Positions 1 through 64,000 of a DNA stretch of 64,000 nucleotides are shown here, piece after piece. Position numbers and translations under genes: made by a program. The notes under the pieces were generated by a model. That model searched no databases. It had not been told where the DNA came from and saw only the letters and a list, made by a program, of their open reading frames with translations. The stretch's first letter is position 1, and every line of letters begins with the position of its first letter. Source of the DNA: an uncultured Nitrospiraceae bacterium (lineage in GTDB: Bacteria > Nitrospirota > Thermodesulfovibrionia > Thermodesulfovibrionales > SM23-35); contig CAVSHB010000004.1 in the NCBI GenBank assembly GCA_963727775.1, forward strand, positions 64,001 through 128,000. Reading direction: 5' to 3'.

Positions 1-1308
1 AAGAGCAAGCTTTTTATATGATGCCACTATTGCCTGCTTTGCCATCAGCCCGGCAGGAACATCGGAGGCAATGATGTAACAGCCGTCAATCAATTCCTCA
101 GTCTCGATCTTCTCTGTTTTTAATTTCCATGTGAGACGTCCATCCTGTACTGACCACTCTACAAATTTACCTGTCTTCCACTTTCCCAGAACCTTCCCCA
201 CCCTTGCCGCTATCTTCTCGTTTGACGACTTCCGTTTTGATTGGGCTATGCTATCCAATGCCTTTCTGGTGACCTCAATCAAGCCTTTGCGTGTCACAGC
301 TTCCCTTGTAGCGGTCTTTGGATTGCGGCATAAGCAGTATCGCCGTCCTATCGCCTCAGGATCCACTACTTCAATAATCTCCTTTTCATCAAACATATCG
401 ATCTGAATCACCTTGCGTTCCAGTAGCTCTTTTATCTGGTGGTGTGTTAATGCCGATATTATATTGAGCCCTTTTACATCCTTAACCTTTTCGTAATTGG
501 CATGAGTAACCATTCCACGATCACCTACAAAGATTATCTCCTGGATCCCATATTTTTTCTGCACCTCAGCTATTTTATCGGGTACCGTTTGAGCATCCTG
601 AGTATTCCCAGGGAAAACTTCCACACCCACAGGGCACCCCTCGGGACTGCAAAGCAGCCCTATCACCATCTGTTCATGCCCCCGCTTGCCGTCCCGGTTA
701 TATCCGAATTTAACGATCTCACTGTCTTCATACTCGCCCTCAAAATAACTGCTGGTTATATCGTAAAGCACAAGCGCGCCGTTTCGGAGATGCTTTTTCG
801 CCAATGTACTTTGGATGGCATCCTGCCTCTGTAAAAGACGATCCATAGGCTCATAACAATGCTTATCTACGTCAACCGGCCCTTCTATCCCGCAGAGTTC
901 CCATAATGCCGTGTCCTCCCATCTGTGCGATAAAGCCAGCTTGCTGCCGCTATATACTAAACGGCCGATTATCATGGCAAGACAGTCTTTAACCCACTGC
1001 TCGGAATATCTCGAATAAATCATCTTGTCCAACTCTAATTCCTTCGCCAACTGCAATACCGCATAGGAAGCGCCGTACTCTTTCGATTCCGCGATTTTGT
1101 GAGCGTCGGCTGAACCCTTTACCAGCACATCGCCCCTGAAGGCGGCCTGTATGAGCTTTAGTTGTTCAAGACTCATATCCTTAATGGTCCCATGTGTCGT
1201 GTGCCTGATTTCGCCCTTCTCACGGAAGGTAGTGCGAATAACGCCGTAGTGCTTATTGCCGGAAGTCTGTATTTCGAGATGGGGGCGTGGCTTCTTTTTA
1301 AATGGCAT
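1..1308 (-). mobile_element. IS1634-family DDE transposase (runs off window start)
   Basis: Manual translation from ATG 1308 (MPFKKKPRPHLEIQ...LYDITSSYFEG...FGYNRDGKRG...VFPGNTQD...FVGDRGM) stays in frame to position 1. It is missing from the ORF track because there is no stop in the window. Element end is near 1453. Confidence 0.85.
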
Positions 1309-1315
1309 GGCTACT

Positions 1316-1344
1316 ATTATAGGATATGATTACCACTATGTCAA
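1316..1344 (-). promoter_or_regulatory. sigma70 promoter of IS1634 transposase
   Basis: TTGACA (1344-1339), 17-nt spacer, TATAAT (1321-1316) on minus strand. Confidence 0.7.
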
Positions 1345-1453
1345 CTATAAAATGCTATATTATATGGCTACATTTGAAAGCCAAATACACGGTAATCTAT
1401 TGTAATATAAGCATTTATGGGTGTTTTCATAAAAGAAAATACGTTGAAAAATG

Positions 1454-2831
1454 ATTATGCAGGACGAGGCAGTGAGGCATACAGCCCTGAGATGCTGGTG
1501 GCATTATTATTTTACGGATATGCGACGGGAGTCTTTTCGAGCAGGCAATTAGAGCGTAGCACGTACGACTCTGTAGCATTCCGGTATGTGGCAGCCAACA
1601 GTCACCCTGACCATGACACAATAGCAACCTTTCGACGTCGGTTTTTGCCTAAGCTGAAAGAACTGTTTGTGCAGATACTAATGATAGCAGCAGAAACCGG
1701 GGTATTGAAGTTAGGCACGGTCAGCTTGGATGGGACCAAAATGAAAGCCAATGCCTCAAAGCACAAGGCGTTGAGCTACGGGCATGCATGCAAAATAGAG
1801 AATAAGTTGAAAGTGGAAGTGGCGGAACTGATGAAGAAAGCTGAGGCTGCTGACAAAGCTGACATTCCTGACGGCATGAACATCCCGGAAGAGCTGGAGC
1901 GGCGAGAGAAGCGGCTGAAAATGATAGCTGAAGCAAAAGCTGAGATAGAGCGCCGTGCGGCAGAGCGGCATGCAATGGAACAAGCCGACAGTGAAAAGAA
2001 ACAGGCAGAGCGTGTAGCCAAACAAAAGCAGAGCGGCAAGAAACCCCGAGGCAAAGGACCCAAGCCGCCTGCAGCCGGGCCAACTGACAAAGATCAGGTC
2101 AATCTGACCGATGAAGAATCTCGCATAATGCCGGCATCGGGTGGAGGATTCAAGCAGGCTTATAATGCTCAAGCAGCCGTGGATACAGAAACAATGCTTA
2201 TTGTCGCAACGCATGTAACACAACAATCCAATGACAAACAGCAGATGAAACCAGCGCTTGAAGCGCTTACATATCTGCCCGAACAACTTGGCAAAGTAAA
2301 AACTATAATAGCCGACAGCGGGTATTACAGCGAAGCAAATGTGCAAGAATGTGAGAGCAAAGGAATAGAGCCATATATAGCAGTAGATCGGCAGAGTCAT
2401 AATCAGCCTTTATGGGAGCGATTCGTCGAACCGCCTCCATTGCCGGTTGATGCTGATGCAGTGACAAGAATGAAACATCGGTTGAAGACAGTTGCCGGTA
2501 AGGCAATTTATGCGATACGCAAGAGTACTGTGGAGCCGGCGTTTGGGGTAATCAAGGCAGCTATGGGATTTGACCGATTCCTGTTGCGTGGTTTTACTGC
2601 AGTCAATGGCGAGTGGGATATGATCTGCATTGCATGGAACATCAAAAGGCTGCATGCATTGAGGAACAGCCAGGTAGGCGCCTGAAAATGGCGATGGCAT
2701 AATGTATCCAACAAAACACCGGCAGGAAAGAACCGATGACAGACGATCAAATCATGAAAAATAACTACAATCGACTCTCTCGGATTCCAACCGCTGTCAA
2801 AAACAGCAATTCAAGTCCGACAGACTCCTAG
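1454..2831 (+). mobile_element. IS1182-family element, 5'-truncated transposase (ORF 1417..2685)
   Basis: YxPEMLVALLFYGY..SSRQLE, DGTKMKANAS, TDEESRIM, YNAQ, ADSGY and RKSTVEPAFG motifs. Native N-terminus is replaced by the IS1634 end. Right end ...AGTCCGACAGACTCCTAG. Confidence 0.85.
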
Positions 2832-2968
2832 AGAATGGAGAGCACAAATAACTTATAGGTCTCAATCCTTTATTCATCAAGGCTTAGGTTCTCACGTTGT
2901 GTGTTGCAATGCGCCTGGCAAGCTTCCATACGTCTCAATCCTTTATTCATCAAGGCTTAGGTTCTCAC
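2832..2968 (-). CRISPR. Truncated CRISPR array: two 37-nt repeats, one full 36-nt spacer and one partial spacer
   Basis: Identical GTCTCAATCCTTTATTCATCAAGGCTTAGGTTCTCAC at 2859-2895 and 2932-2968; on minus the repeat ends ATTGAGAC; lies next to cas2. Confidence 0.9.
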
Positions 2969-3167
2969 AGCATACTGTTTTTCAACAATGGAATCAATAG
3001 GTTATTAGCAGTTTTTGGGTAACCGCGACTTACTAACATTCTTCTTCTCTCAGAAGATGTCATTTTGATGTTGTCAAAGATCAAAAATACTCGACTATCC
3101 AAGGGGTTATCTCAGTTCCGATAACCTACCTCTATTTGTAGAGTTCTCAAAAAGTTTGTGCAACCCC
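2969..3167 (-). promoter_or_regulatory. CRISPR leader
   Basis: AT-rich non-coding stretch between cas2 stop and first repeat. Confidence 0.65.
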
Positions 3168-3440
3168 TTATAAAATAAAGACATTCTCGTCTTTTGTGAC
3201 CTCTCCCTTGCCGAGCACGCTTACTACCCCTTGACACTTGGCGCAAAGAGAGTAAATTCTGATACTGTCCTGGTCCGACACCATCTTCTGGAGTTTAGAC
3301 CTCATCTTTTCGAGCTGCTTTTCATCAAGTATACATTCAAAAACACTATATTGGACCCTGGAACCGAAATTAAGGAGCGTCTTCGCTACCTTATTCCGCT
3401 TCCGGTCGTCCGGAATGTCGTAAGAGACAATATAGAACAA
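3168..3440 (-). CDS. cas2: CRISPR-associated endoribonuclease Cas2
   Basis: YIVSYDI..DRKRNKVAK, RVQYSVFEC, DSIRIY. Confidence 0.95.
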   Translation of the reverse strand: MFYIVSYDIPDDRKRNKVAKTLLNFGSRVQYSVFECILDEKQLEKMRSKLQKMVSDQDSIRIYSLCAKCQGVVSVLGKGEVTKDENVFIL

Positions 3441-3455
3441 CCTAACCTCACTCTG

Positions 3456-3532
3456 CCACAGAGATCACAGAGGGCTCAGAGAAAGAACGTCTTTGAAACA
3501 AAAAACTCTGTGTTCTCTGTGAACTCTGTGGC
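3456..3532. repeat. CACAGAG/CTCTGTG palindromic short-repeat cluster (also ~3924-3988, ~4688-4714)
   Basis: ccacagagatcacagag...ctctgtgttctctgtgaactctgtgg flanking the GxxExxY gene. Confidence 0.65.
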
Positions 3533-3545
3533 TGAGCTTACTTAT

Positions 3546-3911
3546 TTATAAAGAAAATCTCCTTACCCCGTCAACAAGTCGTCTCTCACCAAAATTGATG
3601 AGCAGTCCACGCTTCAGCCCCGTGCTCTTCAGATATGACAGCACTTGAGCAGTGAAAACATCTTCTATTTTTCGTACCGACTTTACTTCAACAACGACTT
3701 CATCGTTCACAATCAAATCGAGCCGTTGTCCTTTGATAGCTTTATCCTTATAAAACACATCCATCTCTTTTTGCCGTTGATATTCAATGCTGCGTAACGA
3801 AAACTCATGGCAAAGCGCTTCTTCATAAATGGATTCGAGCAACCCCGGCCCGAGAAGCCGATGCACCTCTATTGCCGCTGCTATAATCTGTTCAGTCAAT
3901 TTGTCAGACAT
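3546..3911 (-). CDS. GxxExxY protein (PD-(D/E)XK-like)
   Basis: LGPGLLESIYEEAL, RLDLIV..VVVEVKSV, GLLINFG. Confidence 0.92.
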   Translation of the reverse strand: MSDKLTEQIIAAAIEVHRLLGPGLLESIYEEALCHEFSLRSIEYQRQKEMDVFYKDKAIKGQRLDLIVNDEVVVEVKSVRKIEDVFTAQVLSYLKSTGLKRGLLINFGERRLVDGVRRFSL

Positions 3912-4025
3912 TCACATATGCTGCCACAGAGTTCACAGCTTTTCAAAAAGAAGTCCTTTTAGCCACAGAGCACACAGAGTTCACAGGGTTACTAATAGGT
4001 TCATCAGTAAGCAATCAAGTGCTCA

Positions 4026-4075
4026 TAACTCCCCCCTCGCCCCCTCTTACCTTAAGAGGGGGTTGGGGGGCGTTA
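4026..4075. repeat. REP-like palindrome
   Basis: taactcccccc..cccctctta-cct-taagaggggg..ggggggcgtta. Confidence 0.6.
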
Positions 4076-4080
4076 CCTAA

Positions 4081-4650
4081 GTGAAGAACCCTGCGGCAGA
4101 GACCGCAGGGCGTCAGAAGTCAAACAACCTCAACTGCCCAACATCCTTCTCTCTGCCTTGGTTCTTTATGTATTTCTCAATCACTCCTTTATTCCCTTTA
4201 CCGCTGATCGTTGCTATGTAGTACCCATCTGTCCAGAACTCACCACCCCAAAGTTCTTTTTTTACCTCGGGGGCCTCTTCATATACTCTTTTCCCACTTA
4301 TACTCTTTATTATCTTGATCACCTCCCCCCCAGAATACTTCGATAAATATCGACACAGAATATGCACATGGTTTCGATCAAATCCAACTGTATTGATCTC
4401 TATCGCATACCTTTCTTTCAATCCTTTCAGCGCTCCAACTATAGCCCCTTCTACTTCTTTACTCAAAAGTGACTTGCGGTATTTCACCGTTATTTGAATG
4501 TGATAGTAACACTCCGATATATTGTGATACCATCGCCATATATCGTCGTCAAGAGTTACCATCGTCTCTTTATTCTATCAGTCTACAGGTCTTTCCCTCC
4601 ATTTACTCTACATACATCGGATCCTGCGGCAGAGACCGCAGGGTGTATCA
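4081..4650 (-). mobile_element. tnpA: IS200-type element, Y1/HUH transposase TnpA (CDS 4113..4562)
   Basis: YHIQITVKYRK, NHVHIL (HUH), FWTDGYY, YIKNQ. Hairpin CCTGCGG-CAGAGA-CCGCAGG at both ends (~4089-4110 and 4623-4642). Confidence 0.9.
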
Positions 4651-4728
4651 ATTATCAATGATGAACTCCTTAGAAATTGTCTTTTTTCTCTGGGCCCTCT
4701 GTGTCCTCTGTGGCAATGATTTTTCCTT

Positions 4729-5726
4729 CTATATTTGACTCAAAAATGGCGTATATCCTGCGCCGTCCTTCAGGCACCCCGCCAACTTCTCCGCCTGTAT
4801 CCTGAAACACTTTCTCAGTGTTGTATTCTCCCCGGTATAAGGATGTTTGAATTCGCGGCCCAGATAAGCTTCATATTCCGCAAAATATCTCTTCATCGCC
4901 TCCCTTTTAAGATATACGCTTCCATCCTTCTCATTTCTGTAGAAATCTTCCTGGCTCAGGATCTTATTGTTCATAAGATAGAGGGTAAACCTGTCGACGG
5001 AGGCGCGGAATTCCTCCTGAAGATCTGACGCAAGTGAAGCCCGCCCATAGTCCACCTGATGAAAATATCCCAAATACGGATCGAAGCCCAGGCCGTCGAG
5101 CAGGGATGAGATCTCGTTGAAGATCAAGTATACCCGAAGGAAAGGAGGGCATTCACAGGGTCGGTGGAAGGATGTTTGCGCCTGCCTTCAAAAGTGAAGC
5201 CGCCGAGAATCATCTTCCCGAACCCTTTGAAATAGGTCTGTGCAGCACTTCCTTCAACGCCTCGCAATGAATTCAATGATTCCGTCGTGGCAACATTCTT
5301 CATGGATGTTTCGATGCTCGTTATCTCGACATTAAAATCAATGTTCGGGTGATTGTGAGAGAAATCCTTAAGTAGGGTGAGACAATTGGTTAGCTTGCCG
5401 CTCACTATTCTCTTTGAAAGCTCCAGTTTGAATGCGTCATCGCCGTACTGCTTAAATTGCATCACCCTCAGTTCGATGTTCTTTGTTGCCGGAGAGGTGA
5501 GCTGTCCTATCAGCCTGCCCGTCCGCGTCAGAAGGGCGAGTTCGATCCCGAACTTGAATAGTTCATGCACGGCCTGTGTCGTAATCTGCACGTTCCCAAA
5601 GACCAGAACAGCGTCAATCTTATTGCATTGTATGTCGAGCAACACTTCTTTATCCTTTTGGACGATAAGCCTGTCCCCGGTTTTACATAAGACAGACCCC
5701 TGTTCGGTAAGATATAGATTAGCCAT
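4729..5726 (-). pseudogene. cas1: Cas1, frameshifted near 5128
   Basis: Two ORFs, 5124..5726 (..RGVEGSAAQTYF..DPVNALLSFGYT*) and 4729..5127 (LIFNE..GFDPYLGYFH..SLASDLQEEFR), join if one base is restored. Confidence 0.9.
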
Positions 5727-5731
5727 TTTAA

Positions 5732-5797
5732 TAAGTCATGAGTCCCAAGTAATCAGTCATAAGACAGTCATTCGTCATAAGTCCCGAGTCATAAGTT
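5732..5797. repeat. Degenerate heptamer repeat tract (AGTCATA-like)
   Basis: taagtcatgagtcccaagtaatcagtcataagacagtcattcgtcataagtcccgagtcataagt. Confidence 0.6.
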
Positions 5798-5798
5798 A

Positions 5799-6200
5799 TT
5801 AAACGGTGAATATCTTTAAAGCAACGACTTTTGAGATCCTGTCAAAATCTGAATCGTTATGCAGGAGAAGGAGATTATTCTCCATGGCTGCCTGGGCAAT
5901 AAGACAATCTATAGTGCTGCTGATCGTTATGCCTTTCTTCCTGCATTTAAAATAAATCTTGGCTGCTGAGGCATAAGATTCCCTTTCGTCCTTCAATACA
6001 TAAAATCGCTGGGTATCAAGATACCTTTTTACCCTATCAAATTCTCTTTCAGTCTTTATCCCTTGCAAAACTTCCTGATAAATGAGAGGAGTTATTCCAA
6101 AGGGGATACCGTTATCAAGGGCATACTGAAATCTGAGTACCGCGTCGTTTTCATTCCCCCGCAAATAATCAATCATTACCGATGTATCAACAAGAACCAA
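5799..6200 (-). CDS. VapC-family PIN toxin
   Basis: VLVDTSVMID, EVLQG, TIDCLIA, HNDSDF. Confidence 0.9.
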   Translation of the reverse strand: MVLVDTSVMIDYLRGNENDAVLRFQYALDNGIPFGITPLIYQEVLQGIKTEREFDRVKRYLDTQRFYVLKDERESYASAAKIYFKCRKKGITISSTIDCLIAQAAMENNLLLLHNDSDFDRISKVVALKIFTV

Positions 6201-6201
6201 A

Positions 6202-6402
6202 TCAATTGCCCTTTCTCAACTTTTTATAATCATAGCCCGACCGAAACTCTATCTTCCCCCTTAATTCCCTTAAGTCCAGCCTCTGTTTAACATGAATAAA
6301 TTCTTGAAGAGCTTCATGTATCAGTTCTTTTTTTGTTTTTGCCTTTGAATACCGGAAAGCCCTTTCCACTATGTCTTCGTCCAATACTATGTTGGTCCTC
6401 AT
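6202..6402 (-). CDS. VapB-family antitoxin
   Basis: MRTNIVLDE..TKKELIHEAL..YDYKKLR; directly upstream of the PIN gene. Confidence 0.85.
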   Translation of the reverse strand: MRTNIVLDEDIVERAFRYSKAKTKKELIHEALQEFIHVKQRLDLRELRGKIEFRSGYDYKKLRKGN

Positions 6403-6469
6403 TTTCATACACCTCCTCATACACATACTATAACACATTTAGAAAGCCTCTTTCGATTCGGCAACCAGC

Positions 6470-6858
6470 GAAAAGAAAGTAGAAGGAGCGATAGTAGAAG
6501 CTCTGAAAGGATTAAAAGAGAGGTATGCGATAGAGATCAGTACAATTGGATTTGATCAAAACCATATGCATATACTGTGTCGATATTTACCGAAATATTC
6601 AGGAGGTCAGGTAATCAAGATAATAAAGAGTATAAGCGGGAAGAAAGTATTTGAAGAAAATCCTGAGGTGAAAAAAGATCTATGGGGAGGAGAGTTTTGG
6701 ACAGATAGGTACTATATCGCAACGATCAGCGGCAAAGGGAATAAACAAGTAATTGAGAAATACATAAGAAATCAAGGAAGAGGCAAAGACCTTGAGCAGG
6801 TCAGGCTGTTTGAATTTTGACTTTGACGCCCTGCGGTCTCTGCCGCAGGGTTCTTCAC
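6470..6858 (+). mobile_element. 5'-truncated second IS200-type copy
   Basis: Homologous to 4081-4460; same 3' hairpin and ...GGGTTCTTCAC end. Confidence 0.85.
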
Positions 6859-9560
6859 AAACAATTGCCGGAATAAAGTTTTTATCTTTCCCTTCTTCAA
6901 ACTGCTTGTTTTTTTCCAATAATGAGTGAACGAAGCTTCTCGGAAGATTATTATTGATCTCTTTTGCGGAGACAGCTTCATAAAGAGTCTCTCCAAAATC
7001 AAGCAGTCTGTCAAAGCCGCATTCGTTATCATTCCCCGCCCACCGTACCGTATCACCGAAGATAGTTATCCTTTTTCTGCCCCTGTCTTTTGATTTTTCC
7101 AGTTCTTCGCCGGTTGCTTTTGAAAAGATGCTTATGGGAAACTTCGGCTTGCAGAGATAAATGCCCGCAGACAGACTTATATCGTCATTATTGCATGTAT
7201 ATTGCCTGAACTCATCCCTTATAGTTTTTGCCAATTTCGGCATTTCGCTCCAAGGTCCGATAATTAAAAGATCGTCACCACCCGAATAAACGATATAAAA
7301 TATGTTTCCTAATTTTTCTGCCTTATCCTCCCATCCTGCCTTATGGGCATGACACTTCCATTCTTCAAAAACCGACTTGCAAATTTCATTAAGATATCCG
7401 CCAAAAAACCAATCTATTTCTCTGCTCATGGCAGCAATTCGTGAGATTGATTTCTTTGATTTGTCCTGACCTTCGAGCCCGATGGCGAAAATAAGACCAA
7501 GAAAGTCAACGTCCATCTTCAGGACTCCAAGCCTTTTATCTCCTATGCTCGTATCAGCTATTGTTTCAAAGGTTAAAACTCTTCCTTGTTTTGCGATTTT
7601 TCTGGCGTCTTGGTCCTCTTCTTCCGTTTCCTGCTCAAAATCTTCTTTAGCAATAGGCGCCGTATTGCCAATTAATCTAAAAGTCTTATCCATTGAGTTC
7701 ACTTTTTGAATAGTCATCGCTTCCTGCAGTTCGGGCAGCCTTTCATCATATTCGCTTGAAGAAAGGAGATATACAACGCCGCATCCTCCAAATGGTATTT
7801 CAACGCCCTTCATTGACTTGTCTATCTTTGTCCAATAGGCAATATATTCGGTTTTGGGCAGCTTTTCGCCTATCTCTTTATGCTTTTCGCAAAGGTTACA
7901 AATTTCGTCATTAATTCCCTTATTAACAATTGACGTGCCGCATGACTTGCATACCCTTAGTTCTCCCTTTCTTTTTTGTTCTTCAATCCAGAATGATTCC
8001 CACTCAAAAAACTCTTTAAACTTTCTTTTTTTCTCGCTGGATAAAGCATTATCAAGGTCTCTTAATAAGTCAGAATAATTCTTAAGGGCATTTTTATCAG
8101 CCTCGACAGACGCTGTCACAAGTCCTAATTCTCCTTCATATTCTTGCAACAGCCATTTATTTATTTCAGACTGGGCATTTTTTAGCTCGCTTCTGTTAGC
8201 CGCTGTATTAGGCAATAACAGTTCAAACCTGCCACCACCACAGAAAAGCTGATGAGGAATTGACAGTAATAGCCTGTTAAGAAAACGTAAGGCTATCAGT
8301 TCCTGCATCAGCGACAAATAAAACGAGCGCCCCCTTAGTCTTTTTGAAACGCCTTTGACTCCCTGAACATTGGTTATTTTATAGATAAACTTCTGTATTC
8401 CTGATATATCGCCTCCAAAAAGCAAAAATCCTTCATCGTCCTGTTCTCCGCTCTTCTTTTTAGCAAAGAGACATCCAGCTATTGCGGCCGTTGTTTTAAC
8501 GTGGTCAAAAAGCGATATATCTGGTTCACTTTTATAAACTGCGCCTGGCACACACCACGTGTATTTCCATAGAAGATGATAAATGGAATTAACGCAGGAA
8601 GCCAGATTATGAATTTGAAGTCTTGACATCTCGTTTTTGAAGCCATCCCATAGAGTGCTGTACTCATCGGTAAGCATAGTATCCGCTGTAATATTCATAG
8701 GAAATATATCGACTCTGCTGAGTGAAAGCGGTTTGAGGCGATATTGGTAATTTTCTGTAGGGATATGCGCACCAAGAGATACCTTTTGAAATATCGATTG
8801 CAGCCGCTCGTTTGCAGAGTCTCCCGTTTCATAATCCTCAAGAGCAAGCCTGTCCATACCCGCTGAAAGACCGTCTGCAAGAGTTATGTATTCAGCATTT
8901 CCATGATGGTTGTTGATAGCATTTCTAATAATATCTATTTCTTCAGTGGTCAAAAAGCGATATATCTGGTTCACTTTTATAAACTGCGCCTGGCACACAC
9001 CACGTGTATTTCCATAGAAGATGATAAATGGAATTAACGCAGGAAGCCAGATTATGAATTTGAAGTCTTGACATCTCGTTTTTGAAGCCATCCCATAGAG
9101 TGCTGTACTCATCGGTAAGCATAGTATCCGCTGTAATATTCATAGGAAATATATCGACTCTGCTGAGTGAAAGCGGTTTGAGGCGATATTGGTAATTTTC
9201 TGTAGGGATATGCGCACCAAGAGATACCTTTTGAAATATCGATTGCAGCCGCTCGTTTGCAGAGTCTCCCGTTTCATAATCCTCAAGAGCAAGCCTGTCC
9301 ATACCCGCTGAAAGACCGTCTGCAAGAGTTATGTATTCAGCATTTCCATGATGGTTGTTGATAGCATTTCTAATAATATCTATTTCTTCAAAGGAGAGCA
9401 ATTTTGATAATCTCTCAGCGAAGTATTCTTCAAAACATTGATCACCAAGATGCTGATGGTCACCTTTTTCTCTGCATGCCCTCTGATAAAACTTTCCAAT
9501 ATCATGCAACAATGCGGCGAGGATAAATGTCTGGTATGCTCTCTGATCAAAACTATTCAT
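6859..9560 (-). pseudogene. cas10: Type III-A Cas10/Csm1, disrupted
   Basis: HD motif LLHDIGK, DISLFDH, GDISGIQKFIY, LRGRSFY, KMDVD, YSGGDD. Broken by a 445-bp duplication and cut at the 3' end by IS200. Confidence 0.92.
8501..9390. repeat. 445-bp tandem duplication
   Basis: 8501-8945 and 8946-9390 both begin gtggtcaaaaagcg and end atctatttcttca; the ORF track shows the same peptide twice, 445 bp apart. Confidence 0.95.
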
Positions 9561-9679
9561 GAGATATCCCTCTTTTAGTTATTTGATTCACATTTATAAA
9601 ATAGACTATAATTATAGTCAATACAAAAAAGACTAGATTCCGCATCAAGTGCGGAATGACAGAAATACGGAGGATTGCA

Positions 9680-9952
9680 GTGACGAAGACGATTCCGCTT
9701 GCGGAGGCCAAGAAAAGCCTCTCCGCGATCATAAAAGACGTTGACGATAAATATGACCGTTTTACAATAACCAAGAACGGAGTTGAAAAAGCCGTCATCC
9801 TGAGTTCGGATGAATTCGAAGGTCTCCTGGAAACACTCGACATTCTTTCCCACAAGGAAGAGAAAGAGGCCATAGCAAGGGCAAAAGAACAGGTCAGGAA
9901 AGGCAAAACGGTTTCCCTCAAGGATTTTAAGTCACGGCTCAAGCTTAGATGA
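9680..9952 (+). CDS. Phd/YefM antitoxin
   Basis: IPLAEAKKSLS, ITKNG..AVILS, LLETLDIL; GTG start after GGAGGA. Confidence 0.9.
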   Translation: MTKTIPLAEAKKSLSAIIKDVDDKYDRFTITKNGVEKAVILSSDEFEGLLETLDILSHKEEKEAIARAKEQVRKGKTVSLKDFKSRLKLR

Positions 9953-10209
9953 CCTGCCATATCGAGCTTGCAAAGGAGGCTGAATCCGATCTTGAGTCTC
10001 TCCAGAAATCCGACCGGAAACTCTTCATGAGAATCCTTTCTAAAATCGAATCTCTTTCTGAAAACCCAAGGAGCGGAAAACTACTCGTCGGCAATCATAA
10101 AGGAGAGTTCTCTCTCAGAGTCGGCAACTACAGAATCGTTTATGAGCTTGATGCTGCAAGACATATTGTATTTGTCCTCACCGTGAAACATCGGAAACAC
10201 GTTTATTAA
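9949..10209 (+). CDS. RelE/ParE-family toxin
   Basis: LSENPR, LRVGNYRIVY, VKHRKHVY. Confidence 0.9.
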   Translation: MTCHIELAKEAESDLESLQKSDRKLFMRILSKIESLSENPRSGKLLVGNHKGEFSLRVGNYRIVYELDAARHIVFVLTVKHRKHVY

Positions 10210-10405
10210 ATTGTTACCTCATACTTTCCCAACCCAAACCCCGTCCCCCTCCCGACATGCAAAATCTCACCGGCTTTTATCAAAGGCATAAAGGGGTCCA
10301 TATCCCCTTCAAAGCTTATCTCTACGACAAATCAACCCATTTTGATCCTCGTCTCCTGTCTTCCCGAATACCTTGACCAGTCATACCATCATAAATTGTG
10401 TTCTT
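10206..10405 (-). pseudogene. Diverged duplicate of cas6 3' end
   Basis: *WYDWSRYSGRQETRIKMG*FVVEISFEGDMDPFMPLIKAGEILHVGRGTGFGLGKYEVTI*. Confidence 0.88.
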
Positions 10406-10478
10406 TTTTCCTTTACCTCTCCTGTCCTTTTATGTACAATAATGTACATATGATACAACTCCAAGTGAGGTCATTTGA

Positions 10479-10748
10479 ATGAAAAACGTTATTTCCATAA
10501 CCGAAGCCCGGCGACGGCTGCCGGGAATTATCAAATCTCTTAAGAATTCTCCCGACATGGTTTACCGGATAACGGTCCATGATGAAGTCGTTGCAGAGAT
10601 CAGGACTACGCCGAAGATAAAACCGGGGGAGGCGGCTGCGAAGCTTCTCGAAATTAGGAAGAGGTCCGGCGCCGGAAAGAAGAGATATAAGAAGCCGGTA
10701 TCGGAAAACATCAAGGACCATCTTTACGTTGCCGAGGACAACCGTTGA
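10479..10748 (+). CDS. Phd-like antitoxin
   Basis: VISITEARRRLP; overlaps the PIN gene. Confidence 0.7.
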   Translation: MKNVISITEARRRLPGIIKSLKNSPDMVYRITVHDEVVAEIRTTPKIKPGEAAAKLLEIRKRSGAGKKRYKKPVSENIKDHLYVAEDNR

Positions 10749-11164
10749 TCCCATCGGGAAGCAAGGTCTTCTGTGACACGTCGTTTTTTTTCGCATCGTT
10801 AGCTCCCGACGACTCCAATTACGACAGGGCCGGTGAAATACTTGAACACTGCAGAGACAATGCTGTCATGCTTTACACCACATGGGACGTTATCAGCGAA
10901 ACTATTACTCTGTTGAGGTACCGCGCAAGCTATCAGCTGGCTGTTCAGTTTCTCGAAAGTATCAAGCCTTCCCTGTTGATTGTGAGTTATGACGCTTCTA
11001 TAAGAAAAGCGGCTGAGGAGATATTCAAGAAACTCTCGAAGGACAAGCGTCTTTCCTTTTGTGACGCCATTTCTTATGTTGTGGTTATTCATATTCTCAA
11101 CGATGTCCCTTGTCTGTCATTCGATAGAGACTTCAAAAGTCTTGGGCTCACGGTCTATCCATAA
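10745..11164 (+). CDS. PIN-domain (VapC) toxin
   Basis: FCDTSFF, ETITLL, LSFCDAIS, SFDRDF. Confidence 0.88.
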   Translation: MIPSGSKVFCDTSFFFASLAPDDSNYDRAGEILEHCRDNAVMLYTTWDVISETITLLRYRASYQLAVQFLESIKPSLLIVSYDASIRKAAEEIFKKLSKDKRLSFCDAISYVVVIHILNDVPCLSFDRDFKSLGLTVYP

Positions 11165-12167
11165 TAATCTCATACTTTCCTAATCCAAACCCCGTCCCTT
11201 TGCCCACATGCAAAATCTCTCCTGCTATGATCAACGGCATAAAGGGTTCCATATCTCCCTCAAAAGTTATCTCGCCTACAAACCCTCCCATATTGATCCT
11301 CGTCTCCTGTCTGCCTGAATACCTCGACCAGTCATACCACCTTAACTTTTTCTCTTTCACCTTCACTTCTTTAGCCTTTTCGATAAGCCCATTAAAGTCC
11401 CATTCAGATGGGTCGCCGCTGCAGTGGAAATAATAAAGCAGGGACAGTCTTCTCAAAAGGTTTCTAATGAGCATGTGGAACTCAAGGTCGAGGGTGAGGC
11501 TGCCGCTATAGAGAATTCTTGTGGGGGTCAAAAATGAAAGTTGCAAGCTTGGGGACAGTCCCGATTCTACCACCTTACTTCGCTCGGTCGGTAAATCTTG
11601 GGACAGTCCCCCTGAAAATCCCCCCTCTCCTCCCTTTGCCAAAGTGGGGACTCCCACATCTAAAGAGGCAGCTTCAAAGGACTTGAGGGTTTTGCTTGTG
11701 GAATCATAAATCAGTTTTCCATCGCAACTCACGGTGCTTAGCTCGTATTTTGCTTTGCCTTTGCCGAGCCCTGTCTTTCCGAGTTCATCGAAGGTGTAAA
11801 TGAAATATGGGAGGTAGTCTATAGCCCTTCCGATCAGCGTGAGACCGAAATTAATCTCATCCCCTGGCTTGTAGCCTCTCCTCTTTTCGGCGGATGGTTC
11901 GATAATGAAGGGATGCGGGGCCGCTTTGTATTTGCGCATCATTCTGGTATCCGAGGGCGGAGGGGTCTCGAAGACATAAGAATAAATGCATTTCTCTTTC
12001 AGGATACAATCGGGGCAGTCTTTATCTCTGACGGCGCATACGACACGTTTGAAGGCATATCCGAAGCCGCCTCTTAGAGTAGAACCTTTATAGCTGGGAA
12101 GAATAAGGGGTTCTAAGGCGGTGAGTCGAAATTGAAATTGCTTGTATTAAATAGAAGAATCAGCCAA
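11148..12167 (-). pseudogene. cas6: Cas6 endoribonuclease with premature stop at codon 7
   Basis: TTG 12167 after AGGAG; in-frame TAA 12147-12149; then KGSTLRGGFG..CxxCxLxxxC..FETP; C-terminal HVGKGTGFGLG G-loop. Confidence 0.85.
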
Positions 12168-12450
12168 GCTATCTCCTTAACTTACGGCGTTGTCAGCATC
12201 TTACCACAAAACGTAAATATTGTTGTAACTTTTTCTTGAAAATAAAACCTGTGTGGTGGAAACACTATTCAACATGGGGAACAACTTTTCAAAAATGCGC
12301 AGCACTGCGTGAATTGATGCTCTCTCCTGCCAGCCTGTGGCAGCCTGTAGCCGGGAAATGGAGGCATTGTAAATACCACTTTGTCACTGAAGTATACATA
12401 ATAAATAGTTTTGGATTAACACAATGCTCATATTCTGATAGAATATTTTT

Positions 12451-13212
12451 ATGTCTGTCATCCTTGTTACAAACGACGACGGTGTACATTCGCCTGGCCT
12501 GCTTTCCCTTTATGCTGCTATGCAGGAGCTCGGAGATACATACATAGTTGCGCCTGACAGGGAAAGGAGCGCCGTCGGCCATGCCTTGACGCTTCACAGG
12601 CCCCTTAAGGTTGAAGAGATAAGGAAACATGTATACAGCGTTAACGGCATGCCGACTGACTGCGTGGCCATAGGCGTCAACAAAATCCTTCCTGAAAAAC
12701 CGGCATTTGTCGTCTCGGGAATTAACAAAGGAGCAAACCTCGGAGATGATCTGACCTATTCCGGCACTGTTTCAGCCGCGATGGAAAGCACGATAATAGG
12801 CATTCCGTCCTTTGCCGTGTCTTTGTCTGTTCGAAAGGCGCCTTTTCATTTTGATACCGCGGCAAATATCGCCCTTAAGATCGGGAAATACGTCCTGGAA
12901 AATTCCTTGCCCTATGATACACTTTTAAATGTGAATGTCCCGGATGTGCCGATTCATGATATCAGGGAGATAAAACTGACGAGACAGGGCAAGCGCATTT
13001 ATGACGACTCTATCCAGGAGACTTTTGATCCTAATGGTAAAAAACATTACTGGATCGGAGGCGGAAAACCCTATTGGGAGCGTGGTGAAGACACGGACAT
13101 TCAGGCCGTTGAGGATAACTGCGTTTCCATCACACCCATCCACCTTGACCTCACAAATTATGAAGCTTTGAAATTCTTGAAAGACAGATTGTCCTTTCGT
13201 ATTCAGCGATGA
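12451..13212 (+). CDS. surE: 5'/3'-nucleotidase SurE
   Basis: ILVTNDDG, SGINKGANLG, YSGTVSAA. Confidence 0.97.
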   Translation: MSVILVTNDDGVHSPGLLSLYAAMQELGDTYIVAPDRERSAVGHALTLHRPLKVEEIRKHVYSVNGMPTDCVAIGVNKILPEKPAFVVSGINKGANLGDDLTYSGTVSAAMESTIIGIPSFAVSLSVRKAPFHFDTAANIALKIGKYVLENSLPYDTLLNVNVPDVPIHDIREIKLTRQGKRIYDDSIQETFDPNGKKHYWIGGGKPYWERGEDTDIQAVEDNCVSITPIHLDLTNYEALKFLKDRLSFRIQR

Positions 13213-14591
13213 AACACTATGATGTAATAATAGTCGGAGCAGGCCCGGCCGGCATATTCTCCGCCCTCGAACTGCTCAGGCAGCGGCAGGACGCAAAGGT
13301 CCTTATCATCGAAAAGGGCAGGGACATCCATAAAAGGATATGCCCGATGAAAGTTAAGGAGATATCATGCGCAGCCTGCCCGGAATGCGCGCTCCTCAGC
13401 GGCTGGGGCGGCGCCGGCGCTTTCAGTGACGGCAAACTGAATCTTTCTCCCGAAATCGGCGGCTTTCTCTCGAGATATATCGACATTAATTCCTTGCAAT
13501 CCCTGATAACTTATGTGGATGAAAGCTGGTTAAGTTACGGGGCACCGGAAAGACTTTATGGAGAGAACGAAAAAGAGATGAATGCGATTGCCCGCCTTGC
13601 GTCGGAAAATGACCTTCTCTTTATACCTTCAAGAATAAGGCACATAGGCACCGACAGGTGCGGCATCGTGCTTAACAATATCAGGCAATCACTGAATACA
13701 AAAATTGAAATTATGTTCAACTCGGAGGTTGATAGGGTAATTACGGAAAAAAGAAAGGCTGCAGGCGTCAGGCTAAAGGACGGTACCAGACTCCGTTCCG
13801 ATTTTGTAATACTTGCTCCCGGCCGCGAAGGTTCGAGATGGCTCGATAGAGAAACAAAGCGGCTCCGACTCACGATTCTGAAAAATCCCGTCGATATAGG
13901 GGTAAGGGTCGAAATCCCCGCCTCTGTTCTGGAGCCCATCACAAAAATTACTTATGAACCGAAATTGATTTTCCATTCAAAAAAATTCAACGACAAGGTG
14001 AGGACCTTTTGCGTAAATCCCTATGGAGAAATTGTAAAAGAATACCTGAAGGGTATCTGGACTGTAAACGGTCACAGTTATGCTAACAGTAAAACAGCCA
14101 ATACAAATTTTGCGTTGTTGGTCAGTACATTCTTTACGGAGCCCTTTGATGAGCCTATTCTATACGGGAGTTACATCGCGGGGCTTGCGAACCTGCTCGG
14201 TAAAGGCGTTATCGTGCAGCGTTTGGGAGATCTGCTCAACGGCAGGCGTTCAACTCATGAGAGAATATCCAACGGCGCAATAAGACCGACGTTGAAGGAC
14301 GCAACACCCGGCGATCTGAGTTTTGCTCTGCCGTACCGGCATCTCTCCGATATTATAGAAATGCTTGAGGTAATGGACAAAATTGCCCCCGGTATAAACT
14401 CGGAACACACGCTGCTCTATGGGATTGAAGTGAAGTTTTACTCGATGTTTCCCAGGCTCACGGAATCACTTGAGACAGAGATAAGCGACCTTTTCGCAGT
14501 CGGTGACGGCGCAGGAGTCAGCCGGGGAATTATACAGGCGTCCGTTTCAGGGGTAATAGCCGCAAGGGAGATAGCGCGGAGGCTTTGTTGA
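13209..14591 (+). CDS. NAD(P)/FAD-dependent oxidoreductase
   Basis: GAGPAG, GGAGAFSDGK, GDGAG. Confidence 0.85.
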   Translation: MKHYDVIIVGAGPAGIFSALELLRQRQDAKVLIIEKGRDIHKRICPMKVKEISCAACPECALLSGWGGAGAFSDGKLNLSPEIGGFLSRYIDINSLQSLITYVDESWLSYGAPERLYGENEKEMNAIARLASENDLLFIPSRIRHIGTDRCGIVLNNIRQSLNTKIEIMFNSEVDRVITEKRKAAGVRLKDGTRLRSDFVILAPGREGSRWLDRETKRLRLTILKNPVDIGVRVEIPASVLEPITKITYEPKLIFHSKKFNDKVRTFCVNPYGEIVKEYLKGIWTVNGHSYANSKTANTNFALLVSTFFTEPFDEPILYGSYIAGLANLLGKGVIVQRLGDLLNGRRSTHERISNGAIRPTLKDATPGDLSFALPYRHLSDIIEMLEVMDKIAPGINSEHTLLYGIEVKFYSMFPRLTESLETEISDLFAVGDGAGVSRGIIQASVSGVIAAREIARRLC

Positions 14592-15238
14592 CCGACTTCA
14601 AAGAATCAAGAGAATTTATGGTAAATACCCAGCTTATTCCGAGAGGTATTAAAGACGAGCGTGTTCTCAGCGCTATGAAAAAAGTCCCGAGGCATTTTTT
14701 TGTCGATGAATCCATGCAATATAAGGCCTATGATGATATGGCCCTTTCCATCGGAGAAGGCCAGACCATTTCACAACCATACATGGTGGCTGTTATGACG
14801 GAGCTCCTTGATCTGAAAGGGAATGAGAAGGTATTGGAAATAGGCACAGGTTCCGGATATCAGGCGTCGATCCTTGCAGAGCTTGCCCGGGAAGTTTTTA
14901 CAGTCGAACGGATTGCAGCGCTTGCGGCCCTTGCAGAAGAAAGATTCAGCTCTCTCGGATACGGCAACATCCGCATTAGAACCGGCGACGGCACTATAGG
15001 ATGGCCTGAAGAAGCTCCGTTTGACAGGATTATTATTACAGCCGGCACTCCGTCAATCCCTGGGCCTTTGGCAGGCCAGTTGTCCGAAGGCGGGATAATA
15101 ATTGCCCCTGTCGGAGACCGCTTCTCGCAGCAACTTATCAAGATCAAAAAATCTGAAGGCAGGCTTCTCGAAGAATATCACACTCCCTGTGTCTTTGTCC
15201 CTTTAATAGGTAAATACGCCTGGGACGTAAAAGATTAA
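14585..15238 (+). CDS. pcm: Protein-L-isoaspartate O-methyltransferase
   Basis: GQTISQPY, VLEIGTGSGYQA, FVPL. Confidence 0.96.
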   Translation: MLTDFKESREFMVNTQLIPRGIKDERVLSAMKKVPRHFFVDESMQYKAYDDMALSIGEGQTISQPYMVAVMTELLDLKGNEKVLEIGTGSGYQASILAELAREVFTVERIAALAALAEERFSSLGYGNIRIRTGDGTIGWPEEAPFDRIIITAGTPSIPGPLAGQLSEGGIIIAPVGDRFSQQLIKIKKSEGRLLEEYHTPCVFVPLIGKYAWDVKD

Positions 15239-15435
15239 CCCGCATTATTAATCCGAAAAATGCAGCCATTGTTCAAAAAATTATTTAACTCGATGAATTT
15301 ATTAAAAATATCGTTATGTCGGTAATCATAAAAATATTCCTCGGAGCATCAGTTAAAGGTACACTAAGGTATCGAAAAATAATTTATTTCACAACACCTG
15401 CATTTTTCTAATTGCAGTTTTGTGGTTAATAAAAT

Positions 15436-15575
15436 CGACAGATATAGTATTTAAGCGGATTTAAATTCTTTCGAAGAAAGAATTTACCTCGGAGGCCCGA
15501 TTTGTACCGGGCCGAGAATGAGCGCAAATACTATATCTGTTGTCACCCGCAAATTTTATGAATTAAGTCGGTTAA
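15436..15575. repeat. 140-bp structured dispersed repeat (MITE-like), copy 1
   Basis: Highly similar to 45939-46078; nested inverted repeats. Confidence 0.8.
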
Positions 15576-15588
15576 GTCACACTGAAGG

Positions 15589-17505
15589 TTATGCACGGAT
15601 CTGCTTTGCAATTTCTCGCATCAACCTCTGCAACCTCGCCCTATCCTCCCCCTTTATTTCTCTGCCTCCGAACCTGTATTCCTCATAAAGACTAATGAAC
15701 TCTGCTGCTTTGTTATTTTTACCGAAACGCATCAGCTCTTTTTTCACTTCTGCGGGCGTGGATGACGGTAATATTTTTGCGCCTTTTTTCTTTATCAAAG
15801 TTCTCAATTTAATATACTGAGCGGATGCAATACCATATCTCCGCGAACTTGTTTTTTTAATAAACAATAAAACCGTCAGAACAACCGTCAGGGCCGCTAT
15901 TCCATAGACAACCGCCGAGGATATCTCAGGCCTGAAGCCCGGCATTTGCGGCAGGCTAAGAGGCCTTGAAAATCCTTTCACAATACTTTTCTGGTCTGCA
16001 GAACTGAACGCCACAACATATCTCGACCACTTCATTTTCAGCATATCTATATAAAGCGCGAAGGTTGACGGCCGCTCAGCCGGAACAGCCGGCGTAGGGT
16101 CAAATATTCTCCAACTGCCGTCAATCACGGCTTCCACCCATGAATGGGCGTTACTCTGTCTCACAATTATATAACCGCCGTATTCGTTCAGCTCACCGCC
16201 GAAGAAACCAGTAACAATCCTTGCCGGTATATTCAAGGTTCTAAGCATCAGGACCATTGCAGTTGCATAATGCTCACAATATCCCTTCCTGGAGTTGAAC
16301 AAAAAATCTTCGACCGGTCCGGTCCCTTCCGGAGGCTTTGAGGTTGAAAGTGAATAGGTATAATTCTTTGTAAGGTATCTTTCTATTTTCAAAGCTTTAT
16401 CCAGGTCTTTATCTTTCCTGCCGACAATTTCGTGTGCAAGTTTCGAGACCCTGTCACTTCCAGCCGGCAGCTGAAGGTAATCAGCGACATTTCCACGAAG
16501 CCGTTCGGGTTCCTGAATGCTGTAAACCATATAATTGAACCTTTTGCCTTTCTTGGCGGGGAGAAACAATGATCCGGCGTAATCCTTAAAAAGCGTCCAG
16601 CCTGCTGCATCTATGGCGGCAATGTCTCTCAGGCCGAAGATTACGTCCGTATCCATCGGCTCAAGAAAAATCTTTTGGACTACCATGCTCTCCTTTTGAA
16701 AAGGCATTATGATAAAACGGTCATCTTTTTTGTAAACTCTTTCTTTTTCGCCAAAGGTGTCCTTCCATGATATGCCGTCGAAATAATTCAATGACATCCC
16801 TCTCCAGTAATAAGGAGGGTCCGATTTTCCTTTTATTTCGATTCTCATGACGACTGTCGGGTCCGTCTTGATATCGCCGAAAGAACCGAAATATACTTTG
16901 TCTGAAAACCCCACTGTCCTGATACTTTTCGTATGGACCTTTCCCCACAACCCTACCGGTATCCTCGGTATCGAGATAAAAAATACGCCGGTAAGCAAAA
17001 GCGCCAGGGAAGATATATAGGCCACGGGTCTCTTCATTCCGGAAATGATTGTTGTCCTTTCCTTTATAAAATGTGCTAATACTATCGCGGCGACAAAGGC
17101 GATAACAAACAGAATGAATATAACTCCAAATACAATGGAGTTTGTGAGCTCGGAGGCGACTATCAACTGAAGCAATGCAACAAAATATACCTGCAGGTGG
17201 TCCCAGGGCTCTTTCAGGTCAAAGCTCTTTATCGCCTGAAAAGCGATAGTAAGATGCGCGACTCCCAGGAAATAGTCATTTGAAATAATTAAGGAATCGA
17301 CAAAGAATACCACAAGGGTCAAAAGCGACAACCCGCCGATGGTCCATTTCGACGCCTGCGGCATGCCTTTCAAAAACCTGTAATATCCGGGGAAAAGCCC
17401 GATGCCGGTCAACGACATCAAATAATTTACTTCACCGGAGATAATGAGGCTCATGCATCCGGTAAAAGACAGGATAAAAGTCAGGGCCTTATATAGTTGA
17501 GGCAT
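15589..17505 (-). CDS. Transglutaminase TgpA family (DUF3488)
   Basis: N-terminal TM helices, YWRG, GYCEHYA, AHSWVE. Confidence 0.92.
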   Translation of the reverse strand: MPQLYKALTFILSFTGCMSLIISGEVNYLMSLTGIGLFPGYYRFLKGMPQASKWTIGGLSLLTLVVFFVDSLIISNDYFLGVAHLTIAFQAIKSFDLKEPWDHLQVYFVALLQLIVASELTNSIVFGVIFILFVIAFVAAIVLAHFIKERTTIISGMKRPVAYISSLALLLTGVFFISIPRIPVGLWGKVHTKSIRTVGFSDKVYFGSFGDIKTDPTVVMRIEIKGKSDPPYYWRGMSLNYFDGISWKDTFGEKERVYKKDDRFIIMPFQKESMVVQKIFLEPMDTDVIFGLRDIAAIDAAGWTLFKDYAGSLFLPAKKGKRFNYMVYSIQEPERLRGNVADYLQLPAGSDRVSKLAHEIVGRKDKDLDKALKIERYLTKNYTYSLSTSKPPEGTGPVEDFLFNSRKGYCEHYATAMVLMLRTLNIPARIVTGFFGGELNEYGGYIIVRQSNAHSWVEAVIDGSWRIFDPTPAVPAERPSTFALYIDMLKMKWSRYVVAFSSADQKSIVKGFSRPLSLPQMPGFRPEISSAVVYGIAALTVVLTVLLFIKKTSSRRYGIASAQYIKLRTLIKKKGAKILPSSTPAEVKKELMRFGKNNKAAEFISLYEEYRFGGREIKGEDRARLQRLMREIAKQIRA

Positions 17506-18496
17506 ATATCACCATATCGCTGTCATGAAGAAATCTGCCGAGCGGGGAATCTTCAGCATTGAGTATCAGGACCGTAAGTCCTTCAGTACCGAATTCGGCG
17601 GAGGAAGGGCATTCCCATGAGTCCTCGGACTCTATCACGGCAAGCACGTCGAGTATCTTAAAAAGATGTTCTTCCCCGCTGCCGAAAGGCACCACCTTTT
17701 TACAGGTAAGCAGTCTCACAAAAAATCCCTTTGTCAAAAATTTATCTGCCAAGGAGGCGGCAAATGAAACGGCCTTTTCAAAATATTCGTTATGAGACAT
17801 GAGGTTATCGAGCATTACGGTAAGCTTTCTCGGTTCTTCGGCGGCGGATTCCATTACCATCAACTTTGCCGTTTTTGCGGACGCCTTCCAGTGGATCTTG
17901 CGCCGGTCATCGCCGTATCTGAACTCCCTCATCACGGCCGGTTCATCGCCTTTTATGACATTCTGACGCAATAAGGCAAAAACTTCGTCTGTAAACTCTG
18001 GGACAATTTCATCTATGTTCTTTATCTCGGGATATACAATTACTTTATCGTCAATACTGCATAAGATCTTTTTCGTCAAAAAAATAAACGGGAAACCTGA
18101 TACGATAAAAAAATCGCCGTATCCGTAAACTCCTCTTTTGTTATATAGGACGGCAGCAGTCCTTAATGCATATGATGAACCCGAAATCTCGGGGAAATAC
18201 ACCGCGCCCTTTACCTGGGCCATTGTTACATTTATTGAATAGGAATGCGCTTTCTTCTTGTTGTTCGTCAAAGCTATATCGATATCCGACTGGCTGTTTG
18301 CAAATATGGGCCGGTTTTTAGATACCTTAAGGACCAATCCCCTCATATTGAACTTCAGGACAGCAATCGAAAGCACAAGTATTGAAAGCATCATCGACAA
18401 GATGAGATATATGAGATTATTGCCGGTATTGAATGCTGCGACGGCAATAAGAAATGTAGCGAGGAAGAACCTTTTGCCTTCCCTGCTTGGTTTCAT
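17489..18496 (-). CDS. DUF58 protein
   Basis: REFRYGDD.RKIHWKASAK. Confidence 0.9.
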   Translation of the reverse strand: MKPSREGKRFFLATFLIAVAAFNTGNNLIYLILSMMLSILVLSIAVLKFNMRGLVLKVSKNRPIFANSQSDIDIALTNNKKKAHSYSINVTMAQVKGAVYFPEISGSSYALRTAAVLYNKRGVYGYGDFFIVSGFPFIFLTKKILCSIDDKVIVYPEIKNIDEIVPEFTDEVFALLRQNVIKGDEPAVMREFRYGDDRRKIHWKASAKTAKLMVMESAAEEPRKLTVMLDNLMSHNEYFEKAVSFAASLADKFLTKGFFVRLLTCKKVVPFGSGEEHLFKILDVLAVIESEDSWECPSSAEFGTEGLTVLILNAEDSPLGRFLHDSDMVIYASTI

Positions 18497-19416
18497 ACAG
18501 GCACAGGAATTTTTTCGAGGATCTCTCCGATAACTTTTTCAGCGTCTGAAATGTAAGTCCTCGTTTTCAGTATAATCCTGTGGCCGAGGACCAGAGGCGC
18601 AGGTCCCTTTATGTCCTCAGGAACGACATAAGCCCTGCCTTCATAGTATGCGCTTGCTTTAGCGACCTTGAGCAGAAACTGTCCTCCTCTCGGGCTTGCG
18701 CCGAGACGTATTCTTTCGTTCGACCGGGTAGCGGTTATGATGGACAGAAGATAATCGGCCAGGCTGGCGTCAACCTTCACTTTATCAACCTCTTTCTGCA
18801 TCCTGACAATCTCTTCTGCCGAGACAACCGGGGACAGGGACTCAATAGCATCGAAACTTAATTGATCAAGTACAACCTGTTTTTCATAATCGGGAGACGG
18901 ATAACCGAGTTTAATATGCATCATAAACCTGTCGAGCTGGCTCTCGGGCAGGGGAAAAGTGCCGTGATATTCTATCGGGTTCTGCGTCGCTATGACCATA
19001 AACGGTTCAGGCAACGTATACGTTTTTCTCTCAACGGAAACTCTTCTCTCATTCATGGCCTCAAGGAGCGCTGATTGGGTCTTCGGATTTGTCCTGTTTA
19101 TCTCGTCGGCGAGCACGATGTTCGTAAATATCGGGCCTTCCCTGAATTCAAACTCCCGCGTATCGGGGTTATAAATATTTACGCCAATGATGTCCGTCGG
19201 TAAAAGGTCACTCGTGAATTGTATGCGCTGGAATGAACAGCTCGTCGCCTTTGCAATAGTAAACGCAAGCGTTGTCTTTCCTACGCCCGGCACATCTTCG
19301 ATGAGTAGGTGTCCCCTCCCCAGCAAAGCCACAATCGCCATCTTAACAGCGTTACTCTTTCCCCTAACAACAGATTCTATCCTCTGCTGCAGGATATTGA
19401 GATATTCATTCGACAT
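18493..19416 (-). CDS. moxR: MoxR-family AAA+ ATPase
   Basis: EDVPGVGKT, LADEINR, LPESQLDRF. Confidence 0.95.
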   Translation of the reverse strand: MSNEYLNILQQRIESVVRGKSNAVKMAIVALLGRGHLLIEDVPGVGKTTLAFTIAKATSCSFQRIQFTSDLLPTDIIGVNIYNPDTREFEFREGPIFTNIVLADEINRTNPKTQSALLEAMNERRVSVERKTYTLPEPFMVIATQNPIEYHGTFPLPESQLDRFMMHIKLGYPSPDYEKQVVLDQLSFDAIESLSPVVSAEEIVRMQKEVDKVKVDASLADYLLSIITATRSNERIRLGASPRGGQFLLKVAKASAYYEGRAYVVPEDIKGPAPLVLGHRIILKTRTYISDAEKVIGEILEKIPVPV

Positions 19417-19600
19417 ATACTTAATCTATCGCATTTGGACGTTCATCTCAAGTGACGGCAGCCATTTCTCACAAAAACCGGCTCCTGCAGAATTATTATT
19501 TCACACTGAATTATTTTTTCTTGACAAAATATTTTGACTTTTGTTATACATATGTCAAACAAATATATGATATTAATTCACTTGTTATTTATATAAAGAC

Positions 19601-19834
19601 ATGGAAGAGACCAAGAAAAAGTCGAGGAAGAAGAAGGGGGTACGGTATAGTGCATCTTTCACGATGAGGTTTGATTCCTTTACGCTTGAGATGATGGACA
19701 GGATTGCCTATGATGAGGACAAGACACGGCCGGAGCTTATCAGGTCGGCCATAAAGTTTCTTTTTGTAAAGAAATATCAGCTCGCCGAGTTAGAGAAGTT
19801 AAGGAAAAAGCACCGGCAAGATATTCCCGAATAA
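19601..19834 (+). CDS. Small ribbon-helix-helix (CopG-like) protein
   Basis: FTMRFD..MDRIA..TRPELIRSAI pattern. Confidence 0.6.
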   Translation: MEETKKKSRKKKGVRYSASFTMRFDSFTLEMMDRIAYDEDKTRPELIRSAIKFLFVKKYQLAELEKLRKKHRQDIPE

Positions 19835-19974
19835 AGCGCCAACCAGTCTAAACATGGTCCCGGCCAATCGTACTTTCTCTTGACAGTCTCCTTTTTTGAC
19901 CTTATTATTAGTGTAAATTTATTCACGTTTATTAAACACATCAATAATAAAGAAAATAGTCTAATAAAAAAGTC

Positions 19975-21357
19975 ATGAAAAAACCATGGGCGGGAAGGTT
20001 CAGGGAAAAGACTTCAAAGATCGTGGAATCTTTCACGGAATCCATCTCATTTGACCACCGCCTCTGGAGATACGACATTGAAGGCAGCATCGCGCACGCG
20101 AAGATGCTCGGCAAACAACGCATTATATCAAAAGAAGATTCTGCCGGGATAATCCGGGGGCTTGAAGATATAGCGAAAGAATTGGAGACCGGCAAGTTTG
20201 TCTTCAGGGAGGGGCTTGAGGATATCCATATGAACATTGAGGCCGCCTTAATTAAGAAGATAGGCGATGCAGGCGGAAAGCTCCATACGGCAAGGTCAAG
20301 AAACGACCAGGTTGCGCTTGATCTCAGGTTATATGTCAGAGCTGAGATAACAATGATATTGTCTTTGATCGGGAAATTCCAGAAGGTCCTCCTGAATACC
20401 GCGACAAAGCATTTAAATTCTTTAATGCCCGGATATACACACTTGCAAAGGGCACAACCGGTGCTTTTGTCACACCATCTCATTGCTTATGTCGAGATGT
20501 TGCAGAGAGATGCAGGGAGATTCAGGGATTCGCTGCAAAGAACAAATCTGCTCCCCCTGGGGTCATGCGCCCTTGCAGGCACAACCCTTCCCATTGACAG
20601 GGAATATACCGCAAAACTTCTCGGGTTTGAAGGCGTCATTGGGAACAGTATCGATTCGGTGTCCGACAGGGACTTCGCAATAGAGTTCCTGTCAAATTCC
20701 GCCATACTTATTATGCATCTATCGAGACTGGCCGAGGAGCTTATATTATGGTCCACAGAAGAATTCAAGTTCATCGCATTGCCTGAGGCTTTTACTACAG
20801 GTTCAAGCATTATGCCCCAGAAAAAGAACCCGGACGTTGCCGAACTCACGAGGGGAAAAACAGGAAGGGTTTACGGAAACCTTTTGTCTTTGCTCACAAC
20901 AATGAAAGGTCTGCCCCTGTCCTATAACAGGGACATGCAGGAAGATAAATTGCCCGTATTTGACAGCGCCGATACGATTAAATCCTGCCTTGCCGTAATG
21001 ATCGGGATGTTTCCCGGCATCAGATTTGACACACAAAGATTGCGCGGCACTGCCGGAGACGGATATTCCACTGCAACCGATCTCGCTGAATATCTTGTAA
21101 GAAAAGAGGTCCCTTTCCGAAAGGCGCATGAAATCACTGGAAAGGTGGTCCTATATTGCATCAATAAAAAGAAAAAGCTCGAAGCCCTTACATTGAAAGA
21201 ATTAAACACCTTTTCCGATCGGATCTCCGATGATATCTTTTCTTTTATTAAGGCCGATGCATCTGTCATGAATAAAAAATCCACAGGCGGGACATCTGTT
21301 AATGAGGTCATAAAACAGATAAGCAGACTCAGGAAGACAGTAGATAATAAACAATAG
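19975..21357 (+). CDS. argH: Argininosuccinate lyase
   Basis: LHTARSRNDQ, GSSIMPQKKNPD. Confidence 0.98.
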   Translation: MKKPWAGRFREKTSKIVESFTESISFDHRLWRYDIEGSIAHAKMLGKQRIISKEDSAGIIRGLEDIAKELETGKFVFREGLEDIHMNIEAALIKKIGDAGGKLHTARSRNDQVALDLRLYVRAEITMILSLIGKFQKVLLNTATKHLNSLMPGYTHLQRAQPVLLSHHLIAYVEMLQRDAGRFRDSLQRTNLLPLGSCALAGTTLPIDREYTAKLLGFEGVIGNSIDSVSDRDFAIEFLSNSAILIMHLSRLAEELILWSTEEFKFIALPEAFTTGSSIMPQKKNPDVAELTRGKTGRVYGNLLSLLTTMKGLPLSYNRDMQEDKLPVFDSADTIKSCLAVMIGMFPGIRFDTQRLRGTAGDGYSTATDLAEYLVRKEVPFRKAHEITGKVVLYCINKKKKLEALTLKELNTFSDRISDDIFSFIKADASVMNKKSTGGTSVNEVIKQISRLRKTVDNKQ

Positions 21358-21376
21358 ACATGGAAATATAAACGAT

Positions 21377-22378
21377 ATGATTAATAGAAGCAGGAGGGAA
21401 GACAACGGCAGCAAGACAATAAAATCGGAAGTTGCAGCGGGATTTATTATCTTTTGCTGCTTATTGTTTGCTGTCTGCTGTGTCTTTGCTTCCTGCGGCA
21501 AAAAAGGCAGCCCTACCCTGAAATCTTATGAAAAGCCCGTCCAGCCTTCAGGACTTAAGGCCGTCCACAGAGAATCGGAGATTATCTTATTATGGGAATT
21601 TCCTAAAGATAAAGAACCGACAATCAAAGGTTTTCATATTATGAGGTCAGCCGGCGGGGATTTTGAAAAGATCGTTTTCCTCGAAAGCGATCGGCGTAGC
21701 TATTCAGATACAAATTTCAGGCTGGGTATCGAATATAAATATAAAATCATCTCTCAGAGTTTGAAGAACATTTTAAGCAACGATTCGAATATACTCGCTG
21801 TAAAACCGGCGGAACTTCCGGCTCCTCCGGAAAATCTTTCTTTTAAGGTCGAGCATGATTCACTGACGCTGGCATGGAAAAGCGCGGGAGAAGGAACCGT
21901 ATACAATATCTATAGAAGCATTAAAAGCGGCGAATATTCGTTAATGCCTGTTAATAAAGAGCCTGTGAAGGAAACTTTATACAGGGACAGTTTTACTGTC
22001 AATAAACCCGTTTACTATACCGTAAGGAGCCTGAAAGGAAGCGCTATTAGGGATGAAGGCCGTGCATCAGTGGAGATTAAGGTGGACCCTGAAGAATTCA
22101 CTCCGTCCGCTCCAGAGGCGTTGACGTCGGTGGCCACAGAAGATAAGATATATCTCTCCTGGAAAGAACCTCCCGAGACATGGGTAACCGGTTACAGAGT
22201 ATACAGGGAAATGACTAAAGAAGAAGGATATAAATTAATAGGGAAACCCATTACGCCTTTGTTTGTCGATAAAGACAATCCTTTGACACAAAGGAATTAC
22301 AAGGTAACTGCCGTAGGACCTTCCAGAGAGGGACCTCCCGCTGAAATATCAGGAGTAGTGTTTATAAAACCAAGGTAA
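21377..22378 (+). CDS. Fibronectin type III lipoprotein
   Basis: Lipobox ASCGKKG; repeated Fn3-like W..Y patterns. Confidence 0.75.
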   Translation: MINRSRREDNGSKTIKSEVAAGFIIFCCLLFAVCCVFASCGKKGSPTLKSYEKPVQPSGLKAVHRESEIILLWEFPKDKEPTIKGFHIMRSAGGDFEKIVFLESDRRSYSDTNFRLGIEYKYKIISQSLKNILSNDSNILAVKPAELPAPPENLSFKVEHDSLTLAWKSAGEGTVYNIYRSIKSGEYSLMPVNKEPVKETLYRDSFTVNKPVYYTVRSLKGSAIRDEGRASVEIKVDPEEFTPSAPEALTSVATEDKIYLSWKEPPETWVTGYRVYREMTKEEGYKLIGKPITPLFVDKDNPLTQRNYKVTAVGPSREGPPAEISGVVFIKPR

Positions 22379-22390
22379 GTCCGGGCTCTG

Positions 22391-22915
22391 TCAAAACAAT
22401 TGTTTCGGTTCCGCGCCGAGACGACCCATATAGTTTGTAAATTCGTGTTCAAAATTGTCACTTAATATCTTTGTACCCATGGCCTTTGTGATCTCATCCA
22501 AACTCCAGAACTTTACCTCATCAATCTCTTCTTTGTTGAAGGATATATCTCCCTCATGCACGCAGAAATAAGTGGCAACAAGTTCTGTCTCGTATGAATT
22601 AGTATGGATATACGAATAAAGATATTCGGGTTCACACACCGAGATGCCGAGTTCTTCATGCATCTCCCTTTTTGAAGATACGGACAGCTCTTCTCCTATC
22701 CCCACATGCCCGCCAACCGATGTGTCCCACCTGCCCGGGGCAACGTCCTTGCTCAGTGACCGCTTCTGCAATAGAAGGTCGCCTTTTTTGTTAAAGACCA
22801 GTATATGCACCACCCTGTGAATTAACGACGGATTGCCGTGGACCTGTGACCTCAGGGCTGAGCCGATTACTTCACCCTTATAATTTACAACATCTAAATG
22901 CTCGTCCGCATCCAT
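22391..22915 (-). CDS. NUDIX hydrolase (Idi-like)
   Basis: LLLQKRS, GGHV..GE..REMHEELG. Confidence 0.9.
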   Translation of the reverse strand: MDADEHLDVVNYKGEVIGSALRSQVHGNPSLIHRVVHILVFNKKGDLLLQKRSLSKDVAPGRWDTSVGGHVGIGEELSVSSKREMHEELGISVCEPEYLYSYIHTNSYETELVATYFCVHEGDISFNKEEIDEVKFWSLDEITKAMGTKILSDNFEHEFTNYMGRLGAEPKQLF

Positions 22916-23000
22916 GATGTTTTATTTTACAACAAACCGTTGTTTTGATGAATACAGGGATTGAATATTTATAGAGATTTTGAAAGAAAGGTTTTTAGGA

Positions 23001-23037
23001 TGCAGGTCCCGACAAAATCGGGACCTGCAATTTTTTT
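23001..23037. terminator. Rho-independent terminator hairpin downstream of csp
   Basis: tgcaggtcccga-caaaa-tcgggacctgca. Confidence 0.75.
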
Positions 23038-23040
23038 CAG

Positions 23041-23241
23041 TTAAATTTTCGTTACGTTTTCGGCTTTGGGTCCCTTGGGGCCATCGACAACCTCAAAGCT
23101 TACTGCTTGCCCTTCAGCCAATGTCTTAAATCCGTTGCCCTGAATGGCAGAGTAATGAACAAAGACATCCCCTCCATCTTCTTTGGTAACGAATCCAAAC
23201 CCTTTGGACTCGTTGAACCATTTAACGGTCCCTTTTACCAT
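23041..23241 (-). CDS. csp: Cold-shock protein
   Basis: [21 protein letters not shown]. Confidence 0.97.
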
Positions 23242-23459
23242 ATTGCGACACCTCCTTGATAATTAAAAATCGAAGATTACGGAATAATGGTATAGAAGCT
23301 GCAAAGTCCAAAGTCCTTGAAGCTATATACAACAATACTTCCGAAACTTCGCCGATAGTATTGCACAGCAATCGCGAAAAGGTCAAGATTGCAAATTGTT
23401 GACATAAGACTCGGATTTGTTTACTCTAAACTAAAAATGGAAACAGGTTAATCCGGTCT

Positions 23460-24047
23460 ATGAAAGACAAAATACTTAAAGCCTTTGAAGAGAGTATACG
23501 CGTTAAAGAAAAATTCATTGAAGACAAAAATATCGACAGAATAATCGAGGTTGCAAGGACGATTGCCAATGCCTTCAATGACGGCAAAAAATTGATCCTG
23601 TTCGGAAACGGCGGAAGCTCGACCGATGCATCTCATATAGCAGCGGAATTTATCAATAGGTTTAAAAGGGAGCGTCCGGGCCTTCCTGCCATATCGCTCA
23701 ATTCAGACATGGCAGTCATTACATCCATTGCCAATGATTATGACTTTTCCGAGATATATTCAAAACAACTTAAAGCCATTTCCGAAGAAGGAGATATTGT
23801 CATTGCGATCAGCACAAGCGGAAATTCTCCCAATATCATGAAGGCGATGGATGTGGCTAAAAAGAAGAAGCTGACAACTATCGCTCTGACCGGTCTGAAA
23901 GGAGAGAAGTTCGCCTCCAAAGCCACATATGCTTTCGTAGTTCCTTCCGACAGCACTCCGAGGATTCAGGAAACGCACATAACGCTCGGCCATGTCTTAT
24001 GCCAGATGGTGGAAGAGATACTCTTTGAAGTGCCGAGGAAGAAATAG
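23460..24047 (+). CDS. gmhA: D-sedoheptulose-7-phosphate isomerase
   Basis: GNGGS, ANDY, STSGNS, RIQETH. Confidence 0.95.
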   Translation: MKDKILKAFEESIRVKEKFIEDKNIDRIIEVARTIANAFNDGKKLILFGNGGSSTDASHIAAEFINRFKRERPGLPAISLNSDMAVITSIANDYDFSEIYSKQLKAISEEGDIVIAISTSGNSPNIMKAMDVAKKKKLTTIALTGLKGEKFASKATYAFVVPSDSTPRIQETHITLGHVLCQMVEEILFEVPRKK

Positions 24048-24065
24048 CTTCAGAACAGCAGGCGT

Positions 24066-24551
24066 ATGATAATACTCGGCATTGATCCCGGCTTAGCAAC
24101 GACCGGCTTCGGCGCAATCCACTGTGACAGGGCTGTGCCGGCCGTTTTGAAATGCGGGTATATTAAAACATCGCCCTCGGAGCATATATCAATCAGACTG
24201 TCCAATATCCATGCGGACTTGAACAGTCTGATCCATTCATTGCACCCTGATTTAATAGCTGTGGAAAACGTCTTTTCATTGGTCAGATATCCGAAAGCCG
24301 GTATATTATTAGGAAGTGTTTTAGGTATTATATACTTGTCCGTTTTTCAAAATAATGTGTCTATGGTCGAGATTACGCCAAAGGAAATAAAGAATTCACT
24401 GTCGGGATTCGGAGGCGCTGATAAATATCAAATGAAGGCTGTCATAAAAGATTTGCTTAAGATCTCCGATATCAAATCTCTGCATGCATCCGATGCTCTG
24501 GCTGTTGCTTTGACCGCATTTTATCGAAAGCTGCCAAAGGGGAACCGGTGA
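24066..24551 (+). CDS. ruvC: Holliday junction resolvase
   Basis: ILGIDPG, AVE, DALAVA. Confidence 0.93.
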   Translation: MIILGIDPGLATTGFGAIHCDRAVPAVLKCGYIKTSPSEHISIRLSNIHADLNSLIHSLHPDLIAVENVFSLVRYPKAGILLGSVLGIIYLSVFQNNVSMVEITPKEIKNSLSGFGGADKYQMKAVIKDLLKISDIKSLHASDALAVALTAFYRKLPKGNR

Positions 24552-25168
24552 TATCCTATTTAAAAGGGACGCTGAGAATCAACAGGGCATACGACGACAG
24601 GATAACCTTAATAGTAAACGGGATAGGTTACGATGTATTGATCCCCGCATATTTCATGAACAGGCTTAAAAAAGAAAATGCGGACGGAGATGAACTGGAA
24701 CTGCATGTCTCTTTCAACCAGACTGAGAGGCAGCCGAAACCCGTGCTTGTCGGGTTTCAATCACCCCTGGACAAAGAATTCTTTGAACTTTTCATATCCG
24801 TTGAAGATATCGGTCCTACCGCCGCTATTAGGGCTTTGACAAAACCCGTAAGAGAAATAGCGCGTTCTATCGAAGGGAAAGATACAAAGGCGTTAAAACA
24901 GTTAAAGGGCATCGGCGATAGAAAAGCGGAAAAGATAATCGCCACTCTCAAAGGTAAAACGGCAAAATACGCATTAATGCCTGAAGTGGAAGTGGTGACC
25001 GAACTTGCGGAAGATTTCAGGAAGGAAGTTGAAGAGGTTCTCATAACCCAATTAGGGCATAAGCATTTTGAAGCGCAACAGATGATCGAAGATGCTTTAA
25101 AGAGAGACCCCGGCATCAACTCGTCGGAAGAATTATTTGAAGAGGTATACAGGGGCCAGAAGAAGTGA
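24548..25168 (+). CDS. ruvA: Holliday junction DNA-binding protein
   Basis: MISYLKG, GIGY, HhH motif KGIG; between ruvC and ruvB. Confidence 0.9.
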
Positions 25169-26223
25169 TCCACGAAGAAGCGGAAAATATCCCGGATATC
25201 TTGAAAGAAAGCAGTCCCCTTGATGATGAAAACACCTTTTCACTGCGGCCTGATCGTCTTTCCGAATACATAGGACAGGACAAAATAGTAGAAACGCTGA
25301 AGATCGCCATAGAGGCGGCTTTGCAAAGAAAAGAATCTCTGGACCATATACTCTTCAACGGCCCGCCCGGTCTCGGAAAAACAACATTGGCGCATATCAT
25401 CGCCAATGAGATGGGCACTAAAATTGTTACGTCCTCCGGTCCCGCATTGGAAAAAGGCGGGGATTTGATGGGGATACTGACCCACCTTGAAAAAGGCGAC
25501 ATCCTTTTCATTGATGAAATACACAGGATCCCTAAAATCGTTGAGGAATTCCTTTATCCTGCAATGGAAGATTATGCGGTGGATTTTATATTCGACAAAG
25601 GCGTGCACGCAAGGACCCACCGGTACAGGCTTGAACCATTTACATTAATCGGCGCAACTACCAGGGCGGGACTCCTGTCTTCTCCTTTGAGGGAAAGGTT
25701 CGGTATCACAAGAGACCTGGATTTCTATAATGAAAAGGATCTGGTACTTATCGTAAACCGCTCCGCATCCATACTAGATATACCGATAGAAAAAGACGGG
25801 TCTTATGAAATAGCCCTCAGGGCAAGAGGCACTCCGAGGGTAGCAAACAGGCTATTGAAGCGCGTGCGCGATTATGCGCAAGTCAGGGCCGAGGGGAAAA
25901 TAACTAAAGATGTTGCCATGGAAGCATTGGCACTGGAAGGGATCGATGGGTCCGGCCTTGGAGAAACGGACAGGAAATTATTAAAAACTATTATCTATAA
26001 TTACAAAGGCGGTCCGGTCGGTATTGAAGCTTTGGCCTCAACCCTCCAGCTTGAAACGGACGTCCTGCTGGATGTAGTTGAACCTTATTTATTGAAAATA
26101 GGCTTCATCATAAGAACATCCCACGGAAGAAAGGCCACGGAAAAGGCTTACAGCCATCTAAATATTTCCTTTAAGAAAGAGCTGGGGCTATTCGAAGGGA
26201 ATAAGAGTAAACAGCATTTATAG
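25165..26223 (+). CDS. ruvB: Holliday junction helicase
   Basis: [28 protein letters not shown]. Confidence 0.98.
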
Positions 26224-26275
26224 GCCGCTAACAGACCGTTCATATTAAAGTCCGAAAGTTATATAATTAAACAAG

Positions 26276-26848
26276 ATGAAGCTCTTGATGCATATCTGTT
26301 GCGCGAACTGCTGTTTATATCCATTGCAAAGTCTGTTTTCAAAAGGCATTGAGATAAAAGGGTTTTGGCTCAACCCGAATATCCATCCCTATACCGAATA
26401 TAAATTGCGCCTCGATTCCCTGCAAAAATTGCAGAAAGAATGGGACCTCGATATCGAATATATCGATGGATATGGACTGAAAAAGTTTCTAAGGGCAGTC
26501 GTAAATAATGAAGAAAACAGATGCAGCTTTTGCTATTACATGAGGCTTGAAGAGACGGCAAGGACCGCAAGGGAAATGGGACTCGACGGTTTTACGACCT
26601 CTCTGCTTGTAAGTCCTTACCAGAAATTTGATATGATAGTCGATATCGGCAGGGAAATGGAGCGGAGATATTCCATCCGGTTTTATGGTGAAGATTTCAG
26701 GCCCGGTTGGACAAAGGGCATTGGCTTGTCAAAAGAGCTTGGACTATACAGGCAAAAGTATTGCGGTTGCGTTTATTCGGAGATGGAGCGATACCTTAAG
26801 AGAGCACCAGACCGGAATGAGGATAAGAAAAAAACAAGTTATGACTGA
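26276..26848 (+). CDS. queH: Epoxyqueuosine reductase QueH
   Basis: LMHICCANC, NPNIHP, YRQKYCGC. Confidence 0.92.
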   Translation: MKLLMHICCANCCLYPLQSLFSKGIEIKGFWLNPNIHPYTEYKLRLDSLQKLQKEWDLDIEYIDGYGLKKFLRAVVNNEENRCSFCYYMRLEETARTAREMGLDGFTTSLLVSPYQKFDMIVDIGREMERRYSIRFYGEDFRPGWTKGIGLSKELGLYRQKYCGCVYSEMERYLKRAPDRNEDKKKTSYD

Positions 26849-27068
26849 CGGGTTACAATATATGGGTAAATTTCTTATCGCTCTCGGGGTCATTGTAATT
26901 GCAGTCGGAGGGTTACTCCTTTTGTCAGGCAAGGTCCCTTGGCTAGGCAGGCTTCCGGGGGACTTACTTATTCAAAAGAAGAATTTCACTTTTTATTTTC
27001 CATTGGCGACAAGTTTATTGTTGAGCTTGCTGTTGACCTTAATCTTTTGGCTCCTCAGGCATAAATAA
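26841..27068 (+). CDS. DUF2905 membrane protein
   Basis: LGRLPGD..FYFPLATS. Confidence 0.88.
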   Translation: MTDGLQYMGKFLIALGVIVIAVGGLLLLSGKVPWLGRLPGDLLIQKKNFTFYFPLATSLLLSLLLTLIFWLLRHK

Positions 27069-27072
27069 AAAC

Positions 27073-28065
27073 ATGAAAAAAATAACCGTATCTTTGTTCA
27101 CGATTATGGCCATCGTTATCATGGCGGCAAACGCCTATTCCAAAGACAGCATTAAGGTGCTCATTCTGAATGATATTTGTTCAAAGGTCCCTGAGAAGAA
27201 CGAAAAAATGGAAAGACTCGGAAGTATGAAGGGAGACCTCCTCCTCATGGGGACGCGGTACACCGGTAATATCGACGTATGGAGAGGCGACAACGGCCTT
27301 TACGTAGTCAATGAATTGCCGTTGGAGGATTATGTCAAAGATGTAGTTGCGGCTGAAGTCGGACAAAGCTGGGACATGGAAGCGCTTAAGGCCCAAGCCG
27401 TCGTATCAAGGACATATGCCGTATACCAAAAAAATTCGGCGAACGGCAATTCAATATATCATATTGCGTCGTCGGTCCTTAACCAGGTATATAAAGGGAA
27501 CAGCGCCGACGCCAGGATAGCATATGCCGTTACGGAAACCAAAGGCGAAATACTCACATACAACGGCGAACCCATAGAGGCCTTTTACCATTCAACCTGC
27601 GGCGGAAAGACCGAAAACCCACAGGATGTCTTCGGAAAAAGTCTGCCTTATCTAAAGTCCGTGGAATCAGACTGTGATCTATCACCTTACCGGACATGGG
27701 ACAGGAAAATACCGCTGACGGAAATTGAAAAGGCATTGCGCCTTACCGGGATTAAAAAAATATCGATTAAATCCTATACTTCAACAGGCAGGGTAAAACA
27801 GCTTGCCGTAACAAGCAGTTCCGGTACGTCGGCGATCAACGCGACCGATTTAAGAAAGACCTTGGGATGGAGCCGCCTGCCGAGCACAAATTTTACTCTG
27901 TCAAATGACGGAGACTCAATCTTATTTGAGGGGAAGGGATACGGCCACGGCGTCGGCCTTTGTCAGTGGAGTGCGCTGAAGATGGCGCGCGACGGGAAAA
28001 CTTACAAAGAAATACTGTCCTTTTTTTATCCGGGAACGATAATACAACTTAATGAAAGTCTCTGA
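27073..28065 (+). CDS. SpoIID/LytB domain protein
   Basis: EALKAQAVVSRTY, GHGVGLCQ. Confidence 0.93.
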   Translation: MKKITVSLFTIMAIVIMAANAYSKDSIKVLILNDICSKVPEKNEKMERLGSMKGDLLLMGTRYTGNIDVWRGDNGLYVVNELPLEDYVKDVVAAEVGQSWDMEALKAQAVVSRTYAVYQKNSANGNSIYHIASSVLNQVYKGNSADARIAYAVTETKGEILTYNGEPIEAFYHSTCGGKTENPQDVFGKSLPYLKSVESDCDLSPYRTWDRKIPLTEIEKALRLTGIKKISIKSYTSTGRVKQLAVTSSSGTSAINATDLRKTLGWSRLPSTNFTLSNDGDSILFEGKGYGHGVGLCQWSALKMARDGKTYKEILSFFYPGTIIQLNESL

Positions 28066-29059
28066 TTTCGATTATTCATTGCCTGAAAACCTGATAGCAA
28101 AAACACCCCTGAAGGAGCGCTCCGTTTCAAGACTGCTCGTGCTTCACAGGGACTGTTTTATAGAACACAAAAGGTTCTCCGACCTGCCTTCATATCTTGA
28201 CAAAGGCGATATTCTCCTAATAAATAACACAAAAGTTTTCCCTGCGAGGCTTACAGGATCGAAAAAAGATGGATCCAGGCTGGAGATCCTTCTTGTAAAA
28301 GAGAGTGCTGACGGAGTTTGGGAAGTTATGACCAAAGGTAATTTTACCGGTACGCTGAAGATCTCTGATGATCTGACGGCAGAGCTTTATAAAGGAACAA
28401 CCGCACGCTTTATATATTCCGGAAACTTTAGGGATATCATCTGGAAGCAGGGGAATATGCCTCTGCCGCCATATATCCGGCGGATGCCTGATGAATCGGA
28501 CAGGGAAAGTTACCAGACGATTTTCGCAAAAAATGAAGGGTCCATAGCCGCCCCTACAGCGGGACTTCACTTTACAGACGCACTCCTTACCCAGATAGCT
28601 TCTAAAGGGATACTGATCAAAGAACTTACCCTTCACGTTGGCATCGGCACATTCAAGCCTATCAGGACAGAAGATATCGAAGAACATTCAATGGACTCCG
28701 AGTATTTTGAGATGGACAAAGACCTCATTTCTGAAATTAAAGATACGAAGGCTTCAGGTAAAAGGGTGGTGTCTGTCGGGACAACCACAACAAGGGCGTT
28801 GGAAGGATATATGAGCGGCAAGTCTTCCATCATATCTGAAAATGTGAGATTAAAAGGCACAACCGATATTTTCATATATCCCGGATATTCCTTTAAGGTC
28901 ATCGATTCGCTCGTAACAAATTTTCACCTTCCCAGGTCAACCCCTTTGATGCTGGCCTCCGCCTTTTGCGGCTGGAAATATCTGGCAAAAGCTTACAAGG
29001 AAGCGATCCATTCCGAGTATAGATTTCTCTCATATGGTGATGCTATGCTTATCTTATGA
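28052..29059 (+). CDS. queA: tRNA preQ1 SAM ribosyltransferase-isomerase
   Basis: PLPPYI, AAPTAGLHF, TNFHLP, SYGDAM. Confidence 0.97.
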   Translation: MKVSDFDYSLPENLIAKTPLKERSVSRLLVLHRDCFIEHKRFSDLPSYLDKGDILLINNTKVFPARLTGSKKDGSRLEILLVKESADGVWEVMTKGNFTGTLKISDDLTAELYKGTTARFIYSGNFRDIIWKQGNMPLPPYIRRMPDESDRESYQTIFAKNEGSIAAPTAGLHFTDALLTQIASKGILIKELTLHVGIGTFKPIRTEDIEEHSMDSEYFEMDKDLISEIKDTKASGKRVVSVGTTTTRALEGYMSGKSSIISENVRLKGTTDIFIYPGYSFKVIDSLVTNFHLPRSTPLMLASAFCGWKYLAKAYKEAIHSEYRFLSYGDAMLIL

Positions 29060-29733
29060 AACAGACCGATTTAAAGAAAAAATCGTCCGTAATTTTCCTC
29101 GGAAAAGGGATTATTATCCTGTCAATAATCACTATTTCTTCCGTAAGTTTTGTGCTCGGTTTTTTTGTAGGCAAAACGTCCCACCCTTCCGCAGAGAATT
29201 ATATCCCGACCGTTTCTTTACAGGATAGCGCGGTGCAAAAAGAGAAAGCGGCTGAAGTGGCAAAGGCATTGCCCCCCGTCCATACAACAGTTCAGGACCA
29301 GGAGACCAATCAGTTAGTTGCGCCTCAGGATACGAAACAATCCCAGGAAGTACAACGTGCTGAAACAATACAAAACAAAGACCCGCAACAAACCATTCAG
29401 CCTAAGGCAACGGAAAAACCTAAATTAAAGCAGGATGATAAAGAATCCGATGAGAACCTGGAACCCCGGAAAACCTCAAAGACATCGAAGGCAAAAAAAT
29501 ACACGCTCCAGGCAGGCGCCTTTAAAAACGCCTCTGAGGCGAATGCCCTTAAGTCGAAACTCCAAAAAAAAGGGTATAAGATATCCGTGACAACGACAAA
29601 ATCAAAGAACCACGAAAAACTCTATAAAGTGTTGGTCGGCGAATTCAACATCAGGAAAGAAGCTGAATTGCTCGCAGTTAAGATGAAAAAAAGCGAGGGG
29701 CTGCATCCCTTCGTAACCTTGAAAACAAATTAG
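29056..29733 (+). CDS. SPOR domain protein
   Basis: N-terminal TM, linker, C-terminal YTLQAGAF. Confidence 0.85.
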   Translation: MKQTDLKKKSSVIFLGKGIIILSIITISSVSFVLGFFVGKTSHPSAENYIPTVSLQDSAVQKEKAAEVAKALPPVHTTVQDQETNQLVAPQDTKQSQEVQRAETIQNKDPQQTIQPKATEKPKLKQDDKESDENLEPRKTSKTSKAKKYTLQAGAFKNASEANALKSKLQKKGYKISVTTTKSKNHEKLYKVLVGEFNIRKEAELLAVKMKKSEGLHPFVTLKTN

Positions 29734-29742
29734 AGGGGCTTT

Positions 29743-30711
29743 ACGTTAACATTAGAGATCGAACTCGACAGCGAAAAAGAATCCGGACTTCTATTCGGCA
29801 GGCTTGATAAAAACCTTAAGGTAATCGAGGAGACCCTCGGCGTCATTGCCTCTCAACGCGGTAACAAAATATTTTTACAGGGGGCTGATAAGTCCGTGGA
29901 AAAAGCCGGGAAAATCATCCGGGACATCCGGTCGATAAACTCGGAAGGCTACAATCTCAATCCTGAAGATATCCGTTACGCGCTGAGGTCCGCATTGTCG
30001 GAAGACGGATATACATCAGTCAAGGACCTGTTCCTGAACAATATCCCCGTGTCTTCAAAAAAACGGTTTATCATACCTAAAACAGAGACCCAGAGACAGT
30101 ATATTGAAGCGATAAAAAATTATGACATCGTTATAGGCATCGGACCTGCCGGCACTGGAAAAACATATCTTGCGATGGCGATGGCCATTAATGCGTTTCT
30201 TAAAAAACAGGTAAGCAGGATAGTCCTTGCGAGGCCGGCTGTGGAAGCCGGAGAAAAACTCGGGTTCCTGCCCGGAGATTTATATGAGAAGGTAAATCCT
30301 TACCTCAGACCCTTGTATGACGCATTATTTGATATGATGGAGGCGGAGAAGGCAGGAAAACTGGTGGACAGGGGGATCATCGAGATAGCGCCGTTGGCAT
30401 TTATGAGAGGCCGGACCTTAAACGACTCGTTCATAATCCTCGATGAGGCGCAGAACACTACTTCCGAGCAGATGAAGATGTATCTTACAAGGCTCGGTTT
30501 TAACTCAAAGACGGTCATCACAGGCGATATCACGCAGATAGACCTGCCCCACGGAAAATCATCCGGCCTTATAGAGGCAGAGAAGATACTGAACGGCGTC
30601 GAAGGCATCAAATTCATATATTTTTCCGAGAAGGATGTGGTAAGACATAAGCTCGTCCAGGAAATTGTAAAGGCATACGAACGTTATGAAAAACGGTCAG
30701 CAGAAGACTAA
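29743..30711 (+). CDS. phoH: PhoH-family ATPase
   Basis: GPAGTGKT, RPAVEAGE, DEAQN; the frame extends upstream of 29896 with LFG..D.NLK.IEE.LGV. Confidence 0.93.
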   Translation, partial: TLTLEIELDSEKESGLLFGRLDKNLKVIEETLGVIASQRGNKIFLQGADKSVEKAGKIIRDIRSINSEGYNLNPEDIRYALRSALSEDGYTSVKDLFLNNIPVSSKKRFIIPKTETQRQYIEAIKNYDIVIGIGPAGTGKTYLAMAMAINAFLKKQVSRIVLARPAVEAGEKLGFLPGDLYEKVNPYLRPLYDALFDMMEAEKAGKLVDRGIIEIAPLAFMRGRTLNDSFIILDEAQNTTSEQMKMYLTRLGFNSKTVITGDITQIDLPHGKSSGLIEAEKILNGVEGIKFIYFSEKDVVRHKLVQEIVKAYERYEKRSAED

Positions 30712-32290
30712 GATACAGAACGTTACGGACCATTTAAGGACCTTTGTGAACGGGCAGGCGCCAAAGACAAACGGCGCGCCCGTTCAATCCGCAGGGCAGA
30801 ATAAATTTCCAAGGTTATATTTCATCATACTGTGCGGGCTTATAGCCTCACTCTCTATACAGAAAACACTCGGCATAGAACAGTTGCTCGGCGGTTTTTT
30901 CATCTCTTGTCTGCTGTTGTTTATTTTCTACAGAGACATCATGAGGTACAAACCTGCCTACATTAAAAAATATAATATGCTCCTCCTTCTCGGCCTGTTG
31001 ATCATCGGGACAATACTTATAGGCAGGCTCTTCGGCTATCTCTTTCAAAACCTTTCAAAAGGACTTGAGTACAAATACCTGGACAGCGCCCTATTCGGCG
31101 TTCCCATACCAGTCGGGGCGATGTTCGTTTCTCTCCTTTTTGATTTTCATACCGCAATAATATTTTCATTCATTGTCAGCCTGCTCACAGGCCTATGGCT
31201 TCATGACGCCTCATATACTATCTACGCATTTGTCGGAAGCATTACGGCGGCCTTCGGCGTTATACGGTGCAAGAAAAGGTCCGCGCTCCTGAAAGGAGGC
31301 GGATACGTTATTGCGGCAAACATTATGACCGTCATAATAATACTCCTTTTTAAGGGCGAGCTTTTCACCGTTAAAGCGCCGCCTTCAATGCTGTTCGCCG
31401 CGCTCGGAGGCATAAGCGTTACCGCTATTGTTTCGATCCTGCTCCCCGTCATCGAGTATCTGTTTAAGGTAACCACCGATATAAGCCTGCTCGAACTTCT
31501 TGATCTCAACCAGCCGATAATGAAAAGCCTCATGATCAGCGCGCCCGGGACATATCATCACAGCGTCATCGTCGGTAATCTGGTGGAATCCGCTGCGGAA
31601 GCGGTCGGCGTAAACCCCTTGCTTGCAAGGGTGAGCGCGTATTACCACGACATAGGCAAAGTAAAGATGCCCGATTATTTTGTGGAGAATCAGAGCGGTT
31701 CGATCAGCAGGCATGAGAAATTGACGCCCCATATGAGCAGTATGATAATCACGAACCACGTTAAGGAAGGAGTCGAACTTGCCAGGCAGCACAAGCTTCC
31801 CGAACCTATCATCGACATAATTGAGCAGCACCACGGCACTATGGTAATCAGCTATTTCTACCAGAAAGCAAAGCAGAAGGGAGATATTGCCCTGCCTACG
31901 GAGGAAGATTACAAATACCACGGCCCGAAACCGCAGACACGCGTTGCCGCATTGGTAATGATGGCCGACGCGGTGGAAGCAGCGTCAAAGGTCCTCACAG
32001 ACCCTACCCCTGCGAGAATATCATCGCTGGTGGACAGGATCATAAACCATATATTCCTCGAAGGCCAACTTGATGAATGCGAGCTTACTCTGAAAGATAT
32101 ACATGAGATAAAAAGGCGTTTCACGTTTATCCTTACCGGCATATTCCATAAAAGGATAGATTATCCCGGGTTTGATTTTACAGATGAAAGTCTACATAAA
32201 GAACCAACAAAAACTTATAAGGATAAACCAGCAGAGGATAGTATACCTTCTCCGGAAGGCCCTTCGACTGCTCGGTCTCCGCGAGGCTGA
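30686..32290 (+). CDS. Membrane HD phosphohydrolase (PgpH-like)
   Basis: Multiple TM helices, APGTYHHS, YYHDIGK, HHGT. Confidence 0.9.
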   Translation: MKNGQQKTKIQNVTDHLRTFVNGQAPKTNGAPVQSAGQNKFPRLYFIILCGLIASLSIQKTLGIEQLLGGFFISCLLLFIFYRDIMRYKPAYIKKYNMLLLLGLLIIGTILIGRLFGYLFQNLSKGLEYKYLDSALFGVPIPVGAMFVSLLFDFHTAIIFSFIVSLLTGLWLHDASYTIYAFVGSITAAFGVIRCKKRSALLKGGGYVIAANIMTVIIILLFKGELFTVKAPPSMLFAALGGISVTAIVSILLPVIEYLFKVTTDISLLELLDLNQPIMKSLMISAPGTYHHSVIVGNLVESAAEAVGVNPLLARVSAYYHDIGKVKMPDYFVENQSGSISRHEKLTPHMSSMIITNHVKEGVELARQHKLPEPIIDIIEQHHGTMVISYFYQKAKQKGDIALPTEEDYKYHGPKPQTRVAALVMMADAVEAASKVLTDPTPARISSLVDRIINHIFLEGQLDECELTLKDIHEIKRRFTFILTGIFHKRIDYPGFDFTDESLHKEPTKTYKDKPAEDSIPSPEGPSTARSPRG

Positions 32291-32684
32291 ACTCAGCATA
32301 CTCCTTGTCAATGACAGGAGGATGAGTAGGCTGAACCTTCAATATCGTGGGCTGGATAAGACCACGGACGTCCTGTCATTTCCCCAGCTGAGCATTGAAG
32401 AACTCGGGAGCAAATGCCCGGAAAACAATTGCAAATCTTCCGTGCTTCGAACTTTAAAACTTCAGGCTTCAGACTATAGCTTGCCCCTCGGTGACATTGT
32501 CATCAATCTTCATAGGGCACAAAGACAGGCAGAGGAGAATGGGGTCTCCTTTAATGAAGAATTGAAAAGGCTCCTGATACACGGACTTCTCCATCTCATC
32601 GGACATGATCATGAAAAAAACCGGTATGCAGAAAGAAAGATGCGGGGCAAAGCAGAAGAACTTTACAAAGCTTTAGGGCTATAG
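32184..32684 (+). CDS. ybeY: rRNA maturation RNase YbeY
   Basis: TDVLSF, LGDIVI, HGLLHLIGHDH. Confidence 0.95.
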   Translation: MKVYIKNQQKLIRINQQRIVYLLRKALRLLGLREAELSILLVNDRRMSRLNLQYRGLDKTTDVLSFPQLSIEELGSKCPENNCKSSVLRTLKLQASDYSLPLGDIVINLHRAQRQAEENGVSFNEELKRLLIHGLLHLIGHDHEKNRYAERKMRGKAEELYKALGL

Positions 32685-32706
32685 TTTTTTGCGGCATAGC
32701 ACAAAA

Positions 32707-32776
32707 TGGAGATCCCAACGAATTCGGCCCCTTGTTCCGGTCAATCGTCCGCCCATTCCGTTTTATTCCGTCCGCC
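32707..32776 (+). mobile_element. IS21-like terminal repeat, left
   Basis: TG..AATTCGGCC..TTCCG multiple internal repeats, inverted relative to 35981-36076. Confidence 0.5.
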
Positions 32777-32843
32777 TTTGTTTGTAACACCTGCAAGCAA
32801 CGGAAATGACGGAAGCCAAAAAATGATGATTTGCAGAAGAATT

Positions 32844-32934
32844 ATTTAACGACACCCATGAGCAACCGGGCCACAGACATCTGCTCAAAACCAACCAGCT
32901 TTATTTCCGGTCTGCCTCGATGGGCTTGTTACCG
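32844..32934 (-). other. attC site (91 nt)
   Basis: R'' CGGTAAC, L'' CATCGAG, L' CTCATG, R' GTTAAAT. Confidence 0.75.
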
Positions 32935-32936
32935 TT

Positions 32937-33203
32937 TTATATTTTGTTATATTTCGGTTTTAAAACTTTTCGAAGATCTTGCTCAAGCGCCTTACGTTCT
33001 TGTTCATCCGAAATCGGTACGAAATTCCAGCTCGTAAATATTTTGTCAGAGTCTTTTCGCGTATGCTCGGCCACACGCAAAAAGCAATTCCAGCCCTGCC
33101 CTACATAAACCAGTTCGCTATTAAGGAACAAAAAGTACACGCCGGAGCAAGCACCAGAAACATGATGACTCGTTCTTTCAAGTTCTTCAAGATTTGGTTT
33201 CAT
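32937..33203 (-). CDS. Small GIY-YIG nuclease-like protein (cassette)
   Basis: SGVYFL..LVYVGQ..R..H..E..PKYN. Confidence 0.75.
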   Translation of the reverse strand: MKPNLEELERTSHHVSGACSGVYFLFLNSELVYVGQGWNCFLRVAEHTRKDSDKIFTSWNFVPISDEQERKALEQDLRKVLKPKYNKI

Positions 33204-33222
33204 ACAGCTTACTGAGTTAGCC

Positions 33223-33690
33223 TCAACTCTTTTTCCTGTAAATATAAGACCCAGTGAATTCTTTGGCAACAAAATTGCCAGTGAAGTCTATCTCGTCGTA
33301 TGGAGTTTTTGTCCCTTTTTGATTAATTAATTCGTATCCTTCGGCTAATGCATGTTCTATGAGAGCTTTTTCAATTATGCTTATACATTTATTTGAACTC
33401 TGCCCCGGCTTGCATATATATTCGCCGATGACAAGAACCTTTGTGCCATTTTGTGAGTTTTCAATTGCCTTCATCAAGTTTGTTGTATTAAATTGTGAAC
33501 GTATGCGATATGCAAGGTCTCCAGCTTTGCCAATGTAAAGCGGGGTCAGATTTTCACCATATAGCCGACAGAACATATAAATTCCTGGTACCCCTTCAAA
33601 TTTAGACAAGTCCCTTATGTTGTAAATTAGATTCTTCTTTGATCCGTCTTCGAGCGAAAGCGGTTTATGCCAAAACACAGAAAGGCTCAT
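33223..33690 (-). CDS. GIY-YIG-like protein (cassette)
   Basis: PGIYMF..PLYIGKA..R..EKALI..LIN. Confidence 0.7.
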   Translation of the reverse strand: MSLSVFWHKPLSLEDGSKKNLIYNIRDLSKFEGVPGIYMFCRLYGENLTPLYIGKAGDLAYRIRSQFNTTNLMKAIENSQNGTKVLVIGEYICKPGQSSNKCISIIEKALIEHALAEGYELINQKGTKTPYDEIDFTGNFVAKEFTGSYIYRKKS

Positions 33691-33733
33691 TGTTTTGCGC
33701 TCCTTTTAAGATTAATATTATTCATTTTTGTCG

Positions 33734-33782
33734 CGGTAACATCAAGTTAAGCAGGTGCCACCGCTTGAACGGCTGGGTGGAA
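33734..33782 (-). other. attC site (49 nt, degenerate R'')
   Basis: TTCCACC-5-GTTCAAGC-10-GCTTAAC-5-GTTACCG. Confidence 0.65.
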
Positions 33783-33825
33783 TTAGCCATCCTTGCCCAG
33801 TAAAGGGGGTCCACTCACCGTTTCC

Positions 33826-34771
33826 TTATTTTGACTCATTAGTTGCAGCTTTGATATGAACACGTAGTTGTTCGAGAAGAAATTCAACATTAAGGTTGCT
33901 ATCTAACTCTCTCCACTCGTCAATGAAGCTTCTTTCTGTTGCGATGGTAATCAGCCCCGCCCCTCTAATGAGCTCATAAAATGCGTTTGTATCTTCAGGT
34001 AGAACAGCTTTACATGTATGAAAATAGTCTAAATCGATATCTATGATATAAGGAACATTAAAAAAATTGTCTGTAAAGAAAGAAGGGTACATTTCCTTCA
34101 TTATAGACAGCTTTTTCATCAAAAGCGCTGATTCAATGGCTTGATTATAATGAGGGATCGTACAGTCATCATTATGAGATTGACGGGGACAACCTATATA
34201 ACACAAATTCTCTACTAAACATGGCGACATAATTTTTGCCGCATAATTACAATGCAACCCTATAATTCATGCCACTTCATGCGACAATTGTTATGACGGT
34301 ATGTTTAAATAGATTTCAGCGTCGGGGTATGTGAATGGCCTTTGAGGGCGCTCAGGGCGAGGGAGCATGCCAATGACGTTATCTCTGTATGGCTGCCTCT
34401 TCATAGGATGAAGGCTCATCGAACGCTGCATCATAGCTTATAATAAATGCCTTTGAAATAATGCCTGCTTTAATTGCGGCATCAATATGTTCGTCGTTTC
34501 TCAGACAAGCTACCGCCTTCTTGACCGAATTAATGTCAGAAAATTTAATGTCAGAGATTAGTTTTTGCGCTAAATCATCATTACACTGGAAGCTATTGGT
34601 GTCAAATGTTGCTGCTGAAAAAGCATTATGAGTATCAGTATGGTGGTCTAAGCTGAGTAGTATGGGTGGTGCATCTCGTTCCTGACGATACAATGCCCAA
34701 CTCGTCAGAACCATCTGATGCTTAGGGAAAATATCAATCTTCTTGTTATTGATAGTAATCTCTTGTCTCAT
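33826..34771 (-). pseudogene. UPF0489-like protein, split (cassette)
   Basis: LSLDHHTD and LRNDEHI in 34379..34771; IIDIDLDYF and TIATE in 33826..34257. Confidence 0.7.
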
Positions 34772-34781
34772 CTTTATTCAA

Positions 34782-34831
34782 AACCAACGACGAGTTGAGC
34801 CGCCATTGGCGGCTCGAACGACTCGTTATAA
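34782..34831 (-). other. attC site (50 nt)
   Basis: TTATAAC-5-GTTCGAGC-11-GCTCAAC-5-GTTGGTT. Confidence 0.8.
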
Positions 34832-34832
34832 C

Positions 34833-35696
34833 CTACTGCGGTAATTGCTTCTGAATGTTATCGACTAGAGTTTGAGCCTGCTTCGTTAGTTGTTTGAAAA
34901 AGGGTTCCATTTTCGCTTTTTGTTCGAAGCACCGGCAATATGCTTTAAAACCCTCATCTTCGTATCTATGCGTGTCGTCGATAGCTTTCTGATCTTTAAG
35001 TTTCGATGCTCGATAAGTGGCGAATGCAGCATCCGATTTCTTCTTGAATTTATCCCACACGTCTTTGCATTCCGCGATTTGATTAATGTTGCTTTGCACC
35101 TCGGCAGATACCATAAATACACGATCGTCATTTGAGAAAAAGACAAAAAGATGTTTTGGTAAGAATAGCCCGATATCCTGTGCCCATAATCCAAGGAATG
35201 TATAGGCAAACGATTTATTATTGGTAGTCCGTACCGGTACATCTGCAAAATGGGTAACAGCTACATCCCAATTAAAAACCAAGCTATAAAATTCTTCAGC
35301 TTTTGCAAGCTTGCCCAATTCTGTGGGCAGTTTTTTGTGCTGTTGCAAATAACTATTCAGCAAATCCGTGGTTGTCACGAATAATAGCTCGTGCTTGGAA
35401 TCGAACCGCAATCCATCGACTTGGCCAAAACCGCCATCCTGGTAAAGGGTTTCTAAATTAATCTTTCCTCGTTTTGGAAAATGTGCGACATCAACGGGGC
35501 CTATTATCAACTGAAGTTGCTTCTCTAATTTTGAGAGGGCTTTTTCATCTGAATTAGCCTCTGGGGCGCTCGCTGTGGAAAATTGATGGATAAATCCATC
35601 ACGTGTATCGAGATATTCATCTCGCGACGACGCGGCCTCGGACTGTCCGGTAATGCATAGCAACAATGAAATAATCGATATGAAGACTTTTATCAT
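34833..35696 (-). CDS. Secreted hypothetical protein (first cassette)
   Basis: 287-aa ORF with signal peptide, bounded by GTTATAC (35721) and attC. Confidence 0.8.
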   Translation of the reverse strand: MIKVFISIISLLLCITGQSEAASSRDEYLDTRDGFIHQFSTASAPEANSDEKALSKLEKQLQLIIGPVDVAHFPKRGKINLETLYQDGGFGQVDGLRFDSKHELLFVTTTDLLNSYLQQHKKLPTELGKLAKAEEFYSLVFNWDVAVTHFADVPVRTTNNKSFAYTFLGLWAQDIGLFLPKHLFVFFSNDDRVFMVSAEVQSNINQIAECKDVWDKFKKKSDAAFATYRASKLKDQKAIDDTHRYEDEGFKAYCRCFEQKAKMEPFFKQLTKQAQTLVDNIQKQLPQ

Positions 35697-35980
35697 GGAT
35701 CATGTCCCTCTTCGGTATAACCAGCCATTAGCTAGTTTATCGAGAATACTCTTTTTGTAATGTTATCTGTCCAGTTGCTGCGACTAATATCCGAAATCTC
35801 ATATTAGTCATCCGGATAATATCGGATTTGTAATGTTAGTCGTACAAAATCTGACTTTCTCATATAGTTTAATTCCGATAATAACTTACACTATTTTAAA
35901 TTTTATGAAAATAACATATTTCAGAAGAGGAAGTTAGTCGCGGGACACGTTTCGGATTAAAGTCGAGATTTCCTCCTCAA

Positions 35981-36076
35981 GGGGTGGCAACTTTGCTCCG
36001 GAACGGGCGGTCGGAACAAACGGAACAGCTGGCCGGAATGAATCAGAATCAAAGGCCGAAATGGTCCGGGAAATGA
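35981..36076 (-). mobile_element. IS21-like terminal repeat, right
   Basis: ggtggcaactttgctccggaa..cggaac..ccggaat..ggccgaaat repeats. Confidence 0.55.
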
Positions 36077-36090
36077 ACAAATCCCAAATT

Positions 36091-36492
36091 TTACAGCATC
36101 GCTATTCGTTTGTCTTTGTACGGCTGGGGCCATTGGTGGGTATCAATCAGCCATATAAGATGCTCAAGCAGGTTCGGCTGGTTGGTAATGTTCGGCTCCT
36201 CATCGAAAAGAACGCCCACGAGATACATATCTTTAAACTTTTTCTGCCAGTCGACTTTGCCTGATATTGTGTCCTCCCGCGTTTTTCCGGCCCTACCGAC
36301 AAATGAGACATTGATACTCACCATCCTGCCTCTTCCTATAGACCGGGATGAATATAGCCCTATCCCTGAAAATGATATATTAGCTATGGTTGCTTCAACA
36401 ACTTTTTTCTCTTTGAGAACCGTAACAGTTGCGCTGCCGAAAAACTGATACCTGTTCCATTTTCGGGCATCTTCAAAGCTTTTCTTTTTCAT
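36091..36492 (-). CDS. PilZ domain protein
   Basis: RKWNR (RxxxR) and NISFSG (N/DxSxxG). Confidence 0.8.
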   Translation of the reverse strand: MKKKSFEDARKWNRYQFFGSATVTVLKEKKVVEATIANISFSGIGLYSSRSIGRGRMVSINVSFVGRAGKTREDTISGKVDWQKKFKDMYLVGVLFDEEPNITNQPNLLEHLIWLIDTHQWPQPYKDKRIAML

Positions 36493-36498
36493 ATTTTC

Positions 36499-36621
36499 TC
36501 ATTCCTTTCCGATATCTTTTCTAAAACGTATGCCTTCAAAATGGATTTTCTCTATATTCCGGTAGGCGACATCCCTTGCAGCCGATAAAGTACTGCCTTT
36601 GCCGACTACATGCAGGACCCT
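36499..36621 (-). pseudogene. purD C-terminal remnant
   Basis: RVLHVVGKGSTLSAARDVAYRNIEKIHFEGIRFRKDIGKE*. Confidence 0.75.
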
Positions 36622-36782
36622 GCGCCGTCGGGTACCAGCCCCTTTTACACTGACCTGCCCCCCGTTATTGTACCACACTCAGAGTGGCACTTAGAAGGTA
36701 AATGGCTTACAAAGAATGAGACTTATTTGAAAAATGATATAATATGCAAGTTTTGAATTCTTAGGGAAAGGAAACCAAAAAA

Positions 36783-38057
36783 ATGCGCGTATTAATGGTT
36801 GGGCAAGGTGGGCGTGAACATGCCCTGTGTGTAAAGATAGCCAAGTCTCCTTTGTGTGAAGAACTCTTCTGCGCTCCCGGAAATGCTGGTATAAATGAAG
36901 TTGCTAAATGTATTCCTGTATCCTCTGAAAATACAGTAGGGCTGGTTGATTTTTGCAAACAGGCCACGATTGATTTTGTAGTTATTGGACCGGAAAATCC
37001 ATTAGTTGCAGGACTTGCTGACGTCCTTGAGAGCAATGGCATTCCGGTTTTTGGACCATCTAAAATGGCAGCGCAGCTCGAAGGCTCAAAGAGTTTTACA
37101 AAGGAGTTCTGTGTCGCATACAATATTCCAACAGCTGCTTTTGCCAGGTTTACAGGTGCCGCTGGTGCAAAATCTTACATTAGATCGCAGGGAACCCCGA
37201 TTGTCATTAAAGCCAATGGTTTGGCCGCAGGAAAAGGCGTAACCGTAGCTCAGAATTTTGAAGAGGCTTCAGCAGCCGTAGATGCCGCACTGATCGGTAA
37301 TAAGTTTGGGGAGGCGGGTCGGGAAATTGTAATTGAAGAATGTCTTACCGGAAAAGAATTTTCGTTTTTCGCTTTTGTAGACGGCTCAAGCGTTATGCCA
37401 CTTGCAACCGCCCAGGATTATAAACGTGTTGGTGACGGGGATTTGGGACCGAATACCGGTGGGATGGGGGCTTTGTCCCCTGCCTTAGGACTACCGGAAG
37501 GTATAGAGCAAGAGATGATGAAGACTGTAATCCTGCCTACTGTGGAAGGAATGAAAAAAATTGGCAGCCCTTTTAAAGGAATTTTGTATGCAGGAATGAT
37601 GCTTACCGAGGCCGGGCCCAAGCTGATTGAGTATAATGTGCGGTTTGGTGACCCGGAATGTCAGGCGCTTTTGATTCGCATGGATAACGATTTATTACCG
37701 ATTCTGATTGCTACTCATGAGGGCAAACTAGCAGACTTCGAACTTTCATGGGATCAAGATTTTTCTATATGTGTTGTGTTGGCTGCCGAAGGATATCCTG
37801 AAGCGCCCAAGAAAGGAAGTATTATATCTGGCCTTGCGGAAGCGGCTTCCAGTGACCCTGATGTGCAAATTTTACATGCTGCTACCAAATTTGACGGCGA
37901 CAATATAGTCGCTGATGGCGGTCGAGTATTAAATATTGTGGCACATGCCCCAACTATTGACCAGGCCCGCGCCAAAGCTTACGCAGTTGTCAAAAGAATA
38001 CATTGGCCGGAAGGGTTTTGTCGACGCGATATCGGAGCTAGTGTACTGTCCCACTAA
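36783..38057 (+). CDS. purD: Phosphoribosylamine-glycine ligase
   Basis: GGREHA, GLAAGKGV, GPNTGGMG, RFGDPE, GGRVL. Confidence 0.97.
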   Translation: MRVLMVGQGGREHALCVKIAKSPLCEELFCAPGNAGINEVAKCIPVSSENTVGLVDFCKQATIDFVVIGPENPLVAGLADVLESNGIPVFGPSKMAAQLEGSKSFTKEFCVAYNIPTAAFARFTGAAGAKSYIRSQGTPIVIKANGLAAGKGVTVAQNFEEASAAVDAALIGNKFGEAGREIVIEECLTGKEFSFFAFVDGSSVMPLATAQDYKRVGDGDLGPNTGGMGALSPALGLPEGIEQEMMKTVILPTVEGMKKIGSPFKGILYAGMMLTEAGPKLIEYNVRFGDPECQALLIRMDNDLLPILIATHEGKLADFELSWDQDFSICVVLAAEGYPEAPKKGSIISGLAEAASSDPDVQILHAATKFDGDNIVADGGRVLNIVAHAPTIDQARAKAYAVVKRIHWPEGFCRRDIGASVLSH

Positions 38058-39177
38058 AAGCTGGACAATGATTAGTTGTCATGGTAAGCTATATGGCATG
38101 TGGGAAAAAGCAGAAGTTCTGGAGATGACAAAAGAGCAGCGCAGGACATTGGAAGCTTGGAAACGGGCTAAGACCAGCCCTCAGCGAGCAGTACTGCGAG
38201 CGAGTATTTGTCTTTTGGCGGCGGATGGCTTGTCGAACAACGCTATCGCGGCCCAACTGTCCACCTCCCGCCCGACAGTAATCCAATGGCGCAAACGTTT
38301 CGAAGAGCATGGACCGATGGGATTGGCCGAGGACGCACCCCATGGCCCGAGTCCACAGGCTCTTCCGCCGGACCGGGTGAAGGCCATTGTCGAAGCGACT
38401 CTCCACACGACACCTCGCGATGCCACGCAGTGGTCGGTGCGTTCGATGGCAAGGGCTCAGGGAGTCGGCAAGTCCACGGTGCAACGTATATGGGACGCGC
38501 ACGGTCTTCAGCCTCATCGCGTTGAGACATTCAAGTTATCCAAGGACAAGCGGTTTGTTGAAAAACTGACGGACGTGGTGGGAGTGTACTTGAATCCGCC
38601 GGACAAGGCGGTGGTGCTGTGTGTTGACGAGAAGAGCCAAGTTCAAGCGTTGGATCGGACACAACCCGGCTTGCCGATGAAGAAAGGGCGCTGCCGAACC
38701 ATGACCCATGACTATAAGCGCAATGGCACTACGTGTCTGTTCGCGGCGTTGAATGTGCTGGAGGGAAAAGTTATTGGCTCCTGTTATCCGAGGCATCGCA
38801 ACATCGAATTTCGGAAATTCCTGCGACAGATCGACGCCACCGTACCCTCGGAATTGGGCGTCCATATGATTCTGGATAATTATGGTACGCACAACCATCC
38901 CAAGGTTAAAGCATGGCTGAAAAAACATCCCCGATTTCACCTTCATTTCACGCCGACCAGTTCCTCATGGTTGAATCTGGTGGAGAGATGGTTCGGAGAG
39001 ATCACACGGAAACGCATTCGCTGTGGAGTTTTTCGCAGTGTTTCGGAACTTGTTGCGGCAATAGAAGACTTCATCCAGATCAACAACGAGAGTCCCAAGC
39101 CGTTTGTCTGGACGAAAAAGGTCGATGCCATCTTGGAAAAGGTCGTTCATTGTAAAGCCGTTAGTGGGACACTACAC
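38041..39177 (+). mobile_element. IS630-family element (transposase ~38098..39180)
   Basis: 17-bp TIRs GTGTACTGTCCCACTAA / TTAGTGGGACACTACAC, TA flanks; VDEKSQ, LDNY, SWLNLVE. Confidence 0.95.
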
Positions 39178-39219
39178 TAGTTGAAAGCGTGCGTAAAAGG
39201 CAAATTATGTTTACATTAA

Positions 39220-39343
39220 CGGATGGTATGCCCGAAAGTCCGAAAAGTGCCGTCAGATGACAGAGCATTCCCCAGACACGCTCCTTTTTTTCGATGGGAT
39301 TATTGACAATGGAATCTTCAGTGATCTGATTCAGCTCTTGCAT
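39220..39343 (-). pseudogene. DUF4870-like N-terminal fragment
   Basis: KKERVWGMLCHLTAL..GIP, then diverges. Confidence 0.5.
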
Positions 39344-39424
39344 AACGGATGTATTGTATCAAAACAGAAGTTAAAAAGATAACGTACCTCGTATTGCTTT
39401 TCAGGAATTAATGCATGTTAAAAA

Positions 39425-40177
39425 TCAAATCTTTCCCACTACTGCAAGGTAAATTGCAAATTCGTTTTTACCGTCAACATCCAAAAGCTTGTCCATCAAC
39501 TCCTGGTGATAAGCGGCAACAGCGCATGTCCCCCCGCCAATTGCTGCACTGGCTAAATACAGATTCTGGCACACATGTCCAGCATCGAGCGCAATAACCT
39601 TATGGGCCGCAATATGGTACCGCCATTCCATTCGATAAGGTATGGTCGTCCATATAAATATTGCAGGGGCTTTGCCGATAAAAGATTGATAAAACGTCGC
39701 CGTTACGATGTCCTCTGATAAGTTTTCATTTATTGATACGACGAGAAGCTGATGTTCAATCGGCAGATAACGGTAAATCCCCATCGCTGCTCCTGTAACA
39801 TTCAAAAGACATATATAAGTCTCAAGCGCATGGCGACAACCGGCTGAAGGTACGGTCCGAAAAGCTGTGGCTTCATCTTCCCGCTTTCTTATGCCCTGAG
39901 TCGCCCAAAGCAAGAATGATAATTCTTCCAGGGACAACGGCTCTTCCTTAAAATGTCTATGACTTTCTCTATTTTGTATTGCGGAAATAAGATCTATATT
40001 AGCAATGCTATGCAAGTTATCTTTTGTCACCAGTTCAATCCGGTTACCTTTCACGTCATAAGGCTTTTCAATCGGAGGAGGTGATAGCCCTTTTCTTTGA
40101 TCTGTCTGACTGAAATCAATCGTCTGACGTACTGTGTCTTTTAAAAAAGAACGGTATTGCTCCAATAAATTATCCAT
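39425..40177 (-). CDS. SagB/ThcOx-family nitroreductase
   Basis: LSFLLWATQG, RTVPSAG, LDAGHVCQNLYL. Confidence 0.9.
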   Translation of the reverse strand: MDNLLEQYRSFLKDTVRQTIDFSQTDQRKGLSPPPIEKPYDVKGNRIELVTKDNLHSIANIDLISAIQNRESHRHFKEEPLSLEELSFLLWATQGIRKREDEATAFRTVPSAGCRHALETYICLLNVTGAAMGIYRYLPIEHQLLVVSINENLSEDIVTATFYQSFIGKAPAIFIWTTIPYRMEWRYHIAAHKVIALDAGHVCQNLYLASAAIGGGTCAVAAYHQELMDKLLDVDGKNEFAIYLAVVGKI

Positions 40178-40199
40178 AACACTTCTCCTCTTTCTTGAC

Positions 40200-40269
40200 G
40201 TTCGGTGAAGCCATGCTGTGCCGGAGTTGCACAAACGTCTTTGCCCGAAAGGACAGGGAGCTTACCCAA
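40200..40269 (-). pseudogene. Truncated HicA toxin
   Basis: TTG start overlapping hicB stop: MGKLPVLSGKDVC..QHGF, then truncated. Confidence 0.55.
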
Positions 40270-40483
40270 CAGCAACCTCGACTTGTGTAACAAATATCTC
40301 GCCATGAAGCCGCTGTTTTATCTCTTCAGGAGAGGCGGCTTCAAAAAATAATTCTAATGCCTCCTTGAGGTTATCACGTGCTTGCTCGATGGTATCCCCC
40401 TGGCTTGCTATATAGAGCTCTGGACATAGAGAAACATATCCATCATTTTCTTTTTCTATGATTGCCGTCAGTTTTTGTGTCAT
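40262..40483 (-). CDS. HicB-family antitoxin
   Basis: YVSLCPEL..ASQGDTIEQA..NLKEALELF. Confidence 0.88.
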   Translation of the reverse strand: MTQKLTAIIEKENDGYVSLCPELYIASQGDTIEQARDNLKEALELFFEAASPEEIKQRLHGEIFVTQVEVAVG

Positions 40484-40555
40484 ATCGCCTCTTTTTGCTT
40501 CTATTATACCTTTAAGTCCTAAGTTACTGAAGTTGTAAATATTCGCGGGACCGGA

Positions 40556-40981
40556 TTATTCCGGAGAAAGAATCTTAAAACCTTCGGTAGATGCGGCATC
40601 ATTCAGTTTATCATCAAATGATGAAAATAACAGCGAAACATTGTCCTGATTTGCCTTCAGCAGCGTTGCAGCAGAGAGATGAACAGCATCGAAACCTCGC
40701 AAACCATATAGGTTCACCAGCCGCCCGGCCTCCAGTTCATCAAAGTCTAATGCCGCGAACCGTACCCATTCACTGGAAAACTTAGCGATCAGGGAATCGT
40801 ATTGCTTTTCAGTTAAATCACCTTGTCTGAAGCGTCTACCTATTGCCGACATCGTTTCAGGATACGCTATGCGGCAGGTGGCAACTATTTCAGCTTCTTG
40901 AACCCATTTCTTAACTAAAGCCGTGTGGGCTTCCTGAACGTATAACTTCACAAAACTACTAGTATCAAAATACACAATCAT
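40556..40981 (-). CDS. PIN/VapC toxin
   Basis: YFDTSSFVKLY, LRGFDAVHL, FDDKL. Confidence 0.9.
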   Translation of the reverse strand: MIVYFDTSSFVKLYVQEAHTALVKKWVQEAEIVATCRIAYPETMSAIGRRFRQGDLTEKQYDSLIAKFSSEWVRFAALDFDELEAGRLVNLYGLRGFDAVHLSAATLLKANQDNVSLLFSSFDDKLNDAASTEGFKILSPE

Positions 40982-41238
40982 CGACGTTCCTCAAGAACAG
41001 TTTTAGAAAGAGACTTGCCTTTAATTTTGATATTATCGAGCCCCTCGGGCTTTCCTCCTGACCACTTAGCCCTGCCTGAATCAATAAGTGACTTCAGAGC
41101 TTTCCTCTCTCTGGATATTGGGACAAACAAGGCAACTTCCTTGCCGTGTTCAGTTATGACGACTTCTTCGCCTTGGCGCACTCTATCAACATAACTGCTG
41201 AGTTTCGTCTTCAATTCTTTTATTCCCACAGAAATCAT
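40978..41238 (-). CDS. Phd/YefM antitoxin
   Basis: VGIKELKTKLS..GEEVVITEHGKEVA. Confidence 0.9.
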   Translation of the reverse strand: MISVGIKELKTKLSSYVDRVRQGEEVVITEHGKEVALFVPISRERKALKSLIDSGRAKWSGGKPEGLDNIKIKGKSLSKTVLEERR

Positions 41239-41312
41239 ATTAACCTCCTTAGTACATATTATGGTTACAATATACAATAAAACTGGTTACATTAGCAATA
41301 GGAATGGCTACT

Positions 41313-41375
41313 TATCAACACGCTAAACTACCGGCTTGCTCTTATTGCCGGTCAGGTTTGACGCAGGTATTCGAC
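41313..41375 (-). other. attC site (degenerate)
   Basis: R'' GTCGAAT..AAACCTGACCGGC/GCCGGTAGTTT..R' GTTGATA. Confidence 0.6.
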
Positions 41376-41383
41376 ATTCTTTT

Positions 41384-43256
41384 TCATTGCTTATTTGCTA
41401 TTTCAGATTTGTTGCTGAAAAGGGAATTCTGGAGTTCCTGTATTGAATATTGCTGTTTCGCAGCAAAGTGAAAAACAGGGATATCAGCAGCCGCAAGAAC
41501 TTTGTCTATGAATTGGTCGCGGTATTGTCTTTTGGATTGATTATGGCTCTTGCGTCTAATTCTATTACAAATTTCACGCCGAGAGACGTGGAGTCACATG
41601 CAACAAAATCAAGGTGCTTGCTTTGAATCCGATTGAACGCTTTCTGCCATGTGCTCTTATTATTTCCTTTTTTTACTTTGACCACATCGGCAAGACGAAC
41701 TTTACCCATAATTCGCACTTTTCCGTCAACGGCTTGCTCAAGCACACCGAAAAATGACCGCTCCGCTGGCGTAAAAAGTGTCTGCTCTTTTTCGTATGGA
41801 TAATCTTCTGTATCGCCGCTTTTTCCTCTGAGAAATGTCTTTAATACTGTTGCGGCAATTCCAGGTAGTGTCAACTATTTTGTGTAAATTTGATAAAGGG
41901 GCAAATTGGGTCGCACCTTTCCTATTGGATTTGATCTCCAACTCAACTCCATCTTTAACGATATAAAAGCAAGAAGCCTATAACAGGCATCCTCTCCGGC
42001 TACTATCTCCATAGTCTTCGTTCTTCTCTTGAATTCCTTGTTCAGGCGCTCAATAATGTTCGACGTCCGTAATGATATCCATTCTTCTTCCGGGAACTTG
42101 AAGAATGTCAAACAGGCGTCTATTGACTGGCCTAATGATTTCACGGCTGAGGGGAGTTCTTTGCTCCACTTCGTGTAAAAGCTCCTGTAGAATTCATCTG
42201 CCTTTCCTTTTGAAGAGGCATAGAATATAGACCTCAGATCATCTGCTACTTCCTTTTTCAATTTATGAGGTACCTTCGCCAGTACATTACGGGCCACATG
42301 CACCTGGCACCTCTGCACTTTTGCATTGGGAAACTCTTCTTCAAATACTTTCTCCAGCCCAGAAAGCCCATCCATGATTCCCAGCCTCACCGATGACCCG
42401 TCGAGCCCTCTGCTTTTTAAATCCTTAAAAAACTCCCTCCAGTTCGTAGCCGATTCCTTGTCGCCGCTCTGCAGACCGAGCACTAATTTCGTTCCATCCC
42501 CTGTTACCCCTATTGCTGCAAGTACGGGGACATTCTCCACACTATACTTCAATCTCATCTTGAAGATCACGCCGTCTACAAAGATGTATTTTATTGGCTC
42601 CTGGGATAAATCACGGTTGCGCCAATTCTCTACCCCTGCCGTCAATTCCTTGCTCGCCTTGCTCACTTCTTCATGAGATATCTCACGCCCTATAAGTCTC
42701 TTGCTTAACATCGAGAGCGTCCGCGTGCTTATCCCCGTCAGATACATCATCGACAAATCCTCCGCGATCCTGGTTTCATATCGCTTCCCACGAGGCAATA
42801 CCTGTGTCTGATATTCGCCCTTCCGATCTCTAGGTACCTTTACTGCTACTTCTCCAATCCCCTTAATACAGAAGTCCCGGGGATAGCTCCCGTTGCGATG
42901 GTTGGCCTCCCCCTTGCCACGCTCATATCTTCCACGCCCTAAAACATGCGTCAGTTCTGCCTTCATCAGGTTCGTCAAATAGTTGCCTACGTCCTTTTGC
43001 ACATTCAGCGTGGCCATCTCAAATATCCTCGACGGATTCTCCTGCAATTCTTTGATTAAATTTACGACTTCTGGTACGCTAATCTTAATTTCCATGGGTG
43101 CTCCTCCTTTTGATTTTTGTTATTGGTCTAACAAAATATTTTATAGGAGGTGCGCCCTTATTTTTCCCCTCGTTTGAATTTCACACAGTCAAGTTTACAC
43201 TGTCCAATTCCAAAGACGATCAGAATGGCAACCAATGGCCACAGACTTTGAATCAT
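41384..43256 (-). pseudogene. DUF2726 cassette gene, interrupted by IS256 and frameshifted
   Basis: N-terminus MIQSLWPLVAILIVFGI (43256) continues AATVL..LFTPAERSF..KVRLAD..KHLDFV..IELD; frameshift near 41552. Confidence 0.85.
41864..43204 (-). mobile_element. IS256-family element (transposase 41875..43095)
   Basis: RNG..VPRDR, FVDG, DGLSG, QRCQVH, IERLNKE; 8-bp TSD CAATTCCA at 41856-41863 and 43205-43212. Confidence 0.95.
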
Positions 43257-43277
43257 GGTTTTCTCCTTTATTTAGGT

Positions 43278-43334
43278 GTCGAACATGCGGCTCACCTGGA
43301 GCCAGCTTTTTCGGCGATCAGGTGCAGCCGATTG
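43278..43334 (-). other. attC site split by IS110 (remainder 44983-44988)
   Basis: Reconstituted: ATTTAAC-5-GCTGCACC-24-GGTGAGC-5-GTTCGAC. Confidence 0.8.
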
Positions 43335-44982
43335 ATACTCATTAAGGCCCCCCTGAACCATACCCGAATCAGGTATGATTCAGGAACCGAAATCATTTAC
43401 CAAAAGGAGGCCTCAAATGAGATTTTACATCAAGCAGCACAAATTTTACTGCGGTATCGATCTTCACGCAAGGACTATGTACCTTTGCATCCTCAACCAG
43501 GAAGGAAAGATCGTCCTGCATAGGGACATCAAGACAGACCCCGACATCTTTCTCAAGACGATCGCGCCATATCGTGAGGACATCGTAGTTGCCGTTGAGT
43601 GCATCTTCACCTGGTACTGGCTCGCCGATCTCTGCTGTAAAGAGAATATTTCCTTCGTCCTTGGCCATGCTCTCTATATGAAAGCCATCCATGGCGGCAA
43701 AGCCAAGAACGACAAAATAGACGCATATAAGATAGCAGCCCTGCTTCGGGGCGGCATGATGCCCATGGCCTATGTTTATCCTTCCGATATGCGCTCCACC
43801 AGAGATCTGCTCAGGCGGCGCACTCACCTCGCAAGAAAAAGGGCTGAACTCATTGCCCATATCCAAAACACCAATCACCAGTATAACTTCGCCGATATGG
43901 GAAGGATCGCAAGGAAATGCGACAGAATCAAAGTAGGCGTTGCCGACCGCTTCACCGATCCCAGCGTACAAAAAAGCATAGAGCTCGATATCACCCTTAT
44001 CGAGCATTACGATAAACTCCTAAACCATCTCGAACATGAACTCTCTCTTATTGCGAAAGTGCATGATGCCGATTCCTATTTCCGCCTCCGCTCTATTCCA
44101 GGCGTCGGAAGGATCCTCGGCCTCACCATCCTCTATGAGATACATGATATCAACCGCTTCCCTCGCGTACAGGATTTTGTCTCATACTGCAGACTGGTGA
44201 AATCCGCCAAGGAGTCGGCTGGGAAAATAATCGGGGCATCCGGCAAGAAGATCGGCAATGCCCATCTGAAATGGGCCTTTTCCGAAGTTGCTGTGCTTTT
44301 CCTCAGGAGAAACCCAGAAGCCGTAAAATACCGCGCAAAGCTGGAGCGAAAGCACGGCAAGGCAAAGTCTCTGACCATCCTTGCTCATAAGCTTGCAAGG
44401 GCTGTCTATAATATCCTCAAGAAAAAGGAGGTGTTTAATCCTAAAGTATTCTTTGCGAAATAAAGCTGGGACCGGGTGAGCCTGTTCGTCTAACTGGCGC
44501 CATTAGGGTGAAGTCCGATAGATGCTCGTAAACATCATATGTTTGCAGCTTCGACTGCCCTTCGATCATCCTGGAATATTATGCCCGGCGCAAATACGCT
44601 TTGATTAGGACATCCGGTCCCTCATAACATATAAAGATTGTTAAGGTTCTGTCCCTTACCCGAGCCTGATACTAACTGGATGAGGCCACTGACCTGAACC
44701 AGACCTTTGAATAGGACGGTACAAGGGTACTAAATTGTTTCTAGGTCGTGGAGAACAAGGGCGATTGCTCTCTCCACTGTCGCCGGGGATAGAGATTGTG
44801 AAAACAGTTCTCTTTCTCATGGCTATTGAACCTCGATAAGTGTTTGGTGCAGACATTGATCTAACGCCGCATTTGAAACCAAGTCAGAGCTGGCGATGGT
44901 CTTTTAAAAAAAAGAAATAGAATTTTATTTTATTTCCGATCAGGATCGTTTTTTCTCTTGACAGGGCAGGGCCTTATAAGTG
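43335..44982 (+). mobile_element. IS110-family element (recombinase 43417..44463)
   Basis: GIDLH, AVE, KNDKID (DEDD), SIPGVG, ESAG; TG core at both junctions; subterminal TAAGGCCC/GGGCCTTA. Confidence 0.92.
44468..44727 (+). ncRNA. Candidate bridge/seek RNA of IS110
   Basis: Two stem-closed loops, each GAGCC-TG..-TAACTGG ... CTTTGAWTAGGAC. Confidence 0.55.
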
Positions 44983-45570
44983 TTAAATGGTCTGTTCCAT
45001 CTTCTCTTTGGGTCTCTCGTCTACGTACGCATGGTAATTCTGTGAATCGGGACCCCAGTCGAAGAAAACCCCGACATCCTTATTCCTCATGGCAGTCGCA
45101 TGCTCGTCACTCAAGGACAAGTTTATGATCGAAAGGAGAAGCGGAGATCGTCTGCTTACCAAGGAAGCATAAACCTCGATAGTATAGCCGCCCGAAAGAA
45201 AATCGTAAGTAGTTCCATCTTTCGGTGTTAAGAAATGATGGTTACAGACTAGGCCGTCAATCCCGACAGTAATTCCCGAGCCACGGGCAAGAAACGTGTC
45301 TCCGTAAACCCACAGGTTGAACGTCTGCAAGGTCTCTCCTCGCTTTACTTTGACAAACATGCTCTCCACTATCTGATTCCTTCTTGACGTACTATAGAGA
45401 AGGGTTCGCAAAAAGACCTTCGACATTCCTTCGGGGTCTCGCCCGAAGAAGATCATCGTGGGTTGCGTCATCTTTATTGTGCCCTTTCTGAGAAGAGTAA
45501 GCCACGCAGTAAGCCCTGCGACAAACAGAGAGAATATGGCGATTACAATTGCAGCAATCTGGAGAACCAT
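44983..45570 (-). CDS. Hypothetical membrane-anchored protein (first cassette of array 2)
   Basis: 195-aa ORF between GTTAAAT (45602) and R'' ATTTAAC. Confidence 0.8.
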   Translation of the reverse strand: MVLQIAAIVIAIFSLFVAGLTAWLTLLRKGTIKMTQPTMIFFGRDPEGMSKVFLRTLLYSTSRRNQIVESMFVKVKRGETLQTFNLWVYGDTFLARGSGITVGIDGLVCNHHFLTPKDGTTYDFLSGGYTIEVYASLVSRRSPLLLSIINLSLSDEHATAMRNKDVGVFFDWGPDSQNYHAYVDERPKEKMEQTI

Positions 45571-45764
45571 TATTTTATGCCTCTAATCTCTTTCCATTTA
45601 ACATTTACTTTTACGCATATTATATATTTGCTTAAAAGATTATAATTTCCCAAGTTGATTGTCAATAAAATTTACCGGAAAACCGCTGATAGGTGACTAA
45701 TAATTCTATATGCGGATCTGTTATTGATGGATGCAAAAGTAATGTCCTATCCCTGTTGCGAATT

Positions 45765-45825
45765 TGTCATTCTGGCTTGTCCAGAATCTTTCTTCCGGAA
45801 GGACTCCCGACAAGCGGGAGTGACA
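45765..45825. repeat. REP-like palindrome (related half-site ~9632-9661)
   Basis: tgtcattctggcttgtc..gactcccgacaagcgggagtgaca. Confidence 0.6.
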
Positions 45826-45938
45826 GACAGGGAGACGTTATGAGAACATTTACTTATATAGGAGTCTATAGTTTTCAGACAGGCTCTGTGTCTCTATATT
45901 TACTATTAACATACATTATTCATAATTCATAAGATTGC

Positions 45939-46078
45939 CGACAGATGCAGTATTTAAGCGGTTTTAAATGCTTTCGAAGAAAGAATTTACCTCGGAGGCC
46001 CGATTTGTACCGGGCCGAGAATGAGCGCAAATACTGTATTTGTCGATAGTAGCAAATTTTATGAATTAATCGGGTTAA
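45939..46078. repeat. 140-bp structured dispersed repeat, copy 2
   Basis: Matches 15436-15575. Confidence 0.8.
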
Positions 46079-46295
46079 TTAATACGGAGGAGATATGGGC
46101 AGCAAAAGCTTGAGGGCAGCACCTTTGTGGGCGGCAAGATATCAAATTGGACCTGCGGTTTTAATGTTACGCGCAACAACATCGAGAAAACACAAATTCT
46201 GCATCCTCAAGGTTTTGATGCCCATATCTCCGACGTCCTGAGCCACTTTCGTAAAGACTAAAAAACGCGTATGTGTGACGGGTCTGACTAAAAGA

Positions 46296-47171
46296 TTATA
46301 GTCCGGCTTCTTCCAGAACCATAGGGACCTTCTTCTCCCAGCCGATAGCCATGATGTGGACACCCTGGCAGAGGTCTTTCATGCCCTTAATAAGTTGCGC
46401 GGCTATCTTGACGCTGGTTTTTGTCTTGTCCTTTGTCTCTTCCATCTCTTTAATGAAAGGATCGGGAACGGACACGCCGGCCACATTTTTATTCATGAAC
46501 TTGGCCATACCGGCTGATTTGAGAAGGATGATCCCGCCCATTACCGGGACCTTAAAACCTTCTACCCGTTTCATAAATTTTTCGAAGAGGTCTAAATCGA
46601 ATATGCCCTGGGTCTGAAAGAATCTTGCGCCGGCTTCGATCTTCTTCTCCATCTTAATAATCTGCATCTCCAATGCGGCTTCATTATCGGCCCCGGGGTT
46701 TACCACCGCTCCGGGAAATAATTGCGTAGCGCCCTTAAGCTGGTTACCCATCATGTCAAAACCTTCATTGAGTTTACTTATCACCCTTAACAGGCCGACG
46801 GAATCCAGATCGAAAACAGGCATCGCCTCAGGGTGATCGCCGAGTGACGGATGGTCTCCGGTTAGGGCCAGCACATTTCTGATACCCAGGACCCAGGCGC
46901 TTAACAGATCGGATTGGAGCGCCAGCCGGTTTCTGTCCCTGCATGTCATTTGGAAGATAGGATCGATACCGTGGTCCGTAAGGAGGTGGCTAACCGCCAT
47001 CGAACCCAATCGCATAACAGAGCTCTGCAGGTCGGTGACATTGATCGCATCCACTTTCCCTTTAAGGAGTTCCGCGTCTTCCAGTAATACGTCTGTATCT
47101 GTTCCTTTAGCCGGACCTATCTCAGCCGTGATAAGGAACTTGCCGGAATCTAAAGCCTCCCTCAATCCCAT
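46296..47171 (-). CDS. metF: Methylenetetrahydrofolate reductase
   Basis: TCRDRNRLALQSDL, LTGD, AGARFFQTQ. Confidence 0.95.
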   Translation of the reverse strand: MGLREALDSGKFLITAEIGPAKGTDTDVLLEDAELLKGKVDAINVTDLQSSVMRLGSMAVSHLLTDHGIDPIFQMTCRDRNRLALQSDLLSAWVLGIRNVLALTGDHPSLGDHPEAMPVFDLDSVGLLRVISKLNEGFDMMGNQLKGATQLFPGAVVNPGADNEAALEMQIIKMEKKIEAGARFFQTQGIFDLDLFEKFMKRVEGFKVPVMGGIILLKSAGMAKFMNKNVAGVSVPDPFIKEMEETKDKTKTSVKIAAQLIKGMKDLCQGVHIMAIGWEKKVPMVLEEAGL

Positions 47172-47172
47172 C

Positions 47173-47856
47173 TCATTTTGATCCTTTTGCAGGCCCCTTC
47201 TTCAGCCTCAAATCTTCTCTCACCATCCTCCGGGGGCTTACAGGTCTTGTCTTCGGCTTGGTCATCCCGCTCAGGACATCAGCCATTTTTGTTTTCCCGA
47301 GTTGCGCGTATATGAGCTGCCACGCGCATGGGTTGTCCTTCGAAACCTCGCACATGCCGGCCTTTGCCCCGCCGCAAGGACCGTTGATCAACTTTTTAGC
47401 ACAACGCGCCACAGGGCATATTCCGCCTGTTTTATGGAGTATGCAGTCTCCGCACGCCGCACAAACCTCAACCCATGTACCCTGTCCGCCTGAAAGTCCG
47501 AGGAAAGTAGTATTCATCGCAGGCAAAACAGTGACCCCTTTCAGTCTCTCGGCGATACCCTGCACACCGGCCCCGCAAGCCATAGACAGGACTGCATCGT
47601 ACTGAGAAGCCTCTTCTTTTATCTGATCGATGAATTCCGGATCGCACTGCCGTAATATCGTCTTTTCTCCTGCAACAATCTCTTTGCCTTCCAGTTTCTT
47701 TGCCATCCTGATAGAAGAAGCCAGCAGTTCAACCTGCCGCTCACCACCGCTCATGCAGACGGTGACACAGGTGCCGCAGCCGAGGACCATAACTTTCTTG
47801 CAGTCCTTCAGCATCTCCTTTATCTCGTCGAAAGGTTTGAGTTCAGCGACAATCAT
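47173..47856 (-). CDS. metV: MTHFR Fe-S subunit MetV
   Basis: GCGTC, RQC, CGAGVQ, CAACGDC..CPVARC..NGPCGG..C..CAW. Confidence 0.9.
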   Translation of the reverse strand: MIVAELKPFDEIKEMLKDCKKVMVLGCGTCVTVCMSGGERQVELLASSIRMAKKLEGKEIVAGEKTILRQCDPEFIDQIKEEASQYDAVLSMACGAGVQGIAERLKGVTVLPAMNTTFLGLSGGQGTWVEVCAACGDCILHKTGGICPVARCAKKLINGPCGGAKAGMCEVSKDNPCAWQLIYAQLGKTKMADVLSGMTKPKTRPVSPRRMVREDLRLKKGPAKGSK

Positions 47857-49874
47857 GGCACTACCTTCTTTCCCGTACGTAAGGGATTTACACCCATGGC
47901 ATCAAGCCTCTCCCGGAAATGCTCGAAATCCTCATCTCCAGAAATGATGGCCAGTCTATCTTCTCCCAGGCCTATTTCATTTAAAATCTTTTTGGCCCTT
48001 TTTATATGTTCCTCCATCCATCGAGCGCCATCCCTGAAACGGCATGCGTCAATGGTGCACATGTGTACAGCAACACCTTCAACGCCAAGTTCAAAAGGAT
48101 AAAGTATCTCCGATTCTTTCAGATTGCCGGTGCAGTATCTTCCGAGCCAGTATATATCGTCCCTCTCAACAGGGGGGCTCAAAGGAGAATCATATCTGCA
48201 ATAGAAACCGATTACGAGGATTTCCGGCTCCTCTTCTCTTGCGGAATCCACAAGCTGATCCAATTCCGTATGCAGGTCTTCTTTTCCTATTCTTTCAATA
48301 TCTATCGCAGCTGCCGGGCATTCAGATGCGCAGATTCCGCAGGACTGACATTGACTGATATCTATTTCCGCTATCTCCCTTCCCGGGACCGGCACGCCGA
48401 AGGGACATATACGGACACAATTGAGACATGCCGCACAGGTCTCTGTAACCGATGCCCCTGCGCCGCAGTTCAGGCATCGCATGGCTTCCCTGCATGCCTG
48501 CTCCTGGGTATAGCCCAAATCCACTTCTGCAAAATTATCGATGCGTTCTTCAAACGGCAAAGTCGGCATCTTCTGTCTCTCAGATTTATTTAACAAATTA
48601 ACCACATTCTCATCTAAGGCCCGCAAAGGCTCAGCGACATGATGTCCTTTATCCGGTTCATTGCGAAAATAACGGTGTATTGCTTCAGCAGCTCTTCTTC
48701 CAGCTGCCATTGCTTCGATGACACTCATGGGACCCGTCACGACATCGCCCGCGGCAAAAACGCCCTTTATGTTGGTAATGCCCGTCTCGTCCTGAACGAT
48801 CACGGTACCCTTCCGGTTTATAGTTAAGCCATTGTGAGTAAGGGCTTCCGCGTCAGGGATATACCCGATCGCAGATATTACTGTATCAACTTTCAATTCA
48901 AACTCGCTGTTTTCTATCGGCTCCGGCCTTCTTCTTCCCGAAGCATCTGGCGCTCCGAGCTCCATCTTCACAAGCTTTACACTCCGGACCTTACCTTCAC
49001 CTACGAACCCGACCGGAGAAGTCAGGTACAGCATCTTGACCCCTTCCTTTTCAGCCTCCTCCACCTCTTCTTTGCCGGCAGGTATCTCATCCAGTGTCCG
49101 GCGATAAATAATGGTAACGTCCGGACATCCAAGGCGGACGGAGGTCCGCGCCGCGTCGATAGCGGTATGCCCTCCCCCGATAACCAATACCCTTTGTCCC
49201 AAATCCGGAACCTGTCCCCTGCATACCGATTTAAGAAATTCAAAACCGGAGATTATTCCGGACAGATCGTTCCCGTCGCACTTCGGCAATATGCTCTTCT
49301 GGCTGCCTACAGCCAAAAAAACCGCATGATAATCTTTAAGAAGTCCTTCGAGGGTAAAATCTTTGCCGAGAGAAAGGCCGGTCTCCGCTTCAATACCCAA
49401 GGATAAGATATTATCTATTTCTTGTTTTACGAGCTCTTTCGGGAGTCTATATTCCGGAATTCCTTCGCTCAATAATCCGCCGAGCACATTCCGCGCTTCA
49501 TATATAGTGACTTTGTAACCGAGCAATGCGAGGTCGTGGGCCGCTATAAGACCGGCCGGTCCGCCCCCGATTACGGCTATCTTTTCGGCGTATGAATTTC
49601 GGGGTTTTTCCAGGAGGTCCAGTTTTTTTGTCTGATCAACCGCAAAGCGTTTCAAAGCCCTTATCGAAACAGGCTTGTCCACCTGTGCGCGCCTGCAGGC
49701 CTTTTCACATAGCCGGGTGCAGATCCTTCCGCAAACAGATGGTAACGGGTTTACCTGGCGGATAATATGAATTGCTTTTTCTACATTATTTTGGGCAATA
49801 GCGGAAACATAACCGCGGACATCGGTTTTTATCGGACATGCTGCCTGGCAAGGGGGTATGGCTTTTTCACTCAT
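47853..49874 (-). CDS. GltD/NfnB-like flavoprotein fused to 2x[4Fe-4S] and MvhD-like domains
   Basis: PCQAACP, CGRIC..CE..C, GGGPAG, GGGHTA+YRR, two CxxCxxCxxxCP, GFYC..CTG..CTIDAC. Confidence 0.85.
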   Translation of the reverse strand: MSEKAIPPCQAACPIKTDVRGYVSAIAQNNVEKAIHIIRQVNPLPSVCGRICTRLCEKACRRAQVDKPVSIRALKRFAVDQTKKLDLLEKPRNSYAEKIAVIGGGPAGLIAAHDLALLGYKVTIYEARNVLGGLLSEGIPEYRLPKELVKQEIDNILSLGIEAETGLSLGKDFTLEGLLKDYHAVFLAVGSQKSILPKCDGNDLSGIISGFEFLKSVCRGQVPDLGQRVLVIGGGHTAIDAARTSVRLGCPDVTIIYRRTLDEIPAGKEEVEEAEKEGVKMLYLTSPVGFVGEGKVRSVKLVKMELGAPDASGRRRPEPIENSEFELKVDTVISAIGYIPDAEALTHNGLTINRKGTVIVQDETGITNIKGVFAAGDVVTGPMSVIEAMAAGRRAAEAIHRYFRNEPDKGHHVAEPLRALDENVVNLLNKSERQKMPTLPFEERIDNFAEVDLGYTQEQACREAMRCLNCGAGASVTETCAACLNCVRICPFGVPVPGREIAEIDISQCQSCGICASECPAAAIDIERIGKEDLHTELDQLVDSAREEEPEILVIGFYCRYDSPLSPPVERDDIYWLGRYCTGNLKESEILYPFELGVEGVAVHMCTIDACRFRDGARWMEEHIKRAKKILNEIGLGEDRLAIISGDEDFEHFRERLDAMGVNPLRTGKKVVP

Positions 49875-50038
49875 TTGTTCATTCCTCCGGCTAAACTTCC
49901 TAAAAAATACTTTGTGCCTTCGGCACCCCTATATGAATACTTTACCTCATCGACACAAAACAGTAAACGCAGTACCCTTACCTCCCTCGCGGGCATTACA
50001 TATAGTGGCTTATCTCCCTGCATTCTGCAGCTTCCACT

Positions 50039-50887
50039 TTAGCCTGCAGCGTTCGCGGCCTGTACGGTATTGTACATGAGCATCGCTATTGTCATTGGGC
50101 CCGCGCCGCCCGGAACAGGCGTGATAAAAGCCGCGAGCTCCTTGGCGGCTTCAAAATCTACGTCGCCTACGATCTTGCCTTCTTCATTAACATTTATGCC
50201 TATATCTATTATCGCGGCCCCTTCTTTTATCCAGTCACCTTTTACAAATTTCGGCTTTCCGATCGCAACACACAGGATGTCCGCCCTGAGACATTCTGCC
50301 TTGAGGTCCGCAGTCCTGCTGTGGCAGATCGTGACAGTCGCATTTTTCCTCAGCAGAAGCAATGCCAGCGGCTTTCCGACAATCACACTTCTCCCCAGGA
50401 CAACCGCGTGTTTTCCGGACGGGTCAATGCCGTAGGCTTCGAGCATCTTCATGGCGCCGTGTGGAGTGCACGGAAGATATCCTGCTTCATCAAGGACCAG
50501 CCTGCCGAGAGACTGCGGCCCGAATCCGTCCACATCCTTCTCAGGCGCGATCCTGTTCATGACCTCTTTTTCATCAAGACCTTTCGGCAAAGGGAGCTGG
50601 ATGAGAATCCCGTGGACTTTTTTATCGCTATTCAGCGCGTCTACCAGCTTCATGAGTTCTTCCTGTGTAGTTGTCTCCGGTATTTTATGCGCTATGCTCG
50701 TTATCCCGAGCTGAACGCACGTTTTTTCCTTTGAGGCGACATATTTTTTAGACGCGGGGTTTTCTCCCACGAGAACAACGGCGAGACATGGATCGATACC
50801 CCTTGCCTTCAGATCTGCGATCTTCTTTTTCAGGTCCTCCTGAATGTCTGCCGCTACCTTTTTACCATCGATTATTTGCGCTGACAT
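50039..50887 (-). CDS. folD: Methylene-THF dehydrogenase/cyclohydrolase
   Basis: EKDVDG, PCTP, GRSVIVGKP, TPVPGG. Confidence 0.97.
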   Translation of the reverse strand: MSAQIIDGKKVAADIQEDLKKKIADLKARGIDPCLAVVLVGENPASKKYVASKEKTCVQLGITSIAHKIPETTTQEELMKLVDALNSDKKVHGILIQLPLPKGLDEKEVMNRIAPEKDVDGFGPQSLGRLVLDEAGYLPCTPHGAMKMLEAYGIDPSGKHAVVLGRSVIVGKPLALLLLRKNATVTICHSRTADLKAECLRADILCVAIGKPKFVKGDWIKEGAAIIDIGINVNEEGKIVGDVDFEAAKELAAFITPVPGGAGPMTIAMLMYNTVQAANAAG

Positions 50888-51081
50888 TTTCCCTCCGTAT
50901 TTACAGGAATTTTTGATAATGCAGATGTTGTGATTAAATTTATTTTTCGATACAAAATCGTACCTTCAATCGATGATTCCCGGAATATCTATTCGATAGA
51001 ACAAATAGAGATAATACCAATAATCCATCGAGTTAAATAAATTTATGAACAATATCTGCATTATTCCAATTAAAGAACAGA

Positions 51082-51645
51082 CTAATCCCTTTTCTTGATA
51101 AGCTCCAATAATTCTTCTCTTGTAGACTGTTTGGTCCTGAATATCCCTCTGACAGCCGATGTGACCGTACGCGAACCTGACTTCTTTACCCCTCTCATAC
51201 TTATGCACAAATGCTCCGCATCAATAATAACCATCGCGCCCTTTGGCTTCAGTTTATTCATTATTAAATCGGCAAGTTGCGTTGTTAAACGCTCCTGCAC
51301 CTGCAGCCTCTTTGCCAGGACCTCGACAGATTTGACAAGCTCGCTTAGTCCTACAATCTTTCCGCCGGAAGGGATATACGCAACATGCACCTTCCCTATG
51401 AATGGAAGCATATGATGCTCGCAGACGGAATAAAACGGGATATCTTTAAGGAGCACCATCTCGTCGTGGGTTTCGCCCTCAATAGCTTTCAGTAATTCTT
51501 CAGTGGGGGTCTCAAGGCCGGCGAATATCTCCTGGTACATCCTTGCAACACGTTCAGGAGTCTCTTTGATACCGGACCTTTCCGGGTCTTCACCGATCCC
51601 TTCGAGAATCATCCTTACGCCTTTTTCTATTTTTTTAAGATCCAT
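51082..51645 (-). CDS. folE: GTP cyclohydrolase I
   Basis: [24 protein letters not shown]. Confidence 0.97.
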
Positions 51646-51744
51646 TTCTCCTGCCGCCTAACAGCGAATTTCTTCGCATTTTAGCATTAGTTATTATTCC
51701 CTGTCAAAAAATAATAATCTTTTGCTTAATGATTAAATTGGGAA

Positions 51745-52548
51745 TCATTTACTGATGGTCCCCCCAAAAACCTTTCTTATCTCATTTAACAATTCCTTAT
51801 GTATCAAAGGCACGCCGGCAATGATGTTTCCTGTTGATAAATGATCTCCACTGCCTCCAAAATCCGTAACAACCCCGCCCGCTTCTTTGATCAGGATCTC
51901 TCCTGCAGCGATATCCCATGGGCTGAGACCTAACTCAAAAAAACCTTCACATCTGCCGCAGGCGAGGTAAGCAAGATCAAGTGCTGCAGAGCCGGCCCTT
52001 CTCAGGTCGCTGACCTTCATAAAGATATTCTTAAAAAGCTTCAAATACGGATCAACAAATTCTTTTTTACGAAAAGGAAATCCTGTAGTAATTAAACTGT
52101 CTTTCAGATCTTTAGCTGAAGACACCCTTATCCGGCGTTCATTCAAAAAAGCACCCTTGCCCTTTTCTGCGGTAAAAAGCTCGTTCCTTAACGGGTCAAA
52201 AACAACACCCAAAATTATATCTTTTTGGTATTCAAGGGCTATTGATACTGAAAAAAAAGGAAACCCGTGTATATAGTTAGTAGTGCCGTCCAATGGGTCT
52301 ATGATCCATCGATATCTGCCTGTCCCGGTTTCTTTTACGGATTCCTCCATCAAAAAAAGATGGTGAGGAAAATTTTTCCTAATAGTTTTTATGATGACAT
52401 CTTCGGATTCCCTGTCGACGCGCGTAACAAAATCCGATGTCTGCTTGAGCGTAATGTCTTCCGCTGATATCTTTCCGAGATTGTCGAGGATGACTTTTCC
52501 GGCAAGCCTCGCAGCCTGAACAGTAACAGCAATGAATTCATTCTTCAT
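51745..52548 (-). CDS. suhB: Inositol monophosphatase
   Basis: WIIDPLDGTTN, RRAGSAALDL, WDIAAG. Confidence 0.93.
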   Translation of the reverse strand: MKNEFIAVTVQAARLAGKVILDNLGKISAEDITLKQTSDFVTRVDRESEDVIIKTIRKNFPHHLFLMEESVKETGTGRYRWIIDPLDGTTNYIHGFPFFSVSIALEYQKDIILGVVFDPLRNELFTAEKGKGAFLNERRIRVSSAKDLKDSLITTGFPFRKKEFVDPYLKLFKNIFMKVSDLRRAGSAALDLAYLACGRCEGFFELGLSPWDIAAGEILIKEAGGVVTDFGGSGDHLSTGNIIAGVPLIHKELLNEIRKVFGGTISK

Positions 52549-53111
52549 GGAATCCGGAGCACCCTTTTATCAGTAACAAGCATGTCCACTTTCACATCGT
52601 GTTCCTCTGAGGGGATAGAGTCAACAATCTGTTCTTCATACGCAAGCGCGATAACAGCGACATCCTTCTTTTTATTCGACAACAGGATATCATAATATCC
52701 CGCCCCGTATCCGAGCCTGTTCCCTGACAAGTCAAATCCCGCGCCGGGGACAATAATAATATCTATCTCTTCAAGTTCAGCAAGCCTTTCACCTTGCGCA
52801 GGCGGTTCAGGGATGCCCATATAACCGGAGGTTAATTCAGTCACGTCTTTTATTTCATACAAAACCAAGACGTGCCTATCCGCAGCTACCTTAGGAAGCA
52901 AAACACGTTTGCCCATGCCGAGCGACTCTTGCATCATGCTCAAGGTGTTCACTTCGGACCTGAATGAAGCGTAAAAAAAAATTGTTTGTGCATTAGTGAA
53001 TTCAGGCGTTGAATAAAGCCTTTTCTTTATGAGAGAGTCCTTTTGCGCTTTCAGGTCAGGCGGGATCTCATCCCTTTTTCTTAACACTTCTCTTCTTATC
53101 GCTTTTTTCAT
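52545..53111 (-). CDS. 5-formyltetrahydrofolate cyclo-ligase
   Basis: VPGAGFD..GNRLGYGAGYYD, HDVKVD. Confidence 0.95.
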   Translation of the reverse strand: MKKAIRREVLRKRDEIPPDLKAQKDSLIKKRLYSTPEFTNAQTIFFYASFRSEVNTLSMMQESLGMGKRVLLPKVAADRHVLVLYEIKDVTELTSGYMGIPEPPAQGERLAELEEIDIIIVPGAGFDLSGNRLGYGAGYYDILLSNKKKDVAVIALAYEEQIVDSIPSEEHDVKVDMLVTDKRVLRIP

Positions 53112-53377
53112 CTTGAAACAGTTTTAATGGAACTTGGATTTTATGTATATTTAAGTTTACTTTTAATTGACAGTTTTGGGAAGTATTTTACATTACAGTT
53201 CAATACAACTTTGGGCTAAATCAGGGTGGTATGTTTCACTCCGTAATATGGCGTCCATGTTTGCGACTGTCACCTACAAGCCAATGCATTTAACCAATCA
53301 GAAATAATGAAGATTATCGATTGTAATACACATAATAAACCGAGATAGACAGTATTGTGAAAACCATCACTACGGAA

Positions 53378-53680
53378 TTACTTACGTTTTAAAGGAATGA
53401 CCTTCTTTCTGCTTTTCTTGCTTTTAGGGGAATCCCATTCTTTTGTACTGGTATAAACCGTGCAGACTTGTTTCTTCTCACAGGCATAGCAATACCCATC
53501 GCAGCTGTCATCAACGTAACTAAACCCCAACTCAGAAAGTATTTTGCTGAACTGTTCAGGGTCATGCACATATTGATCAAACTTCTCAACCATTTCTTCA
53601 AAACTTAGCTTTTTTCCTGATGGTTTTATCGGAGTGATTTTTCTTTTCCCGTTGAAGGGATCAGGTTTTTTTGATTTCAA
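53378..53680 (-). CDS. Hypothetical protein with Cys cluster
   Basis: 100-aa ORF, CDGYCYAC..C. Confidence 0.5.
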   Translation of the reverse strand: MKSKKPDPFNGKRKITPIKPSGKKLSFEEMVEKFDQYVHDPEQFSKILSELGFSYVDDSCDGYCYACEKKQVCTVYTSTKEWDSPKSKKSRKKVIPLKRK

Positions 53681-53856
53681 GATAACATATCCTTAAAAAG
53701 CGTGGAAATACCATCGAGTCTACTATTCCATTTCAATCTTAAGCCTCCACATCCAGGATAGAGGTTATTTTTGTTGCCGTCACCAATGTTCAGACTCAGA
53801 CTCGTTATAAACCACATACAAGAAAATTTTGAGGTGAAGGAAAAAATCGTTCTTAA

Positions 53857-54216
53857 TTAATTTGATTTCATAACCACGACATCAGCAACAAGCTCCTTGC
53901 CATTATTTGCTGACTTCGTTACTTTCTTGAGAGTGAAATCTTTTCCGCAAACTAATTTTGCAACGTCTTCTGCTTTTAGGTTAGAAAATTGCCCTTGAGC
54001 TACAGTCCATGTTACTGGCCCCAAAGTAACTGCTTTGCCTTCGGCATATCCTGCCACCATTGCGGTAACATTCCCTGTTCCGTTGTCATATATTGCTCCT
54101 AGTCTTCCCGAAACTGCGGAGACTGATGAATCTGCATAAGCCAGAGTTGCTCCGATGGAAACCGTTACTAATAACAAAACACTGAACAATAATCTCACTT
54201 TGCTCTTTTTACACAT
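53857..54216 (-). CDS. Secreted hypothetical protein
   Basis: Signal peptide ending AYA; RBS GAGGGG. Confidence 0.7.
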   Translation of the reverse strand: MCKKSKVRLLFSVLLLVTVSIGATLAYADSSVSAVSGRLGAIYDNGTGNVTAMVAGYAEGKAVTLGPVTWTVAQGQFSNLKAEDVAKLVCGKDFTLKKVTKSANNGKELVADVVVMKSN

Positions 54217-54392
54217 TTCACCCCTCGCTTTTTTCTCGACAAAAGTTTGTAAGAGAAAATCTGATCCCCCAAAACATTTCTTCCTTCACCTCTCATCCAT
54301 GCCCATATGTCTCCGTAGTCACCAACACTTTTCAATATTTCTATTGAATTTTGTTTAGTCATAATAATTCCCTTGATATGTATTTGATCAAT

Positions 54393-54827
54393 TCAATTGG
54401 CAAATAATTCAAATACTTCTTTAAATTCTTCAGAGAGATTCACAAATTCACCGAGTTGGGGATCGACATCTGTTCTATACCGGCTTTTTTCATGTTCATC
54501 CAATAAATCTATAAGTCCCTTTATCTTTTCCTGTGAATCATCTGTGAATTTCAAGCCAGCTGTAAATATGGGAATAATATTGCCTTTATGATCGGCTTTG
54601 GATTCAGTCAATAAAGACCATACGACAACCACTTTTATCCGTATGTCAATCTCTTTAGTTTCCATCTGGAGTAGATACTCTTTCCCAATATTCAATCGCC
54701 TATCGGCTTTCAATGAGGTTCCTCCCATACTTAAATTATTAATTATCACCTCATCGGCCAAAGCTATTTTGACATTGATTTCAAGGTCATTTATTTTGTG
54801 CCTCTTATATTTTCTCTTATCTTCCAT
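54393..54827 (-). CDS. PilZ domain protein
   Basis: RKYKR, NLSMGG. Confidence 0.8.
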   Translation of the reverse strand: MEDKRKYKRHKINDLEINVKIALADEVIINNLSMGGTSLKADRRLNIGKEYLLQMETKEIDIRIKVVVVWSLLTESKADHKGNIIPIFTAGLKFTDDSQEKIKGLIDLLDEHEKSRYRTDVDPQLGEFVNLSEEFKEVFELFAN

Positions 54828-54930
54828 ATCATTTATCTAAGACATTGTTGGCATATCGGAGAGATTCAGCTTATATTTTAGAGTTTTCAACAAGAGAAGC
54901 AATCCTACCTGGGTAGGGGGAGATATTTTT

Positions 54931-55533
54931 TTATTTTTTAAGTATTTGGTCTGGATTTTGCTGCTCGGAAGAATATATGAGGGTTCGCATAAGTGCCATT
55001 CTGTTTTCAACACCTATTTTCACATAAATGTTGCTCAGATGGTCTTTTACAGTCTGTTCTGTTATTTCAACATCCTCTGCAATTTCAGTGTTTTTTAAGC
55101 CATCGAGGACACGTCTAAGAATATCTGTTTCCTTTCTTGTCAATCTGTATTGCCGTCTTATTTCATTCATTTCCAATTTATTTGAAATCTTTTCTTCCAT
55201 AATGAATATTACAACAAGCGGGTTTGGGGGTTCACATATCAAAACACTAAACCTCCAATTGCTCGGAGAGCCATCAAACTTTTTTGTAAAATGGACTTCT
55301 CCTGGAAATAGTTCATTAATTTTAGATGCTTTTATGGCATAAAAAATTCTTCTGTTTAGAGTTGTTATCTCATCTGGAAGTTTCTGTCTGTTGAGAAAAT
55401 ATCTCGCTTGCCTATTACTGTAGACAATATCCAGTTTCTCATCAAAGACAATGACACCTGTGGGTATTTTATAAAGGATATGATCGGTAAGCTGATTGTT
55501 GAAGCACAGGTTATCAGTGTTCATCAACTTCAC
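54931..55533 (-). CDS. PAS-like + LuxR HTH regulator
   Basis: LTRKE..GLKNTEIA..TVKDHLSNIY. Confidence 0.88.
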   Translation of the reverse strand: MKLMNTDNLCFNNQLTDHILYKIPTGVIVFDEKLDIVYSNRQARYFLNRQKLPDEITTLNRRIFYAIKASKINELFPGEVHFTKKFDGSPSNWRFSVLICEPPNPLVVIFIMEEKISNKLEMNEIRRQYRLTRKETDILRRVLDGLKNTEIAEDVEITEQTVKDHLSNIYVKIGVENRMALMRTLIYSSEQQNPDQILKK

Positions 55534-55767
55534 CTATATTCTACAATTCCTATAAAGTTCCGCTCTTGTTGGACACAAACAAGCATAGGAATCTCCAAAT
55601 GAAAGTTTATAAGAACAAAACCCTGATTTTATTGTTTCCAGAACGCATAACCCTCCAATACATCTGTCAACGTTACAGACATCCCTTGTTTCCTCATTTA
55701 AACATTTGAAATCAAATGCACATTTTGTAGTTTGCTTGAGAATTTCTTCACTAACTTTAAAAGCCAT
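55534..55767 (-). CDS. Small Cys-rich hypothetical protein
   Basis: 77 aa with many Cys, CLCPTR. Confidence 0.6.
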   Translation of the reverse strand: MAFKVSEEILKQTTKCAFDFKCLNEETRDVCNVDRCIGGLCVLETIKSGFCSYKLSFGDSYACLCPTRAELYRNCRI

Positions 55768-55983
55768 ACCTTCTATTCAACCTCCTTTTCATACCGCCCG
55801 ATCTCAGCGGTTAATGCATAGAGTATATCAAATATCCGCCGCACAATAGGTACTGCAGGAGGAATATTGCTATTACACGTAACTTTGATTGCCCCCTCCT
55901 CCCCCCCACATTTATTTTCGCGAGAAACCTTGCGTCTGTAATAAGAACGCTACTGTGTTGAAGAGGAAGAAGCGCTTGTTAGT

Positions 55984-56259
55984 TTATTCTTTTATTCTCG
56001 AAAGTCTGTAGGTCACGAAGCCGTCCGGACAAACTATATTAACGTAATCAGCCTTCTCCCACTCCATCTTCTCTGACCACCGCATGGCAAATGCCATTGG
56101 ATGTATGGAAGCAAATGCCCGACCGCACATCCCTCCGGGTTCAGGTGTTCGAGCTGTCAGGATATAAGTTTCTCCCTTTCGGCATTTGGCTGAACCTGGG
56201 CAAGTTCCGGATTCACTGCGGACATCAACAGCTTCACATCTGATTTTATAATTAGCCAT
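55984..56259 (-). CDS. TIGR04076-like small Cys protein
   Basis: GTCP..GMCGRAF..CPDG; RBS GGAGG. Confidence 0.7.
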   Translation of the reverse strand: MANYKIRCEAVDVRSESGTCPGSAKCRKGETYILTARTPEPGGMCGRAFASIHPMAFAMRWSEKMEWEKADYVNIVCPDGFVTYRLSRIKE

Positions 56260-56300
56260 CCCTACCTCCTTTGTATTGAATAGTGAATATGGGGAATGCC

Positions 56301-56969
56301 GTTGGAGAGTAGACCAGCGGAACTTCCCCGCCAGCCCCTCGCAGAACCGGACGTGAGCCTCTCGACTCATACGGCTCCCATTATTCTGTCGCTAACCTTA
56401 GCGGCTTTGTTTTATTCGATAAATCCTCCCATCTCTGGTTGTCAGTCAAATAAAACTGAATAACTCAACCCCTTCGCTCCATCCCCATTACAGGGACCTC
56501 TTCGCTACTACGAGTTGCCCCGCCCCTGTTCTCCGCATCAGTACTCTCATCCTTGGGGGTCTGCCCCTTGGATTTCTCCCTTTACATCGGAGCGACAGGT
56601 TCCCACAGTTCCACACAAAAGCCTGAATCAGACTCGCGCCACCTATATGCCGGACACCATCCATCCAGTAAACAGGTTCCCGATGGATTTATCCCAAGAT
56701 AAGTACAAGACCCTGGTTTTGATGTCATCCCCGTGCTTTCGACACGTCATCGATGGTTTACTTTCATTCGCCTTTCTGATTCACACATGACGCATTATAT
56801 TGCGCCTTTTCCCATGACGCTCAGTACCTTGGCTCTTTACCAAAGCACCCCATGGCTGTTTAAAGCCTGTCCCTGTAGACCGGCTCTGGAGGGCCTTCCT
56901 CCATCTCTTGTGCAGCTTATGCACAATTTGGTTCTTACATGAGAACCTTCTTGTGCGCCTGCGGCGCAC
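56301..56969 (-). ncRNA. ORF-less group II intron
   Basis: 5' GTGCG at 56969; domain V GAGCCGTATGAGTCGAGAGGCTCACGTCCGGTTC; domain VI; 3' end ..CCAAC at 56301. Confidence 0.88.
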
Positions 56970-57014
56970 TGTACCATGCATAATTATATCAGGGTTCAGG
57001 CGTGTTGAGTTCAG

Positions 57015-58627
57015 CTTACTATAAGGAAGAGGGAAAGACATGGCAATCTCGAACTGTTAAAGTTGAATATCCAAACAACATAACAGAAAGGAGAGATCAC
57101 CATGTCTGAGAAAGATTATAACAAGCAGGTAGCAAAGCGTGAAAGGATTAGTAGGGAGACCCTGGTCATAGGAGTGGACGTAGGGAATGCATGGAATGCG
57201 GTGGGGTTCATGAACAAAGAGGGCAACGTGTTGGGGAGTTGCGCCAAACTGTACAACAACCGTGAAGGATTTGAGCAGTTTGTAAAGATGACAGAGGGTT
57301 TTAAAGCAAAGTATGGCATGAACGGCGTGCTCATTGGGATGGAACCGACAGGGCACTACTGGAGGAAGCTTGCCTACTTTGGAAAAGAGAAGGGTTATGA
57401 AGTTCGGTTTGTACGGACTACGGCCCTGAAGCATCATCGGGAACTTGACGAGAGTTCCTCTGCAAAGAGCGATAAAAGAGATGCATTGACCATAACGAAT
57501 ATCACCAGAGAGGGTAAATATATCGATACCGTAATTGAAGACGGGGTGGTAAGACAGCTAAGGACATTGTCGAAAGTAAGGGAGAGACTCTTGAGATATA
57601 GCGTGGGAGCGAAAAATGCGCTTCATGCTGCACTGGATGACTATTTCCCTGAGCTGCATGAGATATTTTGGTCAATGAATTCCCGGAGTTTATGGGCAAT
57701 CCTTGATTTGTGTCCGTTTCCCGAGGATGTGGTATCGATGAAACACGCAGTTATCAAGGAACTGATCGCCCACAGCTCAAGGAAGAAGGCGGGAGCAGCC
57801 GAAAAAGCAAAAGCTCTCCAGCAGGCAGCAATAAAGAGCATTGGAGTAAAACGAATCGGCAGTACGGATCGCTACAGGGTAAAGATATGTCTGGAAGAAG
57901 TGAAACGGACCGTACTGATGCTCAAGGATATTGACCGACAGATGAAAAGCACACTAAAGGAGATCCCCTATTCGGAGTATTTATTGAGCATCCCAGGTAT
58001 AGGCCCCCTTTCAGCCGCTATCTTCTTAGGAGAGTTAGGAGACCCGGCGTATTTTCAAAACGCCCGTCAGATCGTCAAATATGCAGGATATGATCCACAG
58101 GAGAGCGATTCCGGTTATAGGATAAGCCGCAAGTTCATATCCAAAAAGGGACGCTGGCTCTTAAGGAAGTGTCTTTTCTTTATGAGCATGAGGGTGGTAG
58201 TCCTCACCAACTATTTTCAAGAATATTATCAACGAAAATTGCAGACAAAGAACCGGTTTGGTCAACTGCCGAGGAAGAAAGAGATCCTGTGCGCAGTAGC
58301 AATAAAGCTGATCAAGCTAATCTTTGCACTCTTAAGAGACAAACGGAGATTTCAGGATACGGTAACAATTGCTGCTTAGTATATGGGAGTAAACAGTGGT
58401 TGTGGTGGAAGAAGGACCGTGCTTCTTCGTAAGCTAAAAAGAAGGCTTGTAGGATTCAGCTTGGTCAACTTCCACCATCCTTTCGACCTGAATAAGGTAA
58501 GTTGAGCTATAAGGCTCGTAGAACAAAAGAGGTTAGGTGAAAAGGTAAAAGGTTGAAGTAACACCACAACCATTTCAGCTTTAACAGAGAAAGACAAGAA
58601 AAAAACTTGACTTCTTCCTTAGAAGAG
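57015..58627 (+). mobile_element. IS110-family element (recombinase 57102..58379); ends approximate
   Basis: GVDV, MEPTG, KSDKRD, SIPGIG, SDSG; subterminal TAAGGAAGA/TCTTCCTTA. Confidence 0.88.
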
Positions 58628-58642
58628 GAAGATATTGATTCA

Positions 58643-58909
58643 TTAATATTTTTTACCGAAATCCTGCCTGGTCAACAGTCTAACGACTGTAACAGTATTA
58701 CTTTTCCATTCAAAGACTACCCTGTAATCCCCTATCCTCAAGCGATATATATCTTTATATCCTTTGAGTTTCTTGATATGCTTACCATCCGGATGAGGAT
58801 TTGTTTCGAGTCTCAAACATGATGAAAGGATTTGGGCTATCTCGTCTTCAGATAGATCATATAAGTCCTTCTGTGCCTTTTCAGTAAAGACGACCCTGAA
58901 TTCAGGCAC
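58643..58909 (-). CDS. RelE/ParE toxin
   Basis: KKLKG..YRLRIGDYRVVF. Confidence 0.9.
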   Translation of the reverse strand: MPEFRVVFTEKAQKDLYDLSEDEIAQILSSCLRLETNPHPDGKHIKKLKGYKDIYRLRIGDYRVVFEWKSNTVTVVRLLTRQDFGKKY

Positions 58910-59162
58910 GCTTTCTTGCTTTTATGATATTTCTCAAGGGTATAATTTTTCCCTCTCTGCTGTCTCTCAGCCCTTCTTCAATTTTTTTTCGGATACCGGG
59001 GCTATGCTGAATCATATAATCCTCAATCGTATCTTCGCTGAGTGGATATATAACGGCAGCAGGTTTGCCTCGTTTGGTGATGATTACATCCTCCCCCTTT
59101 TCAACAAGCCTGATAATGCCGGAAGCATCTTTCTGGAGTTCTTTCACATTTGCAAATTTCAT
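58902..59162 (-). CDS. Phd/YefM antitoxin
   Basis: NVKEL..VIITKRGKPAAV. Confidence 0.9.
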   Translation of the reverse strand: MKFANVKELQKDASGIIRLVEKGEDVIITKRGKPAAVIYPLSEDTIEDYMIQHSPGIRKKIEEGLRDSREGKIIPLRNIIKARKRA

Positions 59163-59339
59163 AAATTACCTCGTATGTAGTTTTGTATATACATTAAAAT
59201 ATTTATTGCGATCTGTCAACAGCACATTTATCCGGATTCAACCGCAATGCTTCTGCCCGTATTTTACCCAAGCCTCATGCTCAACTTCTTCCCGAGCACA
59301 AGTAACACTTAAATTCCATAAAAATTATATAATTACATT

Positions 59340-60038
59340 ATGGTCTCATCAACCGAAATAATCCTCAGGCTATTGCTCGGCGCGCTCATCGGCGGGATAA
59401 TAGGGTATGAAAGACAGATCCACGGCAGGCCCGCCGGGTTCAGGACCCATATACTTGTCTGCATCGCTTCTGTCCTGTTAATGCTCGTCTCCGAATACTA
59501 CCATTATCTCAGCATATTAGATCCTTCATACGCAAGGGTTGACCCCGGAAGAATTGCAGCGGGCGCAATAACCGGCGTAGGGTTTCTCGGAGCGGGAGTC
59601 GTATTAAAAACAGGCTTTACAATCCAGGGATTGACCACTGCCGCATGTATCTGGGTTGTATCTGCAATAGGGCTTGCAGTCGGCAGCGGCCTTTATCTCG
59701 CGGGTATCGTTACTTTCCTGATAACAATTACCACCCTTTCCTTTTTAAGAATTGCTGAAAGAAAGATGCCCAGGCTATCTTCCAGATTTCTGGTCCTGAC
59801 CGGAGACGAGAACGCAAGCGAACAGGAAATTGTCTCTATTATTCAGAAGTACGGCTTGTCTATAAAAAATATAGATTATGAAAAGGCTATTGACAGTAAA
59901 AAGACAGTGTTTCACTTTTCCGTTACCTTTTACAACCAAGGTTCGATTAAGGCATTGCTGGATGAACTCTCCGCGCTCAGTTTTATGAAAAGAATCAGCA
60001 TAAAAAGCCGGAATTATGAGCAGCATAACGATTTTTAA
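59340..60038 (+). CDS. MgtC/SapB family protein
   Basis: IGYER..AGFRTH, GVGFLGAG, GLTTAA. Confidence 0.93.
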   Translation: MVSSTEIILRLLLGALIGGIIGYERQIHGRPAGFRTHILVCIASVLLMLVSEYYHYLSILDPSYARVDPGRIAAGAITGVGFLGAGVVLKTGFTIQGLTTAACIWVVSAIGLAVGSGLYLAGIVTFLITITTLSFLRIAERKMPRLSSRFLVLTGDENASEQEIVSIIQKYGLSIKNIDYEKAIDSKKTVFHFSVTFYNQGSIKALLDELSALSFMKRISIKSRNYEQHNDF

Positions 60039-61057
60039 CGGATGCCGATATACAGCACAACGGCGTATATAAGGTAAAGCCCCCCGCCGAAAAGCAGCGT
60101 GAACGGCGACAGCCGTTTTATGAAGGTCAATTCCATAAGAGCGATAAATGCAGAAGTAAGCGCGATCACAGCGGATAATTTCGCCATGCCGGTCAGTTGC
60201 CACTCGGTAAACAATAACCCGACAGTGACGGGAAAGGTGGATTGAAAAACCATTGCTCCTGTTATATTTCCTATAGCAAGCGTATCTCTGCCCTTCCATG
60301 TCCATGTAATGCTGTTGACCTTCTCCGGAAGTTCTGTCGCAACAGGCGCAAGTATCAGTGCAAAAAGTAAAGGGTCCATGCCGAACCGCAAAGCCACGTG
60401 CTCAAGGCCTGCAACAAATGTATGTGCGCCGAATATCATTATGAACAGGGAGCCGGCGACCTGCGTCGCAATTAAAAGAACGTGAGGCTCCTCAGAATGT
60501 ATCAAGCCCGTTTTCCTGATAATTTTCGATAGATACATCTCCCCAGGATATTCTATATCGGCGCTTTCATCCCTGAAGGTCCGATAGACATAGAATATAT
60601 ACCCGCCGATAAGGATGATGGAGAGCGGTATGGCGAACGACTTTCCACCCACGACCGGCGTCAAAATCGCGGCAGAGTACATAACTAAAAAAAAGAAGAG
60701 ATCTCTTTTAGTAGAATGGGCCTCGATATTAATTTGAAATCTTCGTCTTTTCTTAATAGACGATACGATTACCGTCACTCCGACTAAAAAAAATGCCAGA
60801 GTTGAGAGCATGAACGGGGCGCCGAGTATCGCTCCGACCCCAATATCCTTGGCCGATCCCCCGGTATAAAATAATATCGCGACGATAGGTAGTATGGTCT
60901 CGGGCAGAGCGGTGCCCACCGCGGCAAGGAGGCTTCCCACAACGGCCTGGGAAAGCTTAAACCTTTGGCCGAACTTTTCTATACCATTCGTAAACCCTTC
61001 AGAGGAAATTAATATCAACAAAATGCCTATAAGAAGAAAGAGAACCTCACCAGTCAT
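60035..61057 (-). CDS. Sodium:calcium antiporter family
   Basis: GTALPE and ATELPE alpha-repeats. Confidence 0.88.
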   Translation of the reverse strand: MTGEVLFLLIGILLILISSEGFTNGIEKFGQRFKLSQAVVGSLLAAVGTALPETILPIVAILFYTGGSAKDIGVGAILGAPFMLSTLAFFLVGVTVIVSSIKKRRRFQINIEAHSTKRDLFFFLVMYSAAILTPVVGGKSFAIPLSIILIGGYIFYVYRTFRDESADIEYPGEMYLSKIIRKTGLIHSEEPHVLLIATQVAGSLFIMIFGAHTFVAGLEHVALRFGMDPLLFALILAPVATELPEKVNSITWTWKGRDTLAIGNITGAMVFQSTFPVTVGLLFTEWQLTGMAKLSAVIALTSAFIALMELTFIKRLSPFTLLFGGGLYLIYAVVLYIGIR

Positions 61058-61138
61058 TAATGTATTAATGTAAAAAACGGGCAGGGAGAAGATTTTATAA
61101 CGACGTCAGGTCCAGGGTCAACACACGCAAGAACTTTT

Positions 61139-61924
61139 TCAGCCTTCATAGGCCAACGCTTCTTCGATCCTCTTCTTTAATTCTTTCACCTCCCGGACCG
61201 TATCAGGTGCATATGTATACGGGGATGAACCCTTTATATCGGCCTCCATGACGGCATGGCTTGATGTGATCGATCCGATGACGTCCATTTTTCCGATATG
61301 CTCTTTGATGAATTGAAGGTCCTCCGGTCCTCTCACTTTATTTGCGACGACAAAGACTTTTTTGACACCGAGCACTTTTGCCATTGCATGAACGGTCCTT
61401 GCGGTCTGCATGCTTCTCTGCCCCGGTTCTACCACAACGATAAAAGCATCTACATACTCAGAGGTGCCCCTTGTAAGATGCTCGATACCCGCCTCCATGT
61501 CTACGATCACAACTTCGCTTCTTCCAACTATGAGATGCTTGAGAAGACTGCGTAATAGCACGTTCTCAGGGCAATAGCAGCCTGAAGCCGCGTCCTTCAT
61601 CTTTCCCATAGTGAGCAGGATAATACCCTCCATACGGTATCCTATACCCTCAGGAAGGTCATCGACCTTCGGATTAAGCTTGAACATCCCGCCGATACTT
61701 CCAGGTCTGACTCCTGTCCGCTCTTCTATAAGGTCAGACATGTCCGCTATCGGTCTTATCTTCAAGGCTTCTTCGACCGGGACGCCCAGGGCCGAAGCCA
61801 GATTTGCATCAGGGTCTGCATCGACGGCAATAACTCTTTTACCCTCTTCGGCATATAGATAGACCAATAGGGACGCCAAAGTTGTCTTACCTACTCCGCC
61901 TTTTCCTGTTATTGCAATCTTCAT
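61139..61924 (-). CDS. cooC: CO dehydrogenase nickel-insertion ATPase
   Basis: GKGGVGKT, GCYC, DMEAGIEHL.RGT. Confidence 0.9.
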   Translation of the reverse strand: MKIAITGKGGVGKTTLASLLVYLYAEEGKRVIAVDADPDANLASALGVPVEEALKIRPIADMSDLIEERTGVRPGSIGGMFKLNPKVDDLPEGIGYRMEGIILLTMGKMKDAASGCYCPENVLLRSLLKHLIVGRSEVVIVDMEAGIEHLTRGTSEYVDAFIVVVEPGQRSMQTARTVHAMAKVLGVKKVFVVANKVRGPEDLQFIKEHIGKMDVIGSITSSHAVMEADIKGSSPYTYAPDTVREVKELKKRIEEALAYEG

Positions 61925-62026
61925 AACATACAGGTTTCAAGGATTCGAGCCGTTAAGATCAAGGTCCAAGTAGTTCTTCCATTATCTTTTTTCACTTGAG
62001 TCCTGCCCCATGAATTCTTCTTATTG

Positions 62027-62620
62027 TCACAAAACTTTCTTGGTCGACGGCACACCCTTCACCCTCGGATCAATCGTTACCGCCTGCCTGAGCGCTCTGC
62101 CCAGGGCCTTGAATATCGCTTCTATAATGTGATGTATATTCCTGCCATACGGGGATTCTACATGCAGGGTTATACTGCTGTTGCCCACAAAGGCCTGAAG
62201 AAAATCTTCTATAAGGTCCGCATCAAAATTCTTTATCCTGCTTTTCCTGGGGAATTCGACCTTATAGACCAAATACGGCCTACCGCTGATATCGAGACTG
62301 ACCACTGCAATAGCTTCGTCCATAGGCACGGATGCATGGCCGTATCTTGTTATCCCTTTCATGTCCCCGAGTGCCTGCTTTACCGCCTTTCCAAGCACTA
62401 TGCCGACATCTTCGACGGTATGATGATAATCGACGTCTATATCTCCTTTTGCCTTTATCTTCATATCAAGAAGACCGTGTTTGCTCATCAGTGAAAGCAT
62501 GTGATCAAGGAACGGTATGGAAGTATGTATTGCGGAACTTCCCCCACCGTCGAGATTGATTTCCGCCTTAACATCCGTCTCTTTTGTCTTCCTCTCTACT
62601 TTAGCTGTCCTCATTTTCAT
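62027..62620 (-). CDS. hisB: Imidazoleglycerol-phosphate dehydratase
   Basis: FLDHML, HHTVED, PMDE, HHIIE. Confidence 0.97.
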
Positions 62621-62690
62621 CCTTTTGCCTTATTGATAAATTACTTCACAGGGTTAAATATTTTTTTTAAAACTGTCTGCATTATCCGGG

Positions 62691-63755
62691 TTAGCCTCTC
62701 AAAACTTTTTTCAAAACATTAATAAATATTTTATTCTCCGCCGGCGTACCCACTGTCACCCTCAGACAGTTATCCACAACACCTTTCATGTTTCGGACAA
62801 GCACCCCTCCGCTGAGAAGCCCCTTGAAAACCTTATCGGAACTTTCAACCCTGAATAATATAAAATTCGCTTCAGACGGATATGGACGTATGCCTTGTAT
62901 TTTTGAGAGCTCATTGAACAGTTTTTCTCTTTCCGAAACAATGGATTTAATATTCAGCTTCACCATCTTCCTGTTCTTCATTACATCCAAGGCTATTCTC
63001 TGGGAAAGGGAATTCAGATTAAAGGGCAGCCTGATTTTATTGATCTGCCCGATTATGTCTTCATTCGCTATCATGAACCCTACCCTTAAGCCGGCAAGAC
63101 CTATTTTGCTCAAAGTCCTCATAATAACGAGATTCCCATAATCCTTAAGCATGGGGACAAAACCCTTATCACTTGCAAAGGGCTGATAAGCCTCATCTAC
63201 TACAACTATGGATTTCGACGAGGTCATCTCGATTATTTTCAATATCTTTTCCGCGGAAAAACAGTTTCCGGTCGGGTTGTTAGGCGAGCTCAGGAAGATT
63301 ATCCCGGGTTTTTCCCGACGTATTTCTAAAAGTGTCCGTACCATTTCGATGTCAAAATCTTCATCAAGAGGTACCTCGATATTTCGCTCTCCGATAGCCC
63401 TCGCAATAATACCGTACATCGAAAAAGTAGGAACTGGGTAAAGGACCGGACCGCCGAATGTCGTAATTAGATAGTAAATTAACTCATCGGAGCCGTTACC
63501 CTGTAATATGTTCTTCGCCCCTAAGCCCCATTCCTCCGATATAAGCTTTTTCAATGCCTTTGCCTCAGGGTCGGGATATCTGTTCAATGTTGCAAAAAGT
63601 TTCCGGTTTTCCGAAGAGACTAATTTTATTAATGTCTCTGAAGATAATCCATAAGGGCTTTCATTAGCATCGAGTTTTACTTTGCAAGGTATTTCTTTTG
63701 CTTCATACGCCGATAATGAATAAATATTCGGCCTGACGAATTTCTTAATGTCCAT
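62691..63755 (-). CDS. hisC: Histidinol-phosphate aminotransferase
   Basis: LDANE, GNGSDE, PNNPTG, DEAY, RTLSK. Confidence 0.96.
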   Translation of the reverse strand: MDIKKFVRPNIYSLSAYEAKEIPCKVKLDANESPYGLSSETLIKLVSSENRKLFATLNRYPDPEAKALKKLISEEWGLGAKNILQGNGSDELIYYLITTFGGPVLYPVPTFSMYGIIARAIGERNIEVPLDEDFDIEMVRTLLEIRREKPGIIFLSSPNNPTGNCFSAEKILKIIEMTSSKSIVVVDEAYQPFASDKGFVPMLKDYGNLVIMRTLSKIGLAGLRVGFMIANEDIIGQINKIRLPFNLNSLSQRIALDVMKNRKMVKLNIKSIVSEREKLFNELSKIQGIRPYPSEANFILFRVESSDKVFKGLLSGGVLVRNMKGVVDNCLRVTVGTPAENKIFINVLKKVLRG

Positions 63756-64000
63756 AGCAAAGAATTATACCATATAAACCGGCATGATAGAGAGGGCGAT
63801 CAGAGAAGTCGGATCCTTCACTCCTTACTCTTGAGATTACGGAAAGCGCCTTTATGCATGATATTATATATGCTCACGCGGTTATAGAAAATATCAAACA
63901 AATAGGCGTTTCGGTATCCATTGACGTTGATGCTTGTAGAGGCTTGTTAGATTGTTAGGCAGAGACCCTTAATAAAGCTATTATTTCTTAACAGATTTCT

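Follow-up and report, generated by a model that had tools for sequence, protein, structure and literature searches.

An ISGsu4-lineage insertion sequence in an integron attC site, with a predicted three-loop bridge RNA

The interrupted attC site and the inserted element

On the minus strand of the 64,000-nt window (the whole stretch of DNA analysed here), which is the top strand of the site, an integron attC is split by an IS110-family element (Table 1). Excising the element in silico rebuilds a 63-nt attC, as the earlier note had claimed; all seven L-box pairs form in it (7/7, with an extra base in L''). The rebuilt site shows R''/R' and L''/L' boxes, that extra L'' base, fixed spacers and a gene end upstream, and only 22 of 3000 random TG|TT sites pass the same test, which places this attC beyond chance. 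The names and consensus by which the boxes at 43278-43334 and 44983-44988 are labelled are those that we take to define attC sites. The insertion point is G|TT of the R'' box, a position shared by two of the three copies of the element in the genome, which are 99.9% alike and differ in their flanks when compared with each other. The second copy (G000:C4:11448-13340, minus strand) lies inside an attC of another cluster and is trailed by a 250-bp tandem repeat of its own right end that starts within the donor guide; the third occupies a non-attC site and carries an IS630.

The surroundings have the appearance of a cassette array. A second attC lies in the window on the minus strand at 32844-32934 (near 32930), and between 33000 and 41900 there follow small genes on that same strand, including a PIN/Phd toxin-antitoxin pair (40556-41277), together with an IS630 (37936-39180). 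The next cassette gene, of the DUF2726 type (41506-43256, minus strand), starts at 43256 and is itself interrupted by an IS256-type element, whose transposase lies at 41875-43095 and which appears to have a short target repeat. No integrase gene was found within the 64-kb window, and the region 32844-41900 is likely an integrase-less cassette cluster. The sole IntI-like gene of the genome lies in pieces on another contig, beside another attC cluster. At G000:C1:920500-929000 (L195), at least five attC sites adjoin a broken IntI-like gene that holds a short inserted gene.

The element is real and intact, an insertion sequence that belongs to the IS110 family and, within it, to the ISGsu4 lineage. 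Its recombinase combines a DEDD RuvC-like domain with a Tnp domain bearing the catalytic serine (residues D15, E61, D99, D102 and S267), and S267, which aligns with the serine of the IS621 ESG motif, is invariant in 64/64 sequences. If the core G is assigned to the left end, the ends become 43334-44981 and assume the 7+3 pattern of IS1111 elements; the 10-bp sub-terminal repeats, which change together on the left and the right among relatives, then have an IS1111-type layout, yet are shorter than the usual 11-13 bp. Downstream of the gene stretches a non-coding region of 519 nt, which in relatives mostly measures 440-680 nt. Joining the two ends gives TTGACA-N18-GATACT, just as had been noted earlier, and the spacing of this predicted circle-junction promoter is kept at 17-18 nt in 77/77 relatives (18 nt in 70, 17 nt in seven). 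A promoter scan across the linear element gave no signal exceeding chance. None of the sequencing runs contained half of the element's words, no circle joint appeared among the contigs compared, and two metatranscriptomes yielded contigs of relatives only and no RNA from the present element. L092 (G045:C188) and run X19 show forms shortened by an internal deletion, in which the left end and some of the RNA region are retained. One contig from an RNA run, a single instance and of a relative's sequence, connects 43385 with 44645, where the unit of loop 2 and the donor loop begins.

Table 1. Positions in the window of the split attC, the element and the predicted parts of its RNA
Feature	Position	Strand	Details
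Larger part of split attC	43278..43334	-	R' 43278-43284, L' 43290-43296, L'' 43321-43328, spacer 43329-43333
IS110-family element	43335..44982	+	1,648 bp; three genomic copies with different flanks
Left sub-terminal inverted repeat	43341..43350	+	8/10 identical to right repeat
DEDD recombinase	43417..44463	+	348 aa, frame intact; PF01548+PF02371; NF033542 over cut-off
Target loop 1 (predicted)	44468..44620	+	right-half guide 44488-44494, left-half guide 44597-44603; stem and guide covariation
Outer helix (predicted)	44646..44890	+	44646-44651 with 44885-44890; 92.6% of cells paired, 3/6 pairs changed on both sides
Target-type loop 2 (predicted)	44653..44727	+	guides 44670-44676 and 44703-44709; stem covariation
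Donor loop (predicted)	44728..44849	+	left-end guide 44733-44741, right-end guide 44836-44842; covariation, sister pairs
-35 hexamer of predicted circle-junction promoter	44958..44963	+	spacing kept among relatives
Right sub-terminal inverted repeat	44969..44978	-	co-varies with left repeat among relatives
Remainder of attC R'' box	44983..44988	-	contains stop codon of upstream cassette gene
Upstream cassette gene	44983..45570	-	195 aa, no Pfam family; separated from its own attC by the insertion

Target sites of the relatives, loop 1 and the donor loop

The comparison draws on a scan of one genome per species, in which 554 stretches encode a relative and from which 79 loci (55-87% identity) were returned, and on further genome searches; together these give 128 distinct insertions from 178 hits, 76 of them with both ends. 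Before counting, we excluded L051 and L069, whose right flanks are internal sequence, and the misparsed guides of L063 and L079; the guides of 13 loci were read manually, and L023 and L038 were corrected. Among 69 rebuilt empty sites 31 pass the strict attC test, as against the 22/3000 given above, 4/647 and 36/6900 in three controls; many of the 38/69 that fail it do so solely because no far arm was found. The signature of the L'' box (T at -12, A at -9) is found in 81/99 left flanks versus 329/4251 background sites. The insertion point is fixed, with a T after the core G in 66/69 sites and a second T in 63/69. A TG core had been reported at both junctions and is indeed present there; across the relatives invariance is limited to the G.

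Loop 1, the first of three loops that we recognize in the right end, carries two guides. Complementary to the right half of the site, its 5' guide reproduces the attC consensus RYYYAAC, and its 3' guide copies the left half of the site up to the core; the 5' target guides stop directly 5' of TGG, and the 3' guides terminate in TTG. Both guides covary with the sites across relatives (z 6.9 and 5.3 by permutation), and when each member of a sister pair is scored on its own as opposed to the swapped site, 22 comparisons speak for the own site, with three ties and five against (p 0.0008). The closing stem of this loop shows changes on both sides in 14/16 pairs. Moreover, there are cases of natural retargeting: in L023 and in L036/L040/L121, altered right-half guides match altered sites, and in two outgroups (~32% identity) unrelated targets can be read off, over 8 and 9 bases, at this same position of the guide. 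The guide anchors were located with patterns containing AAC and TG, so that the conserved guide core is partly built in; the same guide motifs appear in an alignment made without those patterns. Taken together, these covariations make it likely that loop 1 is the loop that chooses the insertion site.

The earlier note had sought the loop-1 guide in the segment right after GAGCC, on the ground that it begins TGTT like the target. This is true in 8/67 relatives, and the segment varies freely; likewise, the match that it saw to the opposite attC arm has no counterpart among the relatives, in which neither loop covaries with that arm (p 0.24 and 0.64, 22 sites). The comparison of homologues that it proposed does find loop 1 covarying with the target, through the neighbouring guides and not through that segment. 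Its wider interpretation survives in the IS110/IS1111-type recombinase and in a right-end guide RNA predicted to be aimed at the GTT core of attC, and fails in the guide register and the roles given to the loops.

The fit of the present copy to its loop-1 guides is modest (9.5 of 14), and 3,814 of the 30,793 TG|TT sites in the genome fit them equally well. Since so many sites fit, and since the conserved letters of the targets extend beyond the guide span, loop 1 is insufficient to account for the attC preference. The guide span is only ~11 bases, and the attC hairpin therefore probably adds specificity. It is likely that the recombinase reads this hairpin, for which ISPpu10, as presented in the accessible part of bioRxiv 2026.03.19.712850, offers a precedent; the alternative is that harmless insertions are the ones retained.

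The donor loop tracks the element instead of the site. Its 3' guide equals the last seven bases of the right end in 64/81 elements and changes together with them (z 5.0). For the 5' guide there is covariation with the left end (z 4.7), and the sister pairs of this loop give 16 for, 15 ties and one against. It is thus likely to read the element's own ends. This third loop was missed in the two-loop RNA that had been proposed before. The 5' guide is mispaired at position +2 in 74/74 elements and fits the left end of this element at 5/9 positions. Within the donor unit two complementary motifs of four bases, at 44738-44741 and 44875-44878, are near-invariant; when the donor guide is set against the GAAAC downstream, the four pairs in the centre hardly vary and are thus uninformative, and the neighbours pair in 25/36 and 8/36. 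Pairing of the two motifs with each other may explain the fixed mismatch.

As to the fold, an outer helix surrounds loop 2, the donor loop and a 3' hairpin, with loop 1 lying outside. The structure of loop 2, donor loop and outer helix has 92.0% of its cells paired, in comparison to 86.7% in shuffled and 27-51% in slid controls, the slid control being one over which it is favoured, as it was drawn from the window's own sequence; 16/29 of its pairs vary on both sides. Folding distinguishes the strands (z -3.2 for the plus strand, which folds well, and -0.3 for the minus strand, which does not), and no Rfam family matched the RNA region. Both GAGCC..TAACTGG..CTTTGA..AGGAC modules described earlier lie at their claimed places and have covarying closing stems. 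The 9-mer at 44636 is also present; its alignment columns are not conserved among relatives, and it was ruled out as a conserved feature. In L051 and L059 several hundred bases are inserted between loops 1 and 2, and their adjacency is unnecessary.

The extra target-type loop

Loop 2 repeats the layout of a target loop across the clade. Its closing stem changes on both sides in 6/11 pairs, both target-type loops could be parsed in 78 of the 92 ends that are complete, and by eye both motifs can be seen in most of the remaining 14. A loop-2 model matches 40/43 clade sources, 39 of them at E < 0.05, three sources having been in its training set. The model has no match in the two outgroups or in ISPa21; the outgroup misses do not prove that loop 2 is absent from them, as it may have diverged and the model finds loop 1 in no locus either. 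On balance, the comparisons point to loop 2 as likely a conserved duplicate that binds the recombinase and reads the generic attC core, acting as a helper and not as a chooser. One element pair speaks to its contact with DNA: L144/L146 have a CG core, and in each of their three loops the 3' guide likewise ends in CG, a change from TG that represents a single event and points to pairing of loop 2 with DNA. These two elements also have a much shorter loop 1.

It could be argued that both target loops choose sites, loop 2 being an active second guide that widens the attC range or a spare kept for new targets. Loop 2 does retain a target-like guide with a GTTAG consensus, and it shifted along with the core in L144/L146 and, in the L036 clade, along with the class of site. 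Further, an unpaired permutation is significant for it (8.93 vs 8.46, p 0.0002; z 2.8-3.5 for the 3' guide), a signal that may stem from kinship. Against this, the sister pairs, with 11 for, eight ties and 11 against, reveal no tracking of sites by loop 2; when the better-fitting loop is chosen for each site it is loop 1 in 48/61 and loop 2 in 6/61; position +5 of the loop-2 guide agrees with the site in 8% of 61 elements; and a score taking the best of the two loops gains nothing over loop 1 (p 0.94). In two multi-copy genomes, with four and five copies, the right flanks agree by eye with loop 1 or with neither loop. The best-of-two score and the sister pairs speak against loop 2 as an added site chooser; some role in site choice is possible, and the reading with two choosing loops seems to us rather doubtful. 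No perfect loop-2 target was found in the genome, even within one mismatch.

A second alternative makes loop 2 a structural part of the donor unit, serving folding, stability or processing, with its guide-like letters kept for protein contacts. This accords with its position within the helix that closes the donor loop and with its failure to track sites, and donor guides of IS1111 elements are said in the accessible part of PMC11208160 to occur in multi-loop structures. However, its 3' guide went from TG to CG along with the core in L144/L146, albeit as a single event, and its model is without a match in the two outgroups; we hold this alternative to be quite unlikely.

The two-loop bridge RNA of the earlier note, in which the segments directly after GAGCC would read the target in loop 1 and the circle junction in loop 2, fares far worse. 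The loop-2 hexamer does equal the core plus the left end here and in 12/67 relatives, and this is the commonest single variant; 55/67 differ, despite an end that is near-constant (the same in 54/67). Nor is loop 2 of the donor type that had been supposed: its guides covary with neither element end (z -0.5 and 0.1), on which account it was rejected as the donor loop, whereas the third loop does covary with them. In addition, this reading would have the guide begin with the core, in a register that differs from the one fitting the outgroups, and we regard it as hardly credible.

As for where loop 2 came from, it is possible that it arose by self-insertion, given that the second genomic copy and L069 bear tandem partial repeats starting at target-like sites in the RNA region. 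We found neither a duplicated target loop nor attC targeting by this lineage described in the literature that we searched, including the accessible parts of PMC13604230 and of the preprints bioRxiv 2025.05.14.653916, 2026.10.21.760802 and 2026.08.31.748434; figures and preprint supplements may already show the form.

Relation to known systems and proposed mechanism

In the accessible transposase list of PMC11187229, ISGsu4 and ISMahy12 (ISfinder) are the only entries with the diagnostic words of this protein. By eye they clearly belong to its lineage, a likeness that rests on the transposase protein, and in the accessible supplement of PMC11208160 they cluster with ISGsu5, ISShfr7 and ISShwo5. 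Our search for literature on the two retrieved one passing mention and no dedicated study.

With IS621 and ISCro4/IS622 the element shares the DEDD plus serine site and, as predicted from its sequence, separate target and donor loops with two guides each and a circle-junction promoter (as far as PMC11208160 and PMC11208158 are accessible); as modelled here, it would differ from them by an RNA in the right end that has three loops, not two, by the opposite order of its guides and by long sub-terminal repeats, and its recombinase is only weakly similar to that of IS621 (E 5e-5). Group IIC-attC introns are likewise RNA-guided and enter attC on its bottom strand, close to that same end, according to the accessible part of PMC3001079, but they are retrohoming introns with unrelated chemistry.

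The closest comparison is with the IS1111-attC group (ISKpn4, ISPst6, ISPa21, ISPa25), which likewise targets attC in a single orientation, the reverse of that of the cassette genes (PMC11187229 and PMC3001079, accessible parts), and has its guide RNA downstream of the gene with the top-strand match preceding the bottom-strand match (PMC11187229, same limits), an order also found here. On the other hand, the IS1111 motif GL-P----S/TG is absent, this recombinase having RLVK---ESxG, and in quick trees with long branches it does not group with IS4321 or ISPa21. These were a 14-row tree under LG+G4, used for the AU test, and a 33-row tree that gave long-branch warnings. The copy of ISPa21 compared, located in In416 (accessible part of PMC6739498), inserts by eye, and judging from that one copy, at the edge of L'', ~6 bases deeper into the site, as opposed to G|TT. 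The element thus behaves like an IS1111-attC member and has IS1111-type ends, but stands outside that group by protein clade and insertion point. That it is a plain member is scarcely tenable: the same attC orientation, right-end non-coding region, sub-terminal repeats and guide order would fit, whereas the IS110 gene found where ISPa21 sits in In416 has 19% identity to this recombinase (E 0.045), a single clade of the ISPa21 gene with this clade is rejected (p-AU 1e-8, 14-row quick tree), ISGsu4 clusters apart from ISKpn4, ISPa21, ISPst6 and ISPa25 in the accessible supplement of PMC11208160, the insertion point is another, and the loop-2 model has no counterpart in ISPa21.

We propose that an intact ISGsu4-lineage insertion sequence occupies G|TT of this attC and that its right end encodes a predicted three-loop bridge RNA which likely steers the recombinase there, a reading, drawn from sequence comparison, to which we assign a probability of about 80%. 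Briefly, the mechanism might run as follows. The element would excise in circular form, and its joined ends would supply a promoter for both the gene and the RNA. Loop 1 might then pair with both strands of the site, by its 5' guide with the right half and by its 3' guide with the left half, and the donor loop with the joined element ends, upon which serine 267 would carry out strand exchange at the shared G. Loop 2 might act as a helper, for instance where the inserted element meets its flanks while the circle is being formed. The insertion spares the stop codon of the cassette gene but disrupts the R-box pairing, and with that pairing broken the cassette would be locked in place.

Going further, we advance a tentative suggestion, namely that the RNA of the ISGsu4 lineage is a natural multi-guide bridge RNA with divided labour, in which loop 1 might come free as a seek RNA of its own and select the attC, and loop 2 together with the donor loop, under their common helix, might form a separate unit for excision or second strand transfer, or a second programmable guide. 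A bolder proposal, that the two target loops pair with two attC sites and excise cassettes without the integron integrase, we consider very improbable, since IS621 is unable to join target to target (PMC11208158, PMC13626964, in their accessible parts).

RNA-guided insertion into attC is already known; the notable parts here are a separate lineage using another base and an extra target loop throughout the clade. A separate recombinase lineage spread across many phyla would have reached attC independently, pointing to convergence on integron sites, and would add a route by which cassettes become fixed. The extra loop also bears on a dispute, visible in the accessible parts of PMC11187229, bioRxiv 2025.10.25.684509 and PMC13626964, over whether RNAs with the target loop only or full bridge RNAs are the active form and over how excision is driven: in this lineage the two RNA forms seem to be encoded next to each other, and each can be deleted separately. 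A scaffold with two target loops might, moreover, be useful for multiplexed bridge editing.

Elsewhere in the window, at 56304-56902 on the minus strand, there are two Rfam matches to group II intron domains.
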